A DNA stretch of 64,000 nucleotides from a virus (lineage: Duplodnaviria; Caudoviricetes), in the IMG/VR virus record IMGVR_UViG_3300045526_000254, positions 27,013-91,012 of that record; one strand, given 5' to 3'. This document shows positions 1 through 64,000 of the stretch, one piece after another. The notes below the pieces were generated by a model that saw only the letters and a list, made by a program, of their open reading frames with translations, was not told where the DNA came from and did no database searches. Each line of letters begins with the position of its first letter. Within the stretch, counting starts at the first letter, position 1. Both the position numbers and the translations under genes were made by a program.

Positions 1-1117
1 AATTTCCTCTGGTCAAAGTACAAAGGTAATTATTGTATCTACACCTCGCGGTATGAACCATTTTTACCGCATGTGGCATGATGCAGAACGTGGAAAGAAT
101 GAGTATATACCAACAGATGTTCATTGGTCTGAAGTTCCTGGTAGAGATGAAAAATGGAAAGAACAGACGATTGCAAATACATCTGAACAGCAGTTCAAAG
201 TTGAATTTGAATGTGAATTTTTAGGATCAGTTAATACATTAATCAATCCGGCAAAACTTAAAAATTTTGTTTACGATGATCCTATAAAAAGAAATGCCGG
301 ACTAGATGTTTATGAAAATTCAAAGAAGGAAAACAATTATCTCATTACTGTTGATGTTGCTCGTGGAATTGGAAATGACTATTCTGCATTCATTGTTTTT
401 GATATCACCAATTTCCCCTATAAAGTCGTAGCAAAATATAGAAATAATGAAATAAAACCTATGCTATTTCCGAGCATAATTAATGAAGTTGCAAAGGGAT
501 ATAATAATTCTTGGATTCTAATAGAGGTAAATGATATCGGAGATCAAGTCGCAAATATTTTACATTTTGATCTCGAATATGATAACATTTTAATGTGCTC
601 CATGCGTGGAAGAGCTGGACAAATTGTGGGATCTGGATTTAGTGGTAAAAAATCCCAATTGGGTGTTCGGATGACTGCCGCAGTTAAAAAATTAGGATGT
701 TCTAATTTGAAAACTTTAATGGAGGATGATAAATTAATAACAAATGATTATGACATTATTTCAGAACTGACGACATTTGCACAAAAACATAATTCATTTG
801 AAGCAGAAGAAGGATGCAATGATGACTTGGCCATGTGCCTGGTAATTTTTTCTTGGTTAGTCGCTCAGGACTATTTTAAAGAAATGACGGACAATGATGT
901 TCGTAAAAGAATTTATGAAGAGCAAAAAAATCAAATTGAGCAGGATATGTCTCCATTTGGATTTATTTCTGATGGTTTAGAAGATCTTAATGTAATCATC
1001 GATAATGATAGCGGAGATAGATGGATTTTTGCAGACTCAAAAAATCAGAACAATCCATTAGAAGTATGGAATATTGATGAATATGGTGATAGATCTTATA
1101 TGTGGGAATATCGATAG
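1..1117 (+). CDS. gp17: Terminase large subunit, C-terminal part (5' truncated by the window)
   Basis: Frame is open from the window start (STKVIIVSTPRGMNHFY); nuclease motifs TVDVARG and NDDLAMCL; lies upstream of the sheath gene. Confidence 0.95.
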   Translation, partial: ISSGQSTKVIIVSTPRGMNHFYRMWHDAERGKNEYIPTDVHWSEVPGRDEKWKEQTIANTSEQQFKVEFECEFLGSVNTLINPAKLKNFVYDDPIKRNAGLDVYENSKKENNYLITVDVARGIGNDYSAFIVFDITNFPYKVVAKYRNNEIKPMLFPSIINEVAKGYNNSWILIEVNDIGDQVANILHFDLEYDNILMCSMRGRAGQIVGSGFSGKKSQLGVRMTAAVKKLGCSNLKTLMEDDKLITNDYDIISELTTFAQKHNSFEAEEGCNDDLAMCLVIFSWLVAQDYFKEMTDNDVRKRIYEEQKNQIEQDMSPFGFISDGLEDLNVIIDNDSGDRWIFADSKNQNNPLEVWNIDEYGDRSYMWEYR

Positions 1118-1134
1118 ATTAAAGGCAGTAAATT

Positions 1135-1142
1135 TATAAATA
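1135..1142 (+). promoter_or_regulatory. T4-type late promoter TATAAATA (others at 5671, 7054, 41172, 48334, 49829, 50981, 57914)
   Basis: Exact gp55 consensus just upstream of structural genes. Confidence 0.8.
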
Positions 1143-1178
1143 CTTTTAGAATAATTCTGGACTTGTAGGAGAATAAAG

Positions 1179-3353
1179 ATGCCGCTAAATTTAGCATCTC
1201 CTGGGATTGTAGTTAGAGAAATTGACTTAACAATAGGAAGAGCAAACCCATCATCAAATAAAGTTGCAGCTATTGTTGCACCTTTTGCCAAAGGCCCTAT
1301 TAATGTACCCACACTTGTAGAAAATGAGAATGATCTATTAGTTAATTTTGGAGAACCTTATGCAGTAGATAAACATTATGAACATTGGTTAACAGCATCT
1401 TCGTATCTTTCATATGGAGGTTCTCTTAGAGTTGTCAGAGCTAATGATAGTGATTTAAGAAATGCTTTTGTTGGAACTGCTTCTAGTGTAAAAATTGATA
1501 GTTTAGATCACTATAATGCTTTAGGATATGATGAAAATACCCTTGCAGATGTTACTGTTGCTGCAAGAAACCCTGGTTCTTGGGCAAATGGTATCAAAGT
1601 TGCCATTATTGACGGAAAAGCAGATCAAATTTTAGTTGGAGTAAGTACATCTAGCGTTGCAGTAGGTTGTGGAATAACTCAAGCAATTAGTTCTGTTCTT
1701 CCCGGAACTGGATCAACTTCAGTTCTTGACGGATATTTAAAAGGTATTGTTACGGGAATAGGTGCAAGTAGACTAGAGGTGAAAGTTTTAAGTCATGTTT
1801 CTTCTGGAAATACAGAAACCACTGTAGATTATCAACCTTCCGGTGTTTGGGCATTCTCCGCAACATCGCTCAATGTTTCTACTTCAGTTGGTTCAACACC
1901 AGGAACTGCAGTTACAGCAACATCAGTTCTAGATTGGTTTGATCAACAAACCATTGGAATTACCACATTATCAACAATTCCATGGAATACGATTGCACCA
2001 AGACCAGGAACAACTGCTTATGCAGATGCTAGAAATTCAAGATTTGATGAGGTTCATGTAGTAGTCATTGATACTTTAGGGTCCGTGACTGGAAATGCAG
2101 GAACAATTCTTGAGAAGCATTTAGGACTTTCAAAAGGATCTGATGCAGAATTTTCTGTTGGTTCTCCATCATACTGGAGAAAATATATTGCAAATAATTC
2201 CGATTATATTTTTGCATTAAATCAACCAACTGGAATTGTTACTACAGGTTATAGTTCTGGATTTACTCTAGTATCAGATGATGATTGGAATCAAGATACT
2301 GATGGAATTATTTTCGGAGCAATTGGATCTAATGAAGATAGTTTGTCAAGAGGAAAAGATTATGGTGGAGGATCCGATATTACCGCAAGTGGATCTTTAA
2401 CAGCACCTTTATCTACTCTTTCTAGTGGATATACTTTATTTGAAGCCGATTCAACAGAATCTACTGATAATGATAATTATAAGATTGATTTTCTATTAAT
2501 GGGTTCCGCCGGATATGATATTACCACTGCACAAGCACTGGCAAATAAAATTATTTCTGTTGCAGAAATAAGAAAGGACGCAGTTGCGTTTATTTCACCA
2601 TATCGGGGAGCAATTTTAACCGATACATCTAGTCAAACTGCAACCGCAATAAATTCTTCGGCAGATATTACTGAGAATTTAATAAGATTCTATTCACCAG
2701 TTGCATCATCTTCTTATGCAGTCTTTGATAGTGGTTACAAGTATACCTATGATAGATTCTCAAATACCTTTAGATATATTCCTCTAAATGGAGACATTGC
2801 AGGAATATGTGCAAGAAATGATATTAATAACTTCCCATGGTATTCTCCTGCAGGAACATCTAGAGGTGCAATTCTAAACGCAGTTAAACTTCCATATAAT
2901 CCAACAAAAGTTCAAAGAGATAGACTTTATTCCAATAGAATTAATCCAATAATCTTTTCTCCAGGATCTGGTATAGTCTTATTTGGAGATAGGACTGGAT
3001 ATGCAAAATCTTCTGCATTTGATCGTATCAACGTTAGAAGACTCTTCATTTATCTTGAAGATGCAATTTCAAGAGCAGCAAAAGATGTATTGTTTGAGTT
3101 TAACGATGAAGTTACTAGAACAAATTTTGTCAACACCATAGAACCATTTTTACGTGATGTGCAGGCAAAAAGAGGTATTTTTGATTATGTTGTTGTTTGC
3201 GATGAAACAAATAATACCGCTGCAGTAATAGACAACAATGAGTTTATTGCTGATATATACATCAAACCGACCAGATCAATTAACTTTATTGGTCTTAATT
3301 TTATTGCCACTAAAACTGGCGTTTCTTTTGAAGAAGTAATCGGAAACTTTTAA
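1179..3353 (+). CDS. gp18: Tail sheath protein
   Basis: SPGIVVREIDLT N-terminus; PWYSPAG and FDRINVRRLF motifs. Confidence 0.97.
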   Translation: MPLNLASPGIVVREIDLTIGRANPSSNKVAAIVAPFAKGPINVPTLVENENDLLVNFGEPYAVDKHYEHWLTASSYLSYGGSLRVVRANDSDLRNAFVGTASSVKIDSLDHYNALGYDENTLADVTVAARNPGSWANGIKVAIIDGKADQILVGVSTSSVAVGCGITQAISSVLPGTGSTSVLDGYLKGIVTGIGASRLEVKVLSHVSSGNTETTVDYQPSGVWAFSATSLNVSTSVGSTPGTAVTATSVLDWFDQQTIGITTLSTIPWNTIAPRPGTTAYADARNSRFDEVHVVVIDTLGSVTGNAGTILEKHLGLSKGSDAEFSVGSPSYWRKYIANNSDYIFALNQPTGIVTTGYSSGFTLVSDDDWNQDTDGIIFGAIGSNEDSLSRGKDYGGGSDITASGSLTAPLSTLSSGYTLFEADSTESTDNDNYKIDFLLMGSAGYDITTAQALANKIISVAEIRKDAVAFISPYRGAILTDTSSQTATAINSSADITENLIRFYSPVASSSYAVFDSGYKYTYDRFSNTFRYIPLNGDIAGICARNDINNFPWYSPAGTSRGAILNAVKLPYNPTKVQRDRLYSNRINPIIFSPGSGIVLFGDRTGYAKSSAFDRINVRRLFIYLEDAISRAAKDVLFEFNDEVTRTNFVNTIEPFLRDVQAKRGIFDYVVVCDETNNTAAVIDNNEFIADIYIKPTRSINFIGLNFIATKTGVSFEEVIGNF

Positions 3354-3376
3354 TTAATTCAGAGGTTTAAAAAACT

Positions 3377-3967
3377 ATGGCAACCAGAAATCAATTAAAT
3401 CCACCTCCATTAAGGAAGATTACGGATTTCAAAAGTAAGTTAACAGGTGGCGGTGCAAGAAGTAATCTTTTTGAAGTCGTTCTCTCTTTCCCAGATATTG
3501 CTCCGGCAAGTCCAAATGTTTTAGATAAGGCAAGATTTTTAGTTAAGGGAGCAAATTTACCTGCTTCGCAGGTAGCTCCTCTTGATGTTCCTTTTAGAGG
3601 AAGAACTCTAAAAGTTGCCGGAGATAGATCATTTGAAAGTTGGACTGTAACGGTTATCAACGATACTGACTTTAGCATTCGTTCTGCATTTGAGAATTGG
3701 ATGAATAAAATCAATCGTCTTTCTGACAATACTGGTGTAACAAATCCAAACTTGTATACTGCGGATGCTTTTGTCTATCAACTTGACCGTGATGGATCTA
3801 CTTTAAGAGCATATCATTTTTATGATATTTTTCCAACTTCTGTTGGAGCAATTCAACTTGATTATGGAACTTCTACCATTGAAGAATTCCCAGTTGAATT
3901 CCAGATTCTCTGGTGGGAAGCTGTTAAAGGTAATTCTCCATCTGCTGGTGGAGATAATATCAACTAA
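3377..3967 (+). CDS. gp19: Tail tube protein
   Basis: GGARSNLFEV, VPFRGRTLKVAGDRSFESWTVTVIND. Confidence 0.96.
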   Translation: MATRNQLNPPPLRKITDFKSKLTGGGARSNLFEVVLSFPDIAPASPNVLDKARFLVKGANLPASQVAPLDVPFRGRTLKVAGDRSFESWTVTVINDTDFSIRSAFENWMNKINRLSDNTGVTNPNLYTADAFVYQLDRDGSTLRAYHFYDIFPTSVGAIQLDYGTSTIEEFPVEFQILWWEAVKGNSPSAGGDNIN

Positions 3968-3998
3968 ATAGATCATACGGTTAATTTAAGTTTATAAA

Positions 3999-5675
3999 AT
4001 GGCAAAACTTTTTGGTTTTTCAATTGAGGATAATAATACAAAACCCAAATCTGTAGTTTCCCCCGTTCCTCCAAATAATGAGGACGGGGTTGATTATTTT
4101 ATTCAATCTGGATTTTATGGACAATATGTAGATATCGAAGGGGTATATCGAACAGAATATGATTTGATTCGTAGATATCGTGAAATGGCCCTTCATCCTG
4201 AATGTGATGGTGCAATTGAAAGTGTTGTAAACGAAGCTATAGTTAGTGATCTTTATGATTCTCCTGTTGAAATTGAACTTTCAAATTTAAATGCAAGTGA
4301 CAGACTAAAGGAAATTATAAGAACAGAATTTAAATCCATCAAAGAGATGATGGATTTTGACAAAAAATGCCACGAAATTTTTAGAAATTGGTACATTGAT
4401 GGAAGATTATTTTATCTAAAAGTCATAGATCAAAAAAAACCTGATAATGGGATTCAAGAGTTGAGATACATTGATCCTATGAAAATAAAACATGTTCGTC
4501 AGGAAAAGAAACCTCAAGGATCAAACATTAATCCAACAAGAAATTTAAATTTAGTTTCTTTGGATAATGAATATCAGGGATTTCCTGAAATTGAAGAATA
4601 TTTCATATACACTCCTACACCAAATTTTCCATCAGGGACAATAAGTGGTGGGTCAAAAAAAGGAATTAAAATAGCAAAGGATTCTATTACATATTGTACT
4701 TCTGGACTAGTTGATAGAAACAAAGGGACAATTCTTTCATATCTTCATAAAGCAATTAAGTCTCTTAATCAACTTAGAATGATTGAAGATTCCTTAGTAA
4801 TCTACAGATTATCTAGAGCACCTGAACGTAGAATTTTTTATATTGATGTTGGAAACTTGCCAAAGGTTAAGGCAGAACAATATCTTAAAGAAGTAATGAG
4901 TCGATATCGTAATAAGTTAGTTTATGATGCCAATACCGGAGAAGTTCGTGATGATCGAAAGTTCATGAGTATGCTAGAAGATTTTTGGCTTCCAAGAAGA
5001 GAGGGTGGTAGAGGAACTGAAATTACCACTCTTCCAGGTGGTCAAAATCTTGGAGAACTTACTGATATTGAATATTTTCAGAAAAAATTATATAGATCTC
5101 TTGGAATACCAGAAACAAGAATTGCCGGTGGTGGTGATGGGTTTAATCTTGGAAGATCATCAGAAATTCTTCGTGATGAATTGATGTTTTCTAAATTTGT
5201 TGGACGTTTGAGAAAAAGATTTTCAAATTTGTTTAATGATATACTTCGCACACAACTTCTTTTAAAAAATGTAGTTTCCCCAGAAGACTGGGATAAAATG
5301 AGTGATCATATTCAATACGATTTCTTATATGATAATCATTTTGCCGAACTTAAAGAAGCTGAGTTATTGACAAATAGACTAACTCTTGCAACTACAATCG
5401 AACCTTTTATTGGAAAATATTATTCAACCGAATACGTTCGTAAAAAAATTCTTCGTCAAACTGATTCTGAAATTATTGAAATTGATCTTCAAATAGAAGA
5501 TGAAATATCAAAAGGTATCTTGCCAGATCCAAATGCCCAAGTAGATGAGAATGGAAATCCAATTCCAGTTGAAGGACAAGACATTGAACAGGGTATGAAT
5601 GGAGAAGTTCCGATAGAACAATCAATAGACACTTCATCCATGGAAATTCCTGAACCAAAAGGCGGGAAGATATAA
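3999..5675 (+). CDS. gp20: Portal protein
   Basis: YRLSRAPERRIFYIDVGNLPK, MLEDFWLPRREGGRGTEI. Confidence 0.97.
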   Translation: MAKLFGFSIEDNNTKPKSVVSPVPPNNEDGVDYFIQSGFYGQYVDIEGVYRTEYDLIRRYREMALHPECDGAIESVVNEAIVSDLYDSPVEIELSNLNASDRLKEIIRTEFKSIKEMMDFDKKCHEIFRNWYIDGRLFYLKVIDQKKPDNGIQELRYIDPMKIKHVRQEKKPQGSNINPTRNLNLVSLDNEYQGFPEIEEYFIYTPTPNFPSGTISGGSKKGIKIAKDSITYCTSGLVDRNKGTILSYLHKAIKSLNQLRMIEDSLVIYRLSRAPERRIFYIDVGNLPKVKAEQYLKEVMSRYRNKLVYDANTGEVRDDRKFMSMLEDFWLPRREGGRGTEITTLPGGQNLGELTDIEYFQKKLYRSLGIPETRIAGGGDGFNLGRSSEILRDELMFSKFVGRLRKRFSNLFNDILRTQLLLKNVVSPEDWDKMSDHIQYDFLYDNHFAELKEAELLTNRLTLATTIEPFIGKYYSTEYVRKKILRQTDSEIIEIDLQIEDEISKGILPDPNAQVDENGNPIPVEGQDIEQGMNGEVPIEQSIDTSSMEIPEPKGGKI

Positions 5676-5703
5676 ATAATTTCATAATTATAACACAGTT
5701 TTT

Positions 5704-5871
5704 ATGGAAGAAGTTATCGACTTGATTGCAACTGATGGTTCTCCATCAGATATATCTGACAAGATTAAAGAGTTACTATATTCTAAATCTGCAGAAAAAA
5801 TAGATTCTGTTCGCCCTGAAGTTGCATCACTGATGTTTGGTGATGATGATACATCTGGAGATCAAGAATAA
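5704..5871 (+). CDS. Small acidic protein, probable prohead core (gp67-like position), 55 aa
   Basis: Hand-translated MEEVIDLIATDGSPSDISDKIKELLY...; follows late promoter 5671, between gp20 and gp21. Confidence 0.65.
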   Translation: MEEVIDLIATDGSPSDISDKIKELLYSKSAEKIDSVRPEVASLMFGDDDTSGDQE

Positions 5872-6398
5872 TGGCAATAAAAATAGTACAAAAAGTAGGA
5901 AGAATTTCTCCTACAGTTTCTGTAGCTGCAACAAGCAATCCAATTGCTTTAAAAAGTGGATATATTAGAGTTGCAACTGGTTTGACTGGCGTTTATATCG
6001 AAAGCGGTGAAAATCCAATAGTTAGCACTGATTCTTTTTATATTTCACCTTATGGTAATGAAGTAATAAAGGAGAGACTGGCAAAACAAAAAATTGTAGG
6101 AATAACCACAGGTTCTTCCACTGTAGTGACTTTTGCCGCAAATTCAGGAAATCCTTTTGTAGTTGGGGATTATGTAACGATTGAAAATGCTCAACCTGTA
6201 GGAATTAATACTGTTCATAGAGAAGTTATAGCAACTACAGATTCTTCCGTAACTATTTTAGCAAATACTGCATCTATCGTTGGAGTAATTACTACAACGA
6301 ATGCCATTTTGTCTAGAAGTGTAAAGATTGCAGCTCTTGCAGATGGTGCGGCAGCAAATGTAAGTATTACAGAAATTGTTCAATTAGTTTCCGAGTAA
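5871..6398 (+). CDS. Conserved hypothetical virion protein
   Basis: 175-aa ORF coupled within the head operon. Confidence 0.7.
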   Translation: MAIKIVQKVGRISPTVSVAATSNPIALKSGYIRVATGLTGVYIESGENPIVSTDSFYISPYGNEVIKERLAKQKIVGITTGSSTVVTFAANSGNPFVVGDYVTIENAQPVGINTVHREVIATTDSSVTILANTASIVGVITTTNAILSRSVKIAALADGAAANVSITEIVQLVSE

Positions 6399-6400
6399 AA

Positions 6401-7051
6401 ATGAAACTCATCACAGAAGAAGCACAAAAAGTTAAGTTCATTATCGAAGGCAAAGGTAATGATAAAAAAATGTTTATTGAAGGTATCTTCCTTCAAGGAA
6501 ATATTTGCAATCGTAATGGAAGAATGTATCCAATGGAAACTCTTTCACGCGAAGTTCGCAGATATACCGAGTCTTTCGTTAATAAAGGACGTGCATTGGG
6601 AGAACTTGGACATCCTGATGGACCAACGGTAAATCTTGATCGCGTTTCCCATAAAATTGTATCTCTTACTTGTGAAGGATCTAATTTTAGAGGTAAGGCA
6701 CAACTGCTTGAAACCCCAATGGGTAAGATTGCAAAATCTCTTATTTCTGAGGGAGTAACTCTTGGTGTTTCTTCCCGTGGTGTTGGTTCACTTAGAATGA
6801 CTAACGAAGGTCATAAAATTGTTGGTGAAGATTTCATGCTTGCAACTGCCGCTGATATTGTTGCAGATCCTTCTGCACCTGATGCTTTTGTCCAAGGAAT
6901 CATGGAAGGAAAAGAATGGGTTTGGGAAGGAGGAATTCTTCGTGAAAAACTTGCAGAGTCAACAAGGCATAAAATTAATACCTTAGTTGACCAGAAAAGA
7001 CTTGAAGAACATAAATTAAATCTTTTTAATGAATTTCTTTTAAATCTTTAA
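6401..7051 (+). CDS. gp21: Prohead core protease
   Basis: ALGELGHP, GVSSRGVGSL, DIVADPSAPDAFV. Confidence 0.96.
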   Translation: MKLITEEAQKVKFIIEGKGNDKKMFIEGIFLQGNICNRNGRMYPMETLSREVRRYTESFVNKGRALGELGHPDGPTVNLDRVSHKIVSLTCEGSNFRGKAQLLETPMGKIAKSLISEGVTLGVSSRGVGSLRMTNEGHKIVGEDFMLATAADIVADPSAPDAFVQGIMEGKEWVWEGGILREKLAESTRHKINTLVDQKRLEEHKLNLFNEFLLNL

Positions 7052-7090
7052 ATTATAAATAAATATAGATTATAACACAAACAATCTAAA

Positions 7091-8269
7091 ATGTCCGTTG
7101 GTAGAAATTTACAAGAAATGGAAAACGTAGTAACCAAAGGGGCTGCACCTGCCGATCCAATGAAGTCAATTGCACAAAATGCATCTGGAGTAATGATTCC
7201 AGGACAAACTGGTGCATGGGAAGATTTGGGTGGTCCTACCCCAGAAAATTATCGCCCAGATGATAATTCTGCAACACTCAAAACACCAGGAGCAACTCTT
7301 GCTCAGGTAAGAGACGTTGTAAATGCCAAGGCAGCAGCAGCAGAAGCTCCTCATACTTCCGCAACTCCTGCTCCAACTCCAGGACAAGGAGTAAAGGAAG
7401 AAAACGAAGAAGATGAAGATCTTGTTGATGAAGAAGAATATGATGAAGATGAAGAAGTAGTTGCAGAAGCTGCCGACGAAGATGAGGAAGATGAAGATGA
7501 GGAAGATGAAGATGAAGATAAAGTAGAAGAAGAGTTTGATATTGAAGAAGATGTCAATGCTCTTCTTGAAGGAGAAGATCTTTCTGAAGAGTTCCAAGAA
7601 AAAGCACGTACAATTTTTGAAGCGGCAATTCGTTCAAAGGTTGCCGACATTAAAGAAGAACTTCAAGAAACTTATGAAAATGCTCTTATTGAAGAAGTTC
7701 AGTTTATTAAGGAAGAACTTACAGAAAGACTTGATTCCTATCTTGAATATGTTGCCGATGAGTGGATTCAAGAAAATGCACTCGCAATCGAGCACGGTCT
7801 CAAGACCGAAATGACTGAATCATTCCTCCAAGGAATGAAGAGTCTTTTTGAAGATCATTATGTAACAATCCCTGAAGATAGATATGATGTAATCGAGAGT
7901 ATGGTAGATAAACTTGATGAAATGGAAGAAAAACTCAACGAGCAAATCGAAAGAAATGTTGCTCTTAATAGAAGATTAGCAGAGTCGGTTGCTGATGTAA
8001 TTTTTGCAGATGTCGCTGAGGGTCTTGCACTTTCTCAGAAAGACAAACTCGCTTCTCTTGCCGAAAATGTTGAGTTTGATAGTGAAGAAAACTATCGTGA
8101 GAAACTAGTAACCCTGAGGGAATCATATTTCCCATCAACCACTGGTACTCAAAGAGATGACTCTGAAAACTTGTCAGAAGGTTTTTCATATGATGGTCAA
8201 ACATCATCTGAAGTTTCTCCAATAATGGAAGCATACCTTCAAACTCTCAGTAGAGTCGCTAAAAAGTGA
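7091..8269 (+). CDS. gp22: Prohead scaffold protein
   Basis: Acidic coiled-coil; FKEKA-like FQEKARTIFEAA and YLEYVADEW; position before gp23. Confidence 0.93.
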   Translation: MSVGRNLQEMENVVTKGAAPADPMKSIAQNASGVMIPGQTGAWEDLGGPTPENYRPDDNSATLKTPGATLAQVRDVVNAKAAAAEAPHTSATPAPTPGQGVKEENEEDEDLVDEEEYDEDEEVVAEAADEDEEDEDEEDEDEDKVEEEFDIEEDVNALLEGEDLSEEFQEKARTIFEAAIRSKVADIKEELQETYENALIEEVQFIKEELTERLDSYLEYVADEWIQENALAIEHGLKTEMTESFLQGMKSLFEDHYVTIPEDRYDVIESMVDKLDEMEEKLNEQIERNVALNRRLAESVADVIFADVAEGLALSQKDKLASLAENVEFDSEENYREKLVTLRESYFPSTTGTQRDDSENLSEGFSYDGQTSSEVSPIMEAYLQTLSRVAKK

Positions 8270-8320
8270 TTTTTAGATTATACAGTCAAACTAAAACTTT
8301 TTAAAAAGAGGTAAAATCAA

Positions 8321-9733
8321 ATGCAGATGTACAACGCTGAATATCTGCAGGAGAAGTGGGCACCAATCCTTGATTATCAAGGAATGGATCCGATCAAAGA
8401 TTCACATCGTAGATCTGTGACCGCTATCCTGCTAGAAAACCAAGAAAGAGAACTTCATGAAGAGCGTTCATTCCTTTATGAAGCTCCAACTCAGTCTTTT
8501 GCCGGTGCCGGACTTCAAGGTGGTTATACCGGTAGTGGTGCAGGTACAGGTACTCCTGCCGCAGGTTTCGACCCCGTACTGATCTCATTGATCCGTCGTT
8601 CGATGCCTAATCTGATCGCTTATGATCTTTGTGGCGTTCAACCAATGAACGGTCCTACTGGACTTATTTTTGCAATGCGTTCCCGCTACAACAGTCAAAC
8701 TGGTACTGAAACCTTCTACAATGAAGTAGATACTACTTTCTCTGCTCAGAACAAAGGTCGCAATCTTACCAACGGTTTTGTTAATGGTACAGTTGGTTTA
8801 GGTACCACTAATAGTAGCGGACAAGGAACCAATCCATCAATTCTCGATGCTACCACAGGAAACCAACTCCAGTACACAACTGGCGAAGGTATGTCAACTA
8901 GCGAGTCTGAGGCATTGGGTGATGGTGGTACTAGCACCTACTTTAACGAGATGGCTTTCTCAATCGAGAAACTCACCGTTACCGCTAAGTCACGCGCACT
9001 GAAAGCTGAGTACTCACTCGAACTCGCACAAGACCTGAAGGCAATTCATGGTCTGAATGCTGAAGCGGAACTCGCAAACATTCTCTCAACTGAGATTCTT
9101 GCCGAGATCAACCGCGAAATCATTCGTACCATCTATAAGGTTGCAGTTCCTGGCGCTCAGGTTAATACTGCCACTGCTGGTACTTTCGACCTTGATGTTG
9201 ACTCCAATGGTCGTTGGTCAGTTGAGAAGTTCAAGGGTCTGATTTTCCAAATCGAGCGTGATGCCAACGCTATTGCACAGCAAACTCGTAGAGGAAAGGG
9301 TAATATGATCCTTTGTTCTGCTGATGTTGCTTCTGCACTCACAATGGCAGGCGTTCTGGATTATACCCCAGCACTCAATGCAAACCTTCAAGTTGATGAT
9401 ACTGGTAATACTTTTGCCGGTGTTCTTCAGGGTAAGTATCGTGTTTATATCGATCCTTATTCTGCCAACGTTGCTGCTAATCAGTTCTATGTTGTAGGTT
9501 ATAAGGGTGCATCTCCTTATGATGCAGGTCTATTCTATTGTCCTTATGTTCCTCTCCAAATGGTTCGTGCCGTTGGTGAGCAGAGCTTCCAACCAAAAAT
9601 TGGATTCAAGACTCGTTATGGAGTCGTTGCGAATCCATTTGCTAAGGGTGGTACTGAAGCTACTGCACCTGATAACATTACCACAAACTCTAACGTTTAT
9701 TACAGAAGAGTTAAGGTTGCAAATCTTATGTGA
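8321..9733 (+). CDS. gp23: Major capsid protein
   Basis: GVQPMNGPTGLIFAMR, KSRALKAEYSLELAQDLKAIHG, FYCPYVPLQM. Confidence 0.98.
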   Translation: MQMYNAEYLQEKWAPILDYQGMDPIKDSHRRSVTAILLENQERELHEERSFLYEAPTQSFAGAGLQGGYTGSGAGTGTPAAGFDPVLISLIRRSMPNLIAYDLCGVQPMNGPTGLIFAMRSRYNSQTGTETFYNEVDTTFSAQNKGRNLTNGFVNGTVGLGTTNSSGQGTNPSILDATTGNQLQYTTGEGMSTSESEALGDGGTSTYFNEMAFSIEKLTVTAKSRALKAEYSLELAQDLKAIHGLNAEAELANILSTEILAEINREIIRTIYKVAVPGAQVNTATAGTFDLDVDSNGRWSVEKFKGLIFQIERDANAIAQQTRRGKGNMILCSADVASALTMAGVLDYTPALNANLQVDDTGNTFAGVLQGKYRVYIDPYSANVAANQFYVVGYKGASPYDAGLFYCPYVPLQMVRAVGEQSFQPKIGFKTRYGVVANPFAKGGTEATAPDNITTNSNVYYRRVKVANLM

Positions 9734-9751
9734 GTTAATTCACATTTACTC

Positions 9752-9780
9752 AAGAGGGTTCTTCGGAACCCTCTTTTTTT
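9752..9780 (+). terminator. Rho-independent terminator after gp23
   Basis: aagagggttc-TTCG-gaaccctctt followed by a T run. Confidence 0.9.
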
Positions 9781-9800
9781 ATCTAAATAAAAATAAAAAG

Positions 9801-9971
9801 ATGAAAAGTTTTCAACAATTTCAAGAAGATCTTTCTAGAAATACAGTTCCTTTAGGTAAAAAGGAACAAGGAAATTTAAATCGTGCCAGACGTGGACAAA
9901 TTGGACCAAGATCTACAGGTGTTCCACATCTTTCAATTAAATTAGTTCCTACAAATATACCAATGAAATAA
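9801..9971 (+). CDS. Small basic late protein with MKSFQQFQE N-terminus (56 aa)
   Basis: True start probably ATG 9801 within the listed 9507 ORF; CTAAATA upstream. Confidence 0.6.
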   Translation: MKSFQQFQEDLSRNTVPLGKKEQGNLNRARRGQIGPRSTGVPHLSIKLVPTNIPMK

Positions 9972-9973
9972 TA

Positions 9974-10519
9974 ATGGCAAATCCACTTGCAAATCAAATT
10001 TCAAATCGTAATTTTTTATCTCCGGTTGGATTTAAATTAACAATTGCAAAAGAACCAAAAGTAGCATTTTTTTGTAATTCGGCAAAAATTCCAGATATTA
10101 CTTTAGGTACGGAACCTCAAGATACTTATTTAAAGAGACTAGATGTACCCGGAAATATTATTACTTATGGAGACTTAGTAATTAGATTTTTAGTTGATGA
10201 AGATCTTGTTAATTACATGTGTGTCCATAATTGGATTACTGGACTAGGATTTCCAGAAACCGCCCAACAGTATAAAGATTTAATTACTAATGATGATGGA
10301 TTATTAGATCCGAAGCAAGCATTTAGTGATGGTAGTCTTTATATTTTAAACAGTGATTATAATACGAACATAATTGTAAAATTTAAAGATTTGTTTCCAG
10401 TATCATTAACACCACTAGATTTTGATGCCACAAAAAATGATATTGAATACTTTACAGCAGAGGTGGCTTTCAAGTATACTGTCTATAATATTTTAGATAA
10501 AAACAATAAACCCTTATGA
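9974..10519 (+). CDS. gp3: Tail completion/terminator protein
   Basis: NRNFLSPVGFK, YGDLVIRFLVDEDL; conserved position before uvsY. Confidence 0.85.
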   Translation: MANPLANQISNRNFLSPVGFKLTIAKEPKVAFFCNSAKIPDITLGTEPQDTYLKRLDVPGNIITYGDLVIRFLVDEDLVNYMCVHNWITGLGFPETAQQYKDLITNDDGLLDPKQAFSDGSLYILNSDYNTNIIVKFKDLFPVSLTPLDFDATKNDIEYFTAEVAFKYTVYNILDKNNKPL

Positions 10520-10947
10520 ATCTTGAAGAAATACAGGAGATGTGGCAGAGAGATTCTGTTATGGATCCTGATAATTTACATGATGAATCTTTAAAAATTC
10601 CTCAACTTCATTCAAAGTATTATACCATTTACAATACTATCACTCTACTGAGAGAAAAGGCAAGAGAAACTTTTAATAAAGTACGTTTAGAACGCTACAA
10701 TTACTACACAGGAAAGGCGCCAGCAGAAGTTTATGTGGAAGAACCATTTCCATATAAAGTTCGTGATAAAGAGGCATTACAGAGGCATATGGACGCAGAT
10801 GAAAGATTGAATAAAATTGACCTCAAGATTCGATACTACGATATCATGCTTAAGTTTCTTGAGGAAATCATAAAGATGATTTCTAATCGCACATACCAAA
10901 TTAAGAATAGTGTAGAATTTATGAAATTTACTGCCGGTTATAATTAA
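10516..10947 (+). CDS. uvsY: Recombination mediator
   Basis: IPQLHSKY, RTYQIKN; precedes uvsW. Confidence 0.9.
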   Translation: MNLEEIQEMWQRDSVMDPDNLHDESLKIPQLHSKYYTIYNTITLLREKARETFNKVRLERYNYYTGKAPAEVYVEEPFPYKVRDKEALQRHMDADERLNKIDLKIRYYDIMLKFLEEIIKMISNRTYQIKNSVEFMKFTAGYN

Positions 10948-10979
10948 TGGGATAAATATTCATAACTGATATGTTATGA

Positions 10980-12443
10980 ATGTCCCATTTGATTATTTCA
11001 AAAAAGAATGAGGTGTTCCTTCAAGTAAAAGCAGAACCTCATGTCTATTATGAACTCTCAGACCAATTCACATTTGATGTCCCAAATGCAAAATTTGCTC
11101 CGGCATATAAGAACAAATGGTGGGACGGAAAAATTCGTTTATTTAATACCCAAACTGGAGAAATATACATTGGGTTATTAGATAAAATTGTTCGTTTTTG
11201 TGAAAACCACAATTATACATACGAATTTAAAAATAATAAATTTTATGGACTTCCTTTTGAGGTAAATGAACGCATCTCAAAAGAAGGTGTAAAAGATTAT
11301 ATGAATTCTATATGCAAGTATGCTCCCCGTGAGTACCAAGTTGAGGGAGTATACGACGCTTTAAGACATAATCGCAAATTATTGATATCTCCAACTGCTT
11401 CTGGAAAGTCGTTGATGATATACTCAATTGTGAGATATTACGTTGAGAAAGGACAAAATATTCTGATAGTCGTCCCGACGACATCCCTTGTAGAACAGAT
11501 GTATAAAGACTTTGCAGATTATGGGTGGGACGTGGGTTCATATTGCCACAAAATATACGCTGGAAAAGAAAGAGAAACAGACTCTCAGGTGATTATCACT
11601 ACCTGGCAGTCCATCTACAAACTTCCCCGTCAATACTTCTCAAGATTCAATGTGGTCGTTGGAGATGAAGCACACCAGTTTAAATCAAAGTCATTAGTAT
11701 CTATAATGACAAAACTTTCTGATGCAAAATATCGTTTTGGATTTACCGGAACATTAGATGGATCTCAAACACACAAATGGGTTTTGGAAGGTTTGTTTGG
11801 ACCATCTTATAAAATTATTCGCACTGATGAGTTAATGCAAAAAGGTCATGTTGCAACCTTAGATATTAATATTCTTCTACTCAAACATTCACCTAATCGA
11901 TTCGAAACTTTTGAGGATGAGGTTCAATATATTATTCGTCATGAAAGACGCAATAAATTTATAAAAAATCTTGCACTCGATCTTAAAGGAAATACTTTAA
12001 TTCTCTTTTCAAGAGTTGAAGATCATGGACAACCTTTATATGAACTAATAAATAGTAGCAAGTTTGATAATCGTCAGGTGTTTTTTGTTCATGGTGGAGT
12101 GAGTACCGAAGACAGAGAAAATGTAAGAGCAATCACTGAAAATGAAGAGAATGCAATCATTGTGGCTTCATATGGTACTTTTAGTACGGGAATTAACATT
12201 AAAAATTTACATAATGTTATTTTTGCTTCACCTTCAAAATCTAAAATTCGTAATCTCCAATCAATTGGAAGAGTTTTAAGAAAAGGAAACAACAAAACAA
12301 AAGCAATTTTATATGATATTGCCGATGACATTAGTTATAAATCAAGAAAAAATTATACTTTAAATCATCTAATTGAACGCATTAAAATATATAATGAAGA
12401 AAACTTTAATTACGATATTGTAAATATACCTTTTAAAGACTGA
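10980..12443 (+). CDS. uvsW: SF2 DNA helicase
   Basis: SPTASGKS, DEAH, QSIGRVLR. Confidence 0.96.
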   Translation: MSHLIISKKNEVFLQVKAEPHVYYELSDQFTFDVPNAKFAPAYKNKWWDGKIRLFNTQTGEIYIGLLDKIVRFCENHNYTYEFKNNKFYGLPFEVNERISKEGVKDYMNSICKYAPREYQVEGVYDALRHNRKLLISPTASGKSLMIYSIVRYYVEKGQNILIVVPTTSLVEQMYKDFADYGWDVGSYCHKIYAGKERETDSQVIITTWQSIYKLPRQYFSRFNVVVGDEAHQFKSKSLVSIMTKLSDAKYRFGFTGTLDGSQTHKWVLEGLFGPSYKIIRTDELMQKGHVATLDINILLLKHSPNRFETFEDEVQYIIRHERRNKFIKNLALDLKGNTLILFSRVEDHGQPLYELINSSKFDNRQVFFVHGGVSTEDRENVRAITENEENAIIVASYGTFSTGINIKNLHNVIFASPSKSKIRNLQSIGRVLRKGNNKTKAILYDIADDISYKSRKNYTLNHLIERIKIYNEENFNYDIVNIPFKD

Positions 12444-12850
12444 TGGGAGAAGAGTTTTACGCAATTATTAAACTAGTATCAGGAGAAGAAATTCTATCAT
12501 TAATTATGATAGATGATAATGATAATGATCCAATCATAGTACTTCAAAATCCTGTGACAATGAAAATGCAACAAAATCAACATGGAACTTTTCTAAAAGT
12601 AAAACCATGGATTGAAATGTCTGATGATGATTTTTTTATTATTAGACCTGATAAAGTTATTACAATGACTGAAACTAATGATAATAAATTAATTGATATC
12701 TACAACAAATATATTACTGATGATGAAACTTTAGATGAACATAATTCATCAGGACAAGTAAAACCATCATCTAAGATGGGATATATTTCTTCTGTAGAAG
12801 ATGCTCGTAAAAGACTTGAAGATTTATTTAAAGGCCTTAAAGAAAGCTAG
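12443..12850 (+). CDS. Conserved Sm-like hypothetical protein
   Basis: IKLVSGEEI...NP motif; between uvsW and gp55. Confidence 0.65.
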   Translation: MGEEFYAIIKLVSGEEILSLIMIDDNDNDPIIVLQNPVTMKMQQNQHGTFLKVKPWIEMSDDDFFIIRPDKVITMTETNDNKLIDIYNKYITDDETLDEHNSSGQVKPSSKMGYISSVEDARKRLEDLFKGLKES

Positions 12851-12960
12851 ATTCTCATCTTCATCGGTAACAAACCTAGTCTACTTAGTTTTTAGTGTCT
12901 TGTCAAGCCCTTTATTTCTGTGCTATAATAAAGAAAAATTCAATAGATGAAACCAATGTT

Positions 12961-13479
12961 ATGCCAAAAAAGAAAACAGAACATTATGTAAATAATAAAG
13001 AACTATTGGAAGCTCTTATAGTCTATAGATCTAAAGTAGAATCCGATTTTTCTAAAAGAAATTCAAGACTTCCAACCAGGGAAGATAGAGCAAAACATTG
13101 GGATGGAAAACCACCAATTCCAAATTATTTGGGAGAGTGTTTTTTAAAGATTGCAACACACCTTTCTTATAAACCAAATTTTGTAAATTATATGTTTCGT
13201 GAGGATATGATTTCTGATGGAATAGAAAATTGTGTTCAGTATATTCATAATTTTGATCCAGAAAAATCAAATAATCCTTTCGCATATTTTACTCAAATTA
13301 TTCATTATGCTTTTTTGAGGAGAATTCAAAAGGAAAAAAAGCAATTAGATATTAAAACAAAAATTATTGAAAAAACTGGATATTCTGAAGTTATGATGAT
13401 TGATGATAGTTTGCTTTCTGGACATAGTTCGGAGTATAATTCCATTAAAGACAATATTTCTTATCGTAATAATCGATGA
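12961..13479 (+). CDS. gp55: Late sigma factor
   Basis: HYVNNKE, FDPEKSNNPFAYFTQIIHYAFLRRIQKEKKQ; start moved to MPKKK. Confidence 0.95.
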   Translation: MPKKKTEHYVNNKELLEALIVYRSKVESDFSKRNSRLPTREDRAKHWDGKPPIPNYLGECFLKIATHLSYKPNFVNYMFREDMISDGIENCVQYIHNFDPEKSNNPFAYFTQIIHYAFLRRIQKEKKQLDIKTKIIEKTGYSEVMMIDDSLLSGHSSEYNSIKDNISYRNNR

Positions 13480-14516
13480 CAAAAATTGCCTGCATAACTG
13501 ACACGCACTGGTCGGCAAAAAAATCTTCAAGACATCTACATGATTATTTTGAACTCTTTTATAAGAATATATTTTTTCCAAGTTTAAAAAAGCATGGAAT
13601 TACTACGGTTATTCATATGGGAGATGCATTTGATAATCGTAAAAGTATAGATTTTTGGGGACTGGAATGGACTAGAAGAGTTGTATTAGAACCTCTTAGG
13701 GAATATGAAACTCATATGATTGTGGGAAATCATGATATTTTCTTTCGCAATTCTACAGAGGTTAATTCCCCAAAACTTTTGCTAAAGGACTATCCAAATA
13801 TTAAAGTTTATAATTCTCCACAAACTGTCAATATTGGAAATTTAGATATTATGATGGTTCCTTGGATATGTGATAATAATTATGATGAAACTATGAAACA
13901 CATTCAAAAAACCAAAGCAAGAGTTGCATTTGGTCATTTAGAATTTCAAGGATTTCGAGTTAATCGAAACATGATTATGGAAAATCATGGATTGGATTCT
14001 AAAATTTTTGATAAATTTGCAAAAGTTTTTTCCGGACATTATCATACTCGTTCTGATAATGGAAAAATCTTTTATCTTGGTAATCCTTATGAAATGTATT
14101 GGACTGATGTGAATGATACTAGAGGATTCCATATTTTTGATACGGAAACTCTTGATCATACTCCAATTAATAATCCTTATAAATTATTTCATAACATTTA
14201 TTATGAAGATACTCCGTATCAATTATTTGATGCCACAGAATATGAAAGTAAAATTGTTAAAGTTATTGTTCGTAAAAAAACAAAACCTAAACATTTTGAA
14301 AAGTTTATTGATAAACTTTATTCGGTGGGAGTTCAAGATCTTAAAATCATAGAAAATTTTAATATTCAAGAAAATGAGAATTTTGAAATTGATGAGGATG
14401 AAAATACATTGTCAATTTTGAATAGGTATATTGATGAATCAGAATTTGAATATGATAAAACAACTATCAAAGATATCTTTCAAAATATCTATAAACAAGC
14501 TTGCGAAGTAGAATAA
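13476..14516 (+). CDS. gp47: Recombination endonuclease (Mre11-like)
   Basis: ITDTHW, MGDAFD, GNHD, FSGHYH. Confidence 0.95.
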   Translation: MTKIACITDTHWSAKKSSRHLHDYFELFYKNIFFPSLKKHGITTVIHMGDAFDNRKSIDFWGLEWTRRVVLEPLREYETHMIVGNHDIFFRNSTEVNSPKLLLKDYPNIKVYNSPQTVNIGNLDIMMVPWICDNNYDETMKHIQKTKARVAFGHLEFQGFRVNRNMIMENHGLDSKIFDKFAKVFSGHYHTRSDNGKIFYLGNPYEMYWTDVNDTRGFHIFDTETLDHTPINNPYKLFHNIYYEDTPYQLFDATEYESKIVKVIVRKKTKPKHFEKFIDKLYSVGVQDLKIIENFNIQENENFEIDEDENTLSILNRYIDESEFEYDKTTIKDIFQNIYKQACEVE

Positions 14517-14517
14517 A

Positions 14518-14787
14518 ATGTTTCTTCTTACTCTTAAAGGTAGAAAAGATGATGGGGCATATGCAGTTCAGGATCAATATGGGCATAAGGTTTTATTTTT
14601 ATTTGAAGAGGAAGATGATGCCGTTAGATATGCTCTTCAATTAGAAGATCAAGAAGAAACTGAAATGGAAGTTGTTGAAGTTGATGAAGAACTTGCCATA
14701 AAAACATGTAAATTGTACAATTATAAGTATACTGTTATAACTCCTGAAGACATTGTAATTCCACCTAAAAATGTTAGTATTTCATAA
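14518..14787 (+). CDS. Conserved hypothetical protein
   Basis: 89-aa ORF between gp47 and gp46. Confidence 0.75.
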   Translation: MFLLTLKGRKDDGAYAVQDQYGHKVLFLFEEEDDAVRYALQLEDQEETEMEVVEVDEELAIKTCKLYNYKYTVITPEDIVIPPKNVSIS

Positions 14788-14857
14788 TGAAGAGTATCGA
14801 CAAAAAATGAGTGAAGCAGCAAAAAATAGAAAGAAAAAAAAAGTTGACAACAATTAG
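14771..14857 (+). pseudogene. 28-codon remnant: gp46-like start (MLVFH) fused to a NUMOD3-like peptide
   Basis: MLVFHNEEYRQKMSEAAKNRKKKKVDNN*. Confidence 0.45.
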
Positions 14858-14872
14858 TTTTACTGATATGAT
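14844..14872 (+). promoter_or_regulatory. Sigma70-like promoter for gp46
   Basis: TTGACA-17 nt-TATGAT. Confidence 0.65.
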
Positions 14873-14895
14873 GTCCTTATTAAATTTTGATTCTT

Positions 14896-16611
14896 GTGAT
14901 TACATTTAAGAAAATCCGTTATAAGAATTTTTTAAGTTCTGGCAATCAATTTACAGAAATTGATTTTTTTTCTAATAAAACAAATTTAATTATTGGGACT
15001 AATGGTGCTGGAAAATCGACACTTTTAGATGCCCTAACTTTTGCTCTATTCAACAAGGCATTTAGGAAAATTAATAAAAATCAACTTATTAATGCAACTA
15101 ATGAAAAAGATTGCGTGGTGGAAATCGAGTTTTCCATCAACAGTAGAGAGTATCTTGTTCGTCGTGGAATTAAACCGAATATATTCGACATCGAAGTTAA
15201 TGGTTCTCCGTTACATAAAGAGGCGGATGATCGTGCCAATCAAAGGATCCTTGAGGAAAATATTCTCAAGGTAAATTATAAGTCTTTTACTCAAATCGTA
15301 ATCCTTGGCAGTAGCACGTTTGTTCCTTTTATGCAACTCACAACTGCAAATCGTCGTGAAGTGATTGAGGATCTTCTGGATATTCGCATCTTCTCTGCGA
15401 TGAATAATCTCATCAAGGATCGCATTCGCACTCAGAAGGAGCAGATCAAATCTCTTGAGTTGCGTAAAGAGAATATCAAAGATAAAATGAAGATGCAGCA
15501 AAACTTCATCGAAGAACTGGAGAACCGTGGAAATGCCAATATCAAAACCAATAAACGGAAAATTTCCGATTTAGATAAGGAAATTGAACTTTATATGACT
15601 GAGAATGCAAAGACAGAGGAACAGGTCTTTGCCTACACTAAAGATCAGGAAGAGGTTGTTGGTGCTGATGACAAGTTAGTAAAACTCAACAATCTGAAGG
15701 GTAAATTATCTCAGAAAGTATCAGTCATTACCAAAGAGCATAAGTTCTTTAATGAAAATACGGTTTGTCCCACTTGCACTCAGACTATTGAAGAAGAGTT
15801 TCGGTTAAATAGAATAGCAGACGCTCAAAATAAAGCAAAGGAACTCCAGAAAGGTTTTCAGGAACTTGAGGAGACTATAAAGTTAGAACAAGAACGAGAG
15901 CGTCAATTTCTAGTTCTATCCAAGGAGATTACGAAACTCAACCATGAGATTTCTCAAAACAATACTCGGATTTCCCTCAACCAGAGACAAATACGAGAAC
16001 TTGAACACGAAATTCAAACTATTACCGAACAACTTGAAAATCGAAATACTGAACATGAGAAGTTAGAAGAATTTAAAGAAAATCTCCAAAAAACATTAGA
16101 AGACCTTTCAAAGAAAAAAGAAGAAATCGTTTATTACGATTTTGCCTATTCCTTACTCAAGGATGATGGCGTAAAAACAAAGATTATTAAGAAGTATCTT
16201 CCGTTCATAAATCAGCAGGTCAATCGTTATCTTCAGATGATGGATTTCTATATTAATTTTGAATTGGATTCTGAATTTAATGAAAGAGTTAAATCTCCTA
16301 TTCACGAAGACTTCTCATATTCTTCCTTTTCTGAAGGTGAGAAGGCACGTATAGACCTTGCTTTGCTTTTTTCCTGGCGTGAAGTAGCAAGAGTCAAAAA
16401 CTCCGTAAATTGTAATATCCTCATATTTGATGAAGTTTTTGATGGGTCACTTGATGGATTTGGTGCAGATGAATTCTTGAAAATTATTAGATATGTCGTT
16501 AAAGATACTAATGTATTTGTAATTTCTCATAAATCGGATCTTCAAGATAAATTTGATCGCACAATTAAATTTGAAAAGAAAAGTGGATTTTCATATAAGA
16601 CCGAGGCATAG
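14896..16611 (+). CDS. gp46: Recombination ATPase (Rad50-like); probable GTG start
   Basis: GTNGAGKST, SFSEGEKARIDLAL, LIFDEVFD. Confidence 0.95.
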   Translation: MITFKKIRYKNFLSSGNQFTEIDFFSNKTNLIIGTNGAGKSTLLDALTFALFNKAFRKINKNQLINATNEKDCVVEIEFSINSREYLVRRGIKPNIFDIEVNGSPLHKEADDRANQRILEENILKVNYKSFTQIVILGSSTFVPFMQLTTANRREVIEDLLDIRIFSAMNNLIKDRIRTQKEQIKSLELRKENIKDKMKMQQNFIEELENRGNANIKTNKRKISDLDKEIELYMTENAKTEEQVFAYTKDQEEVVGADDKLVKLNNLKGKLSQKVSVITKEHKFFNENTVCPTCTQTIEEEFRLNRIADAQNKAKELQKGFQELEETIKLEQERERQFLVLSKEITKLNHEISQNNTRISLNQRQIRELEHEIQTITEQLENRNTEHEKLEEFKENLQKTLEDLSKKKEEIVYYDFAYSLLKDDGVKTKIIKKYLPFINQQVNRYLQMMDFYINFELDSEFNERVKSPIHEDFSYSSFSEGEKARIDLALLFSWREVARVKNSVNCNILIFDEVFDGSLDGFGADEFLKIIRYVVKDTNVFVISHKSDLQDKFDRTIKFEKKSGFSYKTEA

Positions 16612-16684
16612 GACACTTTCTAAACCGGACCCCCTTGACTTCTGTCAACATAGATAGTAGTGTGTCCTCACAAGCACAAGACTA

Positions 16685-16825
16685 ATGCAAGTACCAAATC
16701 GCTATCACCATTCTAAGAAAGAGCAGAAGCGGAAACTCAAACCGCAAGCACTCCGACAAGCAAAGGCACGTCGCCAAGCACTCAAGAAGCGTCTCCGTGC
16801 TGGAGACGCTTTTTTTCATAAATAA
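16685..16825 (+). CDS. Small basic protein (46 aa)
   Basis: Hand-translated MQVPNRYHHSKKEQKRKLKPQALRQAKARRQ...; promoter TTGACT at 16634. Confidence 0.6.
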   Translation: MQVPNRYHHSKKEQKRKLKPQALRQAKARRQALKKRLRAGDAFFHK

Positions 16826-16843
16826 CTAAAAACTTTTATTCTA

Positions 16844-17590
16844 ATGAGAGATCAAGAATTTACAGACCTGCAAGAAGCTTATGCTAGAATATGGGAATAT
16901 CAAGGTGAGTTAGTTTCGGAGGAAAGACCCGCAAGAAGAAAACCATCAGAAAGTTATGACAAAGTGAAAAAAGAAATTGATGCAAAAAATAAAACTGAAC
17001 GTGGTATTACTGGTGGTAGGGTACCTAAACCACTTACTGCTAAACAACAACATGAACTTGAAAAGAGAAGAAGAAAAGAAGAGCAAAAAAGAAAAGGAGA
17101 AGTGCCGGGTGGAGATTTTACACAATATAGAATGACCGGAAGTAGAGGACATGGTTCTGAATATTCAGTCAATTCTGGTAACCCTAGAATTTCTTATAGA
17201 CATAATGAAGAATATTTAATTGATTATCTTTTGGGTGAAGGTTTTGCCTTTAATGAAAAATCAGCACAGGCAATCTACAGTGCAATGAGTGAAGAATGGA
17301 AGCAGAGTATTGCTGAAGAAATTGGAATTGTTGGTCCGCCAAAAAAGGGAATTGATAAAATTCCAGGAGTTCGTGGGTTGAGAATTGCTGCATCAAACGC
17401 TGTTAAAGCATCCGATTATCCTGCAGGGCAAAATGTTCCTATGGCAGGTAAGCATGTAATTCCAACAGAACGTTCTACCCCAGCAGTTGCTAAAAGTAGA
17501 CCATATACTAGATCTGAAATAAATCAAGGTGCTCTATCTGGAGTAACTGGTAATAGAGCAGTTGGATTTAAAGATATTAGTGGAGATTGA
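16844..17590 (+). CDS. Late modular protein (EGF/EGY..MSEEW module family)
   Basis: YLLGEGFAFNEKSAQAIYSAMSEEW; ATAAATA upstream. Confidence 0.7.
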   Translation: MRDQEFTDLQEAYARIWEYQGELVSEERPARRKPSESYDKVKKEIDAKNKTERGITGGRVPKPLTAKQQHELEKRRRKEEQKRKGEVPGGDFTQYRMTGSRGHGSEYSVNSGNPRISYRHNEEYLIDYLLGEGFAFNEKSAQAIYSAMSEEWKQSIAEEIGIVGPPKKGIDKIPGVRGLRIAASNAVKASDYPAGQNVPMAGKHVIPTERSTPAVAKSRPYTRSEINQGALSGVTGNRAVGFKDISGD

Positions 17591-17669
17591 GGGACACTTC
17601 CAAAACTGGCACACTAGAGGGTTTCACCACCCTCTTTTTTTGTATGATACTCTCATACGCAATAAACCA

Positions 17670-19820
17670 ATGTCCGTCAATCACGAAATCAAATCTCAAC
17701 TCGCCAAACTCCTTGCCACCGAAGATCTTGTGGTTGAGCACAAGAAAGTAGACACTGCTCAGTTCAATGTTCACACCCGCGTGCTTACTCTTCCCATGTG
17801 GGAGAAGGCAAGCAACACTGTTTATGATCTTCTGGTTGGACATGAAGTAGGTCATGCACTTTATACACCTGACGTGGATTGGTTGAAGGATCGTAAGATT
17901 CCTCCACAGTTTGTCAATGTTGTGGAGGATGCCCGTATTGAGAAACTGATGAAGCGGCGTTATGCTGGTCTTGCCAAGACCTTCTATGCTGGTTATAAGG
18001 AATTGTCTGATCAGGATTTCTTCTCTCTAGAAGATGATGATCTGAGTACCTATAATCTTGCCGATCGTGCAAATCTGTGGTTCAAGATTGGCAATTTCAT
18101 CAACGTTCCGATTTTGAATGGTGAGGAAACTGAAATCATCAATATGATTGCCGATAGTCAAACTTTTGATGATGTTCTGGATGCTGCTGAAGCACTTTAT
18201 AAGTACTGCAAGCAATCCAAAAAACAAAAAAATATTAATGATCTTCAGGGTGATCAACCTCAGGATTATAATCCTAACCCTAACAACTCTGCCTCTGATT
18301 TTTCTGATCAGGAAGAGGGCGAGAATAATGTAGATGAGTCTAATGAATCTTTTGAAGATTCTGATGTAGATGAGTCTAATGAATCTTTTGAAGATTCTGA
18401 TGTAGATGAGTCTAATGAATCTTTTGAAGATTCTGATGAGGGTGGTGGAGAAGAGAATGAACCTCAAGTGACGACAATGGATTCTCTTGAAGATTCTATT
18501 AAGAATCTTGTAGGGAATTCCAGTTATGATAATATCTATATTGAGATTCCCAAACTGGATCTTGATAAAATTATCATACCTAACTCTGAAATTCATTCAA
18601 ATTGTAAGAAAGAATGGATTAATGTTCCAATTGACGACTTTGAATTTGTTGATAGGAAGTATTCAGAATTCAAGCATTCTGCACAAAAGGAAGTTAATTA
18701 TCTGGTAAAAGAGTTTGAATGTCGCAAGGCAGCAGATTCTTATGCTCGTGCATCAGTTTCTAAGACTGGTGTTCTTGATTGCTCCAAACTTCATTCCTAC
18801 AAATATACTGAGGATATCTTCAAGAAAGTAACCACACTTGCCGATGGTAAAAATCACGGGCTTGTGTTTATTCTTGATTGGTCTGGTTCTATGAGTGATG
18901 TGATGCTGGATACGGTTAAGCAACTCTTTAATCTGATTTGGTTTTGTAAAAAGGTTTCTATTCCTTTTGAGGTTTATGCTTTTACAAATGACTACCCTCT
19001 TGTAAAGTATGATCAGGATGGTAAGGCAAAACTTCGTATGAGTTCCTATGAGAAGAAAAATGGAGTTTTTCATATCGCGGAATGGTTTTCTCTGATGAAC
19101 ATTCTCACCAGTAAGGTGAATGGTAGTACGCTCGAAGTTCAAATGAAGAACATCTTTCGTATTGCCCATTCCTTTAATCACTATCCTTCATTCAATATTC
19201 CCACTGGTATGAGTCTTTCTGGCACTCCTTTGAATGAGAGTCTGATTGCTCTTCATCAAATTCTTCCTAAGTTTCAGAAAGAAAACAAACTACAGAAAGT
19301 TCAATGTGTTATTTTGACTGACGGTGAAGGATATCATCTTAAGTATCATTGTGAAGTAAATCGTAGTTGGGAAAGGGATTCCTTCATTGGAGTGAATAGT
19401 ATTCCTTACAATGCTTATTTGAGAGATCGTAAAACCGGAAATACTTATGTACTTAATGGTTTTGATCCAACTACTACTCTTCTTCGAAATCTTAGAGATA
19501 ACTTTGTCGATATTAACTTCATCGGCATTCGTATTCTTGGTAAAAATGTTTGTAATTTTATTCGCCGTTATACTCTTACTGATAATTCAGAATATCTTAA
19601 GGCGATGAATTCTTGGAAAAAAGAAAAGGCATTTTCTATTAGAAATTCTGGATATCATATTTACTTTGGACTTTCTTCAAGTGCCATGGATCAGTCTTCT
19701 GAGTTTTCAGTATGTGAAAATGCAACTAAATCTCAAATTAAAAATTCTTTTATTAAAAGATTGAAGAGTAAAAAAATGAACAAGCGTATCTTGAATGAGT
19801 TTATTGGTCTTGTGGTTTAA
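17670..19820 (+). CDS. Metallopeptidase-like + vWA domain protein (CobT-like partner of MoxR ATPase)
   Basis: HEVGH, VEDARIE, MIDAS DWSGS and LTDGE; start moved to MSVNHE. Confidence 0.85.
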   Translation: MSVNHEIKSQLAKLLATEDLVVEHKKVDTAQFNVHTRVLTLPMWEKASNTVYDLLVGHEVGHALYTPDVDWLKDRKIPPQFVNVVEDARIEKLMKRRYAGLAKTFYAGYKELSDQDFFSLEDDDLSTYNLADRANLWFKIGNFINVPILNGEETEIINMIADSQTFDDVLDAAEALYKYCKQSKKQKNINDLQGDQPQDYNPNPNNSASDFSDQEEGENNVDESNESFEDSDVDESNESFEDSDVDESNESFEDSDEGGGEENEPQVTTMDSLEDSIKNLVGNSSYDNIYIEIPKLDLDKIIIPNSEIHSNCKKEWINVPIDDFEFVDRKYSEFKHSAQKEVNYLVKEFECRKAADSYARASVSKTGVLDCSKLHSYKYTEDIFKKVTTLADGKNHGLVFILDWSGSMSDVMLDTVKQLFNLIWFCKKVSIPFEVYAFTNDYPLVKYDQDGKAKLRMSSYEKKNGVFHIAEWFSLMNILTSKVNGSTLEVQMKNIFRIAHSFNHYPSFNIPTGMSLSGTPLNESLIALHQILPKFQKENKLQKVQCVILTDGEGYHLKYHCEVNRSWERDSFIGVNSIPYNAYLRDRKTGNTYVLNGFDPTTTLLRNLRDNFVDINFIGIRILGKNVCNFIRRYTLTDNSEYLKAMNSWKKEKAFSIRNSGYHIYFGLSSSAMDQSSEFSVCENATKSQIKNSFIKRLKSKKMNKRILNEFIGLVV
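18328..18438 (+). repeat. 36-bp tandem repeat x3 (DVDESNESFEDS)
   Basis: atgtagatgagtctaatgaatcttttgaagattctg repeated three times. Confidence 0.95.
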
Positions 19821-19857
19821 ATTATCTTTAATAAATAGTAAAAAACCAAAAATAGAT

Positions 19858-20166
19858 ATGAAATATCAACTTAAAGAATCTGATGTCAGTGACATTATTG
19901 TATCATATCTTGTAAAAGAAGGTTATGCTAATAATGAAAAAAATGCTGTTGCTATTTTTTGTGCTATGAGTGAGAAATGGAAAAAATCTATTATGGAAGA
20001 GTCTAGACCATTCCCAATAGATAAAGTGTCGGGTAAGGTTGAAAAGTTACATGCAGAATTTAAAAAAAGTATAGGGGATGGAGATCTTATTGGAGCTAGT
20101 AGAATAGCGGGAAGAGTTGGTGCAATTCGGACAGCAGCTTGGGGAGGAGTGAGACCAGCTAATTGA
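19858..20166 (+). CDS. Late modular protein (EGY module)
   Basis: YLVKEGYANNEKNAVAIFCAMSEKW. Confidence 0.7.
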   Translation: MKYQLKESDVSDIIVSYLVKEGYANNEKNAVAIFCAMSEKWKKSIMEESRPFPIDKVSGKVEKLHAEFKKSIGDGDLIGASRIAGRVGAIRTAAWGGVRPAN

Positions 20167-20218
20167 AGTTAATTTTAAATTAAATAAATAATACTTAGAA
20201 AAGTACATAAAAACTTAT

Positions 20219-21280
20219 ATGAATTCCCATCAAATTCAAGATATTCGTCTCATGTACGAGGCGGTTTATAATGATGAACTTAGAGAGAAGGCAGAAGAAT
20301 ATAATAATCAAGTGACTGAGGAAGACATTGTTGAAGTGGCGACTGAGTATTTTTATACTTATGGTTTAAATTCTGATGGTATCGACATCTTAATTGAAAA
20401 GGTTGGATTGGATAACTTTGTAGAATTTGTTTATAGTCTTTCCGAAGATCTTATGGTTCTTAATGAGGCAAGATCTGGTAAATCAAGAATTGAACCAGTT
20501 ACTAAAGGTGGGAAATCAGTTGGATCATTGAAAGGTGGTCAAAAAACTTCTGCAATCAAGCGTCTTCGTAAAGAAAAGGAAGCAAGAAAGGAATCGGAAG
20601 CATCTGCATCTGCAGCAAAACCATCTGGATTAACTGCCGCTCTTAAGAGTCAATCAGTAATTGCAACAAAAGAAAAATCCAAAAAAGCAGCACAAGAAAG
20701 AAAAGAGACTGAAAGAAAAGAACCAGAATCTAAAGGAGCAGATACTGAGGCAAAAACTGAGCAACCCAAATCAAAAAAACCAATTAGAGACGCAATTGCA
20801 AGAAAAATTCTTGCCGGAATGGAGCGTCACCGTAAAGCAACTCAAACTGCTGGAAATCTTGCTAGAGAAACTAAACAGACTTTGGGTAAAATTGTTTCAG
20901 TAACTCATGAAGCAGGTCGTCGTGCAGGTGAGCATGTTAAAAAGCATGGTTGGAAATCACTTGCTAATGAAGAGTTTGAATATTGGGTAAATTCTCTTGT
21001 TGAAGAGGGTTATGATCTGAGTGAATATACTTGGGATGATATGTATGAAATTTACTTGGATGAAGAAGTGAAAAGAACTTCTAAAACGTATGATAGCTTT
21101 GACATTGTTTTAGAACACTTAGTATCTGAGGGTTATGCAGATACCAATGAAGATGCTATTACAATTATGGCAAACATGAGTGAGGAATGGAGAGAAGAGA
21201 TTCTTGATGAAGCAACTCGTCTTTTTTATAAGTTGCAAAAAGAGGAAAAGGTGGTTCTCGAACTGCACGAGCACAGTTGA
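20219..21280 (+). CDS. Late modular protein with EEGYDLSEYTW and EGYA modules; may extend to 21429 by frameshift
   Basis: Repeated modules shared with the 48368 and 51019 ORFs. Confidence 0.75.
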   Translation: MNSHQIQDIRLMYEAVYNDELREKAEEYNNQVTEEDIVEVATEYFYTYGLNSDGIDILIEKVGLDNFVEFVYSLSEDLMVLNEARSGKSRIEPVTKGGKSVGSLKGGQKTSAIKRLRKEKEARKESEASASAAKPSGLTAALKSQSVIATKEKSKKAAQERKETERKEPESKGADTEAKTEQPKSKKPIRDAIARKILAGMERHRKATQTAGNLARETKQTLGKIVSVTHEAGRRAGEHVKKHGWKSLANEEFEYWVNSLVEEGYDLSEYTWDDMYEIYLDEEVKRTSKTYDSFDIVLEHLVSEGYADTNEDAITIMANMSEEWREEILDEATRLFYKLQKEEKVVLELHEHS

Positions 21281-21524
21281 CATCTGATGCTGATCTGCAA
21301 AGACAAAAAAATAAAGAAATAATGCAGCAACAAACAAGACAAAGACAAGAAAGAGAACCAGAACCACAAGAAAATGAAAGAGATCATGGATCAATGAGTG
21401 CTGCTGAAAGAAATCGATCAATGCGTTGATAGTGCCAATTTCAAAACTGTCACAGGGGGCACTAACTGCCCCCTTTTTTGTGTGTATAATATGAGAGTTC
21501 AAATGAAACGACCCTAATTACATC

Positions 21525-22661
21525 ATGTCTCGCAAATCTTCCGTGAACAACGAACAACTGATTTCCGATCTCAAATCGCTTTATGGTATTGAGTTTTCTG
21601 CTGCCGATGTTCGTGGTTATTGTGCATCTAAAGGTATTTCTTATCCTACCGTAACTCGTTATCTTGAACCATATAAAACTGATCGTGGTCGTTGGAATCT
21701 GGAAGTGACTCAAGAACGTGTTGATGAGATTGAGCGTTCTTATCAGTCTCCTGCTGTTTTGCCTGTTATTGAACAAAATCTTATTCCTGACAAAGATGAT
21801 ACCTTCGTCAAGTTTGGTAGTTTTAACGATATTAAACAAATTATTCAGTCCCGTCTTTTTTATCCTACGTTCATTACGGGTCTGTCTGGTAATGGTAAAA
21901 CGTTCTCGGTGGAGCAAGCGTGTGCTCAACTGAAGCGTGAACTCATCCGTGTAAACATCACCATTGAAACTGATGAAGACGACCTTATCGGTGGTTTCCG
22001 CCTTGTTGATGGGAATACTGCTTGGCATAATGGCCCTGTCATTGAGGCACTGGAACGAGGTGCAATCTTGCTTCTTGATGAAATTGACCTTGCCAGCAAC
22101 AAAATCCTGTGCCTTCAGTCCATTCTTGAAGGTAAAGGTGTCTTCCTGAAGAAGATTGGTCGTTGGATCAAACCTGTCGCTGGATTCAATGTGTTTGCCA
22201 CCGCAAACACAAAGGGTAAGGGTTCTGATGATGGACGTTTCATCGGCACTAACGTTCTCAACGAAGCGTTCCTGGAGCGTTTCCCCGTGACTTTCGAGCA
22301 ATCCTATCCTGCTCCTGCAACCGAACAGAAGATTCTTGAAGGTATTGCTCTGGATCTTGGCGTAGAGGATCGTAATTTCTGCAAGCGTCTGGTTGATTGG
22401 GCGGACATTATCCGTAAAACCTTCTATGATGGTGGTATTGAGGAAATCATCAGTACCCGTCGCCTGGTTCACATCATTCGTGCTTATTCCATCTTCAAGG
22501 ATAAGGCAAAAGCAATTCAGGTATGTGTAAATCGTTTTGATGATGAAACCAAACAGTCCTTCCTGGAACTGTATGATAAAGTTGATGCAGATTTCCAGAT
22601 GCCTAATATGCCTCAAGAGGATGGTGTTCCTACTGCCGTTGACTTTGCAAAACCTTTCTGA
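21525..22661 (+). CDS. MoxR/CobS-like AAA+ ATPase
   Basis: GLSGNGKT, LLLDEID, ATANTKG, NEAFLERF. Confidence 0.9.
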   Translation: MSRKSSVNNEQLISDLKSLYGIEFSAADVRGYCASKGISYPTVTRYLEPYKTDRGRWNLEVTQERVDEIERSYQSPAVLPVIEQNLIPDKDDTFVKFGSFNDIKQIIQSRLFYPTFITGLSGNGKTFSVEQACAQLKRELIRVNITIETDEDDLIGGFRLVDGNTAWHNGPVIEALERGAILLLDEIDLASNKILCLQSILEGKGVFLKKIGRWIKPVAGFNVFATANTKGKGSDDGRFIGTNVLNEAFLERFPVTFEQSYPAPATEQKILEGIALDLGVEDRNFCKRLVDWADIIRKTFYDGGIEEIISTRRLVHIIRAYSIFKDKAKAIQVCVNRFDDETKQSFLELYDKVDADFQMPNMPQEDGVPTAVDFAKPF

Positions 22662-22710
22662 TATAATTGGGGGAGGTAAAAATGTGCCTTCCCTTTTATT
22701 TTATTTTACT

Positions 22711-23037
22711 ATGTCAGACAATAAAAATCATCTTTGGAAATATAATGAGGATAAAATCCTTAAAGATATTGAAGATTATGTGACCAGCACTTATGGAAGT
22801 CACTATTGTGGTCACAATCAAGACTATAAAGACATTCAGACAATTGATCTGATGGCGGCAAAAGATCTGGCACAACATTTTTGTCAGGCAAATATCCTGA
22901 AATATGGTAGTCGTTATGGCGATAAGGATGGTCGTAACAAACGTGATCTTCTTAAGGTAATTCACTATGCCATGCTCCTTCTTCATTTTGATGGACATTA
23001 TTCTCGACAAGATAACGGACTTACTGAATTTCGTTGA
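22711..23037 (+). CDS. Conserved phage protein (DUF3310-like)
   Basis: HY..., NILKYGSRYGDKDG, DLLKVIHYA. Confidence 0.7.
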   Translation: MSDNKNHLWKYNEDKILKDIEDYVTSTYGSHYCGHNQDYKDIQTIDLMAAKDLAQHFCQANILKYGSRYGDKDGRNKRDLLKVIHYAMLLLHFDGHYSRQDNGLTEFR

Positions 23038-23039
23038 TT

Positions 23040-23726
23040 ATGAAACTAAAACCTCAAACTATGAAACTTTCTGACAATACACTCACGGTTCTCAAGAATT
23101 TTGCCGGGATTAACAATTCGATTCTTGTGAAGCAAGGTACTCGTCTTCGCACGATTTCTGTGGCAAAAAACATTCTGGCAGAAGCAGAGATTACCGAAGA
23201 GTTCCCCCGCGAATTTGCCATTTATGATCTTAATCAATTTCTAAATGGTCTGGGTCTTCATCAGGATCCTGATCTCGATTTTACCGAAGATTCTCATATT
23301 ACAATCCGCGAAGGTAAGCGTAGGGTGAAGTATTTCTATGCTGATCCTAATGTTATTGTTTCGCCTCCAGATAAAGACATTCAACTTCCTTCCCAGGATG
23401 TTTGTTTCCAACTTGACAGTGTAACTCTTGAAAAACTAATCAAGGCAGCGGGTGTTTATCAACTTCCTGATCTTTCTGCTGTCGGACAGGCAGGAGTAAT
23501 TCGTCTGGTTGTTCGGGATAAAAAAAACGATACTTCTAACGAATATTCGATTGTTGTTGGTGAAACTGATAAAGAATTCATCTTTAATTTTAGGGTTGAG
23601 AATATCAAGATTATTCCCGGAGCTTATGACGTTGTGGTGTCTTCTAAACTTTTGTCTCAATTTACAAATAAGAAGTACAATTTGAAGTATTATATTGCTC
23701 TGGAACCTGATTCAACTTTTGAATGA
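23040..23726 (+). CDS. gp45: Sliding clamp
   Basis: LKNFAGINNSI, EFAIYDLNQFL, YYIALEPDS. Confidence 0.95.
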   Translation: MKLKPQTMKLSDNTLTVLKNFAGINNSILVKQGTRLRTISVAKNILAEAEITEEFPREFAIYDLNQFLNGLGLHQDPDLDFTEDSHITIREGKRRVKYFYADPNVIVSPPDKDIQLPSQDVCFQLDSVTLEKLIKAAGVYQLPDLSAVGQAGVIRLVVRDKKNDTSNEYSIVVGETDKEFIFNFRVENIKIIPGAYDVVVSSKLLSQFTNKKYNLKYYIALEPDSTFE

Positions 23727-24157
23727 TGGAATTTCTTCTTTATCTTTCTCCAGAAAGTCATAAAATTTATACTTTAATTTCACAAAAAGTTAAAGTAGTT
23801 GAAAATGCTCCTATTTGCCGAAAGCACGATATTTTTGGATGGTATCAGTCAAATAAAAAACTTATAACCATTTGCACTGACAGAATCAAAGACTTCCAAA
23901 ATTTTGAAAAATATGTTAATGAGACTATAAATCATGAATCTGTTCATGTCGCTCATGAATGCAAATCTAATAATGGTACTATGATTCCTTTTGGAATTTC
24001 TCCTGATACTATGCATCTTGACGATCGAAGAAAAACTGATTTAAATAGTTCTATTAGAATAAATGGCGAAACAAATCGACGAATTGAGCATGAAGCTCTT
24101 TGGATGGAAGATAAACCAGACAAAGTTGAATATGTTTTGAAAAAGTATTGTTTTTGA
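23723..24157 (+). CDS. Hypothetical protein, HExxH zincin-like
   Basis: NHESVHVAHE...IEHEA. Confidence 0.6.
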   Translation: MMEFLLYLSPESHKIYTLISQKVKVVENAPICRKHDIFGWYQSNKKLITICTDRIKDFQNFEKYVNETINHESVHVAHECKSNNGTMIPFGISPDTMHLDDRRKTDLNSSIRINGETNRRIEHEALWMEDKPDKVEYVLKKYCF

Positions 24158-24222
24158 TATTGAAGAACACAAAGCAATCATTCGATATATGATTGAACAC
24201 CTAATGAGTTGAGGAACCTACC

Positions 24223-24732
24223 ATCAATATATTCGCCACTTCTCCTTGGCCTGCTGAAAGCGCCATCTGCCTTCCCGACAAGCACATCGTCAAGATGCCT
24301 CTGGAGTGCTGCCAAATGCTTTCCATCGTGGCATCTGACTGGTATCATGGGTATGGACGCCTCCACAAGGCAGATGAGACGCCTTACAGCACCGCCAAGG
24401 GCGCTTTCCGCAATCATCCCTGTACTAAATGGGCAGCGGAGTCTGTGGATAATGCGTACTGGTTGATTAAGCACGGAATGAATCTCTGTGATGAATATAC
24501 TCTTCGTTACGGTAAGACTCATTCTTGCTATAATACTTTGCTAGAAGCATACTACCTTTTTCCGAAAGGTAAAATTGATAATGTGACACCGTTTGTGAGG
24601 GCGATGCCAGATGAGTATAAACTTGACGAAGGGATTGACACTTTTACTGCTTACAAGATGTATATCGCATCCAAACCTTGGGTTGCATCTAATTATCTTC
24701 GTATGCCAGAACGTAAACCTGAATGGGTATAA
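24223..24732 (+). CDS. Pyrimidine-dimer glycosylase (DenV)-like conserved phage protein; start apparently ATC
   Basis: (I)NIFATSPWPAESAICLPDKHIVKMPLECCQML, NHPCTKW; GAGGA upstream. Confidence 0.7.
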   Translation: MNIFATSPWPAESAICLPDKHIVKMPLECCQMLSIVASDWYHGYGRLHKADETPYSTAKGAFRNHPCTKWAAESVDNAYWLIKHGMNLCDEYTLRYGKTHSCYNTLLEAYYLFPKGKIDNVTPFVRAMPDEYKLDEGIDTFTAYKMYIASKPWVASNYLRMPERKPEWV

Positions 24733-24775
24733 ATAACTCATTTACTAAATAGTATTATACTACGAGGTTTAGTAA

Positions 24776-25309
24776 ATGAACTGCGTTTATCAAATACGAA
24801 ATAAAATAACAGGAGAAAATTACATAGGTTCTACTGAAAAAAATTATATGCTTAGATTTGCTAAACATATAACTATGTGTGCTTCTAATAAAATGGATTG
24901 TCCTAAACTTTATGAAAATTTTTTAAAGTATGGGTATCATAATTTTACTATTGAAGTAGTTAAGTGGATTCACGAAGATGAAGAAATTAAATCAGTAGAA
25001 CAACAATATTGTGAGTGGTTAAAACCTTCATTGAATTCTTTATGGGGTACAAAACATACTAAAGATTCTATTGATAAAATGCGTAAATCGCAAAGAGAAT
25101 ATTGGTCTAAAAATTCTCATCCAAGAAAAGGAGTTCCTTTTACTGAAGAACATAGAAAAAATCTTTCAAAATCTATGGGCAAAAAATGTTGTGTTGATGG
25201 AGTCATTTATGAATCCGTGAAAGAGTGTGCTAAGATACTTGATATCCACAGGGATACTGCAAGTTGGAGAATGAGAAGTAAATCGTTCCCAAATTATTAT
25301 TACATTTGA
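24776..25309 (+). CDS. Free-standing GIY-YIG homing endonuclease with NUMOD3/NUMOD1 repeats
   Basis: CVYQIRN..ENYIGST; HTKDSIDKMRKS, FTEEHRKNLSKS. Confidence 0.88.
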   Translation: MNCVYQIRNKITGENYIGSTEKNYMLRFAKHITMCASNKMDCPKLYENFLKYGYHNFTIEVVKWIHEDEEIKSVEQQYCEWLKPSLNSLWGTKHTKDSIDKMRKSQREYWSKNSHPRKGVPFTEEHRKNLSKSMGKKCCVDGVIYESVKECAKILDIHRDTASWRMRSKSFPNYYYI

Positions 25310-25324
25310 TTTTTATTTTTTGAT

Positions 25325-26284
25325 ATGGAACTGACTGATAACAAACCATTTCTCTGGGTTGAAAAATGGGCACCAGAATCTGTTGAAGATTTAATTCTTA
25401 CTAAAAGTGTAAAAGAGTTTTTTACTAATGTAGTAGATGAAGGACAACTAAATCAAAATCTTATCCTTCAAGGTTCTCAAGGGTGTGGAAAAACTCAAAC
25501 AATCAAGACTCTCTGTAAGATTACTAAACAAGATGTTTTGTTTTTGAATGGTTCATCTGAAGGGAGGTATTTGGATACTATTCGCAATCAAGTCATTAAC
25601 TTTGGAACAACTGTTTCTATGTTTAATGATAAGAAAAAGGTGGTATTTTTTGACGAGTTTGATGGAACAACTAATGATGTGATGCTCTGTCTTCGTGGTG
25701 TAATTGAACAACTTCACAATAATGTTTGTTTTATTTTTACTTGTAATAATCTAAACAAGATTATTGAACCAATTCAATCAAGGTGTGTTGTTCTTAAATA
25801 CACACCCATTCCAAAGAATGAAAAATCCCAGTTGATGGTTTCTATTTTTAATAGAATGTCTCATATTCTTGATGAGGAAAAAGTTGAGTACGATAAAAAA
25901 GTTGTAGCAGAACTCATTAAAAACTATTTTCCAGATACAAGGCAACTTCTCAATACTCTTCAAAGGTACTCTACGGGAGGAAAAATTGACACGGGCATTC
26001 TTGCATCTTTCTCTGACATCTCTGTAAATGAACTCATCAAGAACCTCAAGGAAAAGAACTTTACAGAAGTCCGTAAGTGGGTGGTCTCCAACCTTGACAA
26101 CGATGCTCCTGTTCTACTTCGCAGGGTGTATGACGCCTGTTATGATTGCCTTTCACCCCAATCTATCCCTGCTGCCGTTCTTGTTATTGCTAAGTATCAA
26201 TACCAATGTGCGTTCGTGGCTGATCAGGAAATTAACCTCCTAGCAGCACTAATTGAAATTATGTGTGAGGTTGAGTTTAAATGA
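25325..26284 (+). CDS. gp44: Clamp loader large subunit
   Basis: LWVEKW, GSQGCGKT, FFDEFD, PIQSRC, VADQEINL. Confidence 0.93.
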   Translation: MELTDNKPFLWVEKWAPESVEDLILTKSVKEFFTNVVDEGQLNQNLILQGSQGCGKTQTIKTLCKITKQDVLFLNGSSEGRYLDTIRNQVINFGTTVSMFNDKKKVVFFDEFDGTTNDVMLCLRGVIEQLHNNVCFIFTCNNLNKIIEPIQSRCVVLKYTPIPKNEKSQLMVSIFNRMSHILDEEKVEYDKKVVAELIKNYFPDTRQLLNTLQRYSTGGKIDTGILASFSDISVNELIKNLKEKNFTEVRKWVVSNLDNDAPVLLRRVYDACYDCLSPQSIPAAVLVIAKYQYQCAFVADQEINLLAALIEIMCEVEFK

Positions 26285-26451
26285 GTAATAAAACGACTCC
26301 CGAAAACGTAGCGGAAGCAAATTGGGCATTATTTCGTGCTACCATGAATCTTCCTGCCGCTGCCGCTCATTGTGGCATGACGCAGAAAGAAATGAAAATG
26401 ACCTTTCGTGAATTCTTGAAGTATCACCCTATTGATTATGAAACGAATTAA
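26281..26451 (+). CDS. Small hypothetical protein (56 aa)
   Basis: Hand-translated MSNKTTPENVAEANWALFRATMNLPAAAAHCGM...; overlaps the gp44 stop. Confidence 0.6.
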   Translation: MSNKTTPENVAEANWALFRATMNLPAAAAHCGMTQKEMKMTFREFLKYHPIDYETN

Positions 26452-26989
26452 AAAAGATTGGACGGCGTATTGTAGAACTTCTTTTAATGCATTAAAAGGA
26501 AATATAAAAGATTGGGGTAAACCTGAATTTTATCGTCCAATTACTAGAATTTATTATATCAATGTATTTGACTGTGGACTTTCTAATTTTACAGGTCTTG
26601 TAAGTAAAAAGGCATTAGAAAATAAACTTCAAGGTAAAAAAGTTGTTTATGATCACTGCCTTTCTCCACAGTTTATTGGGAGAATGATTATGGATAACCC
26701 TCACAAATACTTATCGGAATATTCTGTTTTTGAAAATATTTTTTGGCAATCTTGTAAAACCGTTATGGTCACTCAGGATGAAAATTTTGCTCTTGCAGGA
26801 CTCACAGAAAACAACGGACAAGAATATAAAGTTTATGTTCCTACTAATAAGAAATATAATCATCTAGGAATTAACCTATATTTTCGCCCACAGAAGCATG
26901 GACGCTGGAACGAGGCAGTTCCTCTGGATACAAATCTGATTGATACTCCAAAGGATCTGTTAGAATATGAAAAAGAATTTCTTGTTTGA
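26432..26989 (+). CDS. Hypothetical protein
   Basis: 185-aa ORF; a DH..SPQ..EN pattern could be a His-Me finger (weak). Confidence 0.6.
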   Translation: MIMKRIKKDWTAYCRTSFNALKGNIKDWGKPEFYRPITRIYYINVFDCGLSNFTGLVSKKALENKLQGKKVVYDHCLSPQFIGRMIMDNPHKYLSEYSVFENIFWQSCKTVMVTQDENFALAGLTENNGQEYKVYVPTNKKYNHLGINLYFRPQKHGRWNEAVPLDTNLIDTPKDLLEYEKEFLV

Positions 26990-28050
26990 TTATGTTATCT
27001 CCAGAAAACGCTATTTGGGCAGCGAATCAATTTATAGAGTATTATTCTAAGTTTAATAGAATTGATGACTATATGAGATTCGTTAAGAAAAGCAGAATTT
27101 TAAACTCTGCTGGCAAATTATTTGGACCTGAAGATGAAATGTTTTCAGATTTTTCTTTAGATCCAAATGACATGTCTTTCACAATTCATGAAGTAGATAC
27201 AGGATCTAAACCAAAAACTAAGTATAATCAGGAATTGTACTCTGAAATTTTAAATCTCACGGCATCAAATCCTATTGAAGAGGCAATTCCAGGAAGAACA
27301 ATAAAGTGGATTGTTACTGAGGATAATACAAAAAAAGTTGTAGGTGTGGTTAGGTTTGGATCACCGACAATTAATTCAAAACCAAGAAATGATTATTTTT
27401 GTGAGGTATTACCATTATCGAAAATTAATCATGAATTTGTAATGGGATTTAATATTGTTCCTGTTCAACCTTTTGGATACAATTATCTTGGTGGAAAACT
27501 ACTTGCATTGTTAGCATCATCTAATGAACTCAAACGACAATTTGATTCAAAGTATGGAACTGATCTTCATTACTTTGAAACAACTTCATTGTACGGTACA
27601 ACGAAAGGGGTATCCATGTATGATGGTCTTAAACCTTATCTTCGACACATAGGAGATACTGAGAGTAAATTTTTACCACTTTTTCATGATGACTATTTTC
27701 GTGAAATGTTCTGGTGGTTTAATAACAATGCTAACGGTGGAGAACGACTTATTTCTGCTGATAAGTCATCGAAGAAATTGAAGATTCAAGTCAAGATGAT
27801 TTCAATCATCATAAAGTCCCTTCAAGATGCTTCAAAACTACATGAGTTTAAATCTTGCATTGAACATGCCAAATCTCTCACAGAAAAAAAGAGATACTAC
27901 ATTTCTGAGTTTGGATATGAACCTGAAGAGGTTATTTCTTGGTGGAAAATAAAAGCATCTAAACGATATAAAAAACTTAAAGAAGAAAATCGTATTAGAA
28001 CAAATTTAGAATTATGGACTGTAGACTCTAATTTGCAAATCATTAGATAG
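26986..28050 (+). CDS. Conserved cyanophage protein (possibly DUF4338/DruA-like fold)
   Basis: VPVQPFGYNYLGGKLLALL, FETTSLYG; between gp44 and gp62. Confidence 0.6.
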   Translation: MIMLSPENAIWAANQFIEYYSKFNRIDDYMRFVKKSRILNSAGKLFGPEDEMFSDFSLDPNDMSFTIHEVDTGSKPKTKYNQELYSEILNLTASNPIEEAIPGRTIKWIVTEDNTKKVVGVVRFGSPTINSKPRNDYFCEVLPLSKINHEFVMGFNIVPVQPFGYNYLGGKLLALLASSNELKRQFDSKYGTDLHYFETTSLYGTTKGVSMYDGLKPYLRHIGDTESKFLPLFHDDYFREMFWWFNNNANGGERLISADKSSKKLKIQVKMISIIIKSLQDASKLHEFKSCIEHAKSLTEKKRYYISEFGYEPEEVISWWKIKASKRYKKLKEENRIRTNLELWTVDSNLQIIR

Positions 28051-28051
28051 T

Positions 28052-28432
28052 ATGGAACTTAAAGACTGGTTAAATTCAATTAATCAAACAAAAATTAACT
28101 TGATTGATCAAGATCAATCATTGGAAAAAGAGTATCCACCTTATATTATTAATCGGTGCTTATCTGCTCATATTGATTCTATTATGTTTGCTAATGAAAT
28201 GAATCAATACCATTTTCTTCCTAAGAAAATGCAATATGATTTTTTTATAAATAGTCTGAGGAAAAAGAAGAGATTTTCTTCTTGGATCCGACAAGATAAA
28301 ATCCAAGATCTTGATTATGTCAAACATTATTATGGATATAGTAATGAAAAGGCAAAACAAGCTTTGAGGATTCTTACCAAGGAACAACTTAATTTTATAA
28401 AATCAAAATTTGAAACTGGAGGAACAAAATGA
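28052..28432 (+). CDS. gp62: Clamp loader small subunit
   Basis: YPPYIINRCLS, YYGYSNEKAKQAL. Confidence 0.93.
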   Translation: MELKDWLNSINQTKINLIDQDQSLEKEYPPYIINRCLSAHIDSIMFANEMNQYHFLPKKMQYDFFINSLRKKKRFSSWIRQDKIQDLDYVKHYYGYSNEKAKQALRILTKEQLNFIKSKFETGGTK

Positions 28433-28869
28433 GTGTCGTTCAAGAACCTGAAGTGAAGTGGACGCCCGACCAAATGGTGGAAGTGATTCTTAATGAACCT
28501 GATGATTTTTTAAAGGTTCGTGAAACTTTAACTCGTATCGGAGTTGCTTCAAGAAAAGAAAAGAAAATCTATCAATCTTGTCATATTCTTCATAAGCAGG
28601 GTAGATATTATCTAGTGCATTTTAAGGAACTCTTTGCACTGGATGGAAAACATGCCAATTTGACCATAAATGATGTTCAACGTCGTAATCGTATTGCTCA
28701 ACTTCTTGCTGATTGGGGATTGATTGATATTGTCGATGTAAAAAAAATTCAAGACATTGCACCACTTAACCAAATTAAAGTTCTTGCATATAAGGACAAA
28801 GGTGATTGGATTTTGGAGACAAAATACAACATTGGTGCGAAAAAGAAAAGGGGTGAGGAAACCGAATGA
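28429..28869 (+). CDS. regA: Translational repressor
   Basis: DFLKVRETLTRIGVAS, QSCHILHKQGRYY. Confidence 0.96.
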   Translation: MSVVQEPEVKWTPDQMVEVILNEPDDFLKVRETLTRIGVASRKEKKIYQSCHILHKQGRYYLVHFKELFALDGKHANLTINDVQRRNRIAQLLADWGLIDIVDVKKIQDIAPLNQIKVLAYKDKGDWILETKYNIGAKKKRGEETE

Positions 28870-28875
28870 TTTTAT

Positions 28876-28900
28876 AGGGAGTTCAACACTCCCTTTTTTT
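28876..28900 (+). terminator. Terminator after regA
   Basis: agggag..ctccct stem followed by a T run. Confidence 0.75.
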
Positions 28901-28979
28901 ATGGAAGTGTTATAATTATACTATGAACGCCGAAAGGGTTCACAAAATACAAACTCGCTTTAAAAAAGGAGCTACCATA

Positions 28980-29414
28980 ATGACTAATCTCACAAGATAT
29001 ACTGCTGCGGATTTGCCTGCCTTGATGGACAGGATTACTCGCCACAGCATTGGAATGGACGAGTATTTTGATCGTCTATTTAATCTTCATGAAACAACTT
29101 CTAATTATCCACCTTATAATCTTATTCAAATCAGTAATGTAGAATCACGTCTAGAACTTGCTCTTGCCGGATTTAAAAATGAGGAAGTGCATGTATACAC
29201 AGAGCACGGAAAACTTTTTGTAGAAGGGCAGAAGGAAGACAGGGAATCTGACACTAACTACGTTCATAAAGGATTAGCTCAACGATCTTTTAAGAGAGCG
29301 TGGACACTATCCGACGACACCGAAGTAAGGGAAGTCTTATTTGAAGATGGGTTGTTAACTGTGAAACTTGGTAAGATTGTTCCAGAGCATCATACTAGAA
29401 AGGATTATCTCTAA
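28980..29414 (+). CDS. hsp20: Small heat-shock protein
   Basis: YPPYNLI, ALAGF, HKGLAQRSFKRAW; SD AAGGAG before ATG 28980. Confidence 0.93.
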   Translation: MTNLTRYTAADLPALMDRITRHSIGMDEYFDRLFNLHETTSNYPPYNLIQISNVESRLELALAGFKNEEVHVYTEHGKLFVEGQKEDRESDTNYVHKGLAQRSFKRAWTLSDDTEVREVLFEDGLLTVKLGKIVPEHHTRKDYL

Positions 29415-29432
29415 ATAGAAGAAAAACCTTAC

Positions 29433-29591
29433 ATGAAAACTTTCCGCCAGTTTTTGAATGAGATAAAAACTATTAAGTATCCTATGGCAAAAGCACATAA
29501 GGTTTATATGAAAGGAAAAGTTCAAAATGTACCTGCCGGAAAAGCTGTTCCATTTAATCCAGGTGGTGGTGGAAGAGGATGTGAAGAATAA
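29433..29591 (+). CDS. Small late protein with MKTFRQFLNE N-terminus (52 aa)
   Basis: Hand-translated; CTAAATA upstream. Confidence 0.6.
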   Translation: MKTFRQFLNEIKTIKYPMAKAHKVYMKGKVQNVPAGKAVPFNPGGGGRGCEE

Positions 29592-29692
29592 TAAATAATA
29601 AATGAACTATCGTCGGCGTGAGGAGCACCTGGAGATCCAGGTTGACTCCTCTCTTTTTTCTTGCTATAATGGGAAGGAGGATAGTAGGTACA

Positions 29693-30004
29693 ATGTCAAT
29701 TAAATTAGCACTGTTGAAGTCTGGAGAATCAATAATTTCAGATGCTAAAGAATTAGTTTCTGATGATAAAGTTTGTGGATATTTATTTCATAATCCACAT
29801 GTTGTTGATGTAAGAAAAACTGTTCTTTTGGTTGAAGAAAATCAAAATTCAAATAAAAATTTAGAGATTACTTTAACTCCTTGGATTTTTTTAAGTAGTG
29901 ATAAGCAAATTCCAGTTCCACCTGATTGGATTGTAACGATTGTAGATCCCATAGAAGAAGTTAAACAAATGTACGAGGAAAAAATAAATGGACAAAACGA
30001 TTAA
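29693..30004 (+). CDS. Conserved hypothetical protein (Sm-like)
   Basis: IKLALLKSGESIISD...PW. Confidence 0.7.
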   Translation: MSIKLALLKSGESIISDAKELVSDDKVCGYLFHNPHVVDVRKTVLLVEENQNSNKNLEITLTPWIFLSSDKQIPVPPDWIVTIVDPIEEVKQMYEEKINGQND

Positions 30005-30245
30005 GTGTCTTTTAACAGATGTTGATGCAGTTTTAATTAGTGAAGTTGTTGAAATTGATGCAGAATTCGGAGATCCTGATTGGAAATTAATCAATCCATA
30101 TAAAATTGACAGTCAAGGTAATTTAACTCCTTGGCCTAATGTTTCGGAACAAAGGGAAATTAAAATTATTTCAGATAATATACTTACTGTTGTAGATCCT
30201 AAACCGGAAATTATTGAAAAGTATCTTGAACTAACTGCCGAATGA
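29988..30245 (+). CDS. Conserved hypothetical protein
   Basis: Coupled ORF directly before gp43. Confidence 0.7.
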   Translation: MDKTIKCLLTDVDAVLISEVVEIDAEFGDPDWKLINPYKIDSQGNLTPWPNVSEQREIKIISDNILTVVDPKPEIIEKYLELTAE

Positions 30246-31519
30246 GATTTTACACAAACGTTCAAATGGTCGGGGATCACTTCTTGGTTCGTGGTTATGA
30301 AGATGGAAATCACTTTATGACCCGTGAGAAGTTTAACCCGACTCTTTTTGTCCCTTCTAATAAAAAAACTAAATATCAGACTTTAAATGGAGAGTATGTT
30401 GAAGCAGTTCAACCTGGATGTGTTCGTGATTGTAGGGAGTTTGTTAAAAAGTATGAGAATGTAGAAAACTTTAAAATCTTTGGAAATACTCAATACATCT
30501 ATCAATACATTTCTGAAATGTATCCTGAGGATGAGATTAAGTTTGATATTGGTAAAATCAAAGTTACTACTCTGGATATTGAGGTTGCATCCGAAAACGG
30601 TTTTCCTGACGTAGAATCTGCTTCTGAAGAAGTCCTTTTGATTACTATTCAGGATTATTCTTCCAAACAAATTCGTACTTGGGGAATGGGTCCTTTCCAG
30701 AACAAGCAAAAGAATGTAATTTATCGTTCTTTCACTAATGAACGTGATCTGTTGATGGATTTCATCAATTGGTGGATGGTTGAAGAAAATATTCCTGAAG
30801 TTGTGACTGGATGGAATGTTGAACTGTATGATATTCCGTATCTTGTTCGTCGTTTAGATCGTGTTTTAGGCGAAAAACTGATGAAGCGTATGTCTCCTTG
30901 GGGTCTTGTAACCGAGAGTGAAATTTATATTTCTGGACGTAAGCATATTTCTTATGATGTTGGTGGTATTACTCAACTTGACTATCTGAATCTTTATAAG
31001 AAATTCACTTATAAAGCACAGGAGTCTTATCGTTTGGATTATATTGCCGAGGTTGAACTGGGGCAGAAAAAACTAGATCACTCCGAGTTTGATACCTTCA
31101 AGGATTTTTATACAAAGGGTTGGCAGAAGTTTGTAGAGTACAACATCGTTGACGTAGAACTTGTGGACCGTTTGGAAGACAAGATGAAACTGATTGAACT
31201 CGCAATCACGATGGCATATGACGCCAAAGCGAACTATGCAGATGTATTTTCTCAGGTGAGAATGTGGGATACAATCATTTATAACTATCTGAAGAAGAGG
31301 AATATTGTTATTCCTCCTAAAGAACGTTCTGATAAAGATTCCAAGTATGCTGGTGCGTATGTTAAAGAACCTATTCCAGGAAAGTATGATTGGGTTGTGT
31401 CTTTTGACCTCAACTCCCTATACCCTCACCTCATTATGCAATACGCAATTTCACCAGAAACTCTTGTTACACAAGATGATATTAACAATCGTATTGCAGA
31501 ATTAGAGAAAATGTTGTAG
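30242..31519 (+). CDS. gp43: DNA polymerase B, N-terminal fragment (exonuclease + motif A)
   Basis: LDIEV, TGWNVELYDIPY, SFDLNSLYPHLI; stops 23 codons after QYAISPET begins. Confidence 0.93.
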   Translation: MRFYTNVQMVGDHFLVRGYEDGNHFMTREKFNPTLFVPSNKKTKYQTLNGEYVEAVQPGCVRDCREFVKKYENVENFKIFGNTQYIYQYISEMYPEDEIKFDIGKIKVTTLDIEVASENGFPDVESASEEVLLITIQDYSSKQIRTWGMGPFQNKQKNVIYRSFTNERDLLMDFINWWMVEENIPEVVTGWNVELYDIPYLVRRLDRVLGEKLMKRMSPWGLVTESEIYISGRKHISYDVGGITQLDYLNLYKKFTYKAQESYRLDYIAEVELGQKKLDHSEFDTFKDFYTKGWQKFVEYNIVDVELVDRLEDKMKLIELAITMAYDAKANYADVFSQVRMWDTIIYNYLKKRNIVIPPKERSDKDSKYAGAYVKEPIPGKYDWVVSFDLNSLYPHLIMQYAISPETLVTQDDINNRIAELEKML

Positions 31520-31565
31520 AATATCCACACAATATAAATAATAAAGTGTGGATACAGTAAATTAA

Positions 31566-32126
31566 ATGCAACCAAAATTTAACATAACAAAAGAACAATT
31601 AGAGCAACTTTATATTGTTGAGAACAAAAGTAGAAAAGAGTGTGCTGAATTTTTTGGTTGTTCTGACCCTCTTATAAAACAAAAGATACGCAAATATGGA
31701 CTACAAAAACCAAAACAATTAGAAAATAAGAATAAAGAAAGAAAGGAAATTCTCTATTGTGAAAATTGCGGTTCTTCATTTATAGTTAGCAGATTTAGAG
31801 CAACAAGTGAAAAATGGAAACTTCGTTTTTGTTCTCATTCTTGTTCTACTAAATTTAGATATTTGGGTGAAGAACATAAACGGGCAGTTTTAAATTCTAT
31901 TGCTGCCCGTAGAAGATGTAGAATGAAAAACGCTTTTGATGCAACTGCAAATCAACAAAAAATAAATGAGATATACTGTGAAGCAAAACAACTAACGGAA
32001 GATACTGGTATTCCACACGAAGTAGATCATATTATTCCAATTTCAAAAGGAGGAAAACATCACGAAGATAATTTGCAGATTATTACTATGAGTGAAAATC
32101 GCAAAAAACATACTAAAATTATTTAA
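31566..32126 (+). CDS. HNH homing endonuclease inserted in gp43
   Basis: N-terminal HTH-like region, CENC..FCSHSC, HEVDHIIPISKGGKHHEDNLQ. Confidence 0.88.
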   Translation: MQPKFNITKEQLEQLYIVENKSRKECAEFFGCSDPLIKQKIRKYGLQKPKQLENKNKERKEILYCENCGSSFIVSRFRATSEKWKLRFCSHSCSTKFRYLGEEHKRAVLNSIAARRRCRMKNAFDATANQQKINEIYCEAKQLTEDTGIPHEVDHIIPISKGGKHHEDNLQIITMSENRKKHTKII

Positions 32127-32127
32127 A

Positions 32128-32292
32128 ATGACTTACGAAGAAGAATATCAACTACGAAACAGAGAGAAGGCAAAACAGGCAAAATATGGAATGGTATGGT
32201 GTTCTTATTGTGATAGAGATATGGTAGGTGATATTGGTAAATGTTCTTATTGTGGAAGATTTAACAACAGAAAGAAAATTCGATATGAGTAA
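32128..32292 (+). CDS. Small Zn-ribbon protein (54 aa)
   Basis: WCSYCD...KCSYCG. Confidence 0.6.
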   Translation: MTYEEEYQLRNREKAKQAKYGMVWCSYCDRDMVGDIGKCSYCGRFNNRKKIRYE

Positions 32293-33643
32293 TTCTATGT
32301 GGAAAGATGTTCGTAAAATGTCCCGTGAAGAAATTGAAGAAGAATTAGATACACTTAAAAAAGTAAGAGAACTTTCTACTAAGGTTAGTGTTGATAAAAT
32401 TCTTAATCAAGAATTAGATTTTGAACCATTACAAAAAGTAAATCTTACTATAACGGCAAATGGGTCTCTTTATCGTAGAGTGAAGGGTATGCTTCCAGAA
32501 CTGATGGAAAAAATTTATAATGAACGTGTGATCTTTAAAAAGAAAATGCTTGCTGCGGAGCAGGAATATGAGAAAACGAAAAACAAACAACTTGTTAAAG
32601 AGATTGCCAGGTGCAATAATATTCAAATGGCAAGAAAGATTCAATTGAACTCTGCTTATGGTGCAATTGGTAATCAGTATTTCCGATATTTTAAACTCGC
32701 AAATGCTGAGGCGATTACACTTTCCGGGCAAGTATCAATTCAGTGGATTATGAATGCCATGAATGGGTATTTAAATAAAATTCTCAAAACTAATGAGGTA
32801 GATTATGTTATTGCTTCTGATACTGATTCTTTGTATATTAATATGGGCCCTTTGGTTGAAAATGTATTCAAAGGACGAGAGAAAACTACTCAAAGCATTG
32901 TGTCGTTCCTTGATAAGGTCTGTCAAGTGGAATTTGAAAAGTATATTGAAAGTTCTTACCAAAAACTGGCGGACTATGTGAATGCTTATGACCAGAAGAT
33001 GTTCATGAAGCGTGAATGTATTGCCGAACGTGGTATTTGGACTGCAAAGAAGCGATATATTCTAAGCGTATGGGATAGTGAAGGTGTCCGTTATGAAGAA
33101 CCTAAACTGAAGATCAAGGGTATTGAGGCAATCAAGTCTTCTACTCCAGCACCTTGCCGTAAGATGCTGAAGGACTCCTTTAAGATCTTGATGAGTGGAA
33201 CTGAAGATGACCTGATTGAATATATTGATAAGTGTCGTGAAGAGTTCAGAAAACTTCCTCCAGAACAGATTGCTTTTCCTAAATCTGCTTCTGATATTCG
33301 TAAGTATCAATCATCTTCCAGCATTTACGGATTTAAAACTCCATTTCATATTCGTGGAGCACTTCTATTCAATCATTACATTAAAGAGAAAAAACTTACA
33401 AACAAATACTCTTTGATTAATAATGGTGAAAAAATTAAATATATTTACCTCAAAACTCCAAATATTATTCGGGAAAATGTAATTGCATTTATTCAAGAAT
33501 TTCCCAGAGAACTTGGTCTTGACAAATACATCGACTATGACCTACAATTCGAAAAGAGTTTTATTGATCCACTTAGATCTGTTTTAGATTCAATCGGGTG
33601 GCGAGTAGAAAAAACAGTTACTTTGGAGGCATTTTTTAACTAA
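32285..33643 (+). CDS. gp43: DNA polymerase B, C-terminal fragment (motifs B and C, thumb)
   Basis: KIQLNSAYG, ASDTDS, KKRY; start ATG 32285. Confidence 0.93.
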   Translation: MSNSMWKDVRKMSREEIEEELDTLKKVRELSTKVSVDKILNQELDFEPLQKVNLTITANGSLYRRVKGMLPELMEKIYNERVIFKKKMLAAEQEYEKTKNKQLVKEIARCNNIQMARKIQLNSAYGAIGNQYFRYFKLANAEAITLSGQVSIQWIMNAMNGYLNKILKTNEVDYVIASDTDSLYINMGPLVENVFKGREKTTQSIVSFLDKVCQVEFEKYIESSYQKLADYVNAYDQKMFMKRECIAERGIWTAKKRYILSVWDSEGVRYEEPKLKIKGIEAIKSSTPAPCRKMLKDSFKILMSGTEDDLIEYIDKCREEFRKLPPEQIAFPKSASDIRKYQSSSSIYGFKTPFHIRGALLFNHYIKEKKLTNKYSLINNGEKIKYIYLKTPNIIRENVIAFIQEFPRELGLDKYIDYDLQFEKSFIDPLRSVLDSIGWRVEKTVTLEAFFN

Positions 33644-34650
33644 TGGATTTTTTAAAAGATATTGTAAAAGAAATTGGTGATGATTACACTAAACTAGCAT
33701 CGGACATTGATGAGACAGAGACGTATGTTGATACAGGTTCATACATTTTTAATGCACTGGTTTCAGGTAGTATATTTGGTGGTGTATCTGGGAATAAGAT
33801 TACTGCTATTGCTGGAGAGTCTTCTACTGGAAAGACTTTTTTCTCTCTCGCCGTGGTTAAGAACTTTCTTGATACTCATCCCGATGGTTACTGTCTCTAC
33901 TTTGACACTGAGGCTGCTATCACTAAATCTCTTCTAGAAAGTCGTGGTATTGATATTCGGCGTCTTGTGGTCGTTAATGTGGTTACCGTAGAAGAGTTTC
34001 GCGGTAAGGCACTTAAAGCAGTTGATATTTACTTAAAGAAACCTACTGAGGAACGCAAACCCTGTATGTTTGTATTAGATTCTTTGGGTATGCTTTCGAC
34101 TGAGAAAGAGATTACTGATGCTTTAAATGATAAACAAGTTCGGGATATGACTAAATCTCAACTTGTTAAAGGAGCATTTCGTATGCTTACTTTAAAGTTG
34201 GGAAAGGCAAAAATTCCTATGATAGTAACTAATCATACTTATGATGTTATTGGATCTTACGTTCCAACAAAGGAAATGGGTGGTGGTTCTGGTCTCAAGT
34301 ATGCCGCTTCTACTATCATATATCTTAGTAAGAAAAAGGAAAAGGATGGAACTGAAGTTGTTGGAAATGTCATTAAGGCAAAGACTCATAAATCACGTTT
34401 AAGCAAGGAGAACCAAGATGTAGAGATTCGTCTTTTTTATGATGAACGTGGTCTTGATCGATATTATGGTCTTTTAGAACTTGGAGAATTGGGAGAACTT
34501 TGGAAAAATGTAGCAGGTCGTTATGAGATTAACGGTAAGAAAGTCTATGGAAAAGAAATTCTTAGAAATCCAGAGCAATACTTTACCGAAGAAATAATGC
34601 AAAAACTTGATGACATCGCAAGACAACAATTTACTTATGGAACGAATTGA
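33643..34650 (+). CDS. uvsX: RecA-like recombinase
   Basis: GESSTGKT, FDTE, GGGSGLKYAAS. Confidence 0.96.
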   Translation: MDFLKDIVKEIGDDYTKLASDIDETETYVDTGSYIFNALVSGSIFGGVSGNKITAIAGESSTGKTFFSLAVVKNFLDTHPDGYCLYFDTEAAITKSLLESRGIDIRRLVVVNVVTVEEFRGKALKAVDIYLKKPTEERKPCMFVLDSLGMLSTEKEITDALNDKQVRDMTKSQLVKGAFRMLTLKLGKAKIPMIVTNHTYDVIGSYVPTKEMGGGSGLKYAASTIIYLSKKKEKDGTEVVGNVIKAKTHKSRLSKENQDVEIRLFYDERGLDRYYGLLELGELGELWKNVAGRYEINGKKVYGKEILRNPEQYFTEEIMQKLDDIARQQFTYGTN

Positions 34651-36016
34651 GACAACCATTCTCAGGAACTTAGTATTTAATGAAGATTATTCGCGCAAGG
34701 TCATACCTTTCATTCAACCAGATTATTTTGAGCAAAAGACCGAGAAGGTCATTTTTGAAGAGATCGTTGAATTTATTGTCAAATATGGTTCGGCAATTAC
34801 AGTCGAAGCACTCGGTATTGAAATTGAAAACCGAACGGATTTAACTGAAGATCAAATTAAAGATATCCGAGAAATAAACAAGAGTTTAAATGATGCTCCT
34901 GTTGAGAAAACTTGGTTACTTGATACTACAGAAAAGTGGTGTCGTGATCGTGCCATTTATCTGGCACTTATGGAATCCATTCATATTGCTGATGGTAAGG
35001 ATGATAAAAAAAATAGGGATGCAATTCCTAGCATTCTTTCTGATGCTCTCGCCGTTAGTTTTGACAATAATATCGGGCACGATTATTTAAATAATTATGA
35101 AGAACGATATGAGTATTATCACAGAAAGGAGGATAAAATTGAATTTGATCTTGAGTATTTTAATAAAATCACGAAAGGTGGTCTCCCTAACAAAACTCTT
35201 AACATCGCTCTTGCTGGTACGGGTGTCGGCAAGTCTTTATTCATGTGCCATGTGGCTAGCTCCGTCTTGCTCCAAGGACGGAACGTTCTGTACATTACGT
35301 TGGAAATGGCAGAAGAAAAAATTGCTGAAAGAATTGATGCAAATCTCTTGAATGTAAATATTCAAGAATTATCAGATCTTCCTCGATCTACTTTTGAGAC
35401 TAAGGTTACGAATCTTGCCAAAAAGACTCAGGGAACTCTTATAATTAAAGAGTATCCTACTGCATCAGCACATGCAGGGCATTTCAAGGCACTTCTAAAT
35501 GAACTTTCACTTAAAAAGTCATTTAGACCTGATATTATTTTCATTGATTACCTTAATATTTGTTCTTCTAGTAGGTATAAAGGAAACAGTAATATTAACT
35601 CATATACATTCGTGAAAGCAATTGCAGAGGAACTTAGAGGACTTGCTGTTGAGTTTAATGTTCCAATAGTCAGTGCAACACAAACTACCAGATCAGGTTT
35701 TGGTTCATCTGATGTGGAATTAACCGATACTTCTGAATCCTTTGGTCTCCCTGCCACTGCCGATCTTATGTTTGCTCTTATTAGCACTGAAGACTTGGAG
35801 GGGTTGGGGCAAATTATGGTGAAACAATTGAAGAACCGATATAATGATCCAACCATTTATAAGCGTTTTGTAATTGGTATTGATCGTGCTAAGATGCGTC
35901 TTTATGATTGCGAACAATCGGCACAAAATGACATACTTGACAAAGGTAACGATGACGAGTATGATTATGAGGAAGAAAGAAAACCTAAAAAATCATTTGA
36001 GGGATTTAAATTTTAA
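34637..36016 (+). CDS. gp41: Replicative helicase
   Basis: AGTGVGKS, IDYLNI, SATQTTR, QLKNRY. Confidence 0.96.
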   Translation: MERIETTILRNLVFNEDYSRKVIPFIQPDYFEQKTEKVIFEEIVEFIVKYGSAITVEALGIEIENRTDLTEDQIKDIREINKSLNDAPVEKTWLLDTTEKWCRDRAIYLALMESIHIADGKDDKKNRDAIPSILSDALAVSFDNNIGHDYLNNYEERYEYYHRKEDKIEFDLEYFNKITKGGLPNKTLNIALAGTGVGKSLFMCHVASSVLLQGRNVLYITLEMAEEKIAERIDANLLNVNIQELSDLPRSTFETKVTNLAKKTQGTLIIKEYPTASAHAGHFKALLNELSLKKSFRPDIIFIDYLNICSSSRYKGNSNINSYTFVKAIAEELRGLAVEFNVPIVSATQTTRSGFGSSDVELTDTSESFGLPATADLMFALISTEDLEGLGQIMVKQLKNRYNDPTIYKRFVIGIDRAKMRLYDCEQSAQNDILDKGNDDEYDYEEERKPKKSFEGFKF

Positions 36017-36432
36017 TGGAAACTGCTAAACACGTTGATTTTAATCGTTATGCTGAATTCGTAGATGCCGTAACTTCTGATGCATCTAAGGATTTTCTTG
36101 CCCTTTCAGATCGTTTAGTTGCTCTTGATGAGAAGGGTGCGAATATTGAACGACTTCTGACTGGTGCAGTAGGTGCTGCTGCTGAAAGTGGAGAATTGCT
36201 TGAGGTTGTAAAAAAACTTGTATTTCAAGGGAAAAGTTGGAATGAAGAAACTAAGTTTCACATTCAAAGAGAATTGGGAGACCTAATGTGGTATGTTGCC
36301 CAAATTTGTATTGCTCTTGATACTCCTCTTGACGAAATTATTAAGATGAATGTTGAAAAACTTTTGAAGAGATATCCAGAAGGATATTTTGATTCTTTTT
36401 ATTCTGAAAATAGAGAAAAGGGTGATATTTAA
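36016..36432 (+). CDS. mazG: MazG-like pyrophosphatase
   Basis: ESGELLEVVKK, RELGDLMWY, NVEKLLKRYP. Confidence 0.9.
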   Translation: METAKHVDFNRYAEFVDAVTSDASKDFLALSDRLVALDEKGANIERLLTGAVGAAAESGELLEVVKKLVFQGKSWNEETKFHIQRELGDLMWYVAQICIALDTPLDEIIKMNVEKLLKRYPEGYFDSFYSENREKGDI

Positions 36433-36504
36433 TATAAGAGGGTAGAAATACCCTTTTTTTTGTAATTTCTAAATATTATAAATAATAGTAGAAATACTAA
36501 ACAA

Positions 36505-37221
36505 ATGAAGTATATAATCTATGCATATATTAATGAAGAAGGTAAATTTTACTATATTGGTAGGGGAAGACCTGGAAGAGAAAGAGAAAATCATAAAAAA
36601 CTAAAAGTTCCACCAAAAGATAAAATATTAATATTACATAAAAATTTATCTTTAACTGAAAGTGTTGAATATGAGAAAGGACTTATTCAATTTTATGGTA
36701 GAAAATGTGATGGTGGGATTTTAGATAATAAAAGTATTGGAGGGCATAAGGGAGCATTAGGAGTTCCTTCTTGGAATAAAGGTCTTAAATGCGATTATGT
36801 TTCTGAAAATAATAGGAAAAGGAGAGGAGAATTGCATCCTTTATATGGAAAACAAAGAAGTGAAGAAACTAAAAGAAAAATTTCTGAAAAAAATATTGGA
36901 AAAAAAATGACCCAAGAACAAGTTCAAAAATTAAAAGATAAATTGACTGGTAAAGTAAAAACAGATATTCATAAAAAAAATATAAGTAAAGCTAAAAAAG
37001 GTAAAAAACAAACCGAAAAGCACAGAAAAAATAATGCTATAAGTAAATGTAAGTATTTGTATGGTCTAATTTCTCCGGACAAAAATATAATTGAAATACA
37101 AAATTTGAAACAGTTTAGTTTAGAAAACAACTTACCTTATTCAAGTATTCATAAACTTTCTTCTGGTGTTTATGATGAATATTGTGGATGGAAACTTCTT
37201 TACAAAAAAGATAAAATGTGA
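36505..37221 (+). CDS. GIY-YIG-like homing endonuclease with NUMOD3 repeats
   Basis: IIYAY..FYYIGRG, E..LIQFYGR, RSEETKRKISE. Confidence 0.85.
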   Translation: MKYIIYAYINEEGKFYYIGRGRPGRERENHKKLKVPPKDKILILHKNLSLTESVEYEKGLIQFYGRKCDGGILDNKSIGGHKGALGVPSWNKGLKCDYVSENNRKRRGELHPLYGKQRSEETKRKISEKNIGKKMTQEQVQKLKDKLTGKVKTDIHKKNISKAKKGKKQTEKHRKNNAISKCKYLYGLISPDKNIIEIQNLKQFSLENNLPYSSIHKLSSGVYDEYCGWKLLYKKDKM

Positions 37222-37249
37222 TAGTATTATCCTATTAAAATGACGACCG

Positions 37250-37438
37250 ATGACTAAAGAAAAACAAGTAACAATTAAACTGGATGTTCGTTCTGCCGCT
37301 GCAGTTCGTCAAATTCTTTTTGATTCTCAGAAAGGATATACTTATGATGAGACTTCTGTTCCTCCTCGTATTTCTGATATTCGTTCAGTGATTCGGGATC
37401 TTGATGATAAGATTGGTGCGGTAGTTGGTGAGGAATAA
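37250..37438 (+). CDS. Conserved small hypothetical protein
   Basis: 62-aa ORF. Confidence 0.65.
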   Translation: MTKEKQVTIKLDVRSAAAVRQILFDSQKGYTYDETSVPPRISDIRSVIRDLDDKIGAVVGEE

Positions 37439-37450
37439 ATAATTTAAAAA

Positions 37451-37858
37451 ATGTCTTTGCTTGGAAAAAGAAAAGGAAGACCCATTTCTAAAACTCAGTT
37501 TGATATGATCATCAAAAGATTTCAAGTCTTCCTTAAAAAAGAACTTCAACTAACTTATGATATTCCTGTGATATTTGTTGATGATGTTGATTTTTCTAAA
37601 AAAATTACATCTTTTGGTCAAATTTCAAAAGGAACGGCAATTTATTTAAGTATTATTAATCGACATCCTGTAGATATTATGAGAACTCTTGCTCATGAAT
37701 ATGTGCATTTTAAACAGCACATCGAAAAAGGAAAATTGAGCATGTCTTCTCATCCAGGTAGTGCTACTGAAAATCATGCAAATGCAAAGGCAGGAGAGAT
37801 TCTAAGAAAATATGGAAAATTGCATCCTGAACTATTTGAACTTATGCCAATTACATAA
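37451..37858 (+). CDS. Hypothetical protein, HExxH zincin-like
   Basis: RTLAHEYVH...ENHANA. Confidence 0.65.
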   Translation: MSLLGKRKGRPISKTQFDMIIKRFQVFLKKELQLTYDIPVIFVDDVDFSKKITSFGQISKGTAIYLSIINRHPVDIMRTLAHEYVHFKQHIEKGKLSMSSHPGSATENHANAKAGEILRKYGKLHPELFELMPIT

Positions 37859-37909
37859 ATATAAAATAAAACCAATTAAAACTACTTGTGTAGTAATAAT
37901 AGATAAAGA

Positions 37910-39265
37910 ATGAAAACATTTGTTCAATTTTTAAAGGAAGCAACCGCCGCTTCTGTTCAGGCAAAAAGACTTGGACTTGTTGGTGATGGACATGGTGGTT
38001 GGTATAATAGGGCAACTGGAGAATTTGAGGCAAAGACTGTTGGTGGACAATTAAAATATTTTAATAAAAGACAGATCATAGGTGGAAAAGATCCAACTCA
38101 AAATGAATTTGAAAAAAATATTCCATTAAGAACTTCTTATCCTTCAAACCCAAATTCTCAAGAAGTTCCCGTAAATCAACAAAGTGGACAAGAACCTTTA
38201 CCTCAAGAGGTTCCTCAAGAGGTTCCTCAAGAGGTTCCTCAAGAGCAACCTGTATTTACTCCTCCACAAGTTCCAAAAACTAAAGGAACATTAACAATAG
38301 CATTTGGTAGATTTAATCCACCAACTGTAGGACATCAAGAATTGATGGATTCTGCTGCAATGATGGCAATGGAAGATGGTGGAGATTATATTATTGTTCC
38401 TTCTAGAAGTTATGATCCTAAAAAAAATCCTTTAGATCCTGATACTAAAATATCAATCATGAGAAAAATTTATTCGGATCATAGTGAAAGAATTGTAAAT
38501 GATCCGAACATGATTTCAATATTTGATGTTCTAAAGAGAGCACATAATGATGGATACACTAATGTAAGAATTGTAAGTGGTTCTGATAGAGTCAAAGAAT
38601 TTGAAAAATTATCAAATAATTATAATGGTCAACTTTATCAATTCGATGCAATTGAAGTAATACCCACGGATAATATTGATCCTGATGGAAAAAATGTTGA
38701 AGGATTATCCTCATCAAGACTTAGACTTGCTGCAGTTGAAGGTGATTTTGTTACATTTCGTTCGGGACTCCCTCCAACAGTTAAAAATAAAGAAGCATTA
38801 CAACTTTTTGATCTTGTTCGCCAAGGAATGGGAATAGAAGAAATTCAACAAGAACAATATAGTCCTTGGGAAATTGCTCCAAAGTATTATGCACAATCAT
38901 TGAGAGAAAATTATATTAGTAAGTCTATTTTTAAAGTTGGTACTTTTGTTGAAAACTTAAATACAGGAATGATTGGTAAAATCATTCGCAGAGGAACAAA
39001 TTACTTAATTTGTGTAACTGAAGATAATATTATGTTTAAATCATGGATTAAAGATGTTAAAGAGTCTTATTCTGAAAAACATATGAGTAGGATGATGAGA
39101 CTTCCAAAAAAACCTAACACATTAGTAGGGACTTTAGGTTATTTTAAGTATGCATCTAAAATGACTCCTGGTGCAATTGGAGTAAATTCAAAAAATCTTC
39201 AGGTGGGTGGAAAACCTTATGGTGTTAATTTGATAAATAAAAATAGGAAAAAAGTAAAACGTTAA
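37910..39265 (+). CDS. Cytidylyltransferase-like nucleotidyltransferase
   Basis: FGRFNPPTVGH (HIGH-like), VSGSDR, SSSRLR. Confidence 0.8.
   Translation: MKTFVQFLKEATAASVQAKRLGLVGDGHGGWYNRATGEFEAKTVGGQLKYFNKRQIIGGKDPTQNEFEKNIPLRTSYPSNPNSQEVPVNQQSGQEPLPQEVPQEVPQEVPQEQPVFTPPQVPKTKGTLTIAFGRFNPPTVGHQELMDSAAMMAMEDGGDYIIVPSRSYDPKKNPLDPDTKISIMRKIYSDHSERIVNDPNMISIFDVLKRAHNDGYTNVRIVSGSDRVKEFEKLSNNYNGQLYQFDAIEVIPTDNIDPDGKNVEGLSSSRLRLAAVEGDFVTFRSGLPPTVKNKEALQLFDLVRQGMGIEEIQQEQYSPWEIAPKYYAQSLRENYISKSIFKVGTFVENLNTGMIGKIIRRGTNYLICVTEDNIMFKSWIKDVKESYSEKHMSRMMRLPKKPNTLVGTLGYFKYASKMTPGAIGVNSKNLQVGGKPYGVNLINKNRKKVKR
38201..38245 (+). repeat. 12-bp tandem repeat (PQEV) about x3.7
   Basis: cctcaagaggtt repeats. 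Confidence 0.9.
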
Positions 39266-39274
39266 ATTGTTCTC

Positions 39275-40762
39275 ATGAAAAAGCATATTGCCGAAGATCT
39301 TCCTGCAAGAAAGCATCCACAGGCACAAATGTCTGCACAATCAAAAAACCCAGAAGGTTCTAAACGAGGATCTGGTAGAGAAGATGCTGGCGCAAATAAA
39401 ACACCAGAACAAAGAATCAGTCAAGCTGCTTCCGACATTCGTTATCGTGCAAGAAGAGAAAATATTCCTCTTCGTACCGCATATTCTCAATATATGCAGA
39501 ATAGTTCAATGGCAGAAGCAGAAAAAGCAGCAGTAAGGGAAAAACTCTTTGGTAAAGGTGGAATGCAGGCAGAAGATTTTGATATGGATATGAAAGTATC
39601 TGCTTCAAATTCAATGGCAAAGGCACTTTATGCAGTTTTTGTTGAAAAAAAAGAAGAAGTTATTGATGAGAATCAACTTAAAAAAGAATTAGAAGAAGCA
39701 TCACATTTTAACAAATACAATAGTAGTGATAGAAAATATAAAGTTAGAGTTCATGATCCAGATAGTGGAGTAACGTATGTTAGATACGCAACTCGTAAAA
39801 AAATTAATGAACTTAGAGCAAAGGGTCTTGACGTAGAAATGACTGAATATGGAACTCCATATGAAGGTGAAAGAACAAAAGGAGAAAAAACTTCTGAAGT
39901 ATTAGGTAAAAAGGCAAAAAAAGATTATGATGGAGATGGTAAAGTTGAAAGTGGTGCAAAAGAATATCGTGGAGTAATTCATAATAAAATTCAACAGAGA
40001 AAAGGTGGCAAACCTGATGGAAAAGATACTTCAAGTGTAAAAGAAAATTTTATTCATGAAGTATCTGGAATGGCAAATTTGTCACAAATGGATTCATCCG
40101 CATATGTAGATCCTAATATTAATAATCAACCAATTGATGTTTTACCTAACAATAAAAAAAATAAAGTTACGGTAAATCCCACAGACAGTTCTAATACAAA
40201 ACTTGTTGCACACAATGAACTTGATGGTGAATTAATTTTTGAAACCGGATATTCAAAATTTCTTGGAATGCTTCAAGAAAAAAAGATGACTGCGGCAAAA
40301 AAGAAAAAAGAAAAAAAACTTAAGAAAAAATATGATCCTTCAGGCATGAAGGATAGTATGAAAAAACAATATGGCGAAAAGAAGGGTGAACAAGTTTACT
40401 TTGCCACAATTCGTAAACAGGCAATGAAAGAGGAATCTGATTGTAAATCTAAAGATGGTCAAGATGATAAAAGATCTATTCCTACGGAAGTTAGTCTTAT
40501 AAAATCAAAATTTCAATCAATGGGAGTAAAAAATCCACTTGTGATTGCATCTGATTATACTCCGGAAGGTGAAAATATAGATGAGGCTTTACCTGCGATT
40601 CTTGCTGGAGCTGCAGCATTAGGTGCTGGTGCTTATGGACTTTCGCAATTAATGAAAAAGAAAAGAGCACAGGTAACAGGATCTTCTAGACCCTCTACAT
40701 CAGGATCTTTATCAGGTAAAATGTCATCAAGAAATCAGAGAATTAAAGATCTTATGAATTAA
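39275..40762 (+). CDS. Late modular protein; in-frame continuation past TAA to 40897
   Basis: DYDGDGKVES, YTPEGENIDEA modules. Confidence 0.75.
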   Translation: MKKHIAEDLPARKHPQAQMSAQSKNPEGSKRGSGREDAGANKTPEQRISQAASDIRYRARRENIPLRTAYSQYMQNSSMAEAEKAAVREKLFGKGGMQAEDFDMDMKVSASNSMAKALYAVFVEKKEEVIDENQLKKELEEASHFNKYNSSDRKYKVRVHDPDSGVTYVRYATRKKINELRAKGLDVEMTEYGTPYEGERTKGEKTSEVLGKKAKKDYDGDGKVESGAKEYRGVIHNKIQQRKGGKPDGKDTSSVKENFIHEVSGMANLSQMDSSAYVDPNINNQPIDVLPNNKKNKVTVNPTDSSNTKLVAHNELDGELIFETGYSKFLGMLQEKKMTAAKKKKEKKLKKKYDPSGMKDSMKKQYGEKKGEQVYFATIRKQAMKEESDCKSKDGQDDKRSIPTEVSLIKSKFQSMGVKNPLVIASDYTPEGENIDEALPAILAGAAALGAGAYGLSQLMKKKRAQVTGSSRPSTSGSLSGKMSSRNQRIKDLMN

Positions 40763-40938
40763 TTATATGAACCAGAAGGTGATGTAATTGATGAATCTCG
40801 CTTAGGAGATGCAGCAAGAAGAAGGAACAGATATTATCGGGATGACCGTGACCATGGATCGTTATCCCCGAGAGAAAGAAATCCTAGACTAAGATAGTTT
40901 TCTAAATAAAATAGGATATCATTCTCACGGAGGTTATT

Positions 40939-41124
40939 ATGTCTGTAGGTATTATTTGGGCTTGGATTGTTGCAAATGAAGCGGCACTTGCCACAATTCT
41001 TTTTATTATTTCTGAACTTTTAGGTGCTTCATCTAAAGTTAAGGCGAATGGAATTCTTTCATTTATTATTCTTCAAATTCAAGAACAACTTAAAAAGAAA
41101 GGTGCTGTAGATCCAACACCATGA
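40939..41124 (+). CDS. Small membrane protein
   Basis: SD GGAGG; two hydrophobic segments. Confidence 0.65.
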   Translation: MSVGIIWAWIVANEAALATILFIISELLGASSKVKANGILSFIILQIQEQLKKKGAVDPTP

Positions 41125-41212
41125 AAAAATAATTAAAATAAAAATTGGAGATCTTTAAGGTCTCCTTTTTTTATAAATATCAATATAAAAAGAAATTTAT
41201 AGGGTAAGTAAC

Positions 41213-41995
41213 ATGGCTCTTTGGGGCATTTCCACAAATGCTGAAACCTCAGCAAATAATTTTGCAATTCCAAAATATCTAGGTAAGTATTCACCAGACA
41301 CTAGTTTGTTTGAAGCAAGAGATAGAACTAGAAGTCCTTACAACTGCTTTGCGGATAATCGTGGTTGGATTTTTAGGCACTACGGAACTCTAATGCATTC
41401 TGGTTTATCAACATCATATTATGATGAAATTCTTATTCCCGTTGCCGGATTAAATACCGCAGGCGCCGGAACTAGTACAACTGGATTGGATTTAGCAACA
41501 CCGGTCGCGGTTTTCTTTGAAGATCCTAATCTGGCATCACCAATTAGTATCGGTGCAGGTGGTACTACAGGAATTTCTACTAACACCATAGGTTATGTTC
41601 ATGTAGTTTGGAACGAAACTGTTTATTGTAGTGCCGGAGCAACAGTTTCAATTGTTGGTTATAATACTGCAGGATCTGTTGTAACTTCTCTTGTTGCAAC
41701 CGCTGCTTCTACAGGAGTTCCTGTTCAAGTTAATGTTCCTGGAATTGGACAAACTGTTGTTACTTTTAATGGACAAATTAGTAATAGAGTTGCATTTGCA
41801 TTTACTTCCCCATCAACCGGTATTGGAACTGTATTAAGAATTAATACTACTCCAGGTGTTATTGGTATAATTACCGATGCAAGTGGCGGTGCGGGAGTTA
41901 CAAGTTCTCTTACTGGATTGGTTAAAAATATTGCCGGTGCAGGAACAACTACCGGAGTTGGTATTGGCACAATTTCATTAACAATAAAGGCATAA
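41213..41995 (+). CDS. Probable virion structural protein (Thr/Gly-rich, MALWG N-terminus)
   Basis: Late promoter 41172; beta-rich composition. Confidence 0.65.
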   Translation: MALWGISTNAETSANNFAIPKYLGKYSPDTSLFEARDRTRSPYNCFADNRGWIFRHYGTLMHSGLSTSYYDEILIPVAGLNTAGAGTSTTGLDLATPVAVFFEDPNLASPISIGAGGTTGISTNTIGYVHVVWNETVYCSAGATVSIVGYNTAGSVVTSLVATAASTGVPVQVNVPGIGQTVVTFNGQISNRVAFAFTSPSTGIGTVLRINTTPGVIGIITDASGGAGVTSSLTGLVKNIAGAGTTTGVGIGTISLTIKA

Positions 41996-42001
41996 TATGG
42001 T

Positions 42002-42373
42002 ATGAGATTTGATGAGTTGAATGAAGATAATTATCTTTTATTTGCTATTAAATTTTATAATAATCCTCAATCTTTGACAAGAGAAGACTTTGAGGATGAT
42101 TTAAAACGAATTAAATATGTAAAAAGACTTTTAAAGAGATATAAAAATACTGGTATCTTAAAAGTTCATTTAATTTTAAATCACCTCATAGTCTTATTTA
42201 ATGTTTTTGATGATGCTGCAGTTCCTTTGTTATTTTATAGTTTGGATAAAGATCTTTGGCCGACCATTAAAAGTTTTTTAATTTTTTTAAATCGTTTTCC
42301 CGAATACCCCAAGACTAAAATTCATGATATTCAGGAAGATTTAGAATGTCTTTCTCAATTGCGGACAGTTTAA
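42002..42373 (+). CDS. Conserved T4-like hypothetical protein
   Basis: EDFEDDLKRIKYVKRLL..HLILNHLIVLFNVF. Confidence 0.75.
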   Translation: MRFDELNEDNYLLFAIKFYNNPQSLTREDFEDDLKRIKYVKRLLKRYKNTGILKVHLILNHLIVLFNVFDDAAVPLLFYSLDKDLWPTIKSFLIFLNRFPEYPKTKIHDIQEDLECLSQLRTV

Positions 42374-42579
42374 TGAATAAAATAGATAAATTAATTCAAA
42401 TAGTTAGAGACATAAAAGAAGAAGCAATGGGAGTTGGCGCCATATCTGGACCTACAAATAAAACTGGAGAATCAATAGCTGGTCTTCCCCCAGATAATCC
42501 TCCAGTGCATAAGAGAAAAAAGAGAAAAAAGATGATTTATTTGGGATTAGGATCTCGTAAAAAGTGGATGAATAAATAA
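42373..42579 (+). CDS. Small hypothetical protein
   Basis: Coupled ORF with basic C-terminus. Confidence 0.55.
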   Translation: MNKIDKLIQIVRDIKEEAMGVGAISGPTNKTGESIAGLPPDNPPVHKRKKRKKMIYLGLGSRKKWMNK

Positions 42580-42630
42580 ATTTAACTACTTGAATTATTA
42601 ATTTGGTAATAAAAAAATACATCAAGTAAA

Positions 42631-43077
42631 ATGTTTAATCGAAATACCTCAACAGACACTAAAATTGCTGTTCTTGCAGAACGTCTAACTTCTTATGAGA
42701 TCATGATGAAAAAAATAGATGAAGCTATTCAAATTATGGGTAAAACCAGTCAAAATATTTCAAAAATGTTGGCGGTTCATGAAGAGAAATTAGAGCACAC
42801 AAGTAAAAATGATGAATTGATTATTGACAGAATTAAAAATATTGAATTTAAAAATACTGAGGAATATAATAAGGTAATAGAAAAGTTTGATTCATTGGAA
42901 GAAAAAATAGATAAACGTATAGTAATAGTAGATAAAAGAATTGATGATATAACAAAATTTCGTTGGTTAGTTGTCGGAGCTCTTATAGTAGTATCTTTTG
43001 TATTTTCCCAATCTTCTGTGGTGGTGGACATCTTGACACCCGACCAACAACCTGTTAAGATACAAGCACGACAGTAG
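42631..43077 (+). CDS. Coiled-coil protein with C-terminal TM segment
   Basis: RWLVVGALIVVSFVF; precedes the primase. Confidence 0.65.
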   Translation: MFNRNTSTDTKIAVLAERLTSYEIMMKKIDEAIQIMGKTSQNISKMLAVHEEKLEHTSKNDELIIDRIKNIEFKNTEEYNKVIEKFDSLEEKIDKRIVIVDKRIDDITKFRWLVVGALIVVSFVFSQSSVVVDILTPDQQPVKIQARQ

Positions 43078-43089
43078 TATCTTCTTTTA

Positions 43090-44088
43090 ATGGATTTTAT
43101 TGACTCCAAGTACATTGGATTAATTTCTTCTCGCTTACAAAAATTTAAGAGAATAAAGACGGATCTCTACAATTTCCGTTGCCCTATTTGTGGTGATTCA
43201 CAGAAGAATAAGAATAAAACAAGAGGATATCTTTATCCTGTTAAGAATAATACTAACTTTAAGTGTCATAACTGTGGTGCCAGTTTATCGTTCAATAATT
43301 TTCTAAAAGAGTTAGATCCAATTCTCCATAAGCAATACACGATGGAGAAGTTTAAAGAAGGTCATACTGGTAAAAACTTTGTTGTCGAAGAACCCAAGTT
43401 TAATTTTCAAAAACCTGACTTTTTCACAAAACGTGAAAATTCCAAAACCTTGAAAAAGTTAAACTTACCTAAGGCATCGGAAGTTCCGATTGCTAAAGAG
43501 TATCTGGAAAAACGAAAGATAGATCCGGAAAAATTTTATTTTGCTCATAAATTTAAAGAGTGGACAAATACACAAAAACAAACTTTTGATAAAATTAATC
43601 AAGAGGAATCACGCATAATTATACCATTGTATGACTTTGAAAATAACTTAATCGGATTTCAGGGAAGATCGCTAGTTCAAAAATCTGTTAAATATATTAC
43701 TGTGATGTTGAATGAAAATGCCCCAAAAATTTATGGACTTAATAAAATTAAAAAAGATGAGACCGTTTATATTACAGAAGGACCATTCGATTCAACATTC
43801 ATTTCAAACTCTATTGCTCTTTGTGGTGCTGATGGTGATGTCTCTAAGTGGGGCATTTGCGATTGTGTTTGGGTATATGATAACGAACCACGCAATTCAG
43901 AAATCCACAATCGAATCTCAAAGATTATTGATCATGGAGAAAAAGTAATTATTTGGCCTTCATTTATCGAGCAAAAAGATATTAATGACATGGTGCTCGC
44001 TGGACTTAATATAATGGATGTGTTAGAATCAAATACCTACTCAGGTTTAGAAGCAAAAATTAAGTTTAACAACTGGAAAAAAATATGA
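43090..44088 (+). CDS. gp61: DNA primase
   Basis: CPICGDS, CHNCG, ITEGPFDS, KDINDM. Confidence 0.95.
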   Translation: MDFIDSKYIGLISSRLQKFKRIKTDLYNFRCPICGDSQKNKNKTRGYLYPVKNNTNFKCHNCGASLSFNNFLKELDPILHKQYTMEKFKEGHTGKNFVVEEPKFNFQKPDFFTKRENSKTLKKLNLPKASEVPIAKEYLEKRKIDPEKFYFAHKFKEWTNTQKQTFDKINQEESRIIIPLYDFENNLIGFQGRSLVQKSVKYITVMLNENAPKIYGLNKIKKDETVYITEGPFDSTFISNSIALCGADGDVSKWGICDCVWVYDNEPRNSEIHNRISKIIDHGEKVIIWPSFIEQKDINDMVLAGLNIMDVLESNTYSGLEAKIKFNNWKKI

Positions 44089-46382
44089 GCAACGGAACAA
44101 AAGTTATTAAAAGAAGTGGCAAAACTGAATCTCTTAATCTAAATAAACTCCATGTTATGGTGGAGGAATCTTGTAAAAATCTTGCCGGAGTTTCTGCAAG
44201 TCAGGTTGAAATGCAATCTGGAATTCAATTTTATGATGGTATCACAACGGCAGAAATACAAGAGATTTTAATTCGTTCTGCTTCTGATCTGATAGATTTA
44301 GATCATCCTAATTATCAATTTGTTGCTGCTCGTCTTCTTCTTTTTTCTCTTCGTAAGCAATTGTTTGGGAGAATTTATGATTGTCCCACAGTAAAGCAGC
44401 ATGTCGAGCGTTGTGTTGGAAGAGGTGTATATGATTCAGAAATCCTTTCAATTTATTCCGATGAAGAATTTGAAAAACTTGAGTCTTTTATTGATCATGA
44501 TCGTGACTATCTCTTCACTTATGCAGGTCTACGTCAAGTCGTTGATAAGTACCTTGTGCAGGATAGAAGCAGTGGCGCCCTTTATGAAACGCCACAATTC
44601 ATGTATCTTTTGATTGCAGCAACTGTTTTTTCAAAATATCCAAAAGAAACACGTTTAGATTACGTTAAGAGGTATTATGACGCAATCTCAAAGCACAAAA
44701 TCAACATTCCAACCCCCATCATGGCAGGAGTGCGAACGCCACTTAGACAATACGCTAGTTGTGTTCTTGTTGATGTTGATGACACCCTCCGTAGTATCGA
44801 GTCTAGTGATTCTGCAATTTTTAGGTATGTTGCTCAAAGGGCGGGAATTGGCATCAACGCAGGTAGAATCCGTGGCATCAACAGTAAAATTAGAGGCGGA
44901 GAAGTTGCTCACACAGGTGTTATCCCGTTCCTCAAAAAGTTTGAAGCAACTGTCAGATCTTGCACTCAAAATGGCATACGAGGTGGAAGCGCAACGGTCC
45001 ACTTTCCAATCTGGCACCAAGAAATCGAAGACATTCTAGTATTAAAAAATAACAAAGGAACCGAAGATAATCGTGTTCGTAAGTTAGACTACAGTATCCA
45101 AATCAGCAAACTCTTTTATGAACGATTCATCCGCAACGAAGAGATTTCTCTCTTCTCTCCACATTCAGTTCCAGGTCTTTATGATGCTTTTGGTACTGAT
45201 GGATTTGATGAGTTGTATGTTCGTTATGAACGAGATCAATCTATTCCAAGAAAAACTATCGGTGCTCAAGAACTCTTTTTGGACCTTTTAAAGGAACGTG
45301 CAGAAACAGGTCGCATTTATATTATGAATATCGACCACTGTAACTCACATTCATCTTTCTTAGACAAAGTTGAAATGAGTAATCTCTGCCAGGAGATTAC
45401 ACTTCCCACAAAACCAATTCAGCATATTGATGATCCTGATGGTGAAATTGCACTTTGTATTCTTTCTGCTATTAACGTTGGAAAGTTGAAGTCTAATGAT
45501 GATCTGGAGGCACTGTGCGACCTTTCAGTTCGTTCTTTGGATGAACTGATTGATTTCCAGGGATATCCAGTCAAAGCAGCAGAAATCGCCACCAGAGCGC
45601 GTCGATCTCTTGGAATAGGTTATATTGGATTAGCACACTATCTTGCCAAGCACGGGGTAAAATATGAGGAACAAGAAGCATGGAAATTAGTTCACGATCT
45701 TACTGAGGCATTCCAATATTATTTAATTAGGGCAACGGTTAATCTTGCTAAAGAAAAAGGTGCATGTGAATATTCACATAGAACCAAATATGCACAGGGT
45801 ATTCTCCCGATTGATACCTATAAAAAAGATGTTGACGAAATCGTACCTAACGAACTAAAATATGATTGGGAAGATCTTAGAGCACAGGTCAAGCAATATG
45901 GAGTGCGGAACTCAACATTGTCCGCACAAATGCCTTCGGAGAGCAGTTCCGTTGTGTCAAATGCAACCAACGGGATTGAACCACCTCGCGGATACCTGTC
46001 CGTTAAAAAATCAAAGAAAGGACCTCTCAAGCAGATTGTCCCAGCATATCAACACCTTAAGAATGACTATACGCTTCTTTGGGATATGCCTAGCAATCGT
46101 GGGTATATTCATATTGTTGCAGTTATGCAGAAGTTCTTTGATCAAGCGATTTCTGCAAACGGATCTTATAATCCAGAAAATTACCCAAATAATGAAGTTT
46201 CAGTAACTGAGATTGCTCAAGATGTTCTAAAATGCTACAAATATGGTGTAAAAACTCTATATTATCACAATACTAATGATATGAAGACTGATGAAGATGA
46301 AGAAACAAAATCAGATCTTCAATCACTTCTTAATGAGATTATGAGTTCTGATGAAGATGAATGTGAAAGTTGTAAAATCTGA
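44085..46382 (+). CDS. nrdA: Ribonucleotide reductase alpha subunit (class Ia), uninterrupted
   Basis: ATP cone, PTPIMAG, SNLCQEI, C-terminal CESCKI. Confidence 0.97.
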   Translation: MSNGTKVIKRSGKTESLNLNKLHVMVEESCKNLAGVSASQVEMQSGIQFYDGITTAEIQEILIRSASDLIDLDHPNYQFVAARLLLFSLRKQLFGRIYDCPTVKQHVERCVGRGVYDSEILSIYSDEEFEKLESFIDHDRDYLFTYAGLRQVVDKYLVQDRSSGALYETPQFMYLLIAATVFSKYPKETRLDYVKRYYDAISKHKINIPTPIMAGVRTPLRQYASCVLVDVDDTLRSIESSDSAIFRYVAQRAGIGINAGRIRGINSKIRGGEVAHTGVIPFLKKFEATVRSCTQNGIRGGSATVHFPIWHQEIEDILVLKNNKGTEDNRVRKLDYSIQISKLFYERFIRNEEISLFSPHSVPGLYDAFGTDGFDELYVRYERDQSIPRKTIGAQELFLDLLKERAETGRIYIMNIDHCNSHSSFLDKVEMSNLCQEITLPTKPIQHIDDPDGEIALCILSAINVGKLKSNDDLEALCDLSVRSLDELIDFQGYPVKAAEIATRARRSLGIGYIGLAHYLAKHGVKYEEQEAWKLVHDLTEAFQYYLIRATVNLAKEKGACEYSHRTKYAQGILPIDTYKKDVDEIVPNELKYDWEDLRAQVKQYGVRNSTLSAQMPSESSSVVSNATNGIEPPRGYLSVKKSKKGPLKQIVPAYQHLKNDYTLLWDMPSNRGYIHIVAVMQKFFDQAISANGSYNPENYPNNEVSVTEIAQDVLKCYKYGVKTLYYHNTNDMKTDEDEETKSDLQSLLNEIMSSDEDECESCKI

Positions 46383-46427
46383 TCAGATTAAATATAACAG
46401 TGTGAGTTAGTTTAAAGAAGGAGTTTT

Positions 46428-47609
46428 ATGGATTTTAATTTTAAGACCAGTTCAGAAAAAAAGAATATGATTGAATCAATGACAGTATTCAACTCTCAGG
46501 AAGTTGACACTAAAAAACAACCCATGTTTTTTGGACAACCACTAGGAATTCAAAGATATGATTCTTACAAATATCCAATCTTCGACAAATTAACAACTCA
46601 ACAATTAGGATATTTTTGGAGACCTGAAGAGGTCTCTCTTCAAAAAGACCGTAGTGATTATCAAACACTACGTCCAGAACAAAAGCACATCTTTACAAGT
46701 AACCTGAAGTATCAGGTTATGCTCGATTCAGTTCAAGGAAGAGGACCTGGTATGGCATTTGCGCCTTACTGTTCTCTTCCTGAACTGGAAGCGTGTATGA
46801 AAGTATGGGAGTTTATGGAAATGATTCACTCCAGATCATACACTTATATTATTAAAAATATTTATTCAGACCCATCTGATGTTTTTGATACGATTCTGAA
46901 AGATGATCGTATTCTAGAACGTGCCATGAGTGTTACGCAAGCATACAACGATTTTATCAATAGCGCACATCGTTATGATAATTCTGACGAATGGGTTCAC
47001 GCTTTGGAAAATGTTCCTTATGCACAAGAGGCAAGATATGAACTCAAACGCAAACTCTTTAGAGCAGTTGCAAATGTTAATATTCTTGAAGGTATTCGCT
47101 TTTACGTCAGTTTTGCTTGCAGTTTTGCATTTGGCGAACTCAAGCTTATGGAAGGAAGTGCAAAAATCATCTCATTAATTGCCAGAGATGAGAATCAGCA
47201 TCTTGTCATCACTCAAAATATTATGAATAAGTGGAAAGAAGGTGATGATCCAGAGATGGCACGTATCAGTAAAGAGGAAGAACATTGGGTCTATAAGACC
47301 TTTGAGAGTGCAGTCAATCAAGAAAAACTTTGGGCAGAGTATCTGTTCAAGGACGGTTCTATGATTGGTCTAAATGACAAACTGTTACAGCAGTACGTTG
47401 AATGGATTGCAAACCGTAGAATGAAGGCAATTGGTTTGAAACCACTTTATGATATTCCAGCAAAAAACAATCCACTTCCATGGACGGAACATTGGATTTC
47501 CTCTAAGGGACTTCAAGTTGCTCCCCAAGAGACGGAAATCGAAAGTTATATTATTGGTGGAATTAAACAAGATGTAAAATCCGATACTTTTTCTGATTTT
47601 AAATTATGA
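46428..47609 (+). CDS. nrdB: Ribonucleotide reductase beta subunit
   Basis: FWRPEEV, EMIHSRSY, LEGIRFY, RDENQH. Confidence 0.97.
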   Translation: MDFNFKTSSEKKNMIESMTVFNSQEVDTKKQPMFFGQPLGIQRYDSYKYPIFDKLTTQQLGYFWRPEEVSLQKDRSDYQTLRPEQKHIFTSNLKYQVMLDSVQGRGPGMAFAPYCSLPELEACMKVWEFMEMIHSRSYTYIIKNIYSDPSDVFDTILKDDRILERAMSVTQAYNDFINSAHRYDNSDEWVHALENVPYAQEARYELKRKLFRAVANVNILEGIRFYVSFACSFAFGELKLMEGSAKIISLIARDENQHLVITQNIMNKWKEGDDPEMARISKEEEHWVYKTFESAVNQEKLWAEYLFKDGSMIGLNDKLLQQYVEWIANRRMKAIGLKPLYDIPAKNNPLPWTEHWISSKGLQVAPQETEIESYIIGGIKQDVKSDTFSDFKL

Positions 47610-47665
47610 TATAAGACTGAAGTTGAATTTTATATAAATAATTATAACTCTACTTCAGTTTTAAA

Positions 47666-48184
47666 ATGAATGATTATATTCTTTACTATTACTTAAGGGA
47701 GGACTTTTGTTCTCCCTTTTATGTTGGTTATGGAAAACCAAGAAGATTACACGCAAAACATCTTAGAAGTAACGGAGCGAACTTACTTCCACCAAAAGAA
47801 AGAAGGTGGATTGTAAAATCTGGGTTATCAAAAGAAGAAGCAATAGAACTTGAGATCAAACATATAGCACTCTGGAAAAGAGAATGTGATGGTGGAGTTT
47901 TATTAAATCAAAATCTTGGTGGTGAAGGAAAACCAGGAGGACAAAGAACAAAGGGGTTTAGTGGAAGAAAACATAGTGAAGAAAGTAAAAGGAAAACATC
48001 ATTAAAAGTTTCTGGTAAAAACAACCCAAAGGCAAAAAAATATATTTTTATTTCTCCAGAAGGTAAAAAATATATTATTGAGGGTGGAGTTAAAAAATTC
48101 TGCAAAGAAATAGGAATAACCTATGATTCTGTTCTCGGTAAAAAAAGTAAAAACACAAAAGGATGGACTATAAATGAACCCTAA
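47666..48184 (+). CDS. GIY-YIG-like homing endonuclease with NUMOD3
   Basis: YILYYY..PFYVGYG, LLNQNLGGEG, KHSEESKRK. Confidence 0.82.
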   Translation: MNDYILYYYLREDFCSPFYVGYGKPRRLHAKHLRSNGANLLPPKERRWIVKSGLSKEEAIELEIKHIALWKRECDGGVLLNQNLGGEGKPGGQRTKGFSGRKHSEESKRKTSLKVSGKNNPKAKKYIFISPEGKKYIIEGGVKKFCKEIGITYDSVLGKKSKNTKGWTINEP

Positions 48185-48320
48185 AATACTCAAAGATGAT
48201 TCCAATTATGATGAATGGTGCGAACAAGAAATTCTGAACGCCTATAAAGAAGCGGCAGAATGTGATGAATTTCTGTTCGGGGATTATGATTATAAAAAAG
48301 AATGGTTAGAGGGTTCTTGA
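48174..48320 (+). CDS. Small acidic protein (48 aa)
   Basis: Hand-translated MNPKILKDDSNYDEWCEQEILNAY... Confidence 0.55.
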   Translation: MNPKILKDDSNYDEWCEQEILNAYKEAAECDEFLFGDYDYKKEWLEGS

Positions 48321-48367
48321 GACCCTCTTTTTTTATAAATAAATTCATAGAAAATAAAAGAAAAAAA

Positions 48368-49786
48368 ATGTCTAGAATTACTGGATCTGATGCTCTCGGT
48401 TTGATGGAAGCATATGCTGCTGTTTATGCTCCACAAGAAATCACCGAAGAGCAAGTTTGGGAAGAAGTTGAAGCATGGGTAAATTCACTTGTAGAGGAAG
48501 GTTATGACTTGAGTGAGTACACTTGGGAAGATATGTATGAAGAGTATTTGAATGAAGCACCAATTCGCTATTCAACCGGTCCAACCGCTGCCGATCTTCA
48601 AAGACAAAGAGCACAAGCATCTACAAGACCTGCACAGAATCTTCGTGGACTTACAGTTGGCCCTGGTGGATTTAATATTAATGGTAGACCAGTTCAATCT
48701 GGAATGTCTCCTATTTTCCAGAGACCTGGACAACCGGCACCTACAAGACCTACTGCTGCTCCAGCACCTGCGGCAAGACCATCAACAAGTGCTCCAACTA
48801 GATCAGAACCGTTATGGGGAGGCGGTGGATCTCCATCAAGACCAGCACCTGCGTCAAGACCATCAACAAGTGCTCCAACTAGATCAGAACCCTTATGGGG
48901 AGGCGGTGGATCTCCATCAAGACCTGCTGCTGCTCCTGCAAGACCATCAACAAGTGCTCCAACTAGATCAGAACCCTTATGGGGAGGCGGTGGATCTCCA
49001 TCAAGACCTGCTGCTGCTCCTGCAAGACCTTCCATTTCTTCATCGGTTTCAGATCTTCAAGCCATGAGAGCTGCTTCATTAATGAGACAGCAAAATAGAT
49101 CTTTACCGGGAGTTGCAATTCCTACAGGATCTGATATTCAATCTTTACAGGCAAAGGCTAGAGCATCTGCACCACAATCACTAGGATCTGTTCCGGTACA
49201 AAATAGAACTACAACTGCATTTTCTCCATCTATGGGAAATCTTGCGGCAAGACCTACGGCAACTGCTCCTGTTATGGCATCTAGATCTACAACTCCAGCA
49301 AGAAGACCAGTCACACCAACTAGAGCACCAATTCTTCAAAGAGCACATTTTGATCCATTCGATATCGTGATGGGTCATCTAATTGATGAAGGTTATGCTG
49401 AGAATGAAGAAGCGGCAGCGGTGATTATGGCAAATATGAGTGTGGAGTGGAGAGATGAAATTGTTGAAGAAATACTTGATGAAGCAAATAAAGCAGAGAA
49501 GATGCTTGGTTTAACTTCAAGAGAACGTTCAAGAGCAAGAAATCTTAATCAATACACAGATAAACCCATATTTTATAAGAGAACTAAAAGAGGTAGAGGT
49601 GACAACAGTGATCCACTTCTAAACAAAGCACACAAAGAAATGTCTGCAAAGAGACAAGCATCTCATAAAGCAGGAAGACATCTTAGAGGTGATACTGGAG
49701 AATCTGGTAATGTGGTAAAATCACGTTATCAAGCAAATAAAAATCATGAAAATGGTTATCCATCAATTAGAAGAGTTGATACCTAA
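48368..49786 (+). CDS. Late modular protein with P/R/A-rich repeats
   Basis: Late promoter 48334; EEGYDLSEYTW and EGYA modules; start MSRITG. Confidence 0.8.
   Translation: MSRITGSDALGLMEAYAAVYAPQEITEEQVWEEVEAWVNSLVEEGYDLSEYTWEDMYEEYLNEAPIRYSTGPTAADLQRQRAQASTRPAQNLRGLTVGPGGFNINGRPVQSGMSPIFQRPGQPAPTRPTAAPAPAARPSTSAPTRSEPLWGGGGSPSRPAPASRPSTSAPTRSEPLWGGGGSPSRPAAAPARPSTSAPTRSEPLWGGGGSPSRPAAAPARPSISSSVSDLQAMRAASLMRQQNRSLPGVAIPTGSDIQSLQAKARASAPQSLGSVPVQNRTTTAFSPSMGNLAARPTATAPVMASRSTTPARRPVTPTRAPILQRAHFDPFDIVMGHLIDEGYAENEEAAAVIMANMSVEWRDEIVEEILDEANKAEKMLGLTSRERSRARNLNQYTDKPIFYKRTKRGRGDNSDPLLNKAHKEMSAKRQASHKAGRHLRGDTGESGNVVKSRYQANKNHENGYPSIRRVDT
48764..49030 (+). repeat. 81-84-bp tandem repeat x3 (ARPSTSAPTRSEPLWGGGGSPSRP)
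   Basis: Near-identical nucleotide units. Confidence 0.93.
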
Positions 49787-49857
49787 AAATAACATATCCA
49801 AAAGAAGGGTCTAAACAACCCTCTTTTTTATAAATAACTAAAAAGTAAGAAAGAAAC

Positions 49858-50976
49858 ATGAAGTCTTTTAGTCAGTTTTTGCAAGAGTCATATTTGAATG
49901 AAGAAGAAGCAAAACAACTTAGATTGTTAACAAAAGATGATAAAGCTAAAGATTTTACAAAATCTGGAACTGGAAAAGGTAGAGTTCCTTTTCCCTCTTA
50001 TGATCCAGTAAAATCTGGAACTAAGACTGGAGCAACTCCTCCAAATAGACCTGCAAGTGGGTTTGGAGGTCAATCTCCAGGTCAAATGCAAATTCCAGGA
50101 ACTAATGTTGGTAGACCTGGTGATGCGGCTAGAAATGAAGCAGAAATTGCACAAAGGAAAGCTGCAGAAAGAAAAGCAATTCAATCTTCAGGATCTTCAG
50201 GATCTTCAGGATCTTCAGGATCTTCAGGATCTTCAGGATCTTCTGGAGGAAAACCACCAACACGTCCAAAACCAGAAACAAAACCAAAATTAAAAGTTCC
50301 ATCTGGAGTTGGAAAAGCATTAAAAGTTACTGGTAGAGTTCTTGGACCTGCTGCTGCAGCACTTGATGCTGCTGATGAAGGATCAAAAGGATCTGGATGG
50401 GCAAGATCGCTCGCCAAAGGTGCTGTAGTCGCTGCTGGAGGTGCTTTAGGTGGTGCTGCTGGTAGTGCTGCAGGTCCAGTTGGATCAATTGGAGGTGCAA
50501 CAGCAGGATCAATAGCAGCATCCAAGGCATTTGATGTTGCTGCCGGTGCTAATGCAAAAGAAAGAAAAAGAATGGAAACAGCAAATCGCCAACGTCAGGG
50601 AGGATCTGCTATTAAAGGTATTGGCGGACAAACAACCTTTAGTCAGAAAAAACCAGGTGGTCCAGCATTTATGTCAACTGGATCTGGTTCTCAAAGAAGA
50701 ACTGCCCAACTTGCTAAAACTGGTGTGGTACAAAGAGGTGGGCAATCAGTTGCAGGACACCTTGCATTTAAAGGTGGTAAAGCAGTTTATAAAGCAGGCC
50801 CAAGTGCCCAATCACTTGCTAAAACTTCTTCAAATGCATTAGAAAGAATTGGAAGAAGTTTATTTTCTGGTGCTTATGTCAAGCATGATAAGGCAAAAGC
50901 ACAACAGGCACTTGTAAAAGCAAGAGCAAATGATGCTGCTCGCAATAAAAAACTTGGAGTAGTAAAGGGTAAGTGA
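49858..50976 (+). CDS. Late Gly/Ala/Lys-rich protein with MKSFSQFLQE N-terminus and glycine-zipper segment
   Basis: Late promoter 49829; AAGGALGGAAGSAAGPVG. Confidence 0.75.
   Translation: MKSFSQFLQESYLNEEEAKQLRLLTKDDKAKDFTKSGTGKGRVPFPSYDPVKSGTKTGATPPNRPASGFGGQSPGQMQIPGTNVGRPGDAARNEAEIAQRKAAERKAIQSSGSSGSSGSSGSSGSSGSSGGKPPTRPKPETKPKLKVPSGVGKALKVTGRVLGPAAAALDAADEGSKGSGWARSLAKGAVVAAGGALGGAAGSAAGPVGSIGGATAGSIAASKAFDVAAGANAKERKRMETANRQRQGGSAIKGIGGQTTFSQKKPGGPAFMSTGSGSQRRTAQLAKTGVVQRGGQSVAGHLAFKGGKAVYKAGPSAQSLAKTSSNALERIGRSLFSGAYVKHDKAKAQQALVKARANDAARNKKLGVVKGK
50185..50247 (+). repeat. 9-bp microsatellite (tcttcagga, SSG) x6-7
   Basis: Direct inspection. Confidence 0.95.
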
Positions 50977-51018
50977 TTTTTATAAATACCTTTATAAAAA
51001 GGTATTAAATTTATAACA

Positions 51019-52737
51019 ATGTCTAGAATTTCGCAAGACTTCATTAATAATATTGGTTATTTGTATGAAGAAATTAATCTTCATCATAATGATTTTCTAA
51101 ACGAAGACTCTGAATATTATGATCAAGAGGCAACAGAAATAGTAGAAGATATTATTTCTACTATTTCTGTATCGATGATTTATGAGGGATATAGTGCAGA
51201 AGGTGTTATTGGATTTCTTGCAGATTCGTCGGAAGAAGAAATTATTGAGAAGTACTTGAGTTTCGATGAGAGTATTCTCACAGAAAGCATAATTTCTGAA
51301 GAGTATATTGAAGAACAATTAGAAATTTTAAACGAAGCATTAGGTGCTCTTTTTAGAGTTGGTAAAGCATTAGTTAAGGGTGCAAAATATGCTAAAGGTG
51401 CTAAAGGTGCTGCACCTTTAGCAAGAATGGCATCTGGATTAAAAAGTGCAGGAACAGCAACTGAAAGAATTGCAAAGCAAGGACCAAAAGCAAGTTCTAT
51501 TGTAAGATCTACTTTTTCAAAAGGAGTTCAAAAAGTAAAAGATATTGCTAAAGGTGCAAAAGCAGCATTAACAAGTCCTACTGCAAAGAAAGTGGCATTA
51601 GGTGCTGCTGGATTGGGTGCTGTTGGTCTTGCTGGAGGTATTGGTGGATACACGGGAGCAAAATTAGCGGGGGCAGGTTCTGGACAAAAAGACGGTGGTA
51701 AATCAACATCATCTGAAACACCATCTTCTACAAAAGATGACTTCTTAAAAGGAAGTTCTCTTGCAAAACTTGGTGGGAAAGAAGGAAGAATTAAAGGTGG
51801 TGAATTTAGAACAATGGCATGGTCTCCAGAGTCTAGAGCAAGATATGCTGCTGCTGCAGGTTCTAGATCTTCTGCAGCACCTTCTGGAGGTAGTTCAGGC
51901 ACCGGAGGTGGCGGCGCTGGTGGTGGTGCAACAACATCTCAAACTGGTGGAAGTGGATCTAGATCGTCTACATCAAGGGCAACACCATCTACACAAACAT
52001 CAACACCGTCATCTAATACATCAAGAACATCAACCGCCGAACCAGATTATTCTACTTGGGCAAAGGCAAATCCAAGTCTTGCGGCAAAAGTAAAACCTGG
52101 TCAAGCAGGTTATGACGTTATTTCTAGCATGAGAGATAAACCAAGTTCATACGAAAAACAAGATCAAACACCAACTCAAGGTTCACCAACTGCACAAATT
52201 GATACAAAATCTGTAGAAGCAGACATGAAAGCAGAGCAGGAAAGAATAAAAAAGAAAATGGAACAACAAAAGAGTGATACTACAACTACTAAAGAATCAT
52301 ACGAACCTTATGATATTCTTTTAGATTATTTGATTGGAAGAGGACACGCTGATACGATCGAAGAGGCAAACTATATTATGTTGGAAATGGATGAATATGC
52401 TATTGGACTGGTTATGGAAGAATATGAAAAATATTTAATTGCTGAAGAAGTTTCGGAATGGGTAGATGGTCTTTTAGAAGAAGGGTATGATCTCTCTGAG
52501 TACACTTGGGATGATATTATCGAGTATTATGTAAATGAAGCAAGAGAAGATGAAGGATTAACACCACTCCAAAAAATTAGAAAAAGAAATAAATCATATG
52601 CTATTCCCGGTGAATCAGCAGGCCAACAAACTTCAAATCGTAGAGCAGAACGTTCATCACGAAGAGGTGTTAAAAAATCAAAAGGAGAAAAAAGTGCTTT
52701 TGGAACCATGAGACATGTTGGTGGTCCATATAAGTAA
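51019..52737 (+). CDS. Late modular protein
   Basis: Late promoter 50981; EGY and EEGYDLSEYTW modules; hydrophobic Gly/Ala segment. Confidence 0.8.
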   Translation: MSRISQDFINNIGYLYEEINLHHNDFLNEDSEYYDQEATEIVEDIISTISVSMIYEGYSAEGVIGFLADSSEEEIIEKYLSFDESILTESIISEEYIEEQLEILNEALGALFRVGKALVKGAKYAKGAKGAAPLARMASGLKSAGTATERIAKQGPKASSIVRSTFSKGVQKVKDIAKGAKAALTSPTAKKVALGAAGLGAVGLAGGIGGYTGAKLAGAGSGQKDGGKSTSSETPSSTKDDFLKGSSLAKLGGKEGRIKGGEFRTMAWSPESRARYAAAAGSRSSAAPSGGSSGTGGGGAGGGATTSQTGGSGSRSSTSRATPSTQTSTPSSNTSRTSTAEPDYSTWAKANPSLAAKVKPGQAGYDVISSMRDKPSSYEKQDQTPTQGSPTAQIDTKSVEADMKAEQERIKKKMEQQKSDTTTTKESYEPYDILLDYLIGRGHADTIEEANYIMLEMDEYAIGLVMEEYEKYLIAEEVSEWVDGLLEEGYDLSEYTWDDIIEYYVNEAREDEGLTPLQKIRKRNKSYAIPGESAGQQTSNRRAERSSRRGVKKSKGEKSAFGTMRHVGGPYK

Positions 52738-52826
52738 CTTAAGAAGATTATAACATAAGTTCAGGGGGGTTGACAAGACCCCCTTTTTATTGCTAGACTA
52801 GGTTTGTCGCCTTTGAAGATGAGGCT

Positions 52827-53252
52827 TTAGCTAAGTTTAGAAGACTTAAGAACCACACCATAAATTCTTTCAGATTCACTCATATAAAAGGTTCCACCAA
52901 TATTCGTATTATAATACTCTTCATTCATTAATACATTACGATTAAATTGTTCATAAGTTTCATAATAACTCATAGATTTCTTATGAGGACAGAGATAAAG
53001 TATTTCACGAAGAAACTTATCCTGTCCTAAAATTTTAATGTCTTCATGTAATTCATCACAAGAACCAAAGTAGTTTCTCCAATCAGATTCTTCTGTTTTT
53101 CTTCTTCCTGTTTTTTTATTTTTTTGTCTAGTCCAGAAGTGTTTTTTACCAATATATTTTTTATCATTTACTAAGTTTGTAATTAAGTAAACAAATCCTT
53201 CCATTCCTTTAGGGACTTCATCAAGTTCTTCACCGTTGTACTGCCATTTCAT
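52827..53252 (-). CDS. GIY-YIG nuclease (Seg-like)
   Basis: GFVYLITN..KKYIGKK, YYNTNIGG. Confidence 0.85.
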   Translation of the reverse strand: MKWQYNGEELDEVPKGMEGFVYLITNLVNDKKYIGKKHFWTRQKNKKTGRRKTEESDWRNYFGSCDELHEDIKILGQDKFLREILYLCPHKKSMSYYETYEQFNRNVLMNEEYYNTNIGGTFYMSESERIYGVVLKSSKLS

Positions 53253-53334
53253 AAGAGTCTTTTATCGGTATTTATGATTGACTCCTCGGAGAGATGTGAT
53301 AGACTTCTAAGAGTTCATCAAATTTCTAAATATT

Positions 53335-53520
53335 ATGGAAACACTAGTGGAAACTCTTCGTCATTCACATAATTGGGCAATTGATCGTATTCATCTTTTG
53401 TGCGAAAAATATGAAGATGAAAATGCCTATGCGATTCAATCTGAATTTAGTGAATGGTTGAATCCTAATATTCCAGAACATGATGTATTTTCATTAGAGT
53501 ACATAGGAGAAAACACATGA
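53335..53520 (+). CDS. Small hypothetical protein
   Basis: 61-aa ORF coupled to the next gene. Confidence 0.6.
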   Translation: METLVETLRHSHNWAIDRIHLLCEKYEDENAYAIQSEFSEWLNPNIPEHDVFSLEYIGENT

Positions 53521-54212
53521 GAATCGATCTTCATAACTTTTTTAAACATTTTGATGAAAATAATCCAAAACATGTTGAGGCAGTAGAAAAACTTGAAAAA
53601 ATACTCGTAGTAAAGGCACCAGAAGAACTTGATGATACTTCTGATTGGGTTAAGACGTTTAGAGTAAAACCATCTATTGCCGGTGTTTTGAATGTTCCTT
53701 TTTATCCGCAAACTGATAATTATAGGGATGCACAAAGAACTTGTAATTCTTCGGCATGTGCGATGTGCCTAGAGTATTTTAAACCGGGCACTCTTCAGGG
53801 AGCAAAAGGCGATGATGCCTATGTTAGAAAAGTATTTGCTGTTGGTGATACAACGGATCATACCGTTCAGACAAAAGTTCTATCATCTTATGGTGTTTCT
53901 TCACGCTTCAGTTACAATCTTGGGTTTGCTGATCTTGATCGTGAGCTTGCCGCTGGGAGACCTGTTGTTATCGGGATCTATCATAGGGGTACTTTATCTG
54001 CACCTTCTGGTGGGCACATGCTTGTAGTCATTGGTAAGAAAGGTGAAGATTATATTGTTAATGATCCTTATGGTTCTTTAAATGATGGTTATACCGGATC
54101 AGTATCGAATGGTAAGGGTGCCGTCTATAAGAAATCTGATCTGACTTATCGTTGGTTGGAAAAAGGTAAAGATAAGACCGGATGGGGACGAATCTTTGAT
54201 ACAAAAAAGTAG
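53517..54212 (+). CDS. C39-like cysteine peptidase (0-frame product of the frameshifted endolysin)
   Basis: Q....CNSSACAM (Cys), GGHMLVV (His), VNDPYG (Asp). Confidence 0.82.
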   Translation: MRIDLHNFFKHFDENNPKHVEAVEKLEKILVVKAPEELDDTSDWVKTFRVKPSIAGVLNVPFYPQTDNYRDAQRTCNSSACAMCLEYFKPGTLQGAKGDDAYVRKVFAVGDTTDHTVQTKVLSSYGVSSRFSYNLGFADLDRELAAGRPVVIGIYHRGTLSAPSGGHMLVVIGKKGEDYIVNDPYGSLNDGYTGSVSNGKGAVYKKSDLTYRWLEKGKDKTGWGRIFDTKK

Positions 54213-54691
54213 ATCGTCCCACTACATCATCATATAGTAGTGGGGTAGAATTAATCAAAGAATTTGAAAGTTGTCATTTAAATGCCTATCCGGATCCAAG
54301 AACTAATAGAGAACCCATCACAATAGGATGGGGAAGTACAAAAGATTTTGACGGATCTCCTTTCAAAATGGGTAGAGTTATTACTCAAAAATATGCCGAT
54401 TCTTTATTTGAGTTTGATTTAAAACATAGATTTTTACCGGTGCTTCAAAAAATTCCATATTGGAATGAAATGAATGAGAATCAACGAGGGGCACTTCTTT
54501 CCTTTGCCTATAACTTAGGTGCTCACTTTTATGGTAGTTCAAACTTCAATACAATAACCAAAGTTCTTAAAAATAAAGAATGGGATAAGGTTCCCGATGC
54601 AATGTATCTCTATCATAATCCGGGAACAAATGTAGAAGGGGGATTAATAAGAAGAAGAATTGCCGAGGGAAATTTATGGAAAAGATTATGA
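54203..54691 (+). CDS. Phage lysozyme (GH24-like) domain, reached by -1 frameshift
   Basis: GVELIKEFESCHLNAYPDP..ITIGWGST, ALLSFAYNLG, GLIRRRIAEG; no start codon before the catalytic region. Confidence 0.8.
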   Translation, partial: KKVDRPTTSSYSSGVELIKEFESCHLNAYPDPRTNREPITIGWGSTKDFDGSPFKMGRVITQKYADSLFEFDLKHRFLPVLQKIPYWNEMNENQRGALLSFAYNLGAHFYGSSNFNTITKVLKNKEWDKVPDAMYLYHNPGTNVEGGLIRRRIAEGNLWKRL

Positions 54692-55024
54692 ATAAGGATT
54701 TGCGATACCTTCATTCAACATTCTTTCATTTACCGTAACAGAATCTCCGATCAGATAAAGAACTCCAAGCATTCTTCCGTATTTGTCTTCTTTTGTTGTT
54801 TGAATGATCCACTCTCCTTCACGGGAGAGTTCTTTTTTTAACCATTCTTTTGCCTCAAGACCTTTTGCTTTTTCTTCAATATTTAAAGTTCTTGTTTCTG
54901 CGGCGTTAATATCTTTAAGACGAATTCTTTGTTTTGTCGTGATACTAAATCCTAAATCTATTTCAAGATCAATAGTATCACCATCAATGATTCGGTTGAT
55001 CCTTTTTATCTTGTACTGATACAT
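54686..55024 (-). CDS. SNase/thermonuclease-like protein
   Basis: IIDGDTID, RIRLKDINAAE, DKYGRMLG. Confidence 0.82.
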   Translation of the reverse strand: MYQYKIKRINRIIDGDTIDLEIDLGFSITTKQRIRLKDINAAETRTLNIEEKAKGLEAKEWLKKELSREGEWIIQTTKEDKYGRMLGVLYLIGDSVTVNERMLNEGIANPYS

Positions 55025-55130
55025 CTTGCATTTCCTCGTATGCCATATTAAGTATGTAGTAAATAACGAAAGCAGTTCCGATTAATCCTATCCATAGGAG
55101 TATAAGTACAGACCAAACTATACCAGTCAT
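54984..55130 (-). CDS. Small membrane protein (48 aa)
   Basis: Hand-translated MTGIVWSVLILLWIGLIGTAFVIYYIL... Confidence 0.5.
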   Translation of the reverse strand: MTGIVWSVLILLWIGLIGTAFVIYYILNMAYEEMQDVSVQDKKDQPNH

Positions 55131-55318
55131 TTTTTTTCTTGTGCGTGAATCCAGGTTTTAAGTTCGTGAAGATATTCTCTTAACATATCCGCTTTTTTTA
55201 AATGCCAAATATCACCACTCTTGAAGTATTCCTGAGTATGATTATCTATTGCTTTTAGAATATTATGTATCGGAGCATTCCAAGGTGCTCGTTCATCAGT
55301 ATTCCATTCTCTTGGCAT
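55127..55318 (-). CDS. Small hypothetical protein
   Basis: 63-aa ORF in a minus-strand mini-operon. Confidence 0.6.
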   Translation of the reverse strand: MPREWNTDERAPWNAPIHNILKAIDNHTQEYFKSGDIWHLKKADMLREYLHELKTWIHAQEKK

Positions 55319-55321
55319 ACA

Positions 55322-55423
55322 TCACTTTTTTTTACCTCCATTTTTTGCTTTTTTAGCAGTCGCATTTCCTTGATTTTGCTTTGATGGTCCTTTCTTGGAC
55401 TTTTTATTTGGTGATTTGGACAT
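55322..55423 (-). CDS. Very basic 33-aa late peptide
   Basis: MSKSPNKKSKKGPSKQ...GGKKK; minus-strand TATAAATA at 55444-55451. Confidence 0.5.
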   Translation of the reverse strand: MSKSPNKKSKKGPSKQNQGNATAKKAKNGGKKK

Positions 55424-55646
55424 TTAGAGGTTCCATAACAATTTATTTATATGTGCCACCTTGAAAACCGAACACTTGACAAAATCTAAATAATCACTTA
55501 TTATGAAAAATCTCTTAGAAGAGATCCCTGTTATGAGCGGGGTTTTATATTATGAGATCTTGAATGAAATTAGAGCCGTGGAGATTGCCCCTTGAGAAGG
55601 GGGATGTGTCCTTTCTCTATACGGATGTAGAGTTCAATTTAATTAA

Positions 55647-56009
55647 ATGCTTTTAAAAACAATTTCAATTTTTGCCATTTTTACCGCAGGATTTGTACCA
55701 CTTAATGCAAATGCCACAACAAGGTGCTCTCTTGCGTCACATTATGGTATTGGTGATGGGTATCATGGACAAACTGCCGCAAATGGAGAGATTTATAATG
55801 CATATGGAATGACTGCGGCACATAAATCTCTTCCTTTTGGGACTAGACTAAGGGTTACTAATCAAGATAATGGTAGATCTGTTGTAGTGAGAATTAATGA
55901 CAGAGGCCCATATATTGCCGGAAGATCCCTTGATTTGTCTTATGGTGCATTTTCCTCTATTGCATCTCCAGGACAAGGAGTTGCTAGAGTTTGTTATAGT
56001 GCGGCATAA
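55647..56009 (+). CDS. RlpA-like (DPBB) lytic transglycosylase with signal peptide
   Basis: [31 protein letters not shown]. Confidence 0.88.
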
Positions 56010-56063
56010 ATTGATGTTAACATGATAAATATGGGAGAGTATTCAAACTCTCCCTTTTTTTAT

Positions 56064-56351
56064 ATGTCAATTAAAGATATACCAAATAATGAAAAGGACA
56101 TTATAGATATTGCAGCTAAAACTGGATATTTAAAAGTAGAAACTGAAATTGGTGAAGTTAAACTTAATTCATATAATGAGATTGAAATTCAACCCAAGGG
56201 AACTCCTTTCGGGGCAAAAGTTAAAGTTGAAGAAAATGGATCTGTTACTCCCACATTAACTTTTGATACTAAAAAACTTAGAGATCCAAAAAAAAATATT
56301 GATCCCGAAAGTATTGTGGATGATGCTCTTAAAGACTTTTGGGAGACTTAA
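56064..56351 (+). CDS. Hypothetical protein
   Basis: ORF after a terminator-like hairpin. Confidence 0.6.
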   Translation: MSIKDIPNNEKDIIDIAAKTGYLKVETEIGEVKLNSYNEIEIQPKGTPFGAKVKVEENGSVTPTLTFDTKKLRDPKKNIDPESIVDDALKDFWET

Positions 56352-56798
56352 ATGTTTAAAATTTTTGAATTAAAAGGAGGAAAGGTATCATTTTTGCCTT
56401 CTTTAGATCCTAAACATTTTAAAGGATTTTTTATCAGTTCAGTTATTATATTAATTGTGATTGGATTATCTTCACTGTTTAAAATTGATGAAAAAGATGT
56501 TTGGAAATTTTATAATCTTTTAATTCAACAATTTGGACTTAAACAACAGATACCAAATATAGATAGAAAACAAGAACTAGATTCTAGAGTTGAAATAGAA
56601 GTTGATAATGCACTTCGTAATGTGGAATCCGAATATAATCGTATTATTATAGAAGCAGACAAAAAATATAAACCAATATATATTGATGAGATTAATGATG
56701 AGACTTTGTGTTATTCTGATGAATGTAAGGCACTTGCTCCACCTATGAGACTTTGTGCTCCTTGGGTTGAAGACTGCATTTCAAAAGATGATAAATAA
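56352..56798 (+). CDS. Membrane-anchored hypothetical protein
   Basis: TM segment; Cys-rich C-terminus. Confidence 0.6.
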   Translation: MFKIFELKGGKVSFLPSLDPKHFKGFFISSVIILIVIGLSSLFKIDEKDVWKFYNLLIQQFGLKQQIPNIDRKQELDSRVEIEVDNALRNVESEYNRIIIEADKKYKPIYIDEINDETLCYSDECKALAPPMRLCAPWVEDCISKDDK

Positions 56799-56830
56799 GT
56801 TATCTTTATTTTGTTTTTTGGAGGATTATT

Positions 56831-57025
56831 ATGTCAACATCACAAGAACTACTTGATGCGATTGAAGCATGGAAAGTAGAAGACGAAAAATTCAACAATG
56901 GTAATGCTTCTGCAGGTACTCGTGCCCGCAAGGCACTTCAGGAAATCGCTAAACTAGTCAAGACTCGTAGGATCGAGATTACTGAAGAAAAGAACGCTCG
57001 CAAGGAAGTAAAAGCAACGGCTTGA
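56831..57025 (+). CDS. Histone H1-like (Hc1-family) small protein
   Basis: GNASAGTRARKALQEI; SD GGAGG. Confidence 0.75.
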   Translation: MSTSQELLDAIEAWKVEDEKFNNGNASAGTRARKALQEIAKLVKTRRIEITEEKNARKEVKATA

Positions 57026-57139
57026 CACCTGGGCGTCGATACCCTATAATACTCTCATAGGCAGCGGGGATCCAAACTTCGCGTAAGACCTGCCCCTCCC
57101 ATGCCTCTCAACGATGCACAAACAGAGAGGGTTCTTTAT

Positions 57140-57213
57140 GGGCTAGTAACTCAGTGGAACAGAGTAACGCTCTTCTAAAGCGTGAGTCGTTGGTTCGAAT
57201 CCAACCTAGCCCG
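57140..57213 (+). tRNA. tRNA-Arg(TCT)
   Basis: GGGCTAG/CTAGCCC; loop CTTCTAA. Confidence 0.92.
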
Positions 57214-57474
57214 TTGGAGTATTATACTCCATATATAAAAGTGATAGAGGGTAAGTCCCTGTTATATCCTTATGAGATATATCACACTTACTCCATCAAA
57301 TCGTAGGAAGTGCAACACCTCTCTCTGGTTAAGACTGGGTGATGTGAAAGGTGATTCTGCCCGCACATAGAAATCCCTCCTACCATCACTTGACAATCCA
57401 AACCAACTCTGGTATGATTGTCTTATGTTAAAGGGTATGATATTATAAATAAATGTATCATACCTTAAAGCAAA

Positions 57475-57828
57475 ATGCCATATAAAAGTAAGGAAGACTA
57501 CAAAAACTGGGAAAAAGGATATCGAAATGGATATCGCCAAAGACCGGAAGTAAAACAAAAGTTATCCGAACAGAGTAAATTGCGACGAGAACGAAATAAA
57601 AATTTTGTTCTTGAAAAAATGACTCCCTGTATTTCATGTGGCGAAAGCGATCCTGTCGTTATTGATTTTCATCACTTAGATGGATCACAAAAAGATAAAG
57701 GCATATCGCAAATGATGAATAGTAGTTATTCATTAAATAAAATTGAAGAAGAGATAAGCAAATGCGTTTGTTTATGTTCTAATTGTCATCGTAAAGTTCA
57801 TGCTGGAACTTTAGAATTGCGGGTGTAG
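57475..57828 (+). CDS. HNH endonuclease (paralog of 61830)
   Basis: CISCGE..DFHHLD..CLCSNCHRKVH. Confidence 0.85.
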   Translation: MPYKSKEDYKNWEKGYRNGYRQRPEVKQKLSEQSKLRRERNKNFVLEKMTPCISCGESDPVVIDFHHLDGSQKDKGISQMMNSSYSLNKIEEEISKCVCLCSNCHRKVHAGTLELRV

Positions 57829-57889
57829 TTTAGAGGTAAAATTCCTGCCTTCCAAGCAGTGGTCACGGGTTCAATTCCCGTCACCCGCT
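57819..57889 (+). tRNA. tRNA-Gly(TCC)
   Basis: GCGGGTG/CACCCGC; loop CTTCCAA. Confidence 0.9.
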
Positions 57890-57942
57890 CTTGACTTTTT
57901 TCCAAAAAAGTCTTATAAATAAAACATACTTGTTAAACAAAA

Positions 57943-58056
57943 ATGACTCGCTTATCGCAAAAACCCCAATTTACATATCCACTCGGTAATATGTCCGATT
58001 GGAATCTTTGTGTGCATATTGCGAGTGAGTCCCCTTCTGCTCTTATGGAAGAATAA
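57943..58056 (+). CDS. Small ORF (37 aa) between a late promoter and a terminator
   Basis: TATAAATA 57914; hairpin plus T run at about 58080-58113. Confidence 0.4.
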   Translation: MTRLSQKPQFTYPLGNMSDWNLCVHIASESPSALMEE

Positions 58057-58241
58057 AAATCTTCAACCATAAAAGCAAAAGGGGAGAGAAACCAAAAGTT
58101 TCCTCCCCTTTTTTGTTGGTTGTGACAGTTTCACAAGTGTCCACCAATCTCCCCCCAGAGACCAAACGGTGGTATTCTAATCAAGTGGTCGAGAGAGACC
58201 ACGCAGAACATCGACAACTTAATATTTATCCTATATTATCT

Positions 58242-58313
58242 GGGTCGTTGGCAGATCGGTTTATGCACCCGGCTTTTAACCGGTAGAGAGAGGTTCAACT
58301 CCTCTACGACCCA
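58242..58313 (+). tRNA. tRNA-Lys(TTT)
   Basis: GGGTCGT/ACGACCC; loop CTTTTAA. Confidence 0.88.
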
Positions 58314-58314
58314 T

Positions 58315-58367
58315 TAGATGATTCAGCAATTTCTTACTTTCTTTTGGGTAGAAAAAACAATCATCTA
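58315..58367 (+). ncRNA. CAGCA hairpin motif, copy 1
   Basis: tagatgatt/aatcatcta 9-bp stem enclosing CAGCAAT. Confidence 0.5.
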
Positions 58368-58372
58368 GTTTT

Positions 58373-58463
58373 GGGAGAGTGGCTACTGTTGGCAATATGT
58401 GTAGTCCGTGTCTGTAAAACACGTACATAGGAACCATCGGGGGTTCGATTCCCTCCTCTCCCA
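58373..58463 (+). tRNA. tRNA-Tyr(GTA)
   Basis: GGGAGAG/CTCTCCC; loop CTGTAAA; enlarged D-loop. Confidence 0.88.
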
Positions 58464-58492
58464 CTTGACAGCATATATAGTGTTGTCTATAA

Positions 58493-58566
58493 CGGAATGT
58501 AGCTCAGTTTGGTAGAGCCCTGGTTTTGGGAACCAGTTGTCGCAGGTTCGAATCCTGTCATTCCGA
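58493..58566 (+). tRNA. tRNA-Pro(TGG)
   Basis: CGGAATG/CATTCCG; loop TTTGGGA. Confidence 0.92.
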
Positions 58567-58637
58567 CTTGAGAATGGTCCACACATTCTCCATTGATGCG
58601 GTTCGACTATACCGCTTTAACAAAATGGTCGCCAAAT

Positions 58638-58710
58638 GGGGTCTTAGCTCAGTTGGTAGAGCGCCTGCTTTGCAAGCAGGATGTCAGGGGTTCGAGTCCC
58701 CTATTCTCCA
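58638..58710 (+). tRNA. tRNA-Ala(TGC), two acceptor mismatches
   Basis: Loop TTTGCAA; G3:U70 present. Confidence 0.85.
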
Positions 58711-58728
58711 TTGGTACTTTATGTACCA

Positions 58729-58845
58729 TAGAAGGAAAAAGATCATGGTTCGAATCCAGATCCAGCACTAATGGAGCCCGTCAGGGGCATTCCCTAACCA
58801 TGGGTTGCGGGGTAGTTTAAGTGGACTAAAAACAGTTTCCTTCTA
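58729..58845 (+). ncRNA. Circularly permuted tRNA-like RNA (YrlA/Y RNA-like candidate)
   Basis: 10-bp closing stem, TTCGAAT T-loop, capped acceptor stem, GG D-loop, in permuted order. Confidence 0.6.
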
Positions 58846-58848
58846 ATT

Positions 58849-58923
58849 GCGGATTTAGTTCAGTGGTAGAACGCAACCTTGCCAAGGTTGATGTCATCGG
58901 TTCAAATCCGATATTCCGCTCCA
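58849..58923 (+). tRNA. tRNA-Gly(GCC), CCA encoded
   Basis: Loop TTGCCAA. Confidence 0.9.
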
Positions 58924-58924
58924 T

Positions 58925-58997
58925 GGCCCATTCGTCTAGTGGTCTAGGACACATGCCTGTCTAGTATGTTACAGGAGTTCGAATCTCCTATGGGTCG
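58925..58997 (+). tRNA. tRNA-Asp(GTC)
   Basis: GGCCCAT/ATGGGTC; loop CTGTCTA. Confidence 0.88.
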
Positions 58998-59112
58998 TCG
59001 TCCCTATACTTTGTCAGTTTTGTATGTGGGCAGTATTGACAAACTGATAGAAATATCATAGTATTATAATCTTCTTATATAAGATGTATAATTAAATAAT
59101 GATATTTCTTAT

Positions 59113-59197
59113 GGAGAGGCAATCCGATTGGCGACGGAAGCGGTCTTGAAAACCGTAGAGTGTAAAAGCCTTGGGGGTTCGACTCCCCCTCTCTCCG
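59113..59197 (+). tRNA. tRNA-Ser(TGA)
   Basis: Loop CTTGAAA; long variable arm. Confidence 0.9.
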
Positions 59198-59263
59198 TTG
59201 GGTTGAGCATCAAGTAAAGACTGAGCAAGACAGAAGATGTTTGAGACTCTCAGTTACCCATAT

Positions 59264-59335
59264 GGTCCTGTCGTCTAATGGTTAGGACGCTGCCCTTTCA
59301 AGGCGGAAACGAGGGTTCAAATCCCTTCGGGACTT
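59264..59335 (+). tRNA. tRNA-Glu(TTC)
   Basis: GGTCCTG/CGGGACT; loop CTTTCAA. Confidence 0.9.
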
Positions 59336-59388
59336 TTCATTTTGGTTCGTTTCCCATATAAATAAAACTATACGGGAGTTGAACTTAA

Positions 59389-59892
59389 ATGAAAAACAAA
59401 CATCATATCATTCCAAGATATATGGGTGGTAGCGATTCTCCAGAAAATTTAGTTGAAGTAACTTTGACACAACACGCTATGTTTCATTATTGTAACTGGC
59501 GTCTTTGGGGAAATAAAGAAGATGAGATTGCTTGGAAAGCTCTTTCGGGGCAAATCTCCATAGAAGATGTTATCCTTGAATCAAGAAGACTTGGTGGGCG
59601 CAATAGTCATATCAAGCATCCTGAAATGAGACATAAAAATCTCAAAAGAACAGGAAATCCTCACACACTATGGAGAGGTACTCCAGTTGAAAGAAGAGAA
59701 GAAATTTCTAAAAAAGTTCAAAAAACAAAAGGCACTGAAATTAAGTGTGTTAATAATTTAACTGGAGAAATTAATTCTTTTCCTTCATTAAAATCTGCTA
59801 GAAGTTATTACCAAATTGGTATGACTACTATTAGAAAATTGTATTCTGGAGAAATAAATTCTTATAATGGAATTTCTGTAATTAAATCTTAA
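59389..59892 (+). CDS. HNH homing endonuclease
   Basis: KHHIIPRYMGGSDSPENLV...HAMFH; C-terminal NUMOD1-like region. Confidence 0.85.
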   Translation: MKNKHHIIPRYMGGSDSPENLVEVTLTQHAMFHYCNWRLWGNKEDEIAWKALSGQISIEDVILESRRLGGRNSHIKHPEMRHKNLKRTGNPHTLWRGTPVERREEISKKVQKTKGTEIKCVNNLTGEINSFPSLKSARSYYQIGMTTIRKLYSGEINSYNGISVIKS

Positions 59893-59896
59893 ACGA

Positions 59897-59976
59897 TGGG
59901 ATATAGCATAACGGAAATGCAGCTGGCTGTTAACCAGTGTCGGAAGACAATGTAGGTTCGAATCCTACTATCCCAG
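59897..59976 (+). tRNA. tRNA-Asn(GTT) with an extra variable hairpin
   Basis: TGGGATA/TATCCCA; loop CTGTTAA; gtc-GGAA-gac arm. Confidence 0.85.
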
Positions 59977-59998
59977 TTGCCTACATAAGGCATAACAA

Positions 59999-60070
59999 CG
60001 GGGTGTAAGTCAGAGGTAGACGGCTTGCTTTGGGAGCAAGAAGGCAGAGGTTCGATCCCTCTCACCCCGA
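59999..60070 (+). tRNA. tRNA-Pro(TGG), second copy
   Basis: CGGGGTG/CACCCCG; loop TTTGGGA. Confidence 0.88.
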
Positions 60071-60074
60071 CTTT

Positions 60075-60148
60075 GGGGACATAGCTCCAATTGGTAGAGC
60101 ACACGCCTGAAGAGCGTGGTGTTATCGGTTCAAATCCGATTGTTCCCA
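60075..60148 (+). tRNA. tRNA-Phe(GAA)
   Basis: Loop CTGAAGA. Confidence 0.92.
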
Positions 60149-60150
60149 CT

Positions 60151-60310
60151 TGCCCTTGCCGTTGGTACGGTAACATAGGGTTCAACTTGATAAAGTAGTT
60201 TTAGATAGGTGTGTTGAACCCACACTGATAAGAACCTCCCTCGTAAGGAAGTCTTCTTGTACAAAACATCGAGTCTATGAAGAGTGGGATCATTCCCCAC
60301 CGAGGGTACA
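60151..60310 (+). ncRNA. About 160-nt multi-hairpin tRNA-like RNA
   Basis: 8-bp closing stem with four internal hairpins; last one has T-arm geometry. Confidence 0.55.
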
Positions 60311-60313
60311 CAA

Positions 60314-60385
60314 AGGAATGTAGCTCAGTGGTAGAGCACTCGGCTGATAACCGAGCGGTCACGAGTTCAAATCTCGTCATTCCTA
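60314..60385 (+). tRNA. tRNA-Ile(GAT)
   Basis: AGGAATG/CATTCCT; loop CTGATAA. Confidence 0.92.
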
Positions 60386-60387
60386 TT

Positions 60388-60460
60388 GAAACCGTAGCAC
60401 AAGTGGTAGTGTTGCTGGCATTATAGTCGGCGGTTGCAGGTTCAAGTCCTGTCGGTTTCA
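60388..60460 (+). tRNA. Atypical tRNA, probably Ile(TAT), with an 8-nt anticodon loop
   Basis: GAAACCG/CGGTTTC; good D and T arms; loop CATTATAG. Confidence 0.6.
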
Positions 60461-60523
60461 CTTTGGTATATTGTGTGAAGTGTGATATAATATAAATACT
60501 TATACTCACACAGTATACCATAT

Positions 60524-61048
60524 ATGGAAAACAGGAAACCAAACACAAAATGTTGCGTATGCGAGACTCCAATTTATAGGAGACCAAGTAATCTAAAAAA
60601 GACTAATGGTAAAGCATATTGCGGTCAAGATTGTTATGGAATTTCCTGTAGAAAAACAAAACCTTGTGTTGTTTGTGGGAAAGAAATTTTAGCATCGAAA
60701 CACTCAAAGACTTGTTCTAAAGAATGTTTTGATTCTTATTTGAAATCTTCTAATAGAAACTTTTCTCTTGGAAGAAAACCTGGAACTTCTACCAAATGGG
60801 GAACTCGTTCTTTCAGAAAAAGAATTCTAGAAGAAAGGGGCAACTGTTGTGAAGTTTGTGGTTATGACAAAATCCCAGTTTTGACTATTCATCATATAGT
60901 TGAAAGATACTTAGGTGGTGATGATTCTAATTCAAATCTTTTAGTTTTGTGTAGAAATTGTCACGGAGAAGTACATACTGGAATACTAAACAAAACAAGT
61001 GAAAGTTTTTCAAAATTACTTGAGGAAAATGCAGCTAAGTGGTCTTAG
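60524..61048 (+). CDS. HNH endonuclease with Zn-ribbon N-terminus
   Basis: CEVCGY..TIHHIVERYLGGDDSNSNLLVLCRNCHGEVH. Confidence 0.85.
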   Translation: MENRKPNTKCCVCETPIYRRPSNLKKTNGKAYCGQDCYGISCRKTKPCVVCGKEILASKHSKTCSKECFDSYLKSSNRNFSLGRKPGTSTKWGTRSFRKRILEERGNCCEVCGYDKIPVLTIHHIVERYLGGDDSNSNLLVLCRNCHGEVHTGILNKTSESFSKLLEENAAKWS

Positions 61049-61108
61049 CATCCGCCTGCTAAGCGGACTGTCAGTAAAATGGCAAAGGTTCGACTCCTTC
61101 ATTTTCCG
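61024..61108 (+). tRNA. tRNA-Ser(GCT)
   Basis: GGAAAAT/ATTTTCC; loop CTGCTAA. Confidence 0.88.
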
Positions 61109-61112
61109 CCTT

Positions 61113-61197
61113 GGAGAGTTGTCCGAGTGGATTATGGTGAGATCTTGGAAAGGTCTTGGGCGTAAAAACCCCAGAGGTTCGAATCCTCTACTCTCCG
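61113..61197 (+). tRNA. tRNA-Ser(GGA)
   Basis: GGAGAGT/ACTCTCC; loop TTGGAAA. Confidence 0.88.
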
Positions 61198-61201
61198 TTT
61201 T

Positions 61202-61273
61202 GGCAGTATAGTTCAGTGGTAGAACAGAAGATTCATACCCTTCTCGTCGGTGGTTCAATTCCACCTACTGTCA
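61202..61273 (+). tRNA. tRNA-Met(CAT), elongator-like
   Basis: Loop TTCATAC. Confidence 0.82.
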
Positions 61274-61274
61274 T

Positions 61275-61348
61275 GTGTAGGTAGCATAAATGGTTAATGC
61301 ACCTGATTGTGAATCAGGTTTATGCGGGTTCAAGTCCCGTCCTACACC
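61275..61348 (+). tRNA. tRNA-His(GTG)
   Basis: GTGTAGG/CCTACAC; loop TTGTGAA; C73. Confidence 0.9.
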
Positions 61349-61350
61349 CC

Positions 61351-61424
61351 GCCCGATTAGCTCAGTGGTCTAGAGCAATTGTCTAGTAAACAATAGGTCG
61401 TCAGTTCAAATCTGACATTGGGCT
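61351..61424 (+). tRNA. tRNA-Thr(AGT)
   Basis: attgt-CTAGTAA-acaat. Confidence 0.85.
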
Positions 61425-61428
61425 TCGG

Positions 61429-61503
61429 GTTCCAGTCGCCAAGTGGATTTAAGGCAAGAGATTGCAAATCTCTCATTCGTCGGTTCAAATCCGACCTGGA
61501 ACT
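61429..61503 (+). tRNA. tRNA-Cys(GCA)
   Basis: GTTCCAG/CTGGAAC; loop TTGCAAA. Confidence 0.9.
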
Positions 61504-61508
61504 CTCAT

Positions 61509-61582
61509 TGGGGAATCGTCTAATGGCAGGACACCGCCCTTTGAAGGCGTTTATCTAGGTTCGAGTCCTAGTTCCCCAGCCA
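61509..61582 (+). tRNA. tRNA-Gln(TTG), CCA encoded
   Basis: TGGGGAA/TTCCCCA; loop CTTTGAA. Confidence 0.9.
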
Positions 61583-61657
61583 GTCCGTGTAGCGCAATTG
61601 GTAGGAGGCACTATCTTGAGGGGGTAGACAGTGCGGGTTCAAATCCCGCCACGGACA
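61583..61657 (+). tRNA. tRNA-Leu(GAG), short variable loop
   Basis: Loop TTGAGGG; variable region ACAGT. Confidence 0.85.
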
Positions 61658-61729
61658 TTGCCAGTTTCCGAACTGGCACATCACTCTTGACCTTCGGGGC
61701 AATCGGTGGTATTCTAAGCAAGTGATTGA

Positions 61730-61804
61730 GGGCGTGTAGCGCAATCGGTAGGAGGCAACACCCTTAGAAGGTGTACAGTGGAGGTTCGAATCCTCTCACG
61801 CCCA
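61730..61804 (+). tRNA. tRNA-Leu(TAG), short variable loop
   Basis: Loop CTTAGAA. Confidence 0.85.
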
Positions 61805-61829
61805 TTACTCATAATTATGATAAATAGTT

Positions 61830-62225
61830 ATGAGTTATTTACAAGTTAATATGCCTAGAAAAAGAAAAACATCTGCGGATTGTAAGTTGATACGAGAATA
61901 TCAACGAAATTGGTTAAATGAAAAACTTAAAAATGATCCCGAGTACAAAGAAAGACATTATGAAAATCGAAGAAATCGAGCAAAACAAAACAGAGAAAAT
62001 TTAACTTCTTTGAAAGAAAGTAGTTCTTGTTCTTGCTGCGGCGAGTATCATCCATCATGTTGCATGGATTACCACCATTTAGATCCTAATATTAAGGAAA
62101 AAGGTGTAGCTCAAATGATACAAGGAAATTCTTGGAAAAAAATTCAAGAAGAAATTTCTAAATGTGTTTTGGTTTGTTCTAATTGCCATCGAAAAATACA
62201 CGAAGGTTTAATTACGCTCATTTAG
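61830..62225 (+). CDS. HNH endonuclease (paralog of 57475)
   Basis: CSCCGE..DYHHLD..VCSNCHRKIH. Confidence 0.85.
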   Translation: MSYLQVNMPRKRKTSADCKLIREYQRNWLNEKLKNDPEYKERHYENRRNRAKQNRENLTSLKESSSCSCCGEYHPSCCMDYHHLDPNIKEKGVAQMIQGNSWKKIQEEISKCVLVCSNCHRKIHEGLITLI

Positions 62226-62289
62226 CCATCTGGTGAAGGCAGCGTTCTCATAAAGCGCCGTAGGAAGAGTTCGATTCTCTCAATGAGCA
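62216..62289 (+). tRNA. tRNA with CAT anticodon (Met or lysidine-Ile2)
   Basis: GCTCATT/AATGAGC; loop CTCATAA. Confidence 0.82.
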
Positions 62290-62331
62290 CTTGACAATCT
62301 GAAGGTTCTACCTTACGATTGTCTCATACAT

Positions 62332-62406
62332 GTCCGAGTAGCGCAATCGGCAGGAGGCAACAGACTTAAAATCTGTACAGTGCGGGTTCGAATCCCGCCT
62401 CGGACA
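62332..62406 (+). tRNA. tRNA-Leu(TAA), short variable loop
   Basis: Loop CTTAAAA. Confidence 0.85.
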
Positions 62407-62409
62407 TAT

Positions 62410-62483
62410 GCTGGTGTAGCGCAACGGTAGGAGGCAACCGACTCAAAATCGGTACAGTGTGGGTTCGAATCCCTCCACCAGCA
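62410..62483 (+). tRNA. tRNA-Leu(CAA), short variable loop
   Basis: Loop CTCAAAA. Confidence 0.85.
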
Positions 62484-62602
62484 TTCCATCGGCAGATGGA
62501 AAGGCGAATTTAGGTGATGCATCACTTATAGGAGCCTGGAACGATTATCAATGGTTCGATTCCCTTCGCTCTGGTGAGGTGATAAAAGTTCCTTAATTTT
62601 TT

Positions 62603-62677
62603 GTTGGGTTGGTCTAATGGTAAGATGCAGGTCTCCAAAACCTTGCGATGGGAGTTCAAATCTCTCACCCTTCGCCA
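62603..62677 (+). tRNA. tRNA-Trp(CCA), U:U mismatches at acceptor pairs 2-3, CCA encoded
   Basis: Loop CTCCAAA. Confidence 0.8.
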
Positions 62678-62680
62678 CAT

Positions 62681-62755
62681 GCCCTGGTAACTCAGTGGAA
62701 GAGTGCTTCGCTACGAACGAAGAAGACGGGGGTTCAAATCCCTCTCAGGGTGCCA
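62681..62755 (+). tRNA. tRNA-Arg(ACG), CCA encoded
   Basis: Loop CTACGAA. Confidence 0.9.
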
Positions 62756-62788
62756 TTACAATCTAAATACGGTAGGTGCAAAAGAATC

Positions 62789-63259
62789 ATGGAATTAGTA
62801 GAACCACATTCAACAATATTGGTTCTGAACAGTTCTTATGAACCATTACATTTTACAAACTGGAAACGTGCAATTGTTCTTCTCTTCAAAGAGAAAGCAA
62901 AATTGATTACTAAACGTGTCATTCGTTTAGTCAGTTATGTGAAAATTCCTTTCACTCGTGGTAAAGACTCTTATCCTACAAGAGCACTTATCTATAAACG
63001 AGATGATCATGAATGTCAATATTGTGGATCTAAAAAAGATTTGACGATTGACCATGTGATTCCACGATCTAGAGGTGGACAAGATACCTGGGAAAACCTT
63101 GTTGCTTGTTGCTATAAATGTAATTTGAAGAAAGGAAATCATCTTCTCTCCGAAACAAATATGACTTTGAAGAAAACTCCAGAAGCACCTTTCAACCGTG
63201 TTTATTTGGATCTTCAAAAAAGTCGGGTTTCTGAATGGAGAGAGTATGTAATTGGTTGA
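62789..63259 (+). CDS. HNH endonuclease (McrA-like type)
   Basis: LVLNSSYEP, CQYCG..LTIDHVIPRSRGGQDTWENLVACCYKCNLKKG; start moved past tRNA-Arg. Confidence 0.88.
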   Translation: MELVEPHSTILVLNSSYEPLHFTNWKRAIVLLFKEKAKLITKRVIRLVSYVKIPFTRGKDSYPTRALIYKRDDHECQYCGSKKDLTIDHVIPRSRGGQDTWENLVACCYKCNLKKGNHLLSETNMTLKKTPEAPFNRVYLDLQKSRVSEWREYVIG

Positions 63260-63356
63260 GGACGGTTTCGGAACTGTCATAAGGTAGTTGACAAAACATC
63301 CTATATACCCTATAGTATAAAGGTAATCGGGGGTTTCACCTTAAACCCCTCAACAA

Positions 63357-63428
63357 CGTGGGGAAGTGTAACGGTTGCACAGAAGTCTCATAAGCTTCAG
63401 GAAGGAGGTTCAATTCCTCCCCCCGCCA
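63357..63428 (+). tRNA. tRNA with CAT anticodon, C1 mismatch, A at position 8
   Basis: gaagt-CTCATAA-gcttc. Confidence 0.75.
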
Positions 63429-63518
63429 TTGGAAATCTATCGATTTCCATATAAAAAAGTGATAGAGGGTAAGTCACCGTTATATCCTTATGAGGTATAT
63501 CGAACTTAATCTATCATG

Positions 63519-63590
63519 CCTTGGGTAGTCTAGTGGTCAGGACAGGCAGACAATGCACTTGGAGTTCGGGTTCGATTCCCGACCTGAGGA
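63519..63590 (+). ncRNA. tRNA-like RNA or pseudo-tRNA with aberrant anticodon arm
   Basis: Paired acceptor, D and T arms; anticodon stem only gca/tgc. Confidence 0.6.
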
Positions 63591-63597
63591 AAAAATT

Positions 63598-63669
63598 GGG
63601 AGGTTAACTCAGCGGTAGAGTTCTTGCCTTACAAGCAAGCAGTCACTGGTTCGAATCCAGTACTTCCCA
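63598..63669 (+). tRNA. tRNA-Val(TAC)
   Basis: GGGAGGT/ACTTCCC; loop CTTACAA. Confidence 0.92.
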
Positions 63670-63690
63670 TTGCGTCCTTGGACGCACAAT

Positions 63691-63821
63691 AAGATGAGGC
63701 AGCAATCTTACACGCACTAAACGTTTAATTTAGCCAGCCAAAAACTCATCTTGTCTAAAGTTGATTCAGCAGAACAATGTCTCCAACATCTTCTGTGAAA
63801 TCGACAATTCACAATCAACTT
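63691..63821 (+). ncRNA. CAGCA hairpin motif, copies 2 and 3, in the leader of the DUF2828-like gene
   Basis: aagatgag/ctcatctt and aagttgatt/aatcaactt stems, each with CAGCA at the 5' side of the loop. Confidence 0.55.
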
Positions 63822-63833
63822 GGAGAAAACATC

Positions 63834-64000
63834 ATGACTTTCATTACTGCTCTCGAAACTCAAATGAACGACACCGTGACCGCAAACGGTGCAAAATCTT
63901 ATAAGTCCACGCTGAACAAGTGTCTGGATTTGTTTGGAAAAATTGGTGCTTGCCGTAACAATGTCAATCAGGCACAAAAACTGTTCGCCCATGCGTATGC
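63834..64000 (+). CDS. 5' end of a DUF2828/TROVE(Ro60)-like protein (truncated by the window)
   Basis: SD GGAG 63822; MTFITALETQMNDTVTANGAKSYKSTLNKCLDLFGKIGACR matches the T-x-NGA...ST...LDLF...GA-x-R pattern recalled for DUF2828. Confidence 0.6.
   Translation, partial: MTFITALETQMNDTVTANGAKSYKSTLNKCLDLFGKIGACRNNVNQAQKLFAHAY

Follow-up and report, generated by a model that had tools for sequence, protein, structure and literature searches.

How an essential replication enzyme can persist when its gene has been broken in two is the question raised by the locus described here. Homing endonucleases usually need an intron or an intein to spare the gene that they invade. In the window, the 64,000-nucleotide stretch of marine cyanophage DNA that was analysed as a whole, gp43, which encodes the T4-type family B polymerase, is present as two genes, at 30242-31519 and 32285/32297-33643, with other genes between them; all features discussed are on the plus strand. 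The contig from which the window is taken is estimated to be 43% complete. A sequence-only reading of this DNA had described gp43 as two cistrons around a free-standing, late-promoter HNH gene and a 54-aa Zn-ribbon ORF, and each of these elements was found where it had been placed.

The gp43 N fragment (30242-31519; 425 aa, ending in a TAG stop) comprises the exonuclease domain, the N-terminal part of the palm and motif A. It matches the Pfam families PF03104 (E 4.6e-21) and PF00136 (E 2e-12), aligns with residues 3-431 of RB69 gp43 and is 95% identical to residues 1-411 of an intact allele, L074. The C fragment (32285-33643) is 452 aa long, or 448 aa if translation begins at the ATG at 32297, and provides the rest of the palm, the fingers, motifs B and C and the thumb; it matches PF00136 and aligns with residues ~453-897 of T4 and RB69 gp43. 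The ATG at 32285 overlaps the stop codon of the Zn-ribbon ORF (ATGAGTAA), and the second ATG, 32297 in the window, is the start codon in most relatives. In phmmer searches, the window gp43 matched RB69 gp43 with an E-value of 7e-73 and T4 gp43 with one of 2e-69. Alignment to RB69 and to intact cyanophage gp43 places motif A at 31406-31426, with Asp389 of the N fragment as the catalytic residue equivalent to RB69 Asp411, and motifs B (KxxxNSxYG) and C (DTDS) were located by alignment at 32636-32662 and 32819-32830, respectively. The exonuclease and polymerase motifs are all intact in the alignments; of the polymerase motifs, A (DxxSLYPS) belongs to the first chain and both B and C to the second. 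The catalytic carboxylates are on separate chains, as the sequence-only reading had supposed, that of motif A being carried by the N fragment and that of motif C by the C fragment. The break falls in the palm, 20 residues beyond the motif A aspartate, at the equivalent of RB69 residue 431, and the N fragment ends 18 residues past an ISPET motif. When both fragments were translated as one chain with a junk linker, the resulting read-through AlphaFold2 model, which is of moderate confidence, matched whole-chain RB69 gp43 in Foldseek (E 1e-47; TM 0.63-0.70 on the target). This model and a second, of the metagenomic polymerase P0121, are of modest overall confidence (mean pLDDT values of 60 and 72) and were built from shallow alignments of close relatives.

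At the break, each fragment carries a short helical end. The C-terminal tail of the first chain (31463-31516; 18 aa) and the N-terminal head of the second (32285-32383; 33 aa, including an 8-residue start specific to split forms) are homologous to helix 1 and helix 2, respectively, of an insert that is contiguous, in frame and about 26-31 aa long in intact S-CAM7-like polymerases and in P0121, which we refer to as fused forms. Tail-like and head-like segments are contiguous in S-CAM7 itself and in nine metagenomic intact genes. The ends had been described as added to the polymerase; this holds in comparison with ordinary cyanophage gp43, which lacks the tail and indeed the hairpin altogether, but not in comparison with the S-CAM7 relatives and P0121, to whose hairpin arms they are homologous. 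In P0121, the arms are near-identical to the split ends and are separated by a short turn, and the AlphaFold2 model predicts a helix at residues 409-422, a turn at 423-425 and a helix at 426-441 (pLDDT 81-89), so that the two helices of this homologue would be held together by a 3-residue turn. In the read-through model, the window tail and head are likewise predicted to be helical, with pLDDT values of 79/68 and 83, respectively, and DSSP assigns both arms as helices in both models. Together with a conserved spacing of hydrophobic positions (4-3-4 for the tail, 4-3-3 for the head), this bears out the proposal that both new ends are amphipathic helices. Since the ends are homologous to the arms of a contiguous α-hairpin, the cassette between them sits in the hairpin turn. 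The residues specific to split forms number just 2-3 at the end of the tail and about 8 at the start of the head; they are strictly conserved and include an invariant Trp. An origin of the tail as a diverged duplicate of the post-break segment was also considered, as MAFFT sometimes aligned the two (5-6 identities in 14); it was set aside because helix 1 of the fused form, a much better match, accounts for the tail.

The cassette in the hairpin turn contains a 9-bp inverted repeat (31522-31530 and 31546-31554) whose loop holds a T4-type late promoter, TATAAATA (31533-31540), directly upstream of the HNH start. Repeat and promoter are kept in all HNH-type cassettes, with changes that are wobble-compatible. 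The HNH gene (31566-32126) is an ORF in its own right, in another frame and with its own promoter upstream, within the inverted-repeat hairpin. It encodes a protein of 186 aa with an N-terminal HTH domain, a Cys-rich middle and a C-terminal HNH domain; residues 137-183 match PF01844 (E 1.8e-8), and the protein matches HNH and endonuclease VII families in PHROG. The Zn-ribbon ORF that follows (32128-32292; 54 aa, with a CxxC...CxxC pattern) is optional cargo, present in 5 of the 27 split loci at 85-92% nucleotide identity; its one match in PHROG is weak and is to a family of unknown function. Across loci, the slot is occupied by HNH alone, by HNH with the Zn-ribbon ORF, by HNH with a Dam methylase, by a GIY-YIG gene or by an HNH remnant. 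Residues 5-48 of the window HNH protein, its HTH region, share 48% identity with the HTH at the C-terminus of the GIY-YIG protein found in the same slot, and the domain shared by the two endonuclease types is recognised with an E-value of 7e-13.

An interruption of this kind might be removed after transcription or translation, by a group I or group II intron, a split or bridged intein or ribosomal bypass, to give a single chain. Introns are well known in T4-type phages, inteins occur in relatives of the split gp43 gene, and the N and C fragments of the window happen to share a frame. Among the split loci, however, the gap length modulo 3 differs and the relative frame of the two fragments is not constant. 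Moreover, the stop of the tail and the start of the head are identical whichever type of cassette lies between them, even where this is a 171-nt HNH remnant, and tail and head are selected as protein sequence (see below). A search of Rfam with positions 30000-34000 of the window at E <= 10 gave no intron, only chance snoRNA-like matches, and none was found at the gathering score in five other split loci. Neither gp43 fragment contains an intein domain recognised by Pfam; the window ends contain no intein blocks or Cys/Ser...His-Asn junction residues, and at 18 and 33 aa the tail and head are too short for an intein. These results agree with the earlier view that neither intron nor intein is present, and we regard restoration of a single chain as highly unlikely.

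The arrangement is widespread. The conserved head is common to 153 protein clusters, and the start of the C fragment is the same in more than 150 cluster representatives. The same tail is paired with the head in 27 split loci, the window and 26 from other metagenomes. For the last 11 codons of the tail, pN/pS is 0.18 (20 distinct alleles), and for the head it is 0.22-0.33; as judged by these allele comparisons, tail and head are under purifying selection. A tblastn search with the head against 50,697 phage records (INPHARED) returned only fused or ordinary alleles and no cultured phage with the split, and cyanophages with a split gp43 were not described in the papers covered by a full-text literature search, which takes in few subscription journals. 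The absence of the arrangement from cultured isolates, together with the incompleteness of the contig from which the window derives (43%), might suggest a decaying pseudogene or an artefact of assembly. The 26 further split loci from other metagenomes mean, however, that the arrangement is not due to chance or assembly error, the same order being found on independent contigs from many samples. Decay is opposed by the intact motifs, by the purifying selection and by a backbone that is 95% identical to an intact allele and shows no excess branch length. In addition, each record searched for a second polB (these being 31-43% complete) gave exactly one N and one C match. A pseudogene or an artefact is thus extremely improbable.

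The remaining issue is what the helical ends contribute. One possibility is that the polymerase works as two chains but that its helical ends are passive leftovers, assembly being driven entirely by the native interface of palm, fingers and thumb. Aeromonas phage 44RR has a two-cistron gp43 that is split elsewhere, and its gp43A and gp43B reportedly form a complex. As the 44RR halves work as two chains at another site, the hairpin may be unnecessary, and the native palm/fingers interface alone may be sufficient for rejoining. The hairpin is, moreover, missing from intact ordinary cyanophage gp43 and so is not part of the catalytic core. Against this, tail and head are constrained at least as strongly as the fingers region (pN/pS 0.18-0.33 across tail and head, versus 0.32). 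The hydrophobic positions of the head are invariant in 118 representatives, the split-specific residues, Trp included, are strictly kept, and both arms are carried by every split allele found. We therefore consider passive ends unlikely, though less so than the alternatives above. Covariation between tail and head is uninformative on contact, because the two are physically linked and the tail is almost invariant; the one clear correlate, Lys or Ser at the position preceding the final two residues, tracks the cassette type. We infer that the chains associate into an active polymerase to which the hairpin contributes; the arms probably help the halves to rejoin, and a role as a clip is plausible.

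The split is also mobile. A tract of 1026 nt (31466-32491), comprising the tail, the cassette, the head and roughly 100 nt of adjoining polymerase-coding sequence, with boundaries defined in 30-nt windows, has no match in the intact allele L074, which has 126 nt in its place; on both sides of the tract, the window backbone is 95% identical to L074 in amino acid sequence and 91% in nucleotide sequence. The terminal branch of the window is not longer than that of its intact sister. Intact and split alleles are found in near-identical backbones, which amounts to a presence/absence polymorphism at a single site. Among split loci, the module is 82-95% identical where the backbones are just 68-80% identical, so the histories of module and backbone are in conflict. 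Split alleles are scattered on the backbone tree, where at least 10 changes are needed to explain them, and a single clade of split alleles is rejected by the AU test (p 3.9e-47). With 30-nt windows, 5' conversion tracts of between 30 and 90 nt were measured. On these sequence comparisons, we conclude that the tail, endonuclease gene, head and ~100-nt flank are a laterally mobile unit. Its lateral mobility and wide occurrence, the alternative endonucleases in the slot and a site unlike that of the Aeromonas split go beyond the sequence-only reading. An old module might also have reached new backbones by general recombination between cyanophages, with no endonuclease action. As for the fused forms, the S-CAM7-like clade is monophyletic and lies on a long branch. 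P0121 falls amid backbones of the ordinary and split kinds, and its module resembles the split alleles more closely than its backbone does, which mildly favours a putative origin of P0121 by re-fusion after endonuclease loss.

Overall, we think it probable that the locus encodes a replicative polymerase of family B that works as two chains in a T4-like cyanomyovirus, and that its gene was split by a laterally mobile homing-endonuclease module. The module consists of five parts, in this order: a short helix with a stop codon, ending the first chain; a control region with the late promoter and hairpin; an endonuclease gene (HNH here, GIY-YIG elsewhere) with a common HTH DNA-binding domain and sometimes cargo; a start codon with a second helix, opening the second chain; and some 100 nt of polymerase coding sequence that has diverged. 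The putative endonuclease presumably cuts the intact gp43 of co-infecting phages near a site just past motif A, and repair templated by the split allele would bring in the entire module, between the stretches that encode the conserved ISPET and LPELM. The halves of the polymerase would reassemble through the native palm/fingers interface and the hairpin arms. With both arms of an antiparallel α-hairpin supplied by the module, the recipient polymerase would in effect be cut at a surface turn. A further proposal, which we consider finely balanced, is that the module has become a self-contained gene-splitting kit with its own stop, its own start and both arms of the reassembly hairpin. One homing event would then make a viable enzyme of two subunits from the intact, essential polymerase gene of another phage, the split would outlast decay of the endonuclease, and the swapping of nuclease domains on a shared DNA-binding domain would maintain mobility.

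The locus offers a probable natural example of an essential enzyme that survives being split, in which it can be tested how such an enzyme tolerates the break, whether portable interaction helices are needed and how a free-standing endonuclease spreads with its flanks. The position of the break, together with the hairpin, points to a naturally occurring design for family B polymerases in two parts. The region of gp43 around the break is used as a marker of cyanophage diversity; as the break lies inside this region, split alleles may be missed or mishandled in amplicon surveys and by automated annotation.

The intein-less precedents known from the cited accounts, Aeh1 nrdA and Aeromonas phage gp43, are each confined to a single lineage (PMC2677866, PMC2993671, PMC3045599). 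The cyanophage split occurs at the scale of populations, in abundant viruses of the ocean, with the same break in many polymerase backbones, alongside alleles that are intact, fused, endonuclease-bearing or left with an endonuclease remnant only. The nearest parallel is the split gp43 (43A/43B) of the Aeromonas salmonicida phages 44RR2.8t and 25 (Petrov et al. 2006, J Mol Biol 361:46; Petrov, Ratnayaka & Karam 2010, J Mol Biol 395:457; as cited in PMC2677866 and PMC2993671). There too, two neighbouring cistrons encode a T4-type polymerase, the first chain having motif A and the second having motifs B and C, and no intein takes part as far as these citations describe the split. In phage 25, a free-standing homing endonuclease gene lies between 43A and 43B. 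The first chain of 44RR, however, is 498 aa long and ends at the fingers tip, ~70 residues downstream of the cyanophage break. The cyanophage split differs further in having a helical hairpin that is contiguous in related intact polymerases, in belonging to another phage family and in moving between backbones.

In Aeromonas phage Aeh1, insertion of the HNH gene mobE has split nrdA (Friedrich et al. 2007; Crona et al. 2011, PMC3045599), and, in the latter study, interaction domains that stem from the mobile element are reported to assemble the NrdA fragments. As in the window, an essential gene of DNA metabolism is split by an HNH homing endonuclease insertion with no intron or intein. Aeh1 NrdA is, however, another enzyme, known from one phage, whereas the cyanophage module occurs in at least 10 backbone lineages with two nuclease types. 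In addition, the candidate interaction segments of the cyanophage polymerase are also contiguous in intact homologues, so that they need not have originated in the mobile element.

The fractured genes of marine metagenomes, in which a split intein is combined with a free-standing endonuclease (Dassa et al. 2009, PMC2677866), resemble the window in that a gene for replication or repair is interrupted and its two parts flank an endonuclease gene. The model proposed for them includes the invasion of intein-less genes, with control elements that come with the endonuclease (Dassa et al. 2009, PMC2677866). As the split gp43 of the window has no intein halves, its chains must stay separate, unlike the products of fractured genes. 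At one locus (L094), a true fractured uvsX, with a split intein and a NUMOD3 gene, adjoins a split gp43, and the two types can be seen side by side. Family B polymerases encoded by two genes are also found in Archaea, as a two-gene PolB in Methanothermobacter thermautotrophicus (Kelman et al. 1999) and a split-intein PolB in Nanoarchaeum equitans (Choi et al. 2006; both as cited in PMC2677866). In contrast to the cyanophage polymerase, these are cellular enzymes whose breaks are unlinked or differently placed and, in so far as the citing account describes them, have no endonuclease cassette.

The window comes from a T4-like cyanomyovirus and forms part of an IMG/VR viral contig of 91 kb. Among cultured phages, its nearest relative in this region is Synechococcus phage S-SRM01 (82.7% nucleotide identity). 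The gene order is gp62, regA, hsp20, DUF6561, gp43, uvsX, gp41. The gp43 gene is present as two cistrons. The first (30242–31519) encodes 425 residues comprising the exonuclease domain and motif A, and its chain stops 18 residues past the conserved ISPET motif; we refer to these 18 residues as the tail. A 9-bp inverted repeat whose loop holds TATAAATA lies between this cistron and an HNH gene (31566–32126; 186 residues), which is followed by a 54-residue Zn-ribbon ORF (32128–32292). The second cistron, starting at ATG 32285 or ATG 32297, encodes a head of 33 residues, the remaining palm, the fingers with motif B, motif C and the thumb. The stop of the Zn-ribbon ORF overlaps ATG 32285, an arrangement that suggests translational coupling. 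This ORF is optional cargo, occurring in 5 of 27 split loci, and its only match, to a PHROG family of unknown function, is weak. No intron was found by Rfam, even at E ≤ 10, and a domain search found no intein domain in the gp43 fragments. As an observation, the sequence-only reading, which had described a two-piece gp43 around an HNH gene and a 54-residue Zn-ribbon ORF, is correct in every detail, and the absence of intein and group I intron that it had noted is borne out. Directly upstream of gp62, a 354-residue ORF (26986–28050) matches the Druantia DruA family (PF14236, E 3.9e-11), which is unusual within the clamp-loader region of a T4-like phage.

The alignment of the first chain to RB69 gp43 runs as far as RB69 residue 431, 20 residues past the motif A aspartate; a conserved NG motif, close to where the second chain begins, aligns to T4 residue 455. 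Going by the published RB69 domain limits, we take the break to lie in the palm, ahead of the start of the fingers.

In ordinary cyanophage gp43 (47 loci in all, among them S-SRM01, P-SSM5, S-SKS1 and P-TIM68), 30 residues separate ISPET from the NG motif, and nothing resembling the tail or the head was found in these loci. The intact gp43 of cyanophage S-CAM7 (867 residues) and nine metagenomic relatives have 61 residues in this interval; the extra 31 are contiguous and in frame, and align to the tail and then to the head. In a second fused kind, the 860-residue metagenomic proteins P0121 and P0122, arms near-identical to those of the split alleles are joined by a short turn. Codon-by-codon comparison shows this turn to be homologous to the middle of the head, so that the split forms differ only by two to three residues before the stop and some eight after the start. 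Alignment thus identifies tail and head as the two arms of one hairpin. The AlphaFold2 model of P0121 has a helix at 409–422, a three-residue turn and a helix at 426–441, with pLDDT values of 81–89, above those of the surrounding palm. The window locus was modelled as a single chain by reading through the stops, which leaves a 255-residue junk linker; tail and head are helical (pLDDT 68–83, against ~21 for the linker), and the model as a whole matches RB69 gp43 with a TM score of 0.63–0.70 on the target. The ends had been thought to be new helical additions. They are indeed helical in AlphaFold2 models, but they are not new, being homologous to the contiguous hairpin arms of intact S-CAM7-like and P0121/P0122 gp43. 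From the fused homologue, we infer that the arms would contact one another in the split protein.

Could the locus instead be a pseudogene, an artefact or the source of a spliced product? A search limited to the second chain's first 75 residues found the same head in 153 clusters (90% identity) of 448–469-residue proteins. The residues that start the head and the hydrophobic positions along its helix are invariant in 118 representatives, with the intervening positions variable. Tail and head are paired in 27 loci, the window included, and the last 11 residues of the tail hardly vary, although their codons have many synonymous changes. Over these 11 codons the pN/pS ratio is 0.18; the opening 13 codons of the head give 0.22, and 100 codons from the fingers region give 0.32. 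The reading frames of the N and C fragments differ between split loci, and every cassette type keeps the stop and start codons. These ratios, frames and codons argue against all three explanations. Three records searched, all incomplete, each contain a single N-type and a single C-type match. A tblastn search with the head against 50,697 phage records found no cultured phage with the split. Two relatives of the C fragment, P0110 and P0113, carry a mini-intein of ~175 residues in motif C, directly after DTDS; the phages encoding them have a polymerase that is split and also contains an intein.

On a backbone tree of ~800 columns, with the junction excluded, split alleles are scattered among ordinary intact ones. 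Well-supported branches force at least 10 changes between split and intact, and a single split clade is rejected by the AU test (ΔlnL 1352, p 3.9e-47). The nearest relative of the window is an intact allele (95% amino acid identity) whose DNA is 91% identical on both sides of an interval, up to 31465 and from 32492 onward; within it, the window has 1026 nt and the intact allele 126 nt. The tail, HNH gene, Zn-ribbon ORF and head flank of the window are 82–95% identical to those of split loci whose backbones share only 68–80% identity with the window. This module of tail, cassette, head and ~100 nt of polymerase-coding flank has its 3′ boundary at a conserved LPELM-coding stretch; its 5′ boundary lies from ~30 to ~90 nt upstream of the break, differing by pair, a pattern that would be expected from co-conversion in homing. 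The flank has a 2-residue insertion and a 1-residue deletion common to the S-CAM7-like clade, which places its origin in an S-CAM7-like polymerase or a common source. For the endonuclease itself, activity, target and homing are predicted from sequence.

Between the same tail stop and head start, the slot holds an HNH gene alone (stop one base before the second-chain start, GGAG upstream), an HNH gene with the Zn-ribbon ORF as in the window, an HNH gene with a Dam-type methyltransferase, a GIY-YIG-type gene (the tail stop overlapping a late promoter) or only a 171-nt remnant, the 3′ end of an HNH gene. The N-terminal HTH of the HNH protein is 48% identical to the C-terminal HTH of the GIY-YIG protein (E 7e-13), so that at this one site two nuclease domains appear to be built on a common DNA-binding module. 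This variety suggests the usual invasion–decay–replacement cycle, in which the split outlives the endonuclease. In the two remnant loci, L012 and L013, the split gp43 retains the last third of the HNH gene in the 171 nt from tail stop to head start, with Tyr where the window protein has Asp preceding the HNH histidine; here the split persists past endonuclease decay. At locus L035, a Dam-type N6-adenine methyltransferase gene (819–1271; PF05869, E 2e-31) follows the HNH gene, replacing the Zn-ribbon ORF, and may serve self-protection or be cargo.

As to the direction of evolution, the hairpin may have come first, in an intact polymerase that was then split at the turn, or the fused forms may have arisen by re-fusion once the cassette was lost. 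P0121 mildly favours re-fusion for its lineage; the deep S-CAM7 clade fits either course.

In L094 (4977–7103) and L095, the uvsX next to a split gp43 appears as a true 'fractured gene': the RecA N-terminal part with the N half of an intein comes first, a NUMOD3 endonuclease gene second and the C half of the intein last. An intein-dependent split here adjoins an intein-free one. Two contigs with an identical second gp43 chain differ by a 192-residue HNH-like gene (L093, 5872–6450) inserted between uvsX and a 2OG-Fe(II) oxygenase gene, which adds a further presence/absence polymorphism of an endonuclease to this replication cluster.

The cyanophage locus is of a known kind, in which a free-standing homing endonuclease has split an essential replication gene and neither intron nor intein is involved, as in Aeromonas phage gp43 and Aeh1 nrdA. 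Invasion of intein-less genes belongs to a published model (PMC2677866), and the title of the Aeh1 paper (PMC3045599) derives the interaction domains from the mobile element. We found no published description of a cyanophage split gp43 in the largely open-access full-text literature searched. What is new is the break site, the phage group and the scale, together with direct evidence of the break travelling as a module with both hairpin arms, natural fused controls and endonuclease swapping in the slot. The split gp43 of Aeromonas phage 44RR2.8t, annotated as 43 and 43B (498 + 391 residues), is broken at the tip of the fingers, ~70 residues downstream of the cyanophage break, which is therefore at a different site. 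By analogy, the 44RR precedent shows that a two-chain gp43 can work when divided elsewhere, and the hairpin may be dispensable for assembly of the two chains.

Follow-up and report, generated by a model that had tools for sequence, protein, structure and literature searches.

Lysis genes that give rise to more than one polypeptide are known; from the genes of the Enterococcus endolysin Lys170 and of the Clostridium endolysins CD27L and CTP1L, two products are made through the use of internal in-frame starts. The locus described here resembles these in that one lysis gene would yield two polypeptides with a common module, but in the Lys170/CD27L/CTP1L type the extra product is the C-terminal binding domain, obtained by a second initiation, whereas here it would be the N-terminal part, obtained by recoding. 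Among phage recoding sites, those of the G/GT frameshift usually have no strong 3' structure. The G/GT shift of the tail assembly chaperones, which occurs in lambda and in many dsDNA phages (PMC5009743), produces structural chaperones and employs a different heptamer, whereas the products considered here are, by their domains, enzymes.

With the OrfA/OrfAB genes of the IS3 family (IS911, IS150; the structure of IS911 is treated in PMC5009743) the locus described here would have in common a −1 shift at A_AAA_AAG, which takes place shortly before the upstream ORF ends, joins that ORF to a downstream one devoid of a start and is stimulated by a 3' structure; the stimulators of this family are often three-way junctions or pseudoknots, whereas a plain hairpin is found here, and its products serve transposition, whereas those of the present locus would, judging from their domain content, be lysis enzymes. 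With the E. coli dnaX gene (tau/gamma) the locus shares an identical heptamer and a stem-loop a few nucleotides 3' of it, and would share two nested products having the N-terminal part in common (PMC5009743); it differs from dnaX in gene class, being made up of phage cell-wall hydrolases, and in the effect of the shift, by which an entire second catalytic domain would be gained instead of domains being lost. The dnaX cassette has an upstream Shine-Dalgarno-like stimulator; in the present cassette a UGGGG is found 14 nt 5' of the heptamer, but it is dictated by Trp-Gly codons, and the flanking wobble positions are free to vary.

In bacteria with a single tRNA-Lys, A_AAA_AAG is the most shift-prone heptamer, and in E. 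coli it stands far above A_AAA_AAA and U_UUU_UUU; this property depends on the tRNA-Lys being the sole one, as is true of about half of bacteria (PMC5009743). In some dnaX genes it is the long product that results from the shift, the 0-frame stop being placed right after the site, and one base change can reverse which of the two products needs the shift (PMC5009743). The stop of the present locus occupies this same position, and here too the long product would be the shifted one.

The window analysed here is a stretch of 64,000 nucleotides of IMG/VR record IMGVR_UViG_3300045526_000254. The most likely reading of its junction, and of its counterparts compared below, is that in this T4-like cyanophage, in S-PM2 and at about 90 distinct related loci a single locus specifies both a peptidase and a peptidase-lysozyme fusion. 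In a search of the full-text literature no account of frameshifting was found for cyanophage lysins or for endolysins of any kind, and the comparisons support the view that the window carries a −1 frameshift cassette of the dnaX/IS3 class, which is well conserved and lies in a gene class for which no record of such cassettes was found.

Organization of the Junction

The features of the locus are collected in Table 1. ORF1 is the sole long ORF that the ORF listing gives here, and ttt gat aca AAA AAG TAG is the sequence at its 3' end (54195-54212). The −1 frame is shut upstream by a TGA, so that a fusion could arise only via a shift at the heptamer, and it is then open from 54200 to the TGA at 54689-54691; the earliest ATG, GTG or TTG in this frame is, according to the ORF listing, the ATG at 54368. 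As in other −1 cassettes, the downstream ORF thus lies in the −1 frame, overlaps the upstream ORF and is without an initiation codon of its own, and the slippery heptamer follows the X_XXY_YYZ pattern in the upstream register. The extension begins with a Ser/Thr-rich linker of 13 aa (VDRPTTSSYSSGV); the trans-frame product is predicted to comprise 391 aa, with a junction peptide that runs ...KK and then VDRPTTSSYSSGVELIK. Both codons of the heptamer would be read by tRNA-Lys(UUU), the relevance of which is taken by analogy from PMC5009743, and the TAG that adjoins the heptamer may aid the shift.

The initial annotation, made from the letters of the window and its ORF translations, had proposed a programmed −1 frameshift at this site; its positions for the end of ORF1, the heptamer, the stem arms, the TGA and the first start at 54368 are correct to the base, the lengths it gave for the two predicted products (231-aa peptidase and 391-aa fusion) agree with those obtained here, and the tRNA that it singled out is indeed the only Lys tRNA of the array.

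Table 1: Features of the peptidase-lysozyme locus (positions refer to the window).
Feature	Position	Strand	Remarks
ORF1, C39-like peptidase gene	53517-54212	+	231 aa, stop TAG; from the ORF list
Papain-like, C39-like peptidase domain (predicted)	53688-54071 (residues 58-185)	+	Pfam
Cys76	53742-53744	+	Invariant in 85 relatives
His167	54015-54017	+	Invariant in 85 relatives
TGA in the −1 frame	54197-54199	+	Two codons 5' of the slip site; from the sequence
Slippery heptamer A_AAA_AAG	54203-54209	+	Six A followed by G; in phase with ORF1 (X_XXY_YYZ)
−1 frame extension	54209-54691	+	160 codons and TGA; linker, then GH24 lysozyme domain
0-frame stop TAG	54210-54212	+	Immediately 3' of the heptamer; terminates the short product
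Hairpin	54217-54245	+	9 bp (U-G and 8 Watson-Crick pairs); 11-nt loop, 54226-54236
GH24 lysozyme domain	54257-54667	+	Pfam, 75.6 bits versus a cut-off of 22.3
Glu codon of the FE(G/S) motif	54266-54268	+	100 nt 5' of the first ATG/GTG/TTG
tRNA-Lys(UUU), phage-encoded	58241-58314	+	Sole Lys tRNA in the 29-tRNA array of the window

Domain Content of the Predicted Products

The peptidase assignment of ORF1 derives from the Pfam family Peptidase_C39_2 (PF13529; E 1.7e-11, 45.3 bits versus a cut-off of 24) and from an AlphaFold (AF2) model, computed from an alignment of 85 relatives, with a pLDDT of 85.4; the Foldseek matches of this model are the C39 domains of PCAT1/ComA, the Bacillus C39-like protein 3erv and the pseudomurein endoisopeptidase PeiR, with a probability of 1.00 to C39 domains and PeiR, while a sequence search of the PDB with ORF1 gave no match. 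Asp183 is, like Cys76 and His167, invariant in the 85 relatives. A score above the family cut-off, the modelled fold and the conserved Cys and His place ORF1 among the papain-like cysteine peptidases; its substrate is presumably peptidoglycan.

The first 50 residues or so of ORF1 (1-50) form a separate, small helical N-terminal module. Pfam returned no match for the N-terminal modules, either of ORF1 or of the stand-alone lysozyme types; the stand-alone lysozymes of DSL-LC02/03, however, begin with a module of about 50 aa that shares 54-56% identity with the ORF1 N-terminus (E 2e-16 and 4e-16). Comparison by hhalign of the ORF1 module with the N-terminal domain of stand-alone lysozymes of the L067 type gave a probability of 19% and an E-value of 0.0013.

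In the −1 frame, Pfam Phage_lysozyme (PF00959) is matched over profile positions 1-125 of 125 by residues 20-156 of the translation of 54200-54688 (E 5.5e-21), and GH24 lysozymes of the PDB align from residue 11 onwards, with E-values down to 1.5e-13; this full-length match, accompanied by the FE(G/S)...(A/S)Y.D...TIGWG motif, places the domain in GH24. The Glu of FE(G/S), which we regard as catalytic on account of its analogy to Glu11 of T4 lysozyme, is encoded upstream of any start in the −1 frame, as the initial annotation had remarked for its KEFE region; since the domain match spans the full profile, a product initiated at the ATG at 54368 would lack some 37 residues at the beginning of the domain, this Glu among them. 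All 94 complete trans-frame extensions among the related loci are open, 155-171 aa in length and provided with an intact GH24 catalytic motif, and their linkers measure 10-23 residues. The two ORFs of the window together span the PHROG 3617 profile (405 positions) from end to end, matching positions 1-235 and 247-404; the domain content and the PHROGs category 'lysis' suggest a role as endolysin, with both products acting in lysis. No T4-type late promoter was found directly upstream of the locus.

Distribution of the Layout among Related Loci

Related loci were collected by a DNA search of isolate phages, which retrieved S-SRM01, S-PM2, S-CREM1, DSL-LC02/03, S-CAM7 and ACG-2014f, and by three scans of IMG/VR with the peptidases of the window, ACG-2014f and S-PM2, which gave 240 loci; with duplicates removed, 126 unique peptidase-lysozyme junctions (isolates and IMG/VR together) and 19 unique peptidase-only loci were obtained. 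Nearly all of the 126 junctions have the lysozyme in the −1 frame, and at 95 of them, including those of the window and of S-PM2, it is so placed without an ATG of its own. In-frame A_AAA_AAG is present in 93 of these 95 start-less junctions, the two exceptions being S-CAM7, which has U_UUU_UUU, and L138, which has a GTGA overlap start; a recurrence at this frequency among the unique junctions in need of a shift is more than chance. The conservation that the initial annotation had proposed to look for in homologs is thereby supported, the heptamer being kept in S-PM2 and also in S-SRM01. The heptamer occurs in none of the 19 peptidase-only loci (L042, L175 and others).

The remaining layouts are several. 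The lysozyme may be in the −1 frame with an ATGA-coupled start (S-SRM01, L167, L241 and L215), the heptamer being kept in some cases and replaced by A7 in L215; it may have a coupled start and an extra N-terminal domain (the L067 type) or be encoded by a separate gene (DSL-LC02/03), in both cases with no heptamer; or it may precede the peptidase in a reversed fusion, as in S-CREM1, which has no heptamer either and in which the homologous domains, in the opposite order, need no recoding. In-frame fusions of peptidase and lysozyme are found in L094-L098 (no heptamer), in ACG-2014f (heptamer kept) and in L226 and L248 (A7). In the peptidase tree the frameshift layout extends throughout a large clade of freshwater phages and S-PM2, inside which other layouts have arisen several times.

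The in-frame fusions are informative about the predicted product. Those of ACG-2014f and PHROG 3617 contain homologous domains, in ACG-2014f in the same order and with the linker at the same position, and need no recoding; the junction of the marine fusions (L094-L098 and ACG-2014f) reads ...AKVE..., near to the predicted ...KKVE/D.... L226 and L248 have a seventh A with respect to their frameshift neighbours, and their single frame specifies precisely the trans-frame protein that is predicted; they may be real variants or assembly slips. ACG-2014f retains A_AAA_AAG inside its fusion, with a stop in the −1 frame two codons further on, so that a shift at that position would give a short form. 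This series, from frameshift to A7 fusion to the heptamer-containing fusion of ACG-2014f, matches the picture drawn in PMC5009743, and these natural in-frame equivalents show that the fusion, as read from the genomes, would be a working protein. The initial annotation had held that continuous fusions lacking both heptamer and hairpin would tell against programmed frameshifting; such fusions do exist, but only in a separate marine clade, where they speak for a functional fusion and give no sign that the break is an error.

Conservation of the Heptamer

At the S-PM2 junction the sequence is gat gca AAA AAG TAA. In the 99 unique junctions that have the heptamer, the codon preceding AAA AAG is GCA in 48, GTA in 45, ACA in 4, ATA in 1 and GAA in 1, so that its third base is always A although the amino acid varies; on the same tree, of length 12 substitutions per site, the third positions of conserved codons nearby, for Gly, Ile and Asp, have undergone 28-35 parsimony changes. 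The sequences that entered this wobble count had been chosen for their heptamer; free of that condition, the figure is the 93 of 95 given above. Elsewhere in the relatives of ORF1, AAA and AAG are mixed as Lys codons, while position 7 of the heptamer is always G, and a run of A7 or longer is never encountered among junctions that require the shift. The 0-frame stop follows the heptamer immediately in 84 of the 99 junctions, whereas in the other 15 a single codon intervenes; in some lineages with a coupled start (L138, L215) the heptamer has decayed.

The Downstream Hairpin

The stem downstream of the heptamer is formed in the window by cccactac (54218-54225) and gtagtggg (54237-54244), to which RNAfold adds the pair U54217-G54245; it starts 7-8 nt past the heptamer and is predicted at -13.7 kcal/mol (z = -3.82), none of 200 dinucleotide shuffles folding equally well. 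The corresponding hairpins of S-PM2 and S-CAM7 have values of -16.4 kcal/mol (z -2.8) and -16.7 kcal/mol (z -5.5), respectively. At the site of S-SRM01, whose lysozyme has its own ATG, there is no hairpin (-2 kcal/mol, z +1.0), and that 3' of the heptamer in ACG-2014f is non-significant (z -1.4). No pseudoknot was found in the window, where the best complement between loop and downstream sequence is of 4 nt and is equalled in 495 of 500 shuffles.

About 90 of the 99 heptamer junctions have a contiguous stem of 8-14 bp with its onset at most 10 nt past the heptamer. The MFE of a fixed 60-nt segment proved a blunt measure (median 10th percentile), and a stem-specific score was used instead, which falls in the top 5% of the same-locus background for 88% of the 99 junctions and in the top 1% for 57%. 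The stem is maintained by different sequences: arms of at least six unrelated kinds are found at the same place in different lineages, such as gttctattc/ggaatagaac, tcaacaccaca/tgtggtgttga, gccaactaac/gttggttggc, gagacatcaca/tgtggtgtct and ccccgtcact/agtagcgggg, beside that of the window. The 3' arm always lies within the codons just 5' of the conserved (V/I)(E/D)LIK start of the lysozyme, and the 5' arm sits in the variable linker. In a group of 33 sequences the share of cells that pair is 92.5%, compared with 31-51% when the partner is slid, and 14 double-change cells are present versus 3.5 in shuffles (0 of 500 reaching the observed value), with compensatory changes in 5 of 13 stem pairs; the covariation that had been suggested as a check on the hairpin is thus evident in homologs, where pairing is kept by compensatory changes between differing sequences, and the cassette of the window possesses a conserved 3' RNA structure at the spacing of some 5-9 nt after the heptamer.

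Proposed Mechanism and Alternative Explanations

The comparisons make it very probable that the peptidase is joined to the lysozyme by −1 programmed ribosomal frameshifting of the dnaX type, the shift presumably occurring on the ribosome. Most ribosomes would stop at the TAG and release the 231-aa protein, composed of the N-terminal module and the peptidase; some would pause on A_AAA_AAG, where the hairpin 7-8 nt further on, and perhaps slow termination at the adjoining stop, would hold them, whereupon the tRNA-Lys(UUU) molecules would re-pair one base back, from AAA AAG to AAA AAA, and decoding would resume with GUA GAU CGU..., through the 13-aa linker into the GH24 lysozyme. The resulting trans-frame product of 391 aa would consist of N-terminal module, peptidase, linker and lysozyme, and the lysozyme, being made only as a fusion, would inherit the N-terminal module; that the stand-alone lysozymes of DSL-LC02/03 carry such a module themselves suggests why the lysozyme here would be fused and not restarted, the fusion supplying the module.

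The same protein would be obtained by transcriptional slippage, that is, if RNA polymerase added an A to the A6 run and the resulting A7 mRNAs encoded the fusion; Thermus dnaX makes use of such slippage (PMC5009743), natural A7 genomes exist in L226 and L248, and the run of eight T at the site in S-CAM7 has a length at which slippage by the polymerase is more plausible. The preservation of exactly six A and a G in 93 junctions, with the run never lengthened, would however be left unexplained, and a covarying stem 5-8 nt 3' of the site can be sensed by a ribosome, whereas a polymerase standing on the run has yet to make that RNA. Six A are, moreover, a short run for efficient slippage by the polymerase, and this route to the fusion appears highly improbable. 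A similarly poor candidate is termination followed by reinitiation, or the use of a non-canonical start, in which ribosomes would restart near the TAG in the −1 frame and produce a free lysozyme and no fusion. ATGA or GTGA coupling is indeed found at the junction of the relatives S-SRM01, L167, L241 and L138, and in 17 heptamer junctions an in-frame GTG or TTG, located mostly in the 3' arm of the hairpin, would allow a restart within the linker, so that independent initiation is conceivable in those lineages, not in this window. In the window and in 70 other unique junctions, however, no ATG, GTG or TTG intervenes between the upstream −1 stop and the Glu of FE(G/S), and the first −1 codon past the heptamer is GUA; reinitiation would also leave unexplained the strict A_AAA_AAG and the wobble A before it, and would deprive the lysozyme of the N-terminal module that the stand-alone enzymes of DSL-LC02/03 possess.

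That the break is an artefact of homopolymer assembly, or that the lysozyme is a pseudogene left by a frameshift mutation, is scarcely credible for the window and, in view of the comparison of loci, already refuted as a general explanation. Indels in homopolymers are common errors, and the contigs L226 and L248 have A7; the break falls, however, in the same frame in more than 90 distinct assemblies and in isolates of three phages, the site being identical in two S-PM2 records, both with A6, and in three S-CAM7 isolates, which disposes of the assembly error that the initial annotation wished to see excluded, and decay is not what the 94 complete extensions indicate, all of which retain the catalytic motif intact within an uninterrupted frame of 155-171 codons. 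Programmed frameshifting remains the preferred reading, and with it a further, speculative idea may be mentioned, to which we attach a rather low likelihood: the shift could serve to set stoichiometry, the short form (N-terminal module and peptidase) and the long one (with the lysozyme added) assembling by way of the N-terminal module common to both into a mixed lysin complex whose composition is fixed, with the need for both forms keeping the signal in place. The own copy of the module in the DSL-LC02/03 lysozymes, the heptamer kept within the in-frame fusion of ACG-2014f and the identical layout that S-CAM7 achieves with a different heptamer would fit such a device.

Annotation and Significance

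In GenBank/RefSeq the S-PM2 genes are entered as p156, hypothetical, and p157, a 'putative lysin' of 72 aa; the S-CAM7 'lysin' is likewise annotated as a stump (72-90 aa for the stumps of the two phages), and the S-SRM01 locus appears as two endolysins. The present reading would correct the annotation of the model cyanophages S-PM2 and S-CAM7, in which lysins are recorded as stumps and the upstream gene as 'hypothetical', and would place a lysis enzyme among the few classes of phage genes in which programmed frameshifting is employed. The natural series of frameshift, in-frame fusion, coupled, separate and reversed arrangements offers a direct way to test for what reason peptidase and peptidase-muramidase should be kept at a fixed ratio by a phage; since the phages that carry it are abundant in lakes and in the sea, the slip site would be read in very many infections. 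An RlpA-like protein is also encoded near the locus, and its matches in genome contigs are scattered DPBB proteins and mis-binned contigs.

Variant slip sites and in-frame fusions

The lysozyme of cyanophage S-CAM7 (locus L087, NC_031927) is, as in the window, start-less and placed in the -1 frame; here the slip site is U_UUU_UUU, followed by a 0-frame stop two codons further on and by a strong 3' hairpin (see table), and the slip-site region shows no differences among three isolates. Transcriptional slippage is also conceivable at this site, and the T8 run could support it.

In ACG-2014f_Syn7803C8 (L086), and likewise in L089-L092, the peptidase and the lysozyme form one in-frame fusion of 405 aa, inside which the heptamer A_AAA_AAG is retained in frame; since the -1 frame meets a stop two codons past the heptamer (GUC UGA), a shift would yield a short form, and the layout is thus reversed. 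The GC-rich stem near this heptamer is not significant (z -1.4), and the heptamer is absent from the close relatives L094-L098, so the heptamer in the fusion may be a relic. In two contigs nested among the frameshift relatives (L226 and L248), A7 replaces A6, resulting in an in-frame fusion which is the same protein as the predicted trans-frame product; these are either true reversions or homopolymer assembly slips.

Domain order and the N-terminal module

The fusion of S-CREM1 has the opposite domain order, the lysozyme (residues 13-149) being followed by the N-terminal module and then by the peptidase (residues 223-351). This helical module of ~50 aa (consensus M.IDLHNFFK.YDE.NP.H...), for which there is no Pfam family, is common to the peptidase ORF and to the separate lysozymes of DSL-LC02 and DSL-LC03, and lies at the N-terminus of each.

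Coordinates of the features discussed (window positions, or positions within the related locus named)
Feature	Position	Strand	Details
141-aa ORF just upstream of lysin operon	52827-53252	-	opposite strand to operon
Sole promoter-like site before 61-aa ORF	53278-53305		sigma-70-like: TTGACT, 16 nt, TAGACT
61-aa ORF upstream of peptidase ORF	53335-53520
N-terminal module	53517-53670; L004 2339-2500 and L005 2299-2460 (DSL-LC02/03)
Lipoprotein-like ORF	55647-56009	+	120 aa, RlpA-type DPBB domain
tRNA array	57139-63670	+	29 genes
S-CREM1 fusion	L003 1474-2655		single 393-aa protein
S-CAM7 slip site	L087 2259-2265		within T8 run
S-CAM7 hairpin	L087 2271-2304		-16.7 kcal/mol, z -5.5
ACG-2014f heptamer	L086 2280-2286		likewise L089-L092
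A7 variants	L226 2184-2190; L248 2184-2190

Operon context

The start of the peptidase ORF and the 61-aa ORF share an ATGA overlap, which is translational coupling. Across the 64,000-nt window there are 17 copies of the T4-type late motif TATAAATA, where 5.5 would be expected; 16 copies are on the + strand, and none is found directly upstream of the lysin operon. The RlpA-type ORF, whose homologues are widely scattered across bacteria, has counterparts at the equivalent position, namely p160 of S-PM2 ('lipoprotein precursor') and the 'rare lipoprotein A' of S-SZBM1, and may therefore be a third cell-wall enzyme of the module; at the position matching the 141-aa ORF, S-SRM01 carries an annotated homing endonuclease. 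The contig ends ~300 nt beyond the window, so that the tRNA array may be cut; its genes include tRNA-His(AUG) and one (60388-60461) unassignable by ARAGORN, with a two-base 'anticodon', ta.
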